A stretch of DNA of 51,906 nt, filler included, from Thelocarpon superellum (taxonomy: Eukaryota), in assembly GCA_026025795.1 (NCBI GenBank). It is 2 parts of 2 records of this genome, joined end to end, with 100 filler letters (N's around TTAATTAATTAA, not from the genome) between each part and the next. Parts side by side here need not be neighbours in the genome. Positions count along the whole stretch, not along the records: positions 1 to 25,939 come from JAPEUG010000261.1; 1 more part is not named here. One strand, written 5' to 3'. Numbering within the stretch: position 1 is the first letter of the stretch; every line of letters starts with the position of its first letter. Shown piece after piece: positions 1 to 51,906 of the stretch. The notes beneath the pieces were generated by a model. That model was not told where the DNA came from. It saw only the letters and a program-made list of their open reading frames with translations, and ran no database searches. Position numbers and translations under genes: made by a program.

Positions 1-2585
1 CTGTCAAACTACCGTAGTAACGGCAGTGATGCTTCTTTTTGGGTGGTGGCGTTGATGCCAACGCATCACCTCCTGAAGATCCGCGTCAGCGTGAGCAGAT
101 GACCTGACGTGCAGCGCAGATCCGCCAGCGCACCGGTCACGTTTCGCGCCCCTCCGCTGGGACCACCACGCCCAGCTGCGCCTGCTCCAATGACTTGTGG
201 GGCCGCCATGTAGTAGGCGAAGCCGCTGGCGCACGCTGGGAAGCAGAGAAAATGGCCAAGGCGTTGGTCGATGACCGTTGAAGGTTGAGCTTGTGGGGGT
301 TCAGGGATTGGGGGACTTGGTAGGCGGGGCCGCGGGGCTGTGGGGCTGCGGGGCTGCGGACGCGAGAGCGGGCACTCGGATTACTCGCAGTCTGACAGCA
401 GCCGCTGTCGATATTGGACTGACTGAACTGACAGATGGATTAGGCCGTTGCGCGACGCTGTTAATGGCTATATGCGTGATCTCTCCGACCACCTCTCTCG
501 GGATGACACTGCTGTTCCCATCTGCATGACTTGCGTCATGACGTGCAACTTGTGTTGACTCACCTTGTGCGTCAGCCGCGAGGCCCGCTCCCTCCCCGTC
601 GGCGCGCGCAATAGTACGGCCCAGTGGCTACATTGCTGATGATGACTGCAACTACAGGTTGAACTTTTGTGAGACCACAATACATTGCGAGAATACAGTG
701 GACTGGCGTGGCATCGTATTGGCCGGTGGTTTGCGAGTCCTCGTCAGGCGGACTATGATCGCGTGCTGGTGCCCTACCTGTTGTAAGGCGGTAGTAGGTG
801 GTCACCGTGGGTCTCATCTTCATTGCGCACGTCAAAGTAGAAACACGCATACTCCTTCAGGGATGATCTAGTCCTGGCCATGTGCCGTGCATTGCAGCAT
901 CACCGGCTAAGCGTGGAGAAACCCCCGGAGAGGCGAAACGTGGTTGAGTCATAAGGCCCGCCGATCCGCAGGCCGAGGCGAGAGCCTGGTGATCTCGAAG
1001 AAGGCTTCCCGGTTGGCTTGTCATGGTGGGGGCAAGTGGGGTTTCGCAATCATTGGTCCAGATGAGACCGTTAGATGGTGCGCGCGGCCCGACCAGAGCA
1101 TGGTATGGCATGTTACTCGTCGAACAAGGCGGCGGTGACTGATCGGCCGTGTCGGCCGGGCCGGTGCACCCGGCCAGGCGAGCGAGGTGTGCGATCGCGG
1201 GTCCGGTCCGCTCGACGGAGAAGATCGAGAAACTGCAGGGGCGAAGGTTGGCGGTGGTAGGCGGGACGGTGCGGGGCTGGAAGGTACCTGTACCTTGGTA
1301 CCGCTGTGCGGGTCCACCGTCCACATATACAGATTACCAAGTTCCTCAAAACATACTATGTACGATTTGTTTCGGCGCGCCGTAGCATTCCACCGCTCCG
1401 GCGGTAGGGTTGCAGAGCGAAGGAATGAGCGTCCCACGGGGCCGTCGGATGTACCGGTACGCGGGGATGGCGGCGTGCCATCCGAAGGTCGGGCCCGGCG
1501 GGTGGTGGGGCCGTAGGGCGACGGGCGACCGCGGAAGATTCGGACGTCGCTCGTGACGACGCGAGTGCAGAAGAGCGGTCAAGATGGCGACGCACCTCGC
1601 ACATCTCGTGGGCTCTGGCGGTCACGATCGAAATACCTACTTTCTCACCCGGTGCTACCCACCGCCCGTTGTGCCCCTCGGCCCAGCCACACGGGCGCAG
1701 GGCGATCGGCCGGTGCGATTGACACGAGGTGGCGGCTACGGTCCAGGCCATCGACTCCGACGGTCGCACGCTGGCACCCGCCAGCGGACGTGGGAAAAGT
1801 GGAGCACTAAGTGTGGCTAGGCCAGGCTGATGTGCTCCAGGACGTGACCGAGATGTGAAAACTCTCGGGGTCCGAATGATGGTACGTAGTACTACTGAGT
1901 GATGGTCAACGGATTGGCTCTATTGCTCATCGCACCCGACGCTACTCAGGTGGAAGTGCCCCGGGTAGACCATCCCGAAGCTCGTGCAATGGTACTGTAC
2001 ATCCAGAGCCCTGCAATTGCCATGTTCGTGTCGACCAGGGTGCGCCAATGCTCGCACACGAGACTGGCGAAGAGTGAGGGGTGAAACGAGCGCAGCGCCG
2101 AGTCGGCCAATCATCACCCATCAAGGGCAGAAGGTCCAGATCCGCCTCCACGCGAGCCAGTGTCACCATCCCAGCAGTCGTTGGGACCCAGATGATAGGC
2201 GACACACATGAACGCGTACCCGTAGCCCAAGCTTCTTCCCCCTGCCCTAGAAAAAAACCGTGGAGCGCCGTGAACCCAGGTCGGCACCGGAGAGTGTGCC
2301 ACCTTACTAGCAAAGGGTCATGTCGAGGCCGTAAAGTGTCGCCACCGTGGTGGTGTAAGCGTCAAAATCGCTAAATGGAGCAGAGCGGGAAATGGCATCG
2401 CGGACCGCCCGTGGAATGATGCCGACCGTGGAACTCCTGTGCCCACGGCCGCCGATGCGAGAAGAAATGGCAAAAAGGTGATTCGTCAAGAATGGCCGTA
2501 AGGGTGAAATGTAAGGACGATCATCTCGATCGCCACTGATGCGACGGGCTTTTCCTCCGCGAGGAGGATTCTTTCCTGGTATCTA

Positions 2586-4302
2586 CTACCAGCCCTTTTG
2601 GTGGTATTCGCCGAGACCGTGATCGAAATAGTGGTTCCATGAATTATTTTTGGACGCATCCGTCGACTTCTGTCCGGGATAATCCTGGAGGTTGGCGACG
2701 TCGTGCGCCGTGTGGCGGCGCTTGAGCACGGCCGACGTATTTTTTTGCTGTCGCTCCCAGAGAAGGTGTCGGCGGAGGGACTCGGTCAGCTCGGTCGCGA
2801 GCATATTACGGCGGGTAGTGCGCGGCGACAGCGCGGGCGGGTGGGTATTGGAAGTGGTCACGATGATGGGTTTGGAATGGGGGATCCCTGGACTGCGAAG
2901 CTCGAGGGTCGTATCCTCCTCCTCGAACGAGGTCGCCATCGATGGACCATTGGGCGACGCGGTGCGTGATCGCTGCATGGCCGGCGTCGAGCGCGAGGCG
3001 GCATTGGCCAGCGCCGCGGCCCGCTGGGGCTGATGGAGGAGGTTGGTCAGCAGCGAGCGTCGCGACACCAGGTTCGGCTTGGAGTCGACGCGCTGGAACA
3101 TGGGCGCCTCGTCCACGCTGGACCGCGCACTCTCCTCGAGCGAATCTTCCCAGTCGGACGAGTCATCGTCCTCGATCGCGCTCTCCGACACCACGTCCTC
3201 GTCCTCGTCGGAGGTGAAGACATCCTCATCTTCGTTGAGTCCCTCGTTGATGGTGCGTGTCGTGACCTCGTCCTTGAATGATGTCTGCTTCTTGTGCGTC
3301 GCGGGTTGCTTGTGGAGTCCGTCGGTCAACGAGCTGCGTTGCGCCAGGTGAGGTTTCATGTGCTCGTCCAGCGAGTCTTCATCTTCTCCCGACGAGCCGC
3401 CGAGGAGAAACATGTTGCTCTTCTTGCGCGACTGCTCGGCCTTGGAGTGAACCGCCGGCGTCGGGATGGGGGCCGGCGCCAGTGTGGACTGGGACCGGTA
3501 GGAGGATGAACCTTGGCCGGGTGAGAAGCCGCGGACGACGCTGTGCGAGCTTGCCACTGAATGCGCGCTCTCGCCCGAGCCCACGGGTTGTGCGTTGTCT
3601 GTTACCTCGCCGGCACGGATTGTCACGGTCATGGGCTCGACGAGAGCAGTCATCGTTGGAGAGGATGGTCGCGGCGTTTCGTCGGCGGCGGTGTGGGAGG
3701 GGGTCGTGCCGAGGTCGATCGCCTTGGCGGCGGGTAAAGGTTGGAGTTCTTTGTTCTTCTTGATCGTAATGACCATCTTCTCGAGATCGTGTGAGGTGAT
3801 GTGCTTCTCGCGACCTCGACTTCGACTCTCCAGGGACTCCGCTATCCGTACGAATGGTTGAGAGATGTCGAGCGCGCCGGCTTGTCGGTCTACCTCGTCC
3901 TCTGTCGCCACGTGGGCCACCTCCTCGGACGAGGCTGAGTCCACGCTGGCCGAGAGAGACGGCATGTCGTCGGTCGTGTGTCGGGAGGAGACGCGGCCGA
4001 GGAGCGAGGGCGCGCTGGCCTGGGTCTGCGCGGAGCAGCAGAAGGTCTCGCGATTCCATAGCCGCCAGCTCAGGTTCTCTAATCGCCGGCCCTCCTCAAT
4101 CGATTCGGCGCACTTGGAGAAGACTATCGCGCACGCGAGATTAGATACATGCGCCCGTTGGGGCGTCACTGATGACCGGTGGCGATGAGAGGGGTGACGT
4201 ACTGGTCCACATGCTGAAGAGGTTCTCGACGTTGGTGGTGTCGACGGTGTGCATCTTGGCGGCGTCCACGGTGAGAACCGTGGCGGCCAGTCGGGAAGGC
4301 AT
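2586..4302 (-). CDS. DUF1752 (AreA-N-terminal-like 'RLENLSWR' motif) + DUF3295 fungal protein, 2 exons
   Basis: Exon 1 is 4302-4203 (MPSRLAATVLTVDAAKMHTVDTTNVENLFSMWT). Intron 4202-4124 has GTACGT donor, CTAAT branch and TAG acceptor. Exon 2 reads IFSKCAESIEEGRRLENLSWRLWNRETFCC, then an acidic 'ESAIEDDDSSDWED', 'FQRVDSKPNLVSRRSLLT', 'SPRTTRRNMLATELTESLRRHLLWERQQK' and ends YHQKGW, matching my recollection of this family. Confidence 0.85.
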
Positions 4303-4632
4303 GGTGAGGAGCGTTGCGCAGCGGTGGAGCGGCCGTGGATGGCCGATGCGCGGTGGTGGGGTGGAGGTGGGCGAGGGAAAGGAAGGTGGGAGGAGAAACG
4401 AGCGAACGGGAGGTTATGAGCGGCGAAGGCGGCCGGTCGAGGAATGGGCCAGGTATGTCGTGGGGCGAGAGCGCCCTTTACGCGACGGAATGGGCGGCGA
4501 GGGCGAGAACGGGCAGCGCCCGTGGGGAGGGCGAGACCGGCTGGGGAAGCGATGCGCGCCGCTTCCGTAAGCTGGGTCTGGGGGCGACCGACTGCACCGC
4601 GTCGCACACGGCTCAGCAGTGACGGTCGGGTG

Positions 4633-4682
4633 GCGGGTGCGGGTACGGGTGCGTGTGCGTGTGCGGGTGCGTGTGCGTGTGT
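4633..4682. repeat. (GTGCGG/GTGCGT)n hexamer microsatellite upstream of the DUF1752 gene
   Basis: About 8 imperfect units, read directly from the sequence. Confidence 0.85.
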
Positions 4683-5261
4683 TGGCCAACGCCGTGGCAC
4701 CGCAAGGTGAATCCAAAGAAGCAGCGGCAGACGGCTCACGTCCTCGCGAATCCGGCAACCTGGAAAGACTGTGTGCGGAGGAGGATGGAGGAGAGACAGT
4801 CCGACGCGGCGACGGGATACAAATATGAATGGAACAAGACAATCCGACTATCGATACTGGTACAGATGGGGGAGGCGCCTGGGTTATGTCGGAGACGGGA
4901 ATACCGCTCCGGCGGTACCCCTACAATGAATGGCTGCAGGCGGTGTCGGTTGGGGAAAGGGTGGGTAAGTAGTAGCCAGCACGAACAAGGGCACACGGCG
5001 TTTGCATGGGGCATGGGGGTGCGCATGGGGCACGGAGCATGGGGGGAACGGGGATGGGGGGCGGAGGAAGGCCGACCGGGCAGGGGGCCGTGGGCTCTAG
5101 AAGTCGCTGGTCGACGTGCCCATCATGCGCCCGCCGATAGGGTGGACACTTCACCCCAAGACCCTCCAGCCCTGGCCAACACGATCTGGATGCACGACTA
5201 CGAGTTTGGGGACACACTCGGCGCAGAAGGAACGCGTTGATGGCTTCAGCGACGGTCGGGG

Positions 5262-5298
5262 GCCCTTTTGCCCTTTTGCCCTTTTGCCCTCTTGCCCT
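5262..5298. repeat. (GCCCTTTT)n tandem repeat
   Basis: gcccttttgcccttttgcccttttgccctcttgccct. Confidence 0.8.
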
Positions 5299-6249
5299 GG
5301 CGACCTGGCGACTCGGCAACCTGACTCCCAAATGCAAACCCCTCGCGAACCAAGGGCGCGGAGGCAGGAAGAGCCTCCCGAAGCCCCCGGAGGCCGGAGG
5401 ACCAACGAAGGAGGGCGCGTGTTCAACGTGCCTTAGTTATTGCTGGTCGCTTTTAAGACGCCATGACTTGACCGGCGTTGGGGCGCGCGCCGCACCAGTC
5501 TGGCAGCTGGCCTCACCGCCCAATGGCCCCGGGCCCGGACCGCGCAGGTGAGAACGCGCGAGCGAAGGGCCGGTTCGGATGAGAAGAAAGGACATGCGAC
5601 AAGCAGAATTTCGCGGACGCCAGTACCCTGCCGCGAAAGTCTATTCCCACATGGTCGTCGCTTGTCTCTGCCGGAGTGGTCGTGCTCCTACGGGGATGAG
5701 TCTGAGCAGGATGGTACCAGATCATAGTTCCATGATCTGGCGTGGTAGGCTTAGTTGGACGATGGAATACATTGCCTGTGCTAAGCACGGAGCGCTGCTT
5801 CTTCATTCCGTCGGATCCGCGCGCATCCATCCGTGCGATCAGGCCGGCATCGATGGACTGATTCTCAGACCGATGGGTTGTCGCAGTCGGCTAAGGCTGC
5901 TGAAATGTGACGCGGGGGGTCGGGCGGGCAAGGGATGGAGGCAGTGGAGGGATGAGGATGACAGGAATGGGGTGTCCATGACGAAGCGCCGGGAATGGGA
6001 AGGAGGGGGGAGGCCAGTCACCTCGACAGCAAATGGGTGATCTGTTTGGTTGCCTCGGCGCGTGTTGTTGTGTCCTGGGAGTGGGTATGGGCAGGTGAGT
6101 GGTGGGACCAAAGTCGCCGGCCGCGGTCGGGGTACCCGCGCCCGGCTGTTCCTCGGACTGCAAGCGGGCCTCTCCCAGATGTGAAATCGTTCTAGACGGC
6201 TCCTTAGGCGAGGCTCGCACGCGGAAGCCCTCCCCCAAGCCGGCCGGGT

Positions 6250-6277
6250 CCAGCTTCCAGCTTCCAGCTTCCAGCTT
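6250..6277. repeat. (CCAGCTT)4 tandem repeat
   Basis: ccagcttccagcttccagcttccagctt. Confidence 0.8.
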
Positions 6278-9200
6278 TCCTCGGCCACCACTTCGCCTTG
6301 GTGGCGACCCACCAAGTTGACTACTGGTGCCCCCGGTTTGGGGGACTGATGGTGGGTAGGGTGGATAGTGAGAACCAACGACTAGTACTTGTAGTCATGA
6401 TGGGGATGACGGGTCGATAGCGGTGGGCAACGGCCGCGATCGGTCGCACAGGCGCGGGCGGCACTTCGATAGCATGATCACTCTTGGCTCGGCCCGGACG
6501 ACGGAGCAGGTGCTGGTTGCGGGCAGTGACGAGAAATGACGCTCCCCACGGTTACTTTTCGTATTGCTTTTTCTCCCGGCCCGGCCAGTCACTCCGCAAT
6601 CGCATCACCACCCCCACTCAGCGTGGGTCGGTCACGCTCCTGGGCGTCTGCCAATCAACGTCAATGCGCCCTCGCGGCTCTGGTGGCGTCGACCCACCCG
6701 GGACGCCACTTGTCCTGACCCCGGCGACGCGGTCTTTCAGACTTGCTGCCGCGCTGCACCTGCAGCCGGCGGGGACGTGTGGACGTGCGGACGTGCTTGC
6801 GGATGCGCGGGCGCGCGGGTGTGCGGACGTGGTCGCTCGGGCTAGGACCGAGCGGCGGAGAGCACCAAGGGCGGGGGACACCGCAACTCACGCGAGCAAC
6901 GGGCGCCTGACTGAAAAGGCTCGGACACGTCACGAAGCCAACGCGGACCCTTTGACCCTTTGACCCTTTGATGCACCGCGACGGCCGCGGCGGTGCCGAT
7001 CCACGGTCTCCCTCGGTCAAAGAGAGTTTGACCGGGGCGGCAGGGCTGCATCGAAAGGACGGTGGGCGGGCTCGTTGGGAAAGGCAGCCGGTCATCTGAG
7101 GCCTGACGACAGCAGTAGCCACCTCACTCGTCACGCCGGAGCTGCTGGTTTCATGATCGGTCGATTGGGTGGTGACGGCGGCGGTGCAGCAAATACTAGT
7201 ACCGCTTGGAAGAGTGATGGTGCGCGCTGTAGCGGTCGCGATCGCTCTCGTCACACTCGCGGCCGTCGCAGGCGCCCGCATCTCGTCTATCGACGAGTCG
7301 TTTGTGCGAGTGGATCTTGCCGGGCGCTCCACCCCACGGGTGTTGCATGTTACAATTATCAATCTGCATTTGATTTGCCGATACGCTCCCTATCGCGCCA
7401 GATCCGGAGCTCAGGTGGTGAGCCACGACTAGACCCTAGATCGAGGGTATCGGGTGATGGGATCGCAAGGAAGCATTGAACGCCAGCATCAGGGCGCCTC
7501 ATCGCAACGCCAGGCGGCGCCACCGGTGAAATCGCCTGTGGTCGCGCCGCCGCCCAACTGCCCAAGACAATAAATGCGACAGCCCAACTGCCCGCGCTGG
7601 CAGGCCCAGCATCTCGGCACAGTCTTAGGTGAACATCTCCTTACTCCTCCCGGTTCGCCAGCGACTTGAATCGTAATTGGTGCCCGTGCGTCGTCGATGA
7701 CTCGTGTCTCACCCGCAGCTCCCACGCTGCACAACCAGGGCATGTGTCTCTCTTTCCCCGGGGCCGAAGGCTCGATGCGTCGAGGAAGGGGAGGAAGAGG
7801 AAACATGGTTTGACCTTTACCCCACGCCGAGCGACGGCAGGTGCGGAGGCGAGGTCATGTCCTCGTCCTCCCCATCCTGGTTCCCGGTCGGGTGGCAGTG
7901 GTAGACCCGCTGGTCGAGTCGCTTCGATTGCCGGATTGGAAGGTGGCGATGGCATCTCCCGAGACCCTGAGCCAGGCCGGATGAATCGTGTCGCATGATC
8001 TTGAAGGACTCGCTCGATTCGGTCGGAGGAGCAGCACGAGTCCGAGCGCCTTGCGCCCAGGCGTAAATTGCCTCTGGATCTCACCTGGGATGGCGCCTCC
8101 TTGACCGCATTATCAGGACGCCGGTGGCCGGCGGTGGGCGAGCGAGGCTACCAGCCGCCAGGATGCATGGTGTCACGTCGCATGCCTCAGGGCACGAGTG
8201 AGAGGCGAATGGGTCTTCCCACGCGGTGCGGCCGATGTGTGGCGCGCAGGATGGTCAGTTGGCTGCCACAGTTATTCGTGCTGGTCGGTGCTGGGTGCCC
8301 GTGGGTGGTGCAGTCAGACCGGGGAGGCGCCCGTGGACGCATGCAACGTCCCACGTACCGCGCCAATGGGGACGCGTCCGACGCTGGACGATCAGCGCGC
8401 AGCGTGATGGGTCAAGCGAGTCCGGGGCAAGGGCTGAGAGGTCACGGGGTGGGGGCCCAAGGCCTGAACCCTGTCGCTCTGATCTGGGGTTGGCTGAGGA
8501 CGGGGGAGGGGCCACGGCGCGCTAATGCAGGACCATTTCGCTGTGGCGTGTCGGGCCCCACAGGACTTCCCCGAGCACGAGGTCCGCGAGGTCGGGCTGG
8601 TCGACCAACATACTGCACTACGGGAAGCACCACAGGGATGACGGCGGGACGCGGTAAAGGGTCTCTCGGCCAGGCGGTACTGCCTCCAGTCCCTAGCGTA
8701 GCATGGTCCGAGCCGGAGCAGGGCACCCTCTTTCCCCGGTCGGCCGGTCGGCCGGGGAAGAATAACGTGTCATCCGCGGCTGCCTGGGCACGAGGTGGAG
8801 AGCAATGGCGACAGCGCGACTGATGACGGTAATGCGGCCGCGCGCCCTCTACTCAGCTCGGGCGAGCGCCTTCAGCCGGAGCCGATGATACGCAAGAGGA
8901 GGGTGATGATGATGTGATGAGGGGATTGAGGCTGACAAGTGAGACAACGGTGCGATTCGAGACGTCACTTGACCCGGGGGCGTTGTGTGAAGGGAGCGGA
9001 CCTTGTACGCGGGGAACACAGTCGAGTCACAGTCGCCACCTTGTGCTCCATGCTTCATGGTCGTGGTCGCCGTACCCCAATAAAGGCCATCGTGAATGCG
9101 CGTACTCCATGAATCCATATTAAACCTTTCTCCAGATCTCAGGTGACAAGTAAATCTGATGAAGGGTGACACTGGCGTTCGTGGCGGACGGGTGCCGGGA

Positions 9201-10021
9201 TCACACCAATCATAGCCTGCACATGGCGAGGAGGTGCCTGGGCGCCAAGACTAATGGAAGCATTCCCGCGCCTTCCGCCACCGACCCGCCGGCGCATTCC
9301 CCTGGTTTGCTCACCACCAGGCCGCCGGCGGGGCCACAATGGACGTTGGCACCGGTGGGTGGGGGAGTCAGCGGTGGGCCCGTTCCGACCCTGGGGCCTC
9401 GCCGCGCGAGGCCTGGGGCCTTCGATCGCTACGGCCACCCGGACAAGCACGACGGCCGTGCTAGCGACCGATAGTTTGAAACTCGGGCCCTTCCCTCCAC
9501 CATCTGGCCGCACGGCTGGGGAAGGCCACGTGCGGACATGCGCACGGCGGCGATCCTCGAGCCTGAGGGAGGGGGGTTTCTTGTCGGATCTCTGCCCGAT
9601 TAGACCAATCGAGCTCCGCCAGGGTGGCCAGGGCTTGCCGCCTCGCCACCCCACCGTGGATCAACGGCGCCTTACAGACTGACAGGTATGGGCGCGCACG
9701 GGCGCTCTCGTTGATACGAAACTGGGCGGGCCCTCTCCGCGATGGTCGCGCGCAATTAAGAGGGAGGCATGGTGGCGCAAGATCTGACTCCACGCGCCAT
9801 CAGCCAGGCACAATAAGTCGTCGGAATCGGGATGGATCGTTGATACGAGTATGTTACTTGTACTCGTATCTGACCCTGCAGTACTAACAGCAGATGTTAG
9901 GAGTACTTGTGGATCTCGGAGCCTGGGCACGACATCCCATTGCGCAGCGAATCTGGTCAGACAAGGCGCCCGAGGTCCCGATCCGATTCACCTAATCTGA
10001 ATGTTCCGGCCTCCCCGGATC

Positions 10022-10070
10022 GCGGTCTCGAACTCAAAGGAGAGAAGCACCCCGTTGAGTTCGAGACCGC
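10022..10070. other. Perfect 16-bp inverted repeat (hairpin) with a 17-nt loop
   Basis: GCGGTCTCGAACTCAA (10022-10037) is the exact reverse complement of TTGAGTTCGAGACCGC (10055-10070). Confidence 0.9.
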
Positions 10071-11846
10071 AGCTCCGGTAGGAACTCAGCTGAGCACTTT
10101 GGTACCCGTCCCATTGGTACCACCGCCGCACCCTGCTGAATGGCTGAGCCAGCGACCCGACCGGCACCACGAGCACTCATCCCCGAGATTAATGGGGGTC
10201 CCGTGCAGGTATGTGACCAGCATCGCGACCAGGACGGGCGTGGGGGGCCGTGGCGTTCACCCATCGCCTCTCGGAGCTCATCCCGGGAACGCCTCCATGC
10301 TCTCCTATGCGTAGTGGCACCAAGTGTCGTTCGCTAAATGGATGAATGCCCCAATTAAATGCCCGAACAGCCTCGGGGCCCACCTCGTGCTCGACTTCTA
10401 GTGGGCGACGGCGTATTGGGCGGTCGGGGGGAAGACGGGCATCCCGCCGGCTGAAGTTGGTCCACGGCACGGGCTGGGGTGGTTGGACGGGGGCCTGGGC
10501 GAGGGGCTAGCAAACTCGCCTGGGCTAGCGAGGTACCGAGAACGGCCCTGGACCTTTGGTCCCGTCGCCCCGAAGACCGGCTCCATCGTCGCTGGGTCAT
10601 CCCCTTTCTACCGGACGACGTCATTCGTCCTCCGGTCCTTGGGCCTAGCACGCCAGTCACCGCGGACCTCGCCCCCCCTGCCGATGTCCGAGAAGTCCGC
10701 CATGATCGAGGCTAGGGGAACTAGGACAAAGACGACGACGACGGTAAGGGCAAGGACGTGGACACGGACACGGGCGGCACACTAAGTACGGAAAACGTGG
10801 TCCATCGCCGAATCTTCAAGCCGCCTGCCTCCGTCGCTCATCGGAACTCGGTGCGGAAAGCTACGAGAAAACTCTCCAAGCGCCCAACTCGTGGCTGGCC
10901 GGGTGGAGATCTCAGAGATATCGGCACTGTCTCGATCTCCGTGGAGATGGCAAATGGAAAGGAGGTTGCCATTGGTAAGAGGTAACGAGAACGTGGGGTG
11001 CGCCGTGGGCGCATCGTCCTGCGATCACGGTACCCGGGAACATCGGGCTACGACCCTACTAGTAGTAGATGTTCTTACTTAGCACCTTGGAAAGCGGACG
11101 CGCCGCTAGAACGACGCGCGAAGTCCGGCAGAAGCCCCCTTGTCGCCGCACCGTGGCTGGGATGGAGGATGATCGCATCGCATGAAGAGAACCCGGATTG
11201 TATCTTTCCTTCTGCAACCCACGTGCATCATGGACGATCGTTACGTCCGGCAGGGATGGTGGAAGCTAGATGGCGCGGGCATGCCGCCCTCACCGCAGCC
11301 TACTCGGACAGAGACAGTCATCGGCGGACGGCACGGGTCGGGTCGTAGCGACAGAGCACGACGGAAGACGGTGCAAGGAAGGAGACGATTCGCGTCCCAC
11401 CTATATCGATCAGGTTATGACTCTCGCGCTGACGCGTTATTCACACCCAAATGCATCGTGTTTGGTGCCTGAGGCCGGGTCGGGACTTGGTTTGTCGGCG
11501 TACTCCGAGCGGGAGCGGGAGCGGGATCGGAGTGAAGGTCGGAGGGCAGGGGATGCATTAAAATTCCGAGTATCAAACGGCCATCAATACGGACTATTTG
11601 GAAGAAGCAAGCGCTCGCTCCATGGTATACGCGTGCGCGGCACCTGCGCGTCGAGAGAGAAAATGCCGAGGAAGAAGGGGAGGCAGACGTCGTCCCTGAC
11701 CCGTGCACCACCAGTGGCCCTGCGCTCCCTGCCTGGAGGCACCATAGAGGATTACGGGCAATCATCGGTGCACCGCACATGCTCTCCCAGCGTCTCAAGT
11801 CAAACGCCGACCGCTGCTTCCCTGATGGACACGGAGACGTGAAGTG

Positions 11847-14800
11847 TCATCGTACGTGGGACCGCACATAGAACAACAGATAAGCCGCCTCGCTGGCGAC
11901 CCGTCGAGGATCGAAATTGGACGCGACCTTGTCGTTAAACTCCATCCAGTGCCCGCGTGTGTCCTCGCGTATCAACGCCTTGTAGTGTCCGCCTGTGAGC
12001 GTGCCGAAGTGCTGTACCACTGCATACGCGTCATATTCAAAAGGCGGCGAGCACTCGGGCAGCGGCGCGACTATCTCCGGACCAAACTTGCCTCGGGCAG
12101 TCTGCTCGTCCGCCGTGCCCATGGGTGGGAGGGTGTAGGGCCGCAGGTCGAGCCGGGTCAGAGGGAAGTCGATGAAGGCGTTGTTCTTGTCCGTAAAGCC
12201 GCGCCGGACGGAGCGGAAGCGCTTGAGCTGCAGCACCAGGATCTGAGGAGCGCGCGTGATGGTGATGCGCTTGCTGGCTTCGCGTGGCACCTTGCAATCG
12301 GGGCAGGTCCAACGATCCTCGGCGCTCAGCCGCTCTTCCTTCGTGTAGTTCTTCAAACAGTCGTAGATGTGCGCCCGGCCCTTCTTGGGGATCTCGAGCG
12401 AGATGGAGTTGAAGGTCTCGTAGGACGTGGACTGGAAGCCACATACCGGGCACCGGAGTCGACTCATGTGTTGCCCACTGAAAAGACTCGAGATCCACGA
12501 GAAGTTGGTCTGCGACCATCGATTCCATTCGATGCGGGACGCCACCTGCGGCGGGACGGCCTCCCTTTTCCGCTCCTCCGCCTCGGTCAGATTGGGCGGC
12601 CGTGGCCGGGCAAAGTTGACGTTGAGATCTTCATGCAAGGCATCGAGCAGGAAGACGAAGAAGTCGTTGGCGTCATGTTGCACGTTGGCGTTTTCAAAGT
12701 CCTTGTTAAGGCGCGAAACGAACTCCTAGATGGGGGTCAGCGGGCTCACATTTCTTGATCCTCGGAGCGCAACTCGAGCGCGACATACCCGGAACGTTTT
12801 GGGTGCGATATAGGTATACTCGCCGTGCCAGAGGTGCCACATCAGGCTGTGATAGACCTTGGGGAGGACCCCGTTGGAACCCCATTTATTCCGTTGGACC
12901 GCTCGCTGGTAGCCGCCATCAAGAAAGTATCTCGTCAAGGGCGCAGTGGCGCTCAAGCATTGGATGACGGCATTCATGTAGCAGGTCGCCCCGAAGTTGG
13001 TCAGTCCTGTGCGACTGATCTGCGCCGAATGACGCGCCGAGATGGCCTCGGCACCCGGAACCGCCGGGGCTGAGGTAGGCGGATACGCTTGTGCGCGTGC
13101 AGGGTAGGAGATCTTCTCCGACACACCGCCGTAGCTCTTTCGCGGGACCGACGGCGGAGGGCGGGAGGGGGTCTTTGGTACGAGCGAGCTGGGCTCGTAA
13201 GGAACATCCGGTGGTGGGTGGATCGGCTGCGGTGGGGACTGGATGCCAGTGAAGTTGTGGAAGGGATGGTCGATGATGGTGCTGGTGGTGCCGCGCGTCG
13301 ATGGCGGCGATACCATGGATTCCCTCACATCGGATGCCTCTGGGTAGCGGCGCAGGAAGTCGTCGTACGTCCGCACGAAGGACGCCTCGGCCTCGGCCTC
13401 GGCCTCGTCCGTGGCGGATGACGCCTGCCCCCGAAGGGGATGCGTGCGGGAGAGCACATCCGACCCGACGCGTGACACGCCCGGGCGTGATCGCACTCCA
13501 CCGTCACCCCGTACTCGCTCCAGCCAGGCGTTTTCTTCCTCCACATTGAGCGGCTCATGTTCGCGAAGTCGCCGCCGTGCCTCTAATCGCGGCGTAGTGC
13601 TCGCCTTCCCCATTCGCCCCAGCGGTCGACCGGATCGCTTGACCGTCGAGGGACTCTGTCGCCCATTGAGGCCAGCGGTGTCTGACGTCTGTAGCGCCTG
13701 TTCGCCCACCAGGTCCACCCATGCATCAAGGCCGCCAATGAGCGTGACGGGAGGCCGGCATAACGGCCGATCGTAGTTGAACTCCACGAGCGCCTGTCGG
13801 AGGCTGGGCAGGGTGGATCCGGTGGCGTTTTGGTCGTAATAGACGACCAAATCGAACTCATGACGCCACTCGAACAAGATCTGCTCGCTTTCAGGTGACA
13901 GCACGAGGCTTTCCCGCAGCTCGTCGGCTGAGATATCAGGCCGCAAGGCAATGGGCTCGATGCAGATGATGGATTGGGCGAAAATGTGGCCTTCATCAAA
14001 TTGCGGCCGCAGACGCACGTCTATGAACAGAATACTGAGCTGGTCCGAACCGCGCTTGAGGTATTCATGGAGATCATGCACCGTGATAGCGGATGCTTGC
14101 GGCAGGTGCACGTCGGAATGCCGCTGAGATGGCGGCCCCGTGGTCCGATCCGACGAGTAGGACTGTGGCCCGGTGCCCGCCGTGGGCATGGAGCTGGGTC
14201 GTCCACTTGCCCCGGCGATGCTGCGTGCTGTCGTTCGAGGTGGGTCTATGCTCGCCGGACCGGGAAGGTTACGTGCAGGGCTGTACGTCGGACTGGGCTG
14301 TCTCGGCATGGATGCGAGTAGATTTGGGGCGGGTAGCGGGAGCTTCGGCGGGTGCGGTGGCCCCGTTGGCGAGGGTGGCGGCATGTTTCGAGGACCAGCT
14401 GGTCGATTGGCCAAGCTCATGGTCGTGGGCGCGGAGACCACGGGGGTCAAGTGCGGCAGCGACGTGACGGATGAAGCAGGCGTGTCGTCAGACCACGGCC
14501 GGCCATCCGTCGAGAGAGCCTTGTGACGGCCCGAGCTGGATGAGCCTGGTCGACTGTGCGAGGGCTCCAGACGCCCATCGGGATTCGGCTGCGGCGTCGG
14601 GCTCCTTGGAATGTCCAATGTTCGTAATCTCGCAAATCGCTCCGCTAGGGGGTCCGCCGGGCCGGGGGGCACGGGATGGTTGGGAACTCCATTGATCTGC
14701 AGGGTTCGACCGTGGAGATTGTCAGGCTTGCGATGAATAGGCGGTCTTTCATGGGACGCCTGCAAGCGTGATGTGTGTTCTTGGCCGTAGGAAGGGGGTG

Positions 14801-15482
14801 CCTCGGACGGGTGGTGCTGGGCAGAGTCGTCGGATAGGGACACGCCCGGCGTCGGTGAGGCCAATGCCTCCCTGACGGGGCGAGGGGTTGGCGACAGCGA
14901 TCTCGCCTGGTCTCGAGAAAAGGTTGGCCGGACGCCACTGCGTAGATTATCATCCTTGATCATCTCCCGCACGGCACCGAACTTGTCGTGCTGGGCATTT
15001 ATCCGCTTCTGGAGGGCCTTGTTCAAGTTCCAGAGCTCGCCATGGGAGGTACTCAGTGAAGGAAAGTCCTTGTGTCGGGGAACCAGCTCGACGACGATGG
15101 TAGATGCAGTCAAGAATTCGGTATAGGCCAGGTCTGGCCGTCGGAAGTCGAGGTGGGTGTCAGCTTGCTTTGCACAGATATCGGCCTTGTGCAACAGCGC
15201 TCTCATCTGAGCGGCCGGGTTAGCGCAGTTTCTGATGGTCTATTCGGAGTAAGCCTCTCCCACCGGGGCATGAAGATCAAGATCCGGGGTCGATCTTGCC
15301 ACCAGGTCGTCGAGATGAGGATACCGCTTGGCCGTTCGGCCCGGCCCGCCTGGTGACACTGAGCCGCCCCAATATGTCTGTCCTCGCGTGGCCGCGGCAT
15401 TGTTTCCTGCTGTGGCATGCCCGCTTATCATCGAGTGGGTGGGCGGGTTCGTTGGTGGACCGGCAGGGGACGAGACACTCAT
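11847..15482 (-). CDS. DOA4: Ubiquitin carboxyl-terminal hydrolase Doa4/Ubp4-like (USP8 family; rhodanese + USP domain), 3 exons
   Basis: Exons 15482-15264, 15206-12789 and 12725-11847 with GT-AG introns. Rhodanese-like 'ILFIDVRLRPQFDEGHIFAQSIICIEP'; Cys box 'TGLTNFGATCYMNAVIQCL'; 'QHDANDFFVFLLDALHEDLN'; Zn ribbon CPVC...CPDC; His box 'YAVVQHFGTLTGGHYKA'; 'AYLLFY'. Confidence 0.92.
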
Positions 15483-16394
15483 GTTGGCGCGCGTTCCTCA
15501 GCGGTCGAGCGACGAGGACATAGCGAACCCAGCAGTCTCCGGAGCATCTAGGACGAGCTCCCCAAGCTGAGACTGTCTGTACCTGAGTCGAGGGGTGCGA
15601 GACGAGTAAGTTGTGCTCGCAGCGCATAGAAGGGGTGAGGCGATCGGATTAGATGAAGGCGTTTCGTTGTCCCTCAACGATCATCGGATCTATGCGGAGA
15701 GAGCATATGGTACGATGAGATAAACTATGACGTGTCGGGGACTTGGTGGTCACGACTGTCTACATTCTGCAGCGACTTACGAGCGTCTGGTCGGCCGTAG
15801 AGCTCAAAGTCTTTACATTGATGTTTCACGCAAGTAGTGTGATCATCCGGTCCTGACCAGGGCCAACTGATTGTCCCTGTGCTGGCCTGTACCAGGCGTT
15901 ACGGGTAAGTGGTAACTTGTCATGCGCAACGTGCATCTCTCCCGTCGCCCAATCGTAGCGCGTGCTGGGACGGCCATCTATCGAATAGGCGCGACACCCC
16001 AAGACGCCACGGACCGGATTCTTAGGTAAGAAACCTGCACCCAAGAAGCTTCAAAGACGGCCCGAGAGCTCGCATGACTCTAGCCGGCGCCCCTCAGTGA
16101 GCAGTCGTCCTCTGCTTCGGTTAGCAGCACACACGTCTTCCAATCGCCGCAAAGCCACACACAGACCACGGCGACGTTACGGTGGTCGGGCCAGTGCGCC
16201 AGCGCAGTTACTCTTCCGGGTGACCAGCTCATCGAGTCCACAAGAGCAGCTGCAACAGGAACAGCTTCCTCAACCCCTTGATCCACGGCTTCGTCCCTCA
16301 ACTGGCTGGGAAAGGTCTTGTAGGAGCCTTGGACATCATCGTGTGCTTCCCACGGCAGCTCATATACCGTCCGCACGGGCGGTGACCATCCTCC

Positions 16395-18956
16395 ATGATG
16401 GCCGGATGGTTCGCCTCCAACTCGGCGCTGGACGAGCAGATCGAGCGCGCCACCTCGTCGAGTCTGTAGGTGGATCCGAGCGACCATGTAAATGCGCGGC
16501 ACGTTGAGACTGATGGCCTGCGCAGGGAGGATATCGCTCTTAGCTTGGAAATCTCCGATGTCATTCGATCGAAGAGCGTCCAGCCCAAGGAGGCGATGAG
16601 GTCGCTCAAACGCCGATTAGGCAACAAGAATCCCAATGTCCAGCTCGCCGCGCTGAAGGTATCCCCCCCATCCTAACATGATATCCCACCCTTAGTGTGG
16701 TTGCTCTTGTTGCTGATCACCCATCTAGCTGACGGACACCTGTGTTAAGAATGGCGGATCGCATTTCTTGGCTGAGATTGCCTCAAGAGAGTTCATGGAC
16801 AATCTCGTCTCCCTGCTGAAGGCCTACGGAGGGGCAGCAGTCAATGACGACGTCAAGAACAAGATCCTAGAGCTTGTCCAGACCTGGGCCACGGCGACCG
16901 AGGGCCGACCGGACCTCTCATACGTCGGCGAAACATACCGAGAGCTACAACGCGACGGCTTCCGCTTCCCCCCCAAGGTCGAGATATTGAGCAGCATGTT
17001 GGACAGTAGTGCCGTGAGTTCCCACCTAGCATCGAGAGGTGACAAATGGCCGGCAACATACTGATCCGATGCGGACCACTAGCCGCCAGAATGGACGGAC
17101 TCAGATGTGTGCATGCGATGCCGGAATGCCTTCAGCTTCACGAACCGCAAACATCACTGCCGCAACTGCGGCAACGTCTTCTGCGGCTCCTGTTCCAGCA
17201 AGACCATCCCCCTACCACATCTGGGTATCGTGCAACCGGTCCGCGTCGATGACGGCTGCTATGCCCGGCTGATGGACAAGTCCCGCACGGGTTCCGCGCC
17301 CCTCGAGCGGCCCAGCAATCGCTCCTACTCCACCCCCCGGTCACGTCCCATCTCGTCCATGCAACCGCGCGACGCTCGAATAGATGACGGCTTTGACGAG
17401 GACCTGAAGAAGGCGCTAGAGATGAGTCTCGACGAGGTCCGGGGTCACTCGGGCGCGGGCTATGTGCCGCAGTCCCAGCTACCGTCCCACCGTGTGCAAC
17501 CGAGCAATCCGGCGCCGTCCAAGTCGCCGATGCCCAAGGTCGAGGAAGAGGAAGAGGACAGCGAGCTGAAGGCCGCCATCGCTGCCTCACTGGCCGACAT
17601 GGAGGAGCAAAAGAAGAAGCATGCGGCGACGCTGAAGCAACAGGCGAGCAAGAATTCAGGGCCCTCATCCAAGATCATGCCCAAAAACGATTATGCCTTG
17701 ACCCCAGTCGAGGCCGAGAACATCAATCTCTTCTCGACCCTGGTCGAACGACTGCAGAATCAGCCTCCAGGCACAATTCTGCGAGAGCCGCAGATCCAAG
17801 AGCTCTACGAGAGCATCGGCGCGCTGCGGCCCAAGCTTGCACGGACCTACGGCGAGACGATGAGCAAACATGGTCGGTGTCAGTCGATGGAGTGAGAATC
17901 GATGTGATGTTGACTTTGTCAGATACCCTACTCGATTTGCACGCGAAACTTTCAACCGTCGTGCGATACTACGACCGGATGCTGGAAGAGCGACTCACCA
18001 ATACCTACAGTCAGCAGAGTCTCGGTGGCTATGTCAACACCAATCGAGCCAGGCCGACATCGTCCAGCATGTACCCATCCTTGCCTTCCGCCACACCGCA
18101 AGGTCCGGGCGGGGCCGAAAGCTTCTACACCGGTAACAATGCGACGGTCGGGCCGGACGCTTACGGCCCTTCCGGCCCTGTCCCCTACTCCGAGTACCCA
18201 CCCGTGAGCCAGGACTTCCGGGAACGACCTTCTGCCGCGATGCCGTATGGCCCACCACCCCGACGTGAACCTCAACCTGCACCATATTATGGCCATGTCC
18301 CTCCGCAAGATACCGACGCTCCTCCTGCGCAAGTGTCGCCCATACAATCTCATCGTGCGAGCTATTCCGCCGAGTACCGGGCGCCATCGCAACCACCAGT
18401 ACAAGCTCCCGCCGGCCCACCACAAGCGCCCTCGCAGCCGTCCATGGCCTCGCCGCCCGTCGACGCGGCTGCGGCATACTATTATGACAACGCGATCAAG
18501 CCGCTCCCAACCTCCTCTCCGCCGGCGCAGCCTAGCCAGCCAGATGCACAGGGCGCGCGACATCTCCCACTGCAGCAATCTCCGCAGCAGTATCACCATG
18601 CCCCGCCCGTTCAACAGCAAGTTCCCCCTTCTCACCAGCAACAAGCGCCACCCCCAGCGCAGGCGATCCCGCAGTATCAGGTAGCACCCCCCGCACCGGC
18701 GCCAGTGGCCGCGCAAGCCGCTCCTCCCCCACAACAGCCTCAATACTGGGCCCCTGTACAGTCTGCCCCGGCTCAAGCGCATGCACCTCCGGCCCGTCAA
18801 GCCATGCCACTGCCCGCACAGCCATCATATGCACAACCTACGTACGCGGGTTACACGCCGGACTCCTTCCCCAGCGCACCGCATCATCAACCACAGATAG
18901 CGGCAGTGCCGCTGCCGACGCCGCAGCCAGTAGAGGAGAGTCTCATTGATCTTTGA
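16395..18956 (+). CDS. VPS27: Vacuolar protein sorting-associated protein 27 (ESCRT-0; VHS-FYVE-UIM-UIM-GAT), multi-exon
   Basis: Starts [27 protein letters not shown] '[33 protein letters not shown]'; FYVE '[25 protein letters not shown]'; UIMs '[12 protein letters not shown]' and '[12 protein letters not shown]'; PSAP motif; C-terminal clathrin box 'SLIDL'. Confidence 0.95.
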
Positions 18957-19245
18957 GCATCGCCTTCTGTACATGCGTCGGTGTGGGCGGGCGTGGGTGA
19001 GGTCGGTGTGGGGCCGTTAAGAAAAGGCCGTTGTATGTACGCGTGCTTGTGTGGATATGTACAGGTCATTACTAGCATCGTTGTCATATTCTTTTCTTCT
19101 AGCATTCTCCGGTGTTTTTACCGGGCGGGTCGTGTAGTATATTCAATGACTAGGGTAGAAGTAGGAGGTATCAGGGACGCCATGCACTATCTGATCCATG
19201 CGAGAACGATCTGCCACCCCATCCTCATGAGCTATCAAATCCATG

Positions 19246-21118
19246 CTACCGCTGAGTTCTTCTCCGCTCTTGTTGCTGCTGCTGCTGCGGGCCCTGGTCT
19301 TGCGGCTGTGGCTGGGACTGCGCTGATGCCTGTCCCTGTCCCTGTCCCTGTCCCTGCTGTTGATTCTGCTGTTGTTCCTGCTGTCCCTGAGCTTGGCCCT
19401 GAGCTTGGCCCTGCGCCTGACCCTGTGCTTGCCCCTGAGCTTGCCCCTGTGCCAGCGCTAGTGCCTTGATCTGCTCGGCCTGCTCCTTCTCCGCCTGTTC
19501 CTTCTCGGCCTGCGCCTTGGCCTTGGCGTGGGCCGCCTCTTCCCGGGACACGGCGGCCACTACTTCAGTGATCAAGCGACGACACTCCTGGGTGGAGGCC
19601 TCTATCTTCTCGTCCTCGTGCGGCACAGACATGAGCAACGCGCGCAGCTGGTCCGTCTCGGCATTTAGCTCGCTCGTGAAGGAGGCCGCGCGCGCATCGC
19701 TCGATACTCGCTCCGCGTCCAAAATCGCCTTGTGCCCTTCTTTCAACATCGTGCGTCGTGCTTCGTTGGTGAGCTTTTGGAGGTGCTCTTCTGTCTGGTG
19801 TTTTGGGACTGGGGTCAGCATTGTGAGAATGGGGTGGGTTGTGTGAATGAGTGTACCTCTCTCAGATCGTCCATTGCGCGGGAGATGGCTTTTTCATCGA
19901 GGGTCTCGTCGCAGGTGGTGCGGAGGTGCTCGAGCTTCGTCTCCATCTCCTGCGTTTCGTCATCGCTCAGTCGGCCATGCACGCGTTTCGATTGCGCCTC
20001 CACGGTCTCGATGAGCTGCAGCGCGTCTTCGATCTTGTCTGACAAGATCTTCCGGTGGCTGTCGAGCTCGGCGTGCTTCATGATCCAGAAGTCGGCGATC
20101 TCGCCCGGGTAGGAGGTCTGTACGAGATCCAGCTCCCACTCCGGCAGGTGGTCCTGCGCTACATTAGACCAGTAGATGGCCCGGTCTTGCTTGTTGCCTT
20201 GCCCGGCAAAGTGCACCAACATGTCGCCGCGTCGGACTTGGTAGGGACTGATAGTCTCGTTCAGGAAGCCCGAGTCATAGGCATTGAACCAGCGCTGCGG
20301 ATACTGCATCGCGTTCCGCTTGAATCGGTCTTCGTTGAGGAGCTCCGACATGGCTGTCTGCTCAGCAAAAGCCAACTGCTGTTTGGGGCGGTAGGTACGA
20401 AAGGCCAGGACGGCGGACATCATCTCGATCGACCACCAGTTGACACGGATGAAAAATACGCCGGCATTCAGTCCGTTCCAGTCTTTGGCGTATAGGAGAT
20501 GGATGTGGTCAAAGTCTGAGGGCGGAAAGAAGACGTTCAAGGGGATTTTGGGATTGACAATCACGGTGTCGGCATCATACCAGCTGAATCTGGTCAGCGG
20601 TGGGCACCGGGTAGTGGGGGGCTCACGTACAATAGCCACTGCAGGCGTCGCTCCTCGGGTTTCTTCATCTCGTCCATCAATAGCCCGAGCAAGTACGCCG
20701 GCTTATTCCAGATCCCATCCACAATCTCTTCCCGGAGCACGAAGTACGCGTAATCATGTTTCTGCGCATGATACCGATGCGACTCGAGGGCCTTTTCGTA
20801 CGCGGCGTTGGTCTTGCCATAGAGCACAGTCACCTTGCCCGCGGAGGGACGTAGAGGGGGGGGTAGGGTGTTCGAAGGTTCAGCCGCGAGTGGAGCAGAT
20901 GTCGACGCCGACGCCGAGCTTATCGCCAGCGACGAGACTCCATCGGCGGATGACTCGGCATCCGACAGACCAAAGGTCCATTCGGCCACGGAGGAACCCA
21001 GTGCCAACGTGTGACGGTAATGTTCGGACGAAGTTCGACGGAATAATGAATAGGCGATGAGGGAGCATGCCAGAAGCACGCAGACCCCGCGAAACAGTAG
21101 AGAGCGATATGAAGCCAT
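19246..21118 (-). CDS. Glycosyltransferase family 34 (Gma12/Mnn10-like) with coiled-coil and Gln/Gly-rich C-terminal tail, 3 exons
   Basis: Type II N-terminal TM anchor (GVCVLLACSLIAYSLF); 'YEKALESHRYHAQKHDY', 'GIWNKPAYLL'. Splicing intron 20630-20584 gives 'QWLFWYDADTVIVNP' (DxD). Then 'DWNGLNAGVFFIR', 'FAEQTAM', 'PQRWFNAY', 'GDMLVHFAG'. A second intron near 19856-19797 leads to the QG-repeat tail. Confidence 0.88.
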
Positions 21119-22893
21119 GGATGACTACCATAAGGCCGTGCGAGGCCCAGCGCACGAATTTGGAGACGATGAAGAACGGCCCGACATGGGCGTTGAGGTG
21201 CGAGGGGGAGGTCCGAACGACGACGTATGTCTTCCGGCACTGACTGGACAGCGTCTGCATAGCAAAAGATCGGTAACACTACGGTGTAGACATGGAGCCA
21301 TGTCTACGGTCACCTACTATTCGCCCAGCCCTTGTCAGGGACAAGGCGAAGGCGAGGGCGTGGGCGAGGGCGGGGGCGAGGGCGATGCGCGCGGCGTACT
21401 CCGTACGAAACGAGGACCCCTCTCGCTCCGAGACCGCCGGATGTGCATGGCACCTTGGCTTGGGGTGGGAAAAAAATGGGACCGGTCGGGCACACCGTCT
21501 GGGGAGCGCAGGGCAAGCATGACGACACTGGACCAGATGGTGATTCTACGGTGGCATCGCCCCGACCACCGAGGAGCCCGACTGTTCGAAAAGTCCACGG
21601 AATGTGCTCTAGTCAGATATGCAGGGAGGTCGTCGTACCTAGCCCCTCCCTTCGTACCCCTACGAGGACGAGTACCGAGGGTGACGCCGCTCCACCTTGT
21701 ACCTTGCCAGAAGCCAGGGCGGGTACAAGTAGCTCTCGTTGCCCACCAAGCAGACTTCCTGTCGTCGCACGGACTTCTTGGCCGCCGTGCTGCCGACACA
21801 TTATCTCTGGTCGACGCTGGTGGCTGGAATGCCCCTGACGGGACCCTAAATTCCACTGGTCTCAAGCAACGAATCGCCACCGACCACGGTACTACCGCTC
21901 GCACCGTGTGGGGCGGCACTCTGTGCTCGTACGAGGATGCCTTTCTCGTACCAGGCGTCAACAGATGAGGCCGTGCTCGGTATATGGTCACCGATCCGAT
22001 CTGGCTGTGGGCAGCGCTGACGCTCCTTCCGATCGGTTGGTGCGATGGGGTGCGGGCAGCGGTGGTGCAAGGACCTGATCTTGGCCATGGCTGCATCACT
22101 GGCGTCTCGCTTCTTGCCGGGACCAGCGCCGGCTTAGGCAGGTCCCTCACCGAGCCTACAGTAGTGAGCAGCAGCTTACCAGCAAACATCAGTAGGGCTG
22201 CTCCCCTCCCCCAGGCACCGAGCAGTTAGCGACGTGCCAAGCCCCGCGCCAGTGCAAGCTTCGCCGACGAGGACGCGTAGAGTAGACAGGCCGACCGGGG
22301 AGCGCGCGTTCCCGAAGGTTGGGATTTGACGACGGGTAAACTGGCCGGAGAAATTATCCATCTTCGCTACCAGACTCGTTGGCGTGCGGCTTGCGATCTG
22401 CTCGCGGCTTCGGTCTCTGCGGCTGGATGCGGGAACTATGTTACCCCCATCCTCTCCACCTTGCTGGCTTCTCCACCGTCCCTGACTCGATTGGTTTGGT
22501 CCAAGATCACATCGCAATCATCATCGGCCCTTTGTGCCACCACATTCACACATCTGGTTGAGCGGCGGCCCCAGACACCATTACGGTCGCGCCACGACTA
22601 AGGGGGAGCAAGGGCAGGCGTCGCGTCAGCCCCGAGATGAACCCTCTCGCAGGGGGCCGGAATGTAAGTCGAGCTGCTGAGATTGACCCACCACCTCCGC
22701 CACATCGTCGTGGCCGTCCGCCCTCCCATCGAGTCAGGCTGATGAAGCGGCCCTGCGCACAGCTCAGCTCCGGTCTTGCTGACCCATCGCCCTTTCCCAC
22801 GCGCCGCGCGCCCTAGCACTTCTTTTCCCTCGACATTCCCCCGGAGCTGCCCCATCCCCGCCGCTCATCCCCGGATCCTTTCCCCGCTCCACC

Positions 22894-25388
22894 ATGGGCA
22901 TTGACGAGCTTCCACGGGAGTATGACGACGATACGGAAGCGTCCAATGATCAGTCCGCCCTCGCCTCTCCCATTGACCTCCAGACGGAGAAGCCCAGACC
23001 TGGCCGGAGTGCCATCCATCCCGCCATCTTCATCGTGTGCGTCCCCAAATCTGTCTCCCTACCCAAGCAGAGACGCCAACCGGCCCATGAGAGGCACTGA
23101 CGCGGGAGGGACGTAGGATTTGGATTTTGCTCAGCTCCGGCGTCATCATCTACAATAAATGGATCTTGGATCGTTTCCGTAAGTGACCTGAACCATGCGC
23201 CTCGCTCTGATGCACTGGAAGACGGGCTGGCTAACGTGAGACAGGATTCCGTATGCTCCTGGAGTTGGGCATAGTCCATGGGCCCGTACTGATGAGTTCA
23301 CAGCCATTACGCTCACAACATGCCATCTTGCCTTTTCCACCCTCGCCACCCAGGTGCTGGCCAAGACGACGACGCTGCTCGATGGCCGAAAGCGCGTCAA
23401 GATGACCCGACGGGTCTTCTTCCGGGCCGTCCTGCCCATTGGTTTGTGCTTCAGCTTGAGCTTGGTCCTGAGCAATGAGACCTATCTCTACCTGAGCCTG
23501 GCTTTCATCCAGATGCTAAAGGTACTGTCGCCGCCCGACGCGCATCTCCCATGCCCTGACGGTGGATGGAATAGGCCGCCACCCCCGTCGCCGTGCTCTT
23601 CGCCACGTGGAGCCTCGGCCTCACTCAGCCGAACGTCAAGGTCCTAATGACCGTGACTGTCATCGTCATTGGCGTCATGATTTCGTCCTATGGCGAGATT
23701 CGATTCGTCCTGTTTGGCTTCCTCATTCAAAGTGGAGGCGTGGCGTTTGAAGCCATGCGGTTAGCGCTCATGCAATATCTGCTCAGCTCTGAGGAGTGCC
23801 AGATGGATCCTCTTGTCTCACTCTACTACTTTGCCCCCGTCTGCACCGCCTTCAACATTCTCTTCGGCTTGATCCGGGAGGCTCCGCATCTGCACCTCTC
23901 CGATGTGGCGCATGTGGGCTTCTTCGTCTTGCTCTCCAATGCTGCCTTGGCCTTTGCCCTGAACGTGGCGCAGGTCTTTGTGGTATGTGACGTCCGTGGC
24001 GCCAAGAGGATCGGGCTCTAACCTTTGGATAGATTGGGAAGACATCGTCCTTGGTGCTGTGTCTTTGCGGGATCCCGAAGGCGATCATGCTGGTCGTTGC
24101 TTCCATGCTCTTTTGGGGGACGCCCGTGACGCTCTTACAGCTCTTTGGATTCAGCATCGCCACCGCAGGCTTGGTGCATTATACGCGGCTAGGATCGCAG
24201 AAGTCGAACGGCAAGCCGACGAATACTTTGGACGATGACGACTGGGAGATGACAGTGTCGAAATTCGGGCTCTGGCGGCTTCGAAGTACGACGATTTGCC
24301 GGTCGATTGCCGTCATTGTGGGTGCTATCCTCATCTCAACGATGTTGTGGATTCGCAATCCCAACATGATGCAGCTTGGTCGCCCTCTGGCAGGGGGCAA
24401 TGGTCCGCGCCGGGCCTTTGCGACGCTCTTGACGGGCCAGGGCGACAATGATGATGACAACGACGATCCTTACTTTGTCGGCACCCGTGTCGTCGCGTAC
24501 CAGCTCCTCCACGCGGCGGAAACGCGGTCTTTGAGCGACATTTCCTTTCTCGTTCTCGTCACGGCCAAGGTTTCGGCAAGCAAATGCGACCGACTAGCTC
24601 GGGACGGAGCGACGATCGTGCCCGTGGAATCGGTTGACGCGCCGGAATGGGCGCGGCCGGGCAATGACAGGTGGTCTCAGGCGTATACGAAACTACGTCT
24701 CTTTGAGCTGGTGGAATTTGAGAAGATTGTCTATCTCGACTCGGACATGCTGTTGACCCGACCGCTGGACGGGATCATGGACGACGTCACAACAAACCCC
24801 ACGCGCACCTTGACGATGGCCAATCAGACCAAGCCCGAGGAAGCCGATTTACCATCCAGCTATCTCTTCGCCGGCAGTCCGGAGACCTACTCCACAGACC
24901 ACTCCTACCCACCGGACGACAGGGGCTATCTGAACGGTGGCTTCTTCGTCGTGGGCCCCTCCCTCGCCCTGTTCGATTATTACATTTCCCTCCTCTCCAA
25001 CCCCGGCACATTCGACGCGAGCTTTGCCGAGCAGAATCTGCTGAACTACGCGCATCGCCGCGAGGGCAACATGCCCTGGACGCGTCTCTCACCGGAATGG
25101 AACATCAACTTTGCCACAATGAAGGACCTCGAGCGCGGTGTGGCGAGCCTGCACGATAAATTCTGGACGCCATTGGATGCCGAGCTGGGCAACCTGTGGT
25201 TCAAGATCCGTTGGGAGATGGAAGGCTTTTATCAGGCCCTGGAAGAGGGTGGCGCTGCTGCTGGTGATGGTGCTGGCGAGGTCGAGGGCGGTGACCCGGG
25301 CTTGTCTTTCATCGCGGGTGAGCTGGGCCCAGAGGGGGACTCACCTGCCTCACCGCCCATCCTTCCGCCTGCTCCTCCCTCGCCTTAA
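22894..25388 (+). CDS. Nucleotide-sugar transporter (TPT family, GlfB/UgtA-like) fused to a C-terminal GT8 glycosyltransferase domain
   Basis: Spliced transporter: HPAIFIV-IWILLSSGVIIYNKWIL-FRFPITLTTCHLAF, 'TTTLLDGRKRVKMT', 'YLYLSLAFIQMLKAATPVAVL', 'MDPLVSLYYFAPVC', 'IGKTSSLVLCLCGIPK'. The last exon continues without a stop through an extra TM helix into GT8 motifs 'AFATLL...YFVGTRVVAYQLLH', 'KLRLFELVEFEKIVYLDSDMLL', 'YLNGGFFV', 'FAEQNLLNY', 'SLHDKFW'. Confidence 0.85.
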
Positions 25389-25822
25389 ACTAGACGTGGC
25401 CGTTTTGCTCTCCATCCTCATCCTCATCCTCACATTCTCTCCTCTCTTTCATTCTTATGCTTTCCTACCCTTACAGCATCCATCCACGCCCACGATACGA
25501 AACACTTGACGTGCCCATCATCACCACTTCCTGCACAAGTCATCAACGCCTACATGCATCGCTCGATAGATCGAGGAGGACGGGGTAAGATACAACGATA
25601 GGAGATCTACCGAGCGGGCGGGCAGGGAGGTAGGGGGCCGGGTCGGGTCGGTGATGGCGATGGCAGTGTTTTATCGTCTGGTACTTGGATGGGTTTGATC
25701 AACGATGCATAGATAGACAAGTAGACATGTACCTGGACAGCGGGTGAAACACAGGAATATACGACAGATGTATCACGAGCACTTGCACCTTTCACTTACG
25801 TAACTCTCATATTAACAGTCTT

Positions 25823-25857
25823 CACCACGAGACTGAACACACCACGAGACTGAACAC
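25823..25857. repeat. 17-bp tandem direct repeat (CACCACGAGACTGAACA x2) in the AT-rich contig end
   Basis: Read directly from the sequence. Confidence 0.8.
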
Positions 25858-25939
25858 TTTCTGTAAACCTTATTTCCCCCACCACTTTCTATCAACAACA
25901 CCTTGTATATATTCTTGAATAATTCAACCACCACATATG

Positions 25940-26039
25940 NNNNNNNNNNNNNNNNNNNNNNNNNNNNNNNNNNNNNNNNNNNNTTAATTAATTAANNNNN
26001 NNNNNNNNNNNNNNNNNNNNNNNNNNNNNNNNNNNNNNN
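25940..26039. other. Artificial contig-joining spacer N44-TTAATTAATTAA-N44
   Basis: Symmetric N runs flank TTAATTAATTAA (25984-25995), which has stops in all six frames. This is a typical concatenation linker. Confidence 0.95.
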
Positions 26040-27093
26040 GAAGATGTCTTCTCGCCTCCTACGAATCGAGGCGAACGAGGATCCAATCCGATCCATCAGG
26101 CTCACTCGCCGTCGAGTGTGGCCGACCCGGCCACCGTAGAAACAAGGAACAGGGTGCGAGTGGCGTGCCGTAACCTGTCTCTGGCCACGGTCGGCGACAT
26201 GGCGCAAGCCGACGGTTCCAATTCCAGCATGCCATTGGCCACGGCCATTGGCCCTTGGTATGCCTCCCAGCTCCGGTTGCATGCCAGAGGCTCTACGGCG
26301 ACCCGATCGTCCAGGGGCTCTCGTCGCTACCGGTCGGTACCTGCGCAGTCGGAATCGCGACTGAAACGAGTGGCCGACGCCGCGCACATGATCGACCTGT
26401 GGAGTGCATGATGGCACGGTCCGCCTCCCCGCCGGCACGGGCACGGGAGGAACATGTTTCGTCGATGAAGAGGCGGAGTCTTCATCGTCCGACGCCATGT
26501 ACGACGAAAGCTAGGACGTACTTGTACTTGTAGTTGTCGACTCTGAGCAAGCCGACCCACGGACGCCGGAGGATTAGAGCTGAAGCGAGCGGGACGGGGC
26601 GGCCGAGCTAGAGGGACAGAGGCACGAGAGGTCACTGCGCCGTACCCTGGTAATCTGGCCTGAACGCGCGGTGGTGGCAGCTGCAGTACGGAGTACACGT
26701 ACGTCGTACGTTACAGCACTCGGACTCGTCCTGCGACTGGCTGGTGCGACTGGCTGGCGCGCTGGGACGCTGGGACGCTGGGACGCTGGAATTGCGTGGT
26801 TGACCAAAATTGTCCCAATCTGCAAGGACCACGTCCTCCTCGTCCGCGTCTTCGTCCTCCGCCCTCTGCTGACCCCTCTTTCCTCCCCCTTGCCAACCAC
26901 CCCTCCCTCCGCTCACTCGACCCCACGCTCGTTGTATTCCACGGGGACGTCGTTCGCGGATCTTCTCGCCCTTGTCACCGTTGTTCGAATTACCTCTCCC
27001 CTGGGTCCGCAGGGTTGTCGACGACGGCCGTGCTGACGTGACACCATCCACTCCTCTGCGCGGACCATCCCGGTCGTGCAGAGTCTTTGCAGC

Positions 27094-30000
27094 ATGGCGC
27101 CCAAAGGTGCCAGTCGCTCCGACGATGAGCAGGCCCAGATGGTGCCCAAGTCGCGTCGGCATGCGTCGCCGACCAAGGCCGCGCCGACGGGATACACGTC
27201 GGAGGGCGTGACGGATCATGACATCTTCGCCCTACCCGGGTCCGATTACCAGATGATGGCCGTCCTGACCCTGCTGGCCACGGTGGTGCGCCTCTTCCGC
27301 ATCTACCAGCCGACCAGCGTGGTGTTCGACGAGGTGCACTTTGGCGGGTTCGCGTCGAAGTACATCAAGGGCCGCTTCTTCATGGACGTGCATCCGCCCT
27401 TGGCCAAGCTCATGCTGACCCTGGCGGGCTTTCTGGCGGGCTTCGACGGCGACTTCGACTTCAAGGAGATTGGCAAGGACTACATCGAGCCGGGCGTGCC
27501 GTACGTCGCGATGCGCCTGTTGCCCGCGATCTGCGGCATCCTGACCGTGCCCACCATCTTCCTGACGCTCAAGGCCTACGGCTGTCGCACCACCACCGCC
27601 TCGCTGGGCGCGGGCATGATCATCTTCGGTATGGCCCGAGCCTCTCGCGCGGTCGATCCCTGCCATGGCGCCCTCGCTAACCGGCCTGGTAGAAAACGGC
27701 CTCCTCACCCAATCGCGCTTGATCCTGCTCGATTCGCCCTTGATCATCTTCACCGCGCTCACGGCGCTCTCGTGGGTCTGCTTCACCAATCAGCACGAGC
27801 AGGGGCCGCAGAGGGCCTTTGACGCCAACTGGTGGTTCTGGCTGGCGGCCACGGGCCTCGGGCTGGGCGCGACGGTCAGCGTCAAGTGGGTGGGCCTGTT
27901 CACGATCGCGTGGGTGGGCAGCCTGACGGTGCTCCAACTCTGGGTGCTCCTCGGGGACACGCAGACGGTGACGCCGGTACGTGCTCTCGTGGTCCAGGTT
28001 CCTGGCGGGATGCGCGGGCGCTAACGCGGGCTGGACAGCGGATCTGGTTCAAGCACTTCTTTGCGCGGGTCTTCTGCCTGATCATCATCCCCGTCGGCTT
28101 CTACATGGCCATGTTCGCCATCCACTTCCTGTGCCTCGTCAACCCCGGCGACGGCGACGGCTTCATGTCGTCGGAGTTCCAGGCCACGCTCAACTCCAAG
28201 GGCATGCACGACGTCCCCGCGGACGTGGTGATGGGCAGCCGGGTGTCGATGCGGCACCACAACACGCAGGGCGGCTACCTGCACTCGCACAACTCCATGT
28301 ACCCGACGGGCAGCAAGCAGCAGCAGATCACGCTGTATCCGCACAAGGACGACAACAACGTGTGGATCCTCGAGAACCAGACGCAGCCCGAGGGCCTGAC
28401 GGGGCCGATCTTGGGCCCCATGGCGTGGGACGCGTTCAAGCCGCTGACGTTCGTCGAGAACGGGGCGATCGTGAAGCTCTACCACCTGCCGACGCACCGC
28501 CGGCTGCACTCGCACGACGTGCGCGCGCCCGTGACGGAGGCCGAGTGGCAGAACGAGGTGACGGCGTACGGGTACGAGGGCTTCGAGGGGGACGCCAACG
28601 ACCTGTTCCGCGTGGAGATTGTCAAGTCGCTGTCGGACGGCACGGTGGCCAAGGAGCGCCTGCGCACGATCGAGAGCAAGTTCAAGCTGGTGCACGTCCT
28701 GTCGGGCTGCGTGCTCTTCTCGCACAAGGTCAAGCTGCCGGAGTGGGGCTTCGAGCAGCAGGAGGTGACGTGCGCCAAGGGCGGGACGCTGCCCAACAGC
28801 GTGTGGTACATTGAGGCCAACGAGCACCCGCAGCTGGGCCCGGACGCGGAGATTGTCAACTACCGCAACCCGGGCTTCCTGGGCAAGTTCTGGGAGCTGC
28901 AGCAGGTCATGTGGCGCACCAACGCGGGCCTGGTCGAGTCGCACGCGTGGGATTCGCGGCCGCCGTCGTGGCCCGTGTTGCAGCGCGGCATCAACTTCTG
29001 GGGTCGCGAGAACCGGCAGATCTACCTGATGGGCAACCCGATCGTGTGGTGGTCGTCGACCGCGGCCATTGCCATCTTCGTCCTCTTCAAGGCGCTGGCC
29101 GTCCTGCGATGGCAGCGCGGCTGCGGCGACTACGCCCAGCTCACCTTCCGCCGCTTCGACTATGAGATGGGCACGTCCGTGCTGGGCTGGGCCCTGCACT
29201 ACTTCCCCTTCTACCTCATGCAGCGCCAGCTCTTCCTGCACCACTACTTCCCCGCCCTGTACTTTGCCGTGCTGGCGCTGTGCCAGCTGTACGACTTCAC
29301 CACGGCGCGCATCACCACGCTGGGACTGCGGCAGCGGCCGGTGGTGGGGCAGTCCATGGCCGTGGCCTTCTTGGCGCTCGTCGTGGTGGCGTTTGGCGTG
29401 TACGCGCCGCTGGCGTATGGCAACCCGTGGACGAAGACGCTGTGCCAACAGTCCAAGGTGCTCTCGAGCTGGGACTTTGACTGCAACCTGTTCCACGACG
29501 AGGTGAGTGGAGATGGCGCGGTGGGCAACGGGATAGCAGCGCAACGCTAACGAGGCGACAGTTTTCGCAATACGGCGTCGTCTCCCCCTCCGTCACCAAC
29601 GCGGCACCAACGACCGCGCCCGCGGTGGCCGCAGGCGGGGTAGAGCAGGCGCAGAAGGTGCTACAGGAGCTCCAAGACCTGCAGGAGCCCAAAGCCGTGA
29701 CGGCGCAAGCACAGGCGCCGTCGATGGCGCCAGGAGGGCAGATCGTCAGCCGGGAGGAGCGGATCGAGTACCGCGACCAGAACGGCAACCTGCTGGACGA
29801 GGCACAGGTGGAGGCGCTGAAGGCGGAGTCGGGCGCGGCGCTGTCGTTCTCGACGCGCTACGAGACGCGGACGCGGGTGATCGATGCGGCGGGCAACGAG
29901 ATTGCCATCATGGACGGCGGAGGCGAAGGCGAGGGCGTCGCGCCGCCGCATCCCGACGTCGACGGCCGCAACCCCGAAACGCCCAAGGCCGCCGGCGACG

Positions 30001-30134
30001 CGGGTGAGGCGCGCCACCAGCCCGCCACGGCCGACGCCAAGGGCGACGTCGGCAAGGAAGCGCAGCTGGAGCGCGACAGCCCGGCGGCCGGCGCGCCCAA
30101 GCCCGCCAGCGAGGGCAACGAGGCGACCAGGTAG
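27094..30134 (+). CDS. PMT1: Dolichyl-phosphate-mannose:protein O-mannosyltransferase, PMT1 subfamily, 4 exons
   Basis: 'VVFDEVHFGGFASKY...FFMDVHPPLAK' (the GGF variant is PMT1-type); MIR repeats 'GGYLHSH...QQITLYPHKDDNN' and 'RRLHSHDVRAPV'; 'RQLFLHHYFPALYF'; Pezizomycotina-type tail 'REERIEYRDQNGNLL...TRYETRTRVIDAAGNE'. Three GT-AG introns. Confidence 0.93.
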
Positions 30135-30622
30135 GGCGGCCATGCCTCTTCTTCTCTGTGCCGTCCCCGGTGCCGCGGGATCATTCTTCCACGTGTATTC
30201 TAGACTTGGGGAACGTAATGAGACTTTTTTTCTCTTCTTCGTGGAATCGGCTGGCCTTGGGTCGACAGGGATCTGTGGCAGAGGGTCAGCCAGCTGGTCA
30301 GCTCAACTCCCTGTGAGCCGTCTACGTTACTCTCTGCCCTCGTTCTCAAGGTACTGATGATGCGATTCATTTTGGTACTCCTTGACCTATTGGTCCTAGA
30401 TGTCATGTCTGTTTACTGTCTTGATGATTTTGTTGAGATGAGCAAGTGAATGAGAGTCGAGAAGTGAAGTGAAGCGGGTATGTTGGTGGAAGACAAGTTG
30501 GACAAGGAGAAGATAGATGTGGTCGAAGAAGACAAGAAACAAATGTTCGTTCATGAGTCGGCCGTGACGCTGGGTCCAGAAGCGCCACCTTGAAAGCGCG
30601 AGGCAGGTTGGTGAGGCACTCC

Positions 30623-32909
30623 TCACAAGCCCGAATCAATTTCGTCGACGACGTTGTGATGCGAGTATGCGTGCCAATCGGTGCAAGTCTGGGCCAGGAC
30701 CTGGGGGATCTGCATCTGGCGGACATCGTTGGGTTTTTGCTGTCCCCGAGTCAGCGTCGTCCGTGTGCCATCGCCCCCCTGCGGAGAGATGCTCACCATC
30801 ACGTTCACGTAGAGGCCACCCGACACGTGCCACGCAATATGACAATGCAGCGGCCACACGCCCGGGTTGTCCGACACCAGTTGGATCACCAGGTAGCCAT
30901 TCCCCGGCAAGAGCTGGACGTCACGTCGTTGGGGGTTGTTCGCGTGGGCCACCGTGCCATCCCATTCTCCCACGCCGACGTCAAGCACGAACATGTTCTG
31001 TCCGTGAAGATGGATCGGGTGCGCCACGGGGAACTGGTTGTTGAGGATGATGCGAATCGTTTGGTTGTCACCTGGAGCGGTCAGGATGGTCCGTCGTTTG
31101 GTGCATCGGACGACCTACCAAAGTCATAGACGTTCCACTCCGGATCCAGTGGATAGGACTCGTTGCCCTCCGAGGCAAGCAGCAAGAGCGGGTTATCATA
31201 GTTGGCCCGGAAGGTTTGGTTGTTCATCAGCCAGACGAACGAGCCCGTGGCGTTGACCGTGGCCGTGATGTTAATGACCTGAGTGAATTCAGGCGTCGGG
31301 GTGGGCGTGATCGGGAAGAAGGGCACGGTGTCATTCAGCGGGTCCTGTGCAGTCTTAGCACGAATACGTCCTCATCGGACCATGGGAGAACATACGTTCT
31401 GGCACGGGTCGCTGGTATCGGTGACGGGCACACTGTTGGTGGGTCGGGCATTCTTCTTGGCCTTCTCATAGTGGACGATGGCTAAGGCGTTGGGTTGGAC
31501 GCTGCTGCTGCACGAGGAGATGTTGGATCGCATCCAGTAGGTGTCCTTGGGCTTTCCGGTGGCCTTGACGATGACATCGGTGCGTTGACCAATCTAGGAC
31601 GGGTCAGTCACCCCACCCCGAACGAAGACACCGGACGGGACCGCGTACCCCTAGCGTCACCACGTTCGTCTCATACGGTTGAATGGGGACAAAGTCGTTG
31701 GCCATGACGGTCATGGTATGGTTGTCGATGCTAAACTTTTGAATGCCCTCGGCGCCGGAATTGATCAGCCGAAGACGGTGCGTCTTGCCCGACTGGAACT
31801 TGAAGGTGGAGAGGCCGGCGTTGTTGTGGCAGGGCGTGCCGTCCGTGACCAAGGAGCAGTTGAAGTCCATCTTGCCGTTGATCAGATTGTTGTCCGAAAA
31901 GGGCACGATTTTGGTCAGGTCGGTGCCGACGACATCCTCGACCAGGGTAAAGTAAGGGGTGTGGTAGTAGTCGCTGATGAACACCGGGCCCAGGTCGATG
32001 TCGTACGGCACGTTCTGCGGTCCGTGGATGATCATCGGGCCGTGCAGACCGCCGGCATACTGGGCCGAGTAGTGCGAGTGCCACCACGACGTGCCGTACA
32101 GGTCGGCCTGGAAGCTATAGGTGAAGCTCTTCCCGGGCGCGATCGGGCACTGCTGTACCGACGGCACGCCATCATACCACGGCGTGGTCTTTTGCAGCAG
32201 ACTGCAGCGGCGTTAGCGCGGTGACCCACACCAGGGCAGGCTCGTCGTCTCATACCCATGCCTGTTGGAGCAGATCAGCATGCGTCCCGATGGGTCGGAG
32301 ACGGCGCTACGTACCAATGAATCGCCGTCCCCTCCTCGGGGCCGCTGATTTGGTTGTGAACGGTCACTTGGATGGTGTCGCCCCAATTGGCTTCAATCGT
32401 GGGCTGCATCGGGGTCAGTCAGGGAGCCCAGGTACACTGACACGGGCCAACATGAGCATCGGTTGCCTACCCCGGGATATTGCCCGTTCACCACCAGGGC
32501 ATCCTTCTGATAGCCATCCGGTGCGATGACCTGGCGATGGACGGTGAAGTCGTAGTAACGAATGACGCCCGTCTTGGGAGCGCCCGTATACAGATTGGTC
32601 CCGGCCGCGGAGCGGTTGCCCCACGGAAATCCGTCCGGTAGCGGCTGTGCACCAAGTTCAGCAGAGGTCGGAGGTCCGAGTCACCTCGCCCGGCACCTAC
32701 ATTGCTGGTCAAGAAGGCGCTGAGCACCGGCGCTTGATCGGTACCGAGCACCGACGCGCCTAGCACGGCGACGTTAGCATCCGGGCGGTATACGTGGACG
32801 CCACGGCTTCCGTGGTAGCCCGGCACATACCATTGGTAGCATTTTGGGAGAGGCTGGCATTAAGGCTCAGGGCCCCGGTGACCAGGCTCGTGACCAGCGT
32901 GCCGGCCAT
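30623..32909 (-). CDS. Laccase / multicopper oxidase (ascomycete type), 10 exons
   Basis: All four Cu motifs are present: HWHG (split across a 6-nt micro-exon), WWHSH, HPIHLHG and [12 protein letters not shown] (Leu axial position). Also 'PTIEANWGD', 'NNLINGKM', '[11 protein letters not shown]' and the C-terminal DSGL plug. Start [22 protein letters not shown]. Confidence 0.93.
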
Positions 32910-33033
32910 GACGAATCAAGACAGACGGGACAGAAGAATGAGTGTGGGTGCAGATGGAAACGAACGACTTCCAAACATCCGCAATGGCCGGATGGGTCAA
33001 TAATGCGGGCATTTGAGGGAGATTCCCCCCGAC

Positions 33034-33039
33034 TTTATA
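33034..33039 (-). promoter_or_regulatory. Candidate TATA box of the laccase gene
   Basis: TATAAA on the minus strand, 125-130 nt upstream of the laccase ATG in otherwise GC-rich DNA. Confidence 0.5.
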
Positions 33040-34202
33040 GACGCAGAGGATGATCAGGCTCCAACGGAGATGAGCGGCCATCAGCGTGCCTTGGGCATGG
33101 GCGTGGAAGAGCGCCATGGCGGGCAGCGAATCGCGGCCAGCAGAGCTCGTGGGAGCTCAGGAGAGGTCAGAAACGGACAAGAGAGGTTAGCAGGCGCCTG
33201 GCAGGGGGGGAGGTGGGGAGGCGGCGCAGGCGTTCTTGGCGTCAGAGTGATCATCACGGTAAGAGCGCGGGCGCCAGGATGATTGTGGATGTGATCGGAG
33301 CGACCACCGAACACGCGACAATCCGCATGTGGTGGAGCTGCGCGGATGCCGCACCGCCGATGGGACGACGCGGTACCTGGTCTTGGTACCGTAGGGCAGG
33401 GAGAGTAGGGAGGACAGGGAGGCCGACGGCTCGACGGATGGCGGGCGGCGGATGGCGGATGGCGGAGGGCGGTGGCACCGGCTGAAACGTGGGATCTAGA
33501 AAGTTTCTCGTTTTCTAGCGCTTGAACGGCCGCCTCCCCGTCTTCCACTTCCACTTCCACTTCCACTAAAAGACCACCACCACTTGCTCGTCAATACTGA
33601 TGGCACGGCTGGCGCGGGGAGAGCGAGAGGACCAGCTCCGTCGCTCTGCAGGCGAAGATCGCTTCGGTCGCGTGCCCGTCCCCTCGGAGGCCCGCCCGAC
33701 TCCCAGGCCGCCAGGCAGCCCGTGGTCTCACGTGGGGCGGCAGGCGAGCCGCGCGCAATGCCGCTCTGGAAAAGCCCAGGCTAGGGCAACTGCAGGTACG
33801 AAGGACCAAGGACGTCCTCGTAGCCCTACTCCCTACAAGTACGTAACCCCCCGGGGTCTTGGACGCGACGGGGCTCGCTCATTGGACGGCTCGGTCGCTT
33901 GTCAGGCGTCGCTGCTATTTCGGCCTCTGGCTCAAGCGAGCGTCGTGGACGAATGGCGACACAGGGCAACGACCTGCAAGCCACCTCCACGGTCATGCCG
34001 TGTCAGCAATGCCTCGCCCATCATCTTACTTAATTGTTTGTCCCGCCGCGACCGGCAGGGCAGGGATCAACCGCCTATCGGGCCTACATCGATGCCTGCG
34101 CACATCAGCGGGACTGGCGAGAGTTTGCTTGGCAGCCACTTTCCATTGTGCAAATCTTGCTAGCCGCAAGATCTACCGGACCATGGACGTGTTGGGGGGG
34201 TT

Positions 34203-34240
34203 ATTGGATTGGATGGGATTGGATTGGACTGGATTGGATT
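34203..34240. repeat. (ATTGG)n pentamer repeat (CCAAT array on the minus strand)
   Basis: attggattggatgggattggattggactggattggatt. Confidence 0.8.
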
Positions 34241-34864
34241 GCAGTCGACTGCGAAGTATGTGCGAGTCGTACCGGAGTTGCCTTGCGAGCTGCACGAAAT
34301 CGTAGTCCGACGCCGGCCACGCTCGAGATTTGCCCGATTCTTACGAGGGGCCGTAAGCGCGCCCACGGGCGTTGCCAATGAGAGAAGCGGGAGAAGGAGA
34401 CGCCCGTCCCTGGGGAAACGAGCTAGGCCCAGCGTCGAAGTGGTGCTGATGCTCGAGATAGTAAGATGATCCGAAAATGACCGCGAAGAACAGGGCAACG
34501 AATGCAGCCAAGACCAGGTGGCCGGCAGGACGTCGGTCCGCCGCCAGCCTCAACCACGGCATCGTGCACGTCAGACTAGCAGACCACGGAGCATGGAGGA
34601 CCGGCCGCGGAGTGCACGATGACCCCGATCCCCCGCGCAAGTGTCTCGGCGCTGATGGTCAATTACTCCGTCGACAGGGCCGACGCATGAGATTGGTCCA
34701 GCGCGATGGGGCTGGGGTTACATCTTGACCAGGCTCGGGGTCCACGTCAGGCCAAGTCTGACTCCGAAAGCGCCTCCCTCTTGACCGCTGCATCGGTAGC
34801 CCTGGCCCTATCGGCGCCAAGTCCACCCGGTCATCGCTCATCCTGTCATCCATACAGTTCCCCC

Positions 34865-35953
34865 TCAACCAGGCCCCGACATTGCGGGCCCGCCACGACG
34901 ATGGCCCCGATTGTTGGGCACTGCCCGAGACCCATCCAGAGCTGGGAGAGACCGCATCGGCCGGTCACACGACCGCCGTGCCGGGGATGCTCCGCCCCTC
35001 GTGCCGCCACCTCGACAGCGTTGGGCCGGCCGACGCTGGAGCGGGCCGGCGCCTGACGCCCGTGTCTCAGATGATGGCGCCGGGCGCGTCGTCCGTCCAC
35101 TCGAAGCATCCGTAGTTGACGCTTGACGACCGCTCTCGAGAATGACGATCTGAAGGCTCGCTGGGAGACGGCGCACGGGCGTCGAGACTCCCCGAGGTGA
35201 TGCTGCTGATGGTCGAGATGAGCGCAGCATCAGATCGGGAGGAGACCCACCAGCATCAGCCCGATAGCGCGTGGGACCCACAATAACGGCCGAAGATGGG
35301 GCAATGTGCAAGGCAGGCCCGTTTACAATCGCCGGCGTTGCCACCCTAACGTGCCCCACGCGCCCCAGCTCGATGGTCTCGAAGCCGGCGAATGTTGGGT
35401 CGACCGGCGAGGCCCAGCTTGAGTCGGTCGAGGCGGTCGAGGCAGTCGAGGGGGAAACGTAGGTTCGGAGGCCCCCGCCAACATCGATGTCCGAGTCGGA
35501 CGCGGGCGAAGGGACGGTGGATGGGAGGGCACGGTGCGACCCGATTTCTAGAGCCACATTCAGCAGTGGGCGAGCAGCCTGGCTCGAACCCCACTCCGAA
35601 TCCTCTTCCACGGCGTCAGGCATCTTGGTCTCCGGGGGTGGTACTGAGCATTCTTCGAAGGAGAGAAGCCTTTGCAGCAGAGGATCTCTGGAGACGCCGG
35701 GGGTATAGAGGCCGGTGGATCGCACTGACGAGACCTCCCGGATTCGCGGCACCGTGCTGAGATGAATATTGCAGAATGCCGACCTTTGTCCACGGCCACA
35801 CAGGTAGACGCCGTCCACCCGTCCATCACATTCACCGGGTGCCTTGATGCCCTGGACACAGTTCCGTGCGCTCTCGGGGAGGATAGGTGCATGTTCACGA
35901 ACAAGGATTGTGGAACAAGGACCTGTGGAACAAGTCAAGTGCACGATGATCAT
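34865..35953 (-). CDS. Hypothetical protein with Cys/His-rich N-terminus and Ser/Pro-rich disordered remainder
   Basis: A long stop-free frame not overlapping any recognised gene. First in-frame ATG at 35953 (MIIVHLTCSTGPCST...CVQG...ECDG...YLCG...FCNIH). No family recognised; exon structure uncertain. Confidence 0.4.
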   Translation of the reverse strand: MIIVHLTCSTGPCSTILVREHAPILPESARNCVQGIKAPGECDGRVDGVYLCGRGQRSAFCNIHLSTVPRIREVSSVRSTGLYTPGVSRDPLLQRLLSFEECSVPPPETKMPDAVEEDSEWGSSQAARPLLNVALEIGSHRALPSTVPSPASDSDIDVGGGLRTYVSPSTASTASTDSSWASPVDPTFAGFETIELGRVGHVRVATPAIVNGPALHIAPSSAVIVGPTRYRADAGGSPPDLMLRSSRPSAASPRGVSTPVRRLPASLQIVILESGRQASTTDASSGRTTRPAPSSETRASGAGPLQRRPAQRCRGGGTRGGASPARRSCDRPMRSLPALDGSRAVPNNRGHRRGGPAMSGPG

Positions 35954-36162
35954 CAGCGAAATAGCCTGAGGAGGGCAAATGAGATTCTTTTGTTCTCGCA
36001 CTATGGCCTTGGGAGGGAACAAGGTCAAGGAGGAGTGGAGGAACAACGGAAGAACAGAAGGGAGGCGCGCATCTCCCGGGAAGGATGAGCGGCTCTACGC
36101 CGTGTCTTCATGTCATTGTCTGGGTATCTCCCGTCAGAGTCCACCCGTGTATCTCCACCTCG

Positions 36163-37565
36163 TCAGGATCGACCCAGTGAATGATCCTCGCTCGTGCTGG
36201 CGCCGGCCCTATCCCTCGACGCAACCTCATCAAAGAAATCGAGCATCTTGGGATAAGTGGTGGGCATGATGCACTCGGGGATGACCTCGCCCGACGACTC
36301 GCACGGGCAGCCGTAGATGGGGTCAGAGAATCTCGTGCCGGCTGGCTCGGTGCTGCAGAGGTAGGCGCGCGTTCGCTGATCGTGGTCATGATCATAGTCA
36401 GTCAACGTGACATCTTTCCGCAGAATGACGAGGTCAGAGGAGAAGAAGACGGGTGGAGGGAAAGCGGGTGGCACGGGCGTGGCCAACCCACCTGGTGCAA
36501 GAAGGTGGCGAAGGCGTGCGAGGTGAGGTCGCGCACGTCGTGGAGTGGATTGCCGAGTGCGAGGGCAGAGAAGCGCGACGACCAAGACGCCCCTGTTTCG
36601 TTCCTTAGCTTGCGATCATGATAAGAAGCGCGGTGCTAGGGAAAGGGACCCGTACAGATCATGTCCAAGAAGCGCACCGCGACACGAGCACCATCGGAGA
36701 GGGCGATGACATCGATCATGGCATCCGGCGCAGTGAGACGTCCCACGACCCGCTCGATCATCTGGCGCGTATGATCCGCCATGCTCGTATTCCCCTCCAC
36801 GCGATTTTTCTTCCCGTCGATGCGCGGGGCCGGGTGGACGGCGGTCGGCTTGGACTGGGCAAACCAGGTGTCGAAGCTCATGGCCTTCTGCTCGCGCGGG
36901 GACCAGAGCAGCTGGCCCAGGTTGGCGACGATCAGACCGACGGGGGGCGAGCGTGCAGAGAGGGTCTTGAGCAAGTTGATGACGGAGCCGCCGTTAATGC
37001 CGCCGCGGCCGCTGGTGGCCATACTGTGGTAAGACCAGATGCCCAGGTCCTTGTTGCCTTCGTTGAAGACGAGCACGACGCGTTTGAACCTCGACAGATG
37101 GGGCGAGATCAGGATGGGGATGTGCGGCTTCGTCGGCTGGATGCCCAAGGGCAGATTGCGGATGCTGATGCTGTCTTGCAGGGCCAAGAGCCGCTGGGCC
37201 ACGATGTGGCGGAGGTACGCTGTGACGAATCGGTCAGCGGAACCTTCGCCGTGTGCTAGACGTTCTCCGTGACTGTGCAAGACGTCGACTGACTGACCAC
37301 ACACGGCTTCCTTGTGCTTCTGATTGTAGCGGTCGTTCTTGCTGACGCAATACTGAATCCCCTCGGTCGGATTTTGCTTGGACTTGATCTCGTCGTTTCC
37401 CGTCATCTCGTATCTATCCACTTAGCCTGCAGCTCGTGCCGGGAAGAAGACGCATTCGTGCCGGACGCGCAGAGGGGAGATGAGCGGGTGTTCCTACCCC
37501 AGCGCGTTGAGATCGCGTGGTACGATGGGATCCCTGGGGAACGTGACGTTGGCCTGCCGCAACAT
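36163..37565 (-). CDS. Arb2-domain protein (Argonaute siRNA chaperone complex subunit-like), 4 exons
   Basis: MLRQANVTFPRDPIVPRDLNALG|YEMTGNDEIKS...YCVSKNDRYNQKHKEA; 'LPLGIQPTKPHIPILIS'; 'DLGIWSY...GGINGGSV'; 'GLIVANLGQLLW'; 'NRVEGNTSMADH'; last exon 'RAYLCSTEPAG...GCPCESSGE...ECIMP...LDFF'. Pattern recalled from fungal Arb2 proteins. Confidence 0.75.
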
Positions 37566-38190
37566 GGCTTTTCCCGCCAGGGGATGAACGACTGCTGTCA
37601 GATGTTGGAGACGGCGACGGAAAGAAGTCCTGTTTGTAGATAGGCGGCGGGAATCAAGAGGAGCGACGAGCACGGATTCGTGGAGGCATGTGGCTCAAGA
37701 TCTTCTCGGCGGCTGAGTAGTAGCCTGTGGGTCTGGTGAAGGGAGTGATGGACGACTGAGTAGACAGGAAACATGGCAAGCGACTGGAGAGATAGAGGGT
37801 TCACTCTTCACCCAGCGCTTTCGACTCGTGCAGTGAGCCACAAGAAGTGAAGGACGAGGCGTGGACTGGAGACGCCTCACTTGTTTGCGCGGGGTGACTA
37901 GGTGACGAAAATGACATGTACTTGACTTGTCGCGGCTTGTTGCAGCGGTGGCCACCGCTTTGCCGGATCCCCCAGACCAGAGATGGGTGAGGCCGGATGG
38001 CTCATGGCTGAACGGTACGTTGGTCATCACACCCTGTCACCTGCATCGTCGGTCAAGATGTGAGCGATTCATCTAGCGGTCATATGCTACACTGGCTCCT
38101 GTCCTCTCGTCCAACGCCTTCCATGCCCTGTATGCCTCTGTGCGTATCATGTACACTGTCCCTGGTGGTCTCGGGCGTCACCATGTGGCC

Positions 38191-38725
38191 TTACCAGGTC
38201 GCCTTCTTAACCCCCGGGATGTTCCCGGCCAGGGCGTTCATGCGGAAGCAGTACTGTCGTGCCGACCGTCAGCTTGGGACGCGGTGGGTCTTGGGGACGG
38301 CGGGCCGGCGGGACTCACCCGGGCCATGCGGAACTCGCTCAAGACACCCTTGCCACGGCCACCGATGATACAGCGATTCTTGATCTGGGTGGGTCGGGTG
38401 TAGGCATGCATCTGGGACAGCTGTAGTTGGGCCTGGGCACGCATGCGTTGGGGCAGGGTGGTGTTGCGGATGATGTAGCGTAGGGCTTGTCTGGAGGGCA
38501 GACGCGTGATCAGTTCCGTAGGCCTTGATGCGTGCACAGTGATCGGGGACGGAGACTGCGGACGAGACGGGCCAAGGACCAGACGACGAGGATGAGGATG
38601 AGGATGAACAAGGCCTACCGCTCTGTTTCGTGTTGGGCAAAGACTTTTCGTTTGGCGTGGTCTCGCAGGATGAGGGTGTTGACGTAGCAGCCGACATCGA
38701 GCCTCTTCGATCGGAACATGGCCAT
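38191..38725 (-). CDS. MRP2: Mitochondrial ribosomal protein S14 (uS14m), 3 exons
   Basis: MAMFRSKRLDVGCYVNTLILRDHAKRKVFAQHETER|QALRYIIRNTTLPQRMRAQAQLQLSQMHAYTRPTQIKNRCIIGGRGKGVLSEFRMAR|YCFRMNALAGNIPGVKKATW*. Confidence 0.92.
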
Positions 38726-39286
38726 CTTGGACGCGGATGAAGAGGTGATGCGGCAAAGGACGCCAGTGAGAGGTGAGAGGTGGTGTGCAGCAGATGAGGA
38801 ACGTGGTCCGCAAGATGATCGGCTGCCTGATTGGTCGCCGTCCTCGTCGGTCGCAAAGTCAATTCGGCTGCCTCTAATCCACCAGACAGGGCATCTCCCC
38901 GGTTTTACCAGGCACGCCTCACAGGCAATGCTACCCTACACATACTCTTCCTCTTCTTCTTTGCATGTACGGCTCCATTTATCGCTATTGGAAGTGGTCC
39001 ATCTTACAGTCGAAGTACTACAGTCGAGTGGGTACAGCGGATACTAAGAGATCGAGGCGAACGGGAACCAAGAAAAGGCCGGGAAGAATACGGCGACAAC
39101 AGCGGAGGAACGGAATGGGGGAGACAAGAACGCCAAGGGAGTAGTCAAGCACGCACCATCGCTTATCCTCTCCGCCCGTATTTCATCCGATAAAGACGTG
39201 CGTTCGACCAGGGAGTCATTCCCATCCAATGGGCCCATCCAATGGGCATGCCGATCCCAATGACCCTGCAACCTCCCCACGCCGTT

Positions 39287-41320
39287 CTAGCTCTTCCTTG
39301 AAGGAAGGTCAGACACGGCAAACTCGCTCGCGTTTGTCCCCGCCGTTGCTTCCGTAAGAGGAGCGGTAGAGGTGGGAGACAATGCAGAGGGAAAAGGTGG
39401 GTTGCTGGATGGAGGGGGTGGACGCGGAGGTAAAGCGAGGGGACCCGACGAGCGACGTGGCGGTAGGACATCGTGATTCTGTCCCATGGTCGATGAAGTC
39501 TCGCTTGCGTGACTGGCCTTGGCAGGCGAGATTGGGAGGGGAGGGAGCGGGTTGGGTAGGCGAAGATCGGTAGACGAAGGCTTTACCGGCGCGTTGGGTG
39601 CTTGGTCATTCGCCGCAGGGTCGGGCGCCGAGGAGAGTACGTCAGCGATTGACGAGACCGTGGGCGCGGGTGGTGATGGCAACGAGGGTGGCGGCGGGGG
39701 GGCTGCGTGAGTTGGAGGCAGAGCATCTTTGTGGCTAGCCGCAGGCGAGAGGAGGATGCTGCTGAGAGTGACGGGCCGAGCGTCCGCTGAGGATGTCGAG
39801 CCTGCAGCTGTCGGTGCAGGTGCAGATGGGGATGCGGACGACGGGGTATGCTCCATCGTCATATCGCCATTTGCCGCTTTCGTCTGGGCCTCTGGCTTGC
39901 CCTCTCGGAGGCTCATTGCCTCATCGGATTTCCTCCTCTGACGGTCGGATTTAGCTGAAGCAGCCGAAGATCGTCGACGGGGAAAATCAGGCTTGGCGGG
40001 TAGAGGGTGCTTGATTTCCGTCGGGCTGGGATGTGACAAGGATGTCTTCCGCGGCGATGGCGGAGGTGGCAGGTTGGGCTTGGATGGGAGGGTGGATGGG
40101 CTCGAGGCGGGTGCTTCCTTGGACGACATCGTAGACATCTCCGATGCCTTTCTCTTCTTGCTCGCATCAGGCGTGGGCGAGGGCGAGAGTTCCCCGTCCT
40201 CTCGATCCTTGCCCCCCTCTCCTCCCGCTCCGGCGCCTCCGTCGGCCATGGTGGGTTCGTCCATCATCTCCGTATCTTCTTCCATCGACCCCGGTGATTG
40301 TCGACTGGTGCGCGCACCATCGATGCCCTGCTTCCCTTCACCTTCACCTTCACCTTCACCTTCACCTTCACCTTCGCCTTCACCTTCACCTTCACCTTCA
40401 CCTTCCTCGTCGCCCTCGTCTTCTCCTTCCCCTTCGGCCTCCCCTTCGGCCTCTCCCTCACCTCCATCGTCGTCGTTGGCTCGGCCGTCGCCATCGCCGT
40501 GGACGTGATCCTCTCCGTGGTCCGTCTCTCCATTCGCGCCCGACGCGCTCCGTGACACGCGCGACGACTTCTTCCGTCGCCGAAACGCCGACTTGGCTCT
40601 CCGCTTGGGAGGCGCGGACTTCTTCTTCGCGGGCGGAGTGGGCTGGGCCGAGCGTTGCGCCTCACCGTCCACATCGATCATGGCGATGCCGGCCTCGTGC
40701 ATGATCACCTCGGCCTCAAACTCTCCCTCCACCACCTGTCCTTCTGGCACCAGGACTTCATCCACGTATTCGTTCCCGTCCTGATCCGTCCGTCGCACCT
40801 TGGCCCGCTTGTAGACTCGCGGCGCGAAGAAGTCGAGGATCATCGGCGGGGGACCCAGTCCCTTTCTCCGCTTGGCCAGGTACTCTGGCTCGGGCACGTC
40901 CGCGTGGGCGGGAACCTGCGCCCAGCGATTCACGACAAAGGCCGACTTCTCCAGCTCCTTCTTCTTCTTCTCCTCTTCCGTCCCATCCTTGACCTCCTCT
41001 TCCACGGCCGGGCGGGGCTTGTTGACGCGACCGGCGCGTGCGGCCTGGAGCAGAGCCTGACTCATGGGACACAGCAGGTGCGCGTCTTTGGGCATGGGCA
41101 GTTCCTTCCGCAAGTTCTGCGGACTCGGCGGCTCCACCTTGGGCGGCACGCCCATGATGGCCGGCGTCCGGCGCCACGACTTGACGGGCAGCCCTTCCAT
41201 CTCGTCATGGTCGATGTAGGTGCGTGCATTGCGCTCGCGGCGCGACTGACCAGGCTGGCGATACTGGAGAACGTCAGCGGGGAAGGTCCCTCGGGCAGGA
41301 ACCTGGCCTACCCGAGACAT
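39287..41320 (-). CDS. Conserved fungal protein of unknown function; acidic (GE)n tract, basic NLS-like segment, Pro/Ser-rich tail
   Basis: 677-codon frame. N-terminal 'EGLPVKSWRR...ELPMPKDAHLLCPMSQALLQAARAG...WAQVPAHADVPEPEYLAKRRKGL' resembles a Pezizomycotina-conserved family. A probable in-frame 48-nt intron follows MSR (GTAGGC...CTGAC...CAG). Confidence 0.75.
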   Translation of the reverse strand: MSRVGQVPARGTFPADVLQYRQPGQSRRERNARTYIDHDEMEGLPVKSWRRTPAIMGVPPKVEPPSPQNLRKELPMPKDAHLLCPMSQALLQAARAGRVNKPRPAVEEEVKDGTEEEKKKKELEKSAFVVNRWAQVPAHADVPEPEYLAKRRKGLGPPPMILDFFAPRVYKRAKVRRTDQDGNEYVDEVLVPEGQVVEGEFEAEVIMHEAGIAMIDVDGEAQRSAQPTPPAKKKSAPPKRRAKSAFRRRKKSSRVSRSASGANGETDHGEDHVHGDGDGRANDDDGGEGEAEGEAEGEGEDEGDEEGEGEGEGEGEGEGEGEGEGEGEGKQGIDGARTSRQSPGSMEEDTEMMDEPTMADGGAGAGGEGGKDREDGELSPSPTPDASKKRKASEMSTMSSKEAPASSPSTLPSKPNLPPPPSPRKTSLSHPSPTEIKHPLPAKPDFPRRRSSAASAKSDRQRRKSDEAMSLREGKPEAQTKAANGDMTMEHTPSSASPSAPAPTAAGSTSSADARPVTLSSILLSPAASHKDALPPTHAAPPPPPSLPSPPAPTVSSIADVLSSAPDPAANDQAPNAPVKPSSTDLRLPNPLPPLPISPAKASHASETSSTMGQNHDVLPPRRSSGPLALPPRPPPPSSNPPFPSALSPTSTAPLTEATAGTNASEFAVSDLPSRKS

Positions 41321-41861
41321 GGTCCTGCCTTCTCACCCAGCGGGGAGGGCGTGCGTGCGAAGAAGTCGACCAGACGGGCCGTGAGGTGAGGGCGCTGCGA
41401 TGCGAACGAGGTTGGGTACCTGACACGCACGCGAAATGCGTCTTGCGTCGGGTCGCTTCTCGTGAATGTCATGAGTACCGGTACAATTCACCGATGAGTT
41501 GTATTGTCTGTTGTTCCATTACTTGTGGGCATTGAAGTATCGAATGCACTAGCCGAAACCAGTAAGGTCCAGGACGCCCATTCATCTCGAGCATCAATGA
41601 TGAAGTCGTGTGAGAGCGCTCCGTCGATACACAAACAGAGTTCGAAGAAGAAAGACCCAGCAGTCTACCTTCATGGCTTCCTACGCATGTAATGTACATT
41701 TCCAATGACCCATCTTCACTGCGCCGGGCGCGCACCTGTGAAACGCCAAACTGTTGCGATGAAGGTGAGATCAGATCCATGCTTCGCGCAAAGACCGTCA
41801 AGAAGAGGAGTTGAGTGGTGCTTGTTGAGGGGCATCGCATGGGCGAATCTTGCCGCAGAAT

Positions 41862-42485
41862 TCAGGTCCATCTGTGCATGGTCAGCTTCTGACGTATTGA
41901 TCTGGAGTGCGTCGGTAGCGGCTCACCCGGTATCTTTTTGTCGGACGAGTTCCCCTCGATCGCCACTTTGTCGGCCCTGTAGCATTCGTGTGAGCACACG
42001 AGCCGAGCGGCTCTTGGGGACGGTGCTCTACGACTTACCGACGCTCCGCCTTCCACGACCAGCCGATCCAGTTGGAAGAATTGGCTGACAACCGTCTGTC
42101 GCTGTACGCATCGCCCCTCAGTCGAGATATCTTAGACGTCATCCCCGGGGAGGCCTACCTTCATCACCTGTAGCTCTTTCAGCCCCTTCTGCATCAACTC
42201 TTGGACCGATCTTGGGTCGTGTTCGTGTTGTGATTCTCGAAAGGCATCGCGCGTCCGTCTCTTTGCATACTCCCGGAAATTGTAGGCGGCGAACTGTCGC
42301 GATTGTCGGAGCAGAGACCGATACTGTTGAGACGACACGGTCAGCAAGGTGACAGATGGACTCCAGTCATGGCTGCTGCAGAGGAAGATGGGACCCAGGA
42401 CGCGTAGAGAAGGACAGAGAGAGCAACGTACTAATGATCGTGCTTGATATGGAGCGTCTCCTCGTGCCATCTGAACCACCGACAT
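41862..42485 (-). CDS. ISD11: LYR-motif protein Isd11 (LYRM4), cysteine desulfurase activator, 5 exons
   Basis: ...[35 protein letters not shown]...[51 protein letters not shown]. Confidence 0.9.
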
Positions 42486-42938
42486 GGTGTCGGAGTATTA
42501 CGGGAGAGGCCCAATCACGCGACGAACGAGGACCTGTCAGTCGAGAAACGCCATGGGCGGGAATCAAAAGGACGATGCGACTTGCGGGTGTCGGTGCCGG
42601 TGCCGGTGCCGGTGCTGGGGACAGTATCTCAGTCGCTGGCTGTCAGCATCTTCGGCAGCGTCGCCCTCCTGTGCTCCGGTGCTCCGTATCCCGTATCGTC
42701 CTTCGTACTAATCTTCGATTTCTCGCCTTTCAGCCACATCACGTCATTTGTGTCTTTCTTCATTTATTGCCCCCGTGTGTCCATCCACCTCCTCCGGTCG
42801 CATTGGTTGACGTTCCCAGTTATCCGTCAGTCCCATCTCACTGATTCGATCGAGTGACCATGTTGAACCGTCTATTAATTTCGTCTCTATTTTTGGCGTG
42901 TACGCAATGTTCGCTTTTCGCGATTCATATTTCATTTC

Positions 42939-45098
<2,160 letters not shown>

Positions 45099-45935
45099 TC
45101 ACGGGCGCGGTCAAGGTCGACGAGCACGGAACCTCCGACACAATGAGCACGGTCGTCACCCCAAAGGCGCCGCGGGCGATGAGGATGGTGGAGCAGGGGC
45201 AGAGCTGGGCCGGATGAGTGCCGTGCGTGGCTTCCAGCGTCTTGTCATGGGAGGAATGCCCCGCGGCTGGAAATATGTTTTGGGCGTCCGATCTCGGCCC
45301 CGGCCGACGGTGCGTCATGCTAACTGCAACTAAGATACAATCCCCCTCTTCGGCTCTTCGAGACACGAGACCCAATGTGCTAAGGCTACTAGCCTCACTA
45401 CGACGCACAGGCAATGACGTGCTTGGATCAGAGGATGGCGATCAAGGCTCATGATTGATGCAAGTCGTCCGAGGCGGGGGATGGACGAGTAGCAAATCTC
45501 CTGCTGCTGATGCGTGGGCGTCGTGTGTTGACGGGCCCCGTGGGAGTGTAGAGTCACGCCCACAAGTATGAGTTCATCCTGCCCGATGCGACTCCTCCGA
45601 CGGGCCCTACGGGTAGATGCATCGAGCGGGCGTCCAACTGCACATGTTCCTGGACCCTGCATACGCCTCTTTCGCCTCCGTTGCCTCGGTCGCTAAAATC
45701 GAGGATCTCACGCCCACTTTCGTCCTTGAACCGTCGTCGGACCCTGCATGTCCGCACCACCTGGTCGTGGCTCGACAGTGGTAGCGCCTTCTTGGCTTAC
45801 ATGATTTCTGCCGCCCAAACGACGCGAGGAACCCTACAAGAACGTGGTGCAGTACCCAGATCCCAAGCCCGCCCCGCGCCGCCCGCTATCCGATATTCTG
45901 ATGACGTACGCCCTTCCGGGGGTCCCGAGGAGATT

Positions 45936-47917
45936 TCAGTCGGACCGATACTGCTGGTTCCCCACCTCATCGATCGGTCCCCGATAGATGCGCTTGCCGT
46001 AGACGAACCAGGAGATCATGGCGATGATGAGCACCCCACCAAACATCACGCTGGAATAGTTCATGTTGGCCGACGTGACCGGCTGAACGGGCGGGAAGAA
46101 GAGGAAGATGGCGATAAAGATGGAGTAGATGATGGCAAAGATGTTGGTCGCCAAGCCGTATCGCCCGAGCGAAAAGGGCCCAAATCGGATGGGCTCGCCG
46201 GAGAGGCGCCGCATGGCGAGCAGGATGATGGGGATCACGTACGACACGTACAGCGCCACCGTCGCCAACGAGATGATGGCGTTAAAGGCCGTCGTCGAGC
46301 CGATGTTGACCAGGCCCAAGACGAAGACGATACACGCCGAGAGCATGATGGCCCGGATGGGAATCGAGAGCCGCGGTTCCACCTGACGCCACCCGGTGAG
46401 CGGCTGGGCCCGAGCGAGCGCGGGCACGGGCGAGAGCGACTCACGTATGCAAAATACTGGGCACAAGGAAGACCCTTGTCCCGCGCAAAAGCCCACGTCA
46501 CCCGCGACGCCGCGGCGAGCATGCCGAAACTCGCAAACGCCGCCACGGCAATCATCGGGCCCATCATGGCCGAGGCCGCGGCATTGGACTGCGTGGCATT
46601 GTAGAAGATCTGGATGATGGGGTAGCCCGTCGGCGAGTTCAACACGCTATCGACATCGCCAATGCTGTAGAGAAGGGCAAGCAGAAAGCCGAAGCCCATC
46701 GCGCCATTGATCAGAATCGAGGTCAGCAAGGTACGCGGCACCACCACCGACGCATTCTCGACCTCTTCGCCTGATGATCGTCAGCTGTGGTCTGCGCGTC
46801 GCCCAACCAGGGCACGTACTCATATGACACGCGCCGTCATAACCTGTCCCAGTCAGCCCGCTGTCTGGCGTCGAGGAGGGGGGGACACGCACAGATGAAG
46901 GGATAGGTGGCGCTCATCAATCCGATGCACCACGACACCCCGTCGTTGTCCCAGCCCCCGTTGTTCATGAATTGCGTCCAGACGAACTCCGAGGAGCTCT
47001 GTCGCGACAGGTAGACCAAGGGGACGAGCAGGATGAAGTAGAAGGCAAAGTGCAAGATCAAGATGACGCTCTCGATATGCGGCAAGATCTTGATGCCAAT
47101 CACGTTGACGCTGACCGACAACAGGATGATGGCCGTGTAGAGCAGGGTGCCGTGCCATCGCTCGAAGACGTACGACTCGTAGTTCAGCACGAGCAGGCCT
47201 TGGATCTGCGTGGCGCCCAGGAACACCACACTGGCCGTGACGGCCTGCCACCCCAGGATGGAGATCCAGCCTGAACACACCTCGACTGAGTCGTGTGGCG
47301 GACGCCGCGGATCGGACGCACGTACCTTCGATCCAACTCAACAAGACGGCCCATCGGGCCGGGGCAAATTTGGCCGTCCAATGGTATTGCCCGCCAGACG
47401 CGGGAATGCTGCGGGGGAAAGGTTCATCAGCGGGAGCTCGTATAGTGGCGGGGAGTGAGATGCCTCCGACGCACATCGATGCCATCTCCGCCAGCGAGGC
47501 TGCCGTAGCCATGGTGCCGATAAAGGACAGGATATAGCCGTACACCAATGAGGTGGGACCGCCATTGAGCAAGCCGGCCGCGAAGGCACTGCACGTCATC
47601 CGTCAATGCCGTGGCACGCGATCCGAGATCCGGATCCAAATACCTGCCCACCCCCTCCCACGTGGCCATCAGCGTCGTGGAAAAGGCAAAGGTCGAGACG
47701 AAGCCAAAGTTCCGCTGGAGACCCCATGGCTGCGTCAGTATCGCGGTCCGTGAACCGTGTGCCTCACGATACGCACCTTGAGCTGCGGCTTCTTCCCGGC
47801 CGATGCTAGATCGCGCTCATCGCGGACGGCGGACACGGAGTCCATGTGGACGGAATCATCCTCGGACCGGGCGAAGTGACGCTCCCGGACATGGTCGTCA
47901 CGCGTGGACTTGCTCAT
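45936..47917 (-). CDS. Amino-acid/choline/GABA permease (APC superfamily, Hnm1/Uga4-like), multi-exon
   Basis: 'GKKPQLK|RNFGFVSTFAFSTTLMATWE'; 'LLNGGPTSLVYG'; 'SLAEMAS..PASGGQYHW'; 'GWISILGWQA'; 'YDGACHMSEEVENA'; 'SRVTWAFARDKGLP'; 'IGSTTAFNAIIS'; 'GPFSLGRYG'; 'PVTSANMNYS'. Confidence 0.9.
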
Positions 47918-48868
47918 GGTCTCCGCACGAGGAAGCGGTAGAGCACGGTGGGCATGCTTGGGGCAACGAGAGCACTCGCGCGTGGCAACGAGATCGATGC
48001 CGGGCAATGGAGACGCTCAGGGAGCAGGATGATCAGGCGTGTCGCTGTCTGCCTTAACCAGCCAGTGTTCCGGGGGGCCAAGAGGGAGGATCCCTCCACG
48101 TGGGTCGCGCACGACGGGCTGTCACGACTCCTCACGTACTCGTATCGGTGTCGGGGCCCGCAGTAGGAGCTCATGGACGATGCCAAGTGCCGCGAAAGGC
48201 GCGTTGCATCCTCCGACTCTCACTGGCGAGTCGGCCCTACGCCTGTGCTATCCGATCCGTTGCCCGTGTCGGGCCATCATGGCACGCCCGCACGCACGCC
48301 AAAGGGCCCCCACTCGGTCGGGCGGCAGCTCCGCCGGTAGGCGATCGCTAGCCCACTGCCGCGGCCACACGCCCACGTCTCCGAGGGGGACAGGCCAATG
48401 GCGCACGGGACGCCTGGGAGGGTCTTGGTGAGAGACTTTTGGGTGCGCGAGCGACTCGTGTATTATTGAGGCGAGACCGTTGCTGGCCCAAGATCCCTGC
48501 CGACGCCCCATAGGATTCGAACTCTATTGCTCTTGCGGGCGGCCAGCGGCATTATCACTGCTGCCCGGCCAGCCGACGGTGGAGAAGGGCCAAGACCATC
48601 GGCCGTGGCCGTGGCCGTGGTCGCTGGGGCTAGCGACGCCGACCACGGACCTGAACGTCGCCGGCTCGTGATGCCATTCGTGCTCCTCTTATCACGTCCT
48701 GCAGTATTCGCGACCGTCATCGCTCCCGTCGTTCCTTGAGCGTCGACCTGGTGCGCCTGCACCCGCTCTCCCCACCATCTGTTGCGCCCCAGGATGTGTG
48801 GCCGTCGTCCCATCGTCACCGTTTGGCTTTCCTTGACCGGGTGACACAGGTCAGGGTAGGTTGCGGCC

Positions 48869-50262
48869 ATGTCGGCCCCATCGCCTACGCCGGCATGGGG
48901 CGCGAACAAGTATCCTCCCCATGGACAGGTGACACCGACGGACCATGGGGCGTATGTCGTGATCACCACGTGGATCACCATGTGTCTCATGTCGCTGGCG
49001 GTGCTCACCCGGATGTTGACGAGATTGGCGAGCTTCCGCGCGCCCACCAGTGGCGATTGGACCATCGCCGTGGCATGGGTAGGCCGGGAAGCCGCAGGGT
49101 TTGGTCGAGGAGCATCGTGGCTGACGGCCCACGCCTAGTTTCTCGCCATCACGCAGAGCGTCGCCGTGCACCTCGCCGTCAACCATGGACTCGGCCGCCA
49201 TCGTGCCAGCCTGACGACGGCGGAATTTCAAGCGTATAGCAAGGTGAGCACGGGTGGGCGACGGTCGGCGCGCGACAGAAGACGGGGACTGACGCCACTC
49301 TGTACCAGGCCAACTACACCAGCCAGGTCCTCTACCAGGCCGTGATCTGCTTGGCGAAGATCTCGCTGCTGCTGTTCATCTCGCGTCTGACGGCATCCAA
49401 GTCAACGCGACAAGTGTGTCGCTTGGTGATGATCCTGGTGGGCGCCTGGAGTATCGCGGCGGCCTTTGCGCTTGTCTTCCAGTGCCAGGCCCCCCACACC
49501 TGGGATTTTACTCCCGGCCGCTGCGTGGATCAGGTACGACCGGGCAGCCGGCGCGGTCGTGGACACCCGGACACTGACGCGCCTCTAGGGTGCGCTGTAT
49601 TACGCCAATGGGGTGATCAACATCGTGACCGATCTGATGATCATTGCCCTTCCCGCCGCCATCATCTGGAGCGTGCTGATTACGCGCAAACAACGGATGA
49701 CGGTGATTTTTGTCTTTGGTATCCGGATCACGTAAGTCTCCGACGAGCGTCGGAAGTGCCATGGCCAGCGCTGATCTGGCCAGCTTGTGTGCCTTGACCA
49801 TTGCCCAGCTCATGAGCCTGGGGCCGCTCCTGTCCTCGGCCGACCAGACGTGGGAGAATGTGAACCCCAGTCTATGGAACCAGTACGCTCGCTCGAGCCT
49901 CCACGCGTGGGAGCAGTCCGGACTAACTCACCAGGGGCGTCATGAACTGGAGCATCATCACGGCCTGCATCCCCTGTCTGCGGCCATTCCTCGCGAGTCT
50001 GCAATCGGGCCTCCTCGACACGGCCATGCACGATCGCAAGACGTCTCCCGCCGAGTCGTACGCCTTGCATTCGATCAAGACGTCGTATCATAGCCGCGGC
50101 TTCGGCACCACCTTTCCGGTGCGTGGACGGACCAACGTGAAGATCAGCACCCACGTCAGCCACAATCTGCCGGGCTCCGACAGCCGTGACATGTTGAATG
50201 AAGAGGCAATCCACCAAAGGACCGAGCTGCAGGTCGATTACGGCGATCGCAGATCAGCGTGA
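48869..50262 (+). CDS. PTH11-like (fungal rhodopsin-domain) integral membrane protein, no CFEM domain, multi-exon
   Basis: 'DHGAYVVITTW...AVLTRMLTR'; 'AVNHGLGRH'; 'ICLAKISLLLFISRL'; 'FQCQAPHTW'; 'TDLMIIALP..IW..L.TRKQR'; 'ITACIPCLRPFL'; GT-AG introns between these blocks. Confidence 0.85.
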
Positions 50263-51625
50263 TGGGATTGGCCTCTATTTTCGCAAAGACTTCATGGCGT
50301 TGGGAAACATGGTTGGATCGTGATGATCTCGGTGTCATATCGGTAGTTCTAGGATGGGAATATAGAGCGACTCTGGAGTGTACGGGGTGGGGAGTCATGG
50401 CATTGGTGGCGTCGTGCGCTGAATCGAAGCGAAAGCCGGCCATCCATCCCTCCAGTTGGATGGATGTCGGTCTGTCTCTAGCGAGGGTCAGTAGATACCG
50501 ACCCCGATTTCCCACCGCCCCAACTAATGTGCACCTGCATGCTCGTACTCGACTTACGAGTAGTCGGCGATCCATAACTCCAATCTGGACGCACGTCGTA
50601 CGTCCGTTCAGGCATGCTGCTGCTGCTGCTGCTACACCACCAGAGAGGCACGATGCAGTCAGCGGCGGGCAAGCAGTCGCATTGGTCCGGATCGAAAGGG
50701 AGGGTGGCCAAGAGGGCTTTATCCCTGGCGGTGCGTTGAGTGGTGTGGAGGGCGTTGGGGAGCGTCGAGGACGCCTTCTTTGCCGTGTCCGAAGCACGCA
50801 CGCTCGCACACAATTGTTGCCTAAAGCTGCGTGCGTGCGAGCGAGTCAACATGATTGGTTGATTAGGTACTTAGTCGTCAACCAAGAAGTCGGGTTGGGT
50901 GCGTGGGTGCGTGGGGGATCCTTGATCGGGTTGCGAGCGCATCATGACCGTGAATCATGGCGGGAAGCTCGAGGCGTGGGAGTACTGTTACTCTGGTTGG
51001 TGGTTCTCGTACCTGCCGCGTAGTAATGTTACTCCCTGTAGCGACGCCATGGCTGCAGAGGCAAATGAACCGGCTGGGCTCCCTCCCGCCAGCGGCAGGC
51101 GGTCCGGTACGATCCAAGCGAGGACCACCAGGCTTGCAGCAAGTACGAGCAGTCAGTCAAGTACGAAGTACTTGAATTGTCGCGTGCGTGCGTGCGTGCG
51201 TCGACATGGCGAGGGATCCACAGGGAAGCGGTGGTCGACGTGGAGAAGCAGCGTGAGGTGCTCAAGTCATTATGACGGCCCACGGACAAGAAACTTGGCG
51301 GGGCATCCACTTCTGGACGAGAGCAAAGCCCGCTCGCGGTCATATGCAGGCGATCGAGAGGTTCAACTACGGTACAGATACTCGTTCTCCGTACCACGAC
51401 CGTGCCTGTACTGTGGTAAAAGTTTCAAGCACTTCGTACGTCGGCTTCGCTAATGCAAGGCCTCGCTTGCAAGTCGTCCGTCATTTCTCCCACGAGGCTG
51501 GACGGCAGTACTACGAGTAGCCCGTACTACGGTAGATGCGTGTCATGCCTGGTGTACTCGTAGCAAAGGAGGACGCCTCTGATCTAGCCGTCATACGGCA
51601 TGCTGCGCTTGCTCTCCGATTCGAA

Positions 51626-51674
51626 GGGTGCGATTGGGTGCGATTGGGTGCGATTGGGCGCGATTGGGCGCGAT
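51626..51674. repeat. 10-bp tandem repeat (GGGYGCGATT)x~5 carrying four CCAAT boxes on the minus strand
   Basis: gggtgcgatt x3 followed by gggcgcgatt and gggcgcgat. Confidence 0.85.
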
Positions 51675-51906
51675 CCGTGCGTGCCCTGGCACTTGCTGCA
51701 GAAACATACGGGGGGGCTCGCCATCGGCGCGTCGCTGTCCTTCGGATCTGTACGGGGTACATGTGTTCTGTGTGCTGATTTTGCGGCCGTCCAGGCTAAG
51801 CACTGGCGGGGGGGAAACGTCTGACGACAGTTGTAAGAGTACACGTCCAGTCAGATTGCGGATTACCTGGGCCGACCGCGCGGTCGTCCCTGATCCAATC
51901 TGCATG

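What the first reader, a model, noticed from the sequence alone, without database searches (positions are those of the whole stretch)
22894..25388. Nucleotide-sugar transporter fused in one reading frame to a GT8 glycosyltransferase
Seen: the last exon runs without a stop from the final transporter helices (IGKTSSLV...GFSIATAGLVHY) through a short linker and one extra hydrophobic helix (SIAVIVGAILISTMLWI) into a complete GT8 domain with its DxD motif (YLDSD). The fusion therefore does not depend on a guessed intron. Established: the transporter half closely resembles the Aspergillus GlfB/UgtA UDP-galactofuranose transporter family, whose members are normally stand-alone Golgi proteins with a cytosolic C-terminus. 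Inference: the extra helix would place the GT8 domain in the Golgi lumen beside the transporter exit, making a transporter-transferase channelling unit. Substitutions such as GVLKD to GIPKA (canonical form recalled, not aligned) suggest a diverged paralogue, possibly with another substrate. No UDP-galactopyranose mutase gene lies beside it here.
Basis: partly seen in the sequence, partly recalled or inferred. Interest (0 to 1): 0.75.

Follow-up and report, generated by a model that had tools for sequence, protein, structure and literature searches.

The report
Golgi sugar-nucleotide transporter fused to glycosyltransferase
A lichen-related fungus (Thelocarpon) encodes, as one protein, a Golgi transporter that imports activated sugar and an enzyme that attaches sugar, a natural joining of two steps that cells normally keep on separate proteins.

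Summary
Window 24033-25388 (+) is one open frame of 451 codons. It runs from the last transporter helices, through a linker and one hydrophobic helix, into a complete GT8 domain. A six-exon model (22894-25388) reproduces exactly a 730-aa database protein of Thelocarpon superellum.

- **Not an assembly error:** independent metagenome contigs carry the same junction with no indels.
- **Conserved:** the same in-frame fusion occurs in two more genomes at about 50% identity, and the three fused GT8 domains cluster together.
- **Elsewhere:** this GT8 is a stand-alone protein with its own N-terminal membrane anchor.
- **Transporter half:** 53-61% identical to Aspergillus UgtA/GlfB UDP-galactofuranose transporters. 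It sits on a long branch, and the GVLKD motif has become GIPKA.

UgtA/GlfB transporters are the published exception with 11 helices, so their C-terminus is already predicted to be luminal.

The same transporter family also carries other C-terminal domains with a GT-A-like glycosyltransferase fold: DUF3431 in chytrids and truffles, and an unnamed domain in Synchytrium.

No RNA data were available, so a single transcript is inferred, not shown. The sugar carried and transferred is unknown. I rate it a new variant of a known kind, of moderate to high interest.

The parts
22894..25388 (+). Whole gene, from ATG to stop. Six exons: 22894-23036, 23117-23178, 23245-23250, 23304-23521, 23575-23982 and 24033-25388. 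Product is 730 aa.
   Evidence: The spliced translation is identical to P0001. All five introns are GT..AG and 50-80 nt long.
23245..23250 (+). 6-nt micro-exon (GATTCC). Together with the last base of exon 2 it adds the two residues Arg-Phe, completing the family motif F-R-F-P.
   Evidence: The model with it equals P0001. My first model without it gave 728 aa lacking these residues. Relatives carry FRFP or FRYP at this place.
23023..24182 (+). TPT / nucleotide-sugar transporter core, P0001 residues 44-329, interrupted by introns.
   Evidence: Pfam PF03151 scores 77.1 bits, covering profile positions 4-290 of 291. Identity to UgtA/GlfB-type transporters is 53-61%.
24069..24083 (+). G-I-P-K-A motif, P0001 residues 292-296. 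The equivalent in stand-alone UgtA/GlfB is G-V-L-K-D.
   Evidence: Seen in the sequences of P0001 and P0153. Columns 293, 294 and 296 are at least 95% conserved in 120 relatives and changed in both full-length fused proteins. The Lys is invariant in alignment A7.
24183..24287 (+). Linker between helix 10 and helix 11, P0001 residues 330-364. Predicted cytosolic and poorly conserved.
   Evidence: Low pLDDT in the model. Alignment of the three fused proteins shows few conserved columns here. GC3 is still coding-like.
24288..24356 (+). Eleventh transmembrane helix, P0001 residues 365-387. It carries the chain into the lumen.
   Evidence: AF2 predicts a helix at residues 86-108 of the last exon. 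The hydropathy peak is at P0001 366-384, and a helix occupies the same place in stand-alone GlfB, P0153 359-377. Published for UgtA/GlfB (PMC4630932 passages).
24411..25268 (+). GT8 catalytic domain with a GT-A fold. Last-exon residues 127-412, P0001 residues 406-691.
   Evidence: pLDDT is mostly above 90. Foldseek gives glycogenin-1 3t7n_B at E 1.7e-12. VIA gives Z 22.6, rmsd 2.8 over 223 residues to glycogenin-1, and Z 22.2 to the Skp1 alpha-galactosyltransferase 6mw5.
24738..24746 (+). D-S-D metal and nucleotide-sugar motif (the DxD of YLDSD).
   Evidence: Read from the sequence. D238 is invariant and D236 nearly invariant across 96 GT8 relatives. It aligns with the D-A-D of glycogenin.
25152..25154 (+). 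His374 of the H-D-K-F-W motif. The role of second metal ligand in GT8 enzymes is recalled, not tested here.
   Evidence: H374, K376 and W378 are at least 90% conserved in 96 relatives.
25269..25385 (+). Low-complexity Gly/Ala/Pro-rich C-terminal tail, not conserved.
   Evidence: pLDDT is 41-62. It is absent from relatives. The single non-synonymous difference from the metagenome contigs lies here.

Best explanation
This is a real, selected gene fusion that makes one Golgi membrane protein.

N-terminal half: a UgtA/GlfB-type nucleotide-sugar transporter with a 10-helix core and N-terminus in the cytosol (topology taken from solved relatives and the literature). It is followed by the family's own eleventh helix.

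C-terminal half: that helix takes the chain across the membrane. After a stem of only about 20 residues, an intact glycogenin-like GT8 transferase (Mn-dependent, retaining) sits on the luminal face next to the transporter.

Inferred working: the transporter exchanges cytosolic UDP-sugar for luminal UMP. The tethered GT8 uses UDP-sugar to add an alpha-linked sugar to a membrane-near acceptor, either a glycolipid or a mannan/glycoprotein. This fixes a 1:1 ratio and co-location of supply and use.

Shown: the frame, the domains, their intactness, the conservation of the fusion, and the helix count. Inferred: a single transcript, the topology, the coupling, and the identity of the sugar.
For: 1. 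One frame across the junction, with 12 stops in each of the other two frames and coding-like GC3 through the linker.
2. Independent contigs from another study carry 24063-24590 with no indel.
3. The fusion recurs. P0003 (715 aa, T. impressellum) and P0002 (an ORF piece from a 3.4-Mb ENA contig) run from transporter helix 10 through a linker and a helix into GT8, at 49-51% identity.
4. These are the only ones found. They are the only 3 of 120 listed hits covering at least 86% of the last exon. They are also the only fused forms among 18 long hits.
5. The three fused GT8 domains group together, SH-aLRT 92.
6. P0002 has no Met between helix 10 and helix 11, so an anchored GT8 could not start separately there.
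7. Purifying selection in this frame: 6 of 7 coding differences from the metagenome contigs are synonymous, 4 in the transporter and 2 in GT8.
8. GT8 is intact. It keeps 53, 52 and 51 of 55 columns that are at least 90% conserved in 93 stand-alone relatives, including DxD and His. The fold match to glycogenin is Z 22.6.
9. The transporter keeps the invariant Lys and a full-length profile match.
10. The eleventh helix lies at the same place as in stand-alone GlfB and is published as that family's peculiarity (PMC4630932 passages).
Against: - No RNA run was listed, so one transcript and one polypeptide are not shown.
- P0001 has a Met (WEMTVSK) and P0003 also has one about 15-20 residues before the helix. 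An internal start giving an ordinary type II GT8 is therefore possible in those two.
- The Pfam GT8 score is only just above its cutoff (25.2-26.9 against 24.3).
- Only three genomes carry the fusion, and two of these proteins are automatic gene models of metagenome-assembled genomes.
- The transporter half has lost 34 of 184 near-invariant family positions, including part of GVLKD, and sits on a stem of 0.78 changes per site. This could mean a changed function or a weakened one.
- Nothing here shows transport, transfer or coupling.
Confidence: 0.78

Rival explanations
1. One locus, two products. The transporter and an ordinary type II GT8 are made separately, through an internal promoter or start codon or through early polyadenylation. 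The shared frame would then be tolerated rather than used.
For: P0001 and P0003 each have a Met shortly before the helix. A protein starting there would look like the stand-alone relatives, with a short basic tail, an anchor and then GT8. No RNA data exclude this (one search listed no RNA holder).
Against: The frame is kept across about 50% sequence divergence in three genomes, although the linker itself is barely conserved. P0002 has no Met between helices 10 and 11. GC3 stays coding-like in the linker. No stand-alone-length gene model was returned for these loci.
Confidence: 0.12
2. Physically fused but not functionally coupled. The transporter still supplies UDP-galactofuranose to other (inverting) Galf-transferases, and the GT8 uses a different donor. 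The fusion would be an accident of genome compaction that merely co-localises two Golgi proteins.
For: GT8 enzymes are retaining, whereas fungal Galf is described as beta-linked in the passages read. The transporter lies inside the Pezizomycotina UgtA group, 99/92*. Names given to stand-alone relatives suggest UDP-GlcNAc as the donor (names only).
Against: The transporter half is unusually diverged at family-invariant sites, with a stem of 0.78 and 34 of 184 sites changed. That fits a change of task after fusion. Fusions of this transporter family to other domains with a GT-A-like fold recur, which argues for a functional reason.
Confidence: 0.3
3. Artefact: a chimeric contig, a sequencing frameshift or an annotation merge.
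For: The record is a metagenome-assembled genome, and the gene lies 552 nt from a contig end.
Against: The junction lies inside one exon. Contigs of two runs from another study tile 24063-24590 without gaps. The same join occurs in two other genomes.
Confidence: 0.02

Closest known systems
UgtA / GlfB UDP-galactofuranose transporters of Aspergillus (stand-alone, about 400 aa)
   Same: TPT-family core and an eleventh C-terminal helix at the same position. Identity is 53-61% over 88-98% of the transporter part. The fused transporter lies within the same Pezizomycotina group in the tree, 99/92*.
   Different: The short tail of about 23 residues behind helix 11 is replaced by a 345-aa stem, GT8 domain and tail. 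34 of 184 near-invariant positions are changed, including GVLKD to GIPKA, and the stem branch is long at 0.78. The substrate is unknown.
Stand-alone fungal Golgi GT8 proteins (type II). Relatives are labelled 'alpha-N-acetylglucosamine transferase', 'glycosyltransferase family 8' or 'meiotically up-regulated protein'. The ScGnt1 / F. oxysporum Gnt2 type is described in PMC3886883.
   Same: Identity of 39-51% over the catalytic domain. The same conserved columns, DxD and H-x-K-x-W. One membrane helix a short distance before the domain.
   Different: In those proteins the helix is an N-terminal signal anchor of a 330-400 aa protein. Here it is the eleventh helix of a transporter. I made no direct comparison with ScGnt1, FoGnt2 or A. 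fumigatus GntA, because their sequences were not in hand.
Glycogenin and Skp1 alpha-galactosyltransferase (solved GT8 structures)
   Same: Same fold: Z 22.6 and 22.2, about 23-25% identity. The DxD and F-D..(D/E)-Q-x-L-N stretches align.
   Different: Those are soluble cytosolic enzymes using UDP-Glc or UDP-Gal. This one is membrane-tethered and predicted luminal.
Non-covalent transporter-transferase complexes of mammals (SLC35A2 with UGT8, B4GalT1/4; SLC35A2/A3 with Mgat1-5)
   Same: A nucleotide-sugar transporter is held next to the transferase. Reviewers propose that transport and glycan synthesis are coupled (PMC9368800 passages).
   Different: Those are associations between separate proteins of another transporter subfamily. 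Here the link is covalent and encoded in the genome.
UgtA-like transporter + DUF3431 proteins of chytrids and Tuberaceae (uncharacterised database entries)
   Same: Same transporter family, same eleventh helix, and a C-terminal domain behind it. The DUF3431 domain model resembles GT-A glycosyltransferases, Z 8-10.
   Different: The partner domain is different. There is no detectable profile relation to GT8 (hhalign probability 2.3%).

Membership tests
TPT / nucleotide-sugar transporter family (Pfam PF03151) | Profile match above the curated cutoff over the full length of the profile | tested here: met
   P0001 scores 77.1 bits against a cutoff of 30, covering profile positions 4-290 of 291.
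TPT / nucleotide-sugar transporter family (Pfam PF03151) | Conserved Lys of the G-x-x-K motif in the last helices | tested here: met
   K295 is invariant across the 38 sequences of alignment A7. Its role in substrate binding is recalled, not tested.
UgtA/GlfB UDP-galactofuranose transporter subfamily | Closest named relatives are UgtA/GlfB, and it is placed with them in a tree | tested here: met
   53-61% identity to the 120 listed hits, several of them named UDP-galf transporter. It lies inside the Pezizomycotina-type group at 99/92*, though its position within that group is unresolved.
UgtA/GlfB UDP-galactofuranose transporter subfamily | Eleventh transmembrane helix behind the 10-helix core | tested here: met
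   The hydropathy peak is at P0001 366-384, compared with P0153 359-377. The feature is described in PMC4630932.
UgtA/GlfB UDP-galactofuranose transporter subfamily | Subfamily-invariant residues, including G-V-L-K-D | tested here: not met
   34 of 184 columns that are at least 95% conserved in 120 relatives are changed in both P0001 and P0003. Changes include V293I, L294P and D296A.
UgtA/GlfB UDP-galactofuranose transporter subfamily | Transports UDP-Galf, and the genome makes UDP-Galf (has a UDP-galactopyranose mutase) | not tested
   No whole genome is held for this window. No mutase family was hit among 55 of 61 ORFs of at least 130 aa on this 25.9-kb contig. Transport needs an assay.
Glycosyltransferase family 8 (Pfam PF01501), glycogenin-like | Profile match above the curated cutoff | tested here: met
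   26.9 bits on the last exon and 25.2 bits on the whole protein, against a cutoff of 24.3. The margin is narrow.
Glycosyltransferase family 8 (Pfam PF01501), glycogenin-like | GT-A fold superposing on solved GT8 enzymes | tested here: met
   AF2 model with pLDDT above 90 in the domain. Foldseek E 1.7e-12. VIA Z 22.6, rmsd 2.8 over 223 residues.
Glycosyltransferase family 8 (Pfam PF01501), glycogenin-like | DxD motif and downstream His/Lys motif | tested here: met
   D236-S-D238 and H374-D-K376 are present and conserved in 96 relatives. 53 of 55 family-conserved columns are kept.
Glycosyltransferase family 8 (Pfam PF01501), glycogenin-like | Retaining (alpha) transfer from a UDP-sugar | not testable with these tools
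   Needs an enzyme assay and linkage analysis.
Fungal type II Golgi GT8 'Gnt' enzymes (ScGnt1 / FoGnt2 type) | Single N-terminal signal anchor on a protein of about 330-450 aa | tested here: not met
   Here the helix is preceded by a complete transporter of about 330 aa.
Fungal type II Golgi GT8 'Gnt' enzymes (ScGnt1 / FoGnt2 type) | Sequence kinship with characterised Gnt1/Gnt2/GntA and use of UDP-GlcNAc | not tested
   Only the sources' own names of relatives point this way.

The most novel reading that the evidence does not exclude
The odd eleventh helix of UgtA/GlfB transporters is an adaptor for carrying a luminal glycosyltransferase on the transporter itself. Such covalent transporter-transferase units are an old and recurrent design in fungi.

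Three partner types were seen: DUF3431 (GT-A-like fold) in chytrids and truffles, another GT-A-like domain in Synchytrium, and GT8 in Thelocarpon. On this reading, stand-alone UgtA/GlfB would be a truncated descendant that kept the helix.

If the Thelocarpon transporter still carries UDP-galactofuranose, its retaining GT8 would make alpha-galactofuranosides, an activity with no assigned enzyme to my knowledge (recalled).
Probability: 0.25. Interest if true: 0.8.

Novelty: new variant of a known kind. Interest (0 to 1): 0.6.

Why it matters
How nucleotide sugars reach the right transferase in the Golgi is still debated. The review passages I read (PMC9368800) describe non-covalent transporter-transferase complexes and propose functional coupling of transport and glycan synthesis.

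A natural, conserved, single-chain transporter-transferase would be a ready-made test case. Coupling can be measured by comparing fused and split forms, and a structure of the pair becomes feasible.

It also gives the only rationale so far for why UgtA/GlfB transporters, alone among those described, have an odd number of helices.

The matter is narrow taxonomically, with three Thelocarpon-type genomes carrying GT8. The wider pattern in chytrids and truffles suggests a general principle.

Tried and rejected
- **RNA evidence:** The look-up of sequencing runs listed no RNA holder, so expression and transcript structure could not be examined.
- **Whole genome:** none is held. I could not look for a UDP-galactopyranose mutase, a second canonical ugtA, or Galf-transferases in Thelocarpon.
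- **Metagenome scan** with the three fused proteins: 12 loci were returned and none matched the query before residue 86. tblastn of P0001 and GlfB against the 12 loci found only GT8 matches. So no further fused locus was found, and no transporter lay upstream of the GT8 gene in L001 (about 2.9 kb of flank) or L002 (about 2.6 kb).
- **Origin of the helix:** local alignment of the linker plus helix against eight UgtA/GlfB tails and ten GT8 N-termini gave z-scores from -1.4 to 4.2 on both sides. This is inconclusive.
- **Mixed alignment A2**: it mis-aligned the transporters across the GT8 half, with 33% apparent identity, so I discarded it. No full-length model of P0001 was made.
- **First tree of the transporter part** (quick, 52 rows): poorly resolved, with many long branches. 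It was replaced by the 24-row careful tree.
- **Candidate intron in the linker:** the only GT..AG candidates start at 24318, lack a branch-site match and would delete the helix. Rejected.
- **DUF3431 against GT8 profiles:** hhalign probability 2.3%, so no relation is shown.
- **Atlas lead from DUF3431 to DUF4422:** score 0.85 with 15% share. Too weak to use.
- **Earlier findings of this scan:** three look-ups returned nothing.
- **Literature:** searches found no paper on a natural nucleotide-sugar transporter-glycosyltransferase fusion. One search found only passing mentions of DUF3431. One search did not retrieve the paper I recall on adjacent K. lactis transporter and transferase genes, so that precedent remains recalled only.
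Full report
**1. What is in the sequence**

Window 24033..25388 on the + strand is a single open frame of 451 codons. The other two forward frames of the same stretch contain 12 stops each.

Five GT-AG introns of 50-80 nt join it to five upstream exons. One of these is a 6-nt micro-exon at 23245-23250 that my first model missed. The six-exon translation is letter for letter the 730-aa database protein P0001, 'hypothetical protein M1838_002385 [Thelocarpon superellum]', from a contig of 25,939 nt. That contig is the first part of the window. N runs at 25940-26039 separate it from a second contig.

Pfam finds two domains on the whole protein:
- TPT at residues 44-329 (77.1 bits, profile positions 4-290 of 291).
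- GT8 at residues 423-642 (25.2 bits on the whole protein and 26.9 on the last exon alone, cutoff 24.3).

**2. Is the fusion real?**

- *Independent DNA.* Contigs of two runs from a different study (moss metagenomes) cover 24063-24590 without any gap. These are X2 record 12, and X3 records 20-22 in overlap. The contig of run X1, which covers 22600-25018 without a difference, may be the source sample and is not counted.
- *Selection in this frame.* One search lists 11 differences between the window and those contigs. Four are non-coding and seven are coding. Six of the seven are synonymous third-position changes in the proposed frame (four in the transporter, two in GT8). The one replacement lies in the low-complexity tail.
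- *Coding signal.* GC3 stays at 0.64-0.74 through the linker.
- *Conservation.* P0003 (715 aa, Thelocarpon impressellum) has the same layout. P0002 is a 405-aa ORF piece from a 3.4-Mb ENA contig. It begins inside transporter helix 10 and runs through a linker and a helix into GT8. Both are only 49-51% identical to the window's last exon, and the linker is barely conserved, yet the frame is kept.
- *No separate start in one genome.* P0002 has no Met between helix 10 and the next helix.
- *Single origin.* In a tree of 38 GT8 domains the three fused ones group together, SH-aLRT 92, not starred.

What is missing is RNA. No RNA run was listed, so a single transcript is inferred only.

**3. How rare is it?**

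- With the last exon as query, 203 proteins scored E <= 0.001 and 120 were listed. Only P0001, P0002 and P0003 cover 86-100% of the query. The other 117 are 272-486 aa and cover 54-74% of it, the GT8 part with its own N-terminal helix.
- A search restricted to proteins of 401-1278 aa, using residues 280-700, gave 18 hits at E <= 1e-10. The same three were the only fused forms. P0392, with 86% coverage, proved to be a stand-alone protein with a long N-terminal tail.
- The exhaustive representative search listed 150 best hits, and none matched both halves.
- A scan of JGI metagenome contigs gave 12 loci, none with the transporter tail.

**4. The transporter half**

Its best relatives among proteins of 400 aa or fewer are 53-61% identical. 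They include entries named UDP-galf or UDP-galactofuranose transporter, among them A. fumigatus P0153 at 60%.

It is more diverged than those are from each other:
- Mean identity among 120 relatives is 0.73 (400 random pairs), against 0.52 to P0001.
- 34 of 184 columns that are at least 95% conserved in them are changed in both P0001 and P0003.
- The changes include V293I, L294P and D296A, which turn GVLKD into GIPKA.
- These 120 are the top hits only, which biases the comparison toward close canonical forms.

In a careful 24-row tree the two Thelocarpon transporters form a clade at 100/100* on a stem of 0.78. They lie inside the Pezizomycotina-type group (99/92*), in an unresolved position beside Geoglossum, Tuber and the crown UgtA/GlfB clade.

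Whether this is the lineage's only ugtA or a paralogue could not be settled, because no genome is held.

**5. The helix: a correction**

A simple hydropathy scan puts a final helix at P0001 366-384 and P0003 377-395. It also puts one at 359-377 of stand-alone GlfB (P0153) and at 367-385 of P0241. In each case it lies 47-59 residues after the core.

[quoted passage not shown] They name UgtA/GlfB as the only exception, with an additional C-terminal helix at residues 358-378. The shorter paralogue UgtB lacks it.

The family's C-terminus is therefore already predicted to be luminal, and the fusion simply lengthens that tail. Whether the helix descends from the transporter or from the GT8 signal anchor could not be decided.

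**6. The GT8 half**

An AlphaFold2 model of the last exon, built on 96 aligned sequences, has mean pLDDT 82 and mostly above 90 in residues 127-412. It has a helix at residues 86-108.

| Search | Best match | Score |
|---|---|---|
| Foldseek | human glycogenin-1, 3t7n_B | E 1.7e-12 |
| VIA-align | glycogenin-1 | Z 22.6, rmsd 2.8 over 223 residues |
| VIA-align | Skp1 alpha-galactosyltransferase, 6mw5 | Z 22.2 |
| VIA-align | LgtC | Z 19.1 |

The D-S-D motif aligns with glycogenin's D-A-D. H374-D-K376-F-W378 is conserved. The three fused proteins keep 53, 52 and 51 of 55 columns that are at least 90% conserved in 93 stand-alone relatives.

Only about 20 residues separate the helix from the first strand. 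The catalytic domain should therefore sit close to the membrane, as it does in the stand-alone relatives.

Sources name some relatives 'alpha-N-acetylglucosamine transferase'. Fungal Golgi GT8 enzymes of the Gnt1/Gnt2 type are described in PMC3886883 (passages), and the GIPC GlcNAc-transferase GntA in PMC5954224 (passages; its GT8 membership is recalled). I could not compare with those sequences, so the donor sugar remains open.

**7. Most likely working**

- *Shown:* an intact transporter-type half, an eleventh helix and an intact GT8 half in one conserved frame.
- *From established knowledge:* solved relatives such as Vrg4 and the CMP-sialic acid transporter have ten helices with both ends cytosolic. 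This is recalled, and consistent with the passages. They exchange nucleotide sugar for nucleoside monophosphate. GT8 enzymes are Mn-dependent and retaining.
- *Inferred:* helix 11 puts GT8 in the lumen beside the transporter's exit. The protein imports a UDP-sugar and uses it on the spot to add an alpha-linked sugar to a membrane-near acceptor.
- *Which sugar:*
  - UDP-Galf, by transporter kinship. This would imply alpha-Galf products.
  - UDP-GlcNAc, by the names of GT8 relatives.
  - UDP-Glc or UDP-Gal, by structural neighbours.
  
  The heavy change at family-invariant transporter sites fits a shift of specificity after fusion, but it proves nothing.

**8. Wider pattern found on the way**

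I ran Pfam on 13 of the longer hits of the representative search:

| Architecture | Number | Proteins |
|---|---|---|
| UgtA-like transporter + C-terminal DUF3431 (PF11913) | 7 | P0244, P0248, P0251, P0252, P0254, P0255, P0379 |
| N-terminal GT32-type domain + transporter | 2 | P0279, P0326 |
| Transporter + short-chain dehydrogenase | 1 | P0298 |
| Transporter only | 1 | P0259 |
| GT8 only | 1 | P0384 |
| No family | 1 | P0308 |

- *Where they occur.* The DUF3431 fusions come from chytrids (Dinochytrium, Irineochytrium, Geranomyces) and from Tuberaceae (Tuber magnatum, T. brumale, Choiromyces). They keep the eleventh helix.
- *DUF3431 fold.* An AlphaFold2 model of P0396 (11 sequences, mean pLDDT 71, about 80-90 in the domain) was searched against about 48,000 chains. 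Ranks 1-8 were transporters matching residues 1-311. Ranks 9-50 were almost all GT-A nucleotide-sugar enzymes matching residues 390-630. They include dolichyl-phosphate mannose synthase at Z 10.0, ArnC at 9.9 and A. fumigatus GfsA at 8.1. These Z values are middling, so the GT-A fold is a lead, not a proof.
- *Synchytrium.* P0259 carries a different C-terminal domain behind the helix. Its Atlas model resembles GT2-type clusters at TM 0.53-0.71.
- *Distribution in the tree.* DUF3431-fused forms lie on both sides of the main split. Fusion to a luminal enzyme may therefore be old in this family, and helix 11 of stand-alone UgtA/GlfB may be a relic. This is a hypothesis only. The tree is unrooted and the sampling thin.
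- *Literature.* DUF3431 appears in four papers, of which three were listed, each with 1-5 passing mentions (listing only).

**9. Known or new?**

The fused proteins exist in public databases as hypothetical proteins, one with both Pfam domains precomputed. Three full-text searches found no paper describing a natural nucleotide-sugar transporter-glycosyltransferase fusion. Subscription-only papers are not covered by these searches.

The nearest concept in print is the non-covalent transporter-transferase complex of mammalian cells (PMC9368800 passages). Both domains are of known kinds. The architecture and its link to the eleventh helix are new. Hence 'new variant of a known kind'.

**10. Verdict**

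The premise of a cytosolic C-terminus and an extra helix is wrong for this family. Channelling and a substrate change are untested.
- Confidence that this is a real, selected single-chain fusion: 0.78.
- Interest: 0.6.

Noticed in passing
window 19815-20702 (-), probably extending upstream to about 21300: A GT34 (GMA12/MNN10-type) glycosyltransferase exon scores Pfam PF05637 52.3 bits. It lies about 2.2 kb upstream of the fusion gene on the opposite strand. Two Golgi glycosylation genes may therefore share a divergent promoter region. The N-terminal exons of this gene were not defined.
   Followed up: partly
proteins P0244, P0248, P0251, P0252, P0254, P0255, P0379 and P0395-P0398 (not in the window): UgtA-like 11-helix transporters fused to DUF3431 occur in chytrids and Tuberaceae. 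The DUF3431 model resembles GT-A glycosyltransferases at Z 8-10. DUF3431 is essentially unstudied.
   Followed up: partly
protein P0259 (Synchytrium microbalum, 668 aa; not in the window): The same transporter family plus helix 11 is followed by an unrelated domain of about 300 aa with no Pfam hit. Its Atlas model resembles viral hypothetical proteins (TM 0.78-0.88) and GT2-type clusters (TM 0.53-0.71).
   Followed up: partly
proteins P0279 (Aspergillus nanangensis, 752 aa) and P0326 (1426 aa; not in the window): Here the order is reversed: a GT32-type 'Gly_transf_sug' domain comes before a TPT transporter. These are single-member clusters and could be merged gene models. Not checked further.
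   Followed up: no
window 23245-23250 (+): A 6-nt micro-exon lies between introns of 66 and 53 nt. It is needed to restore the family motif FRFP and is easily missed by eye or by gene finders.
   Followed up: yes
window 25940-26039: Two N runs with a TTAATTAATTAA spacer mark a join between two separate contigs. Anything beyond 25939 is not physically linked to the gene.
   Followed up: yes
window 2586-4847 (-), 11847-15239 (-), 17083-18956 (+): The other neighbours are ordinary: a DUF3295/AreA-GATA-like protein, a ubiquitin hydrolase with a rhodanese domain, and a Vps27-like FYVE/UIM protein. No UDP-galactopyranose mutase family was hit.
   Followed up: partly
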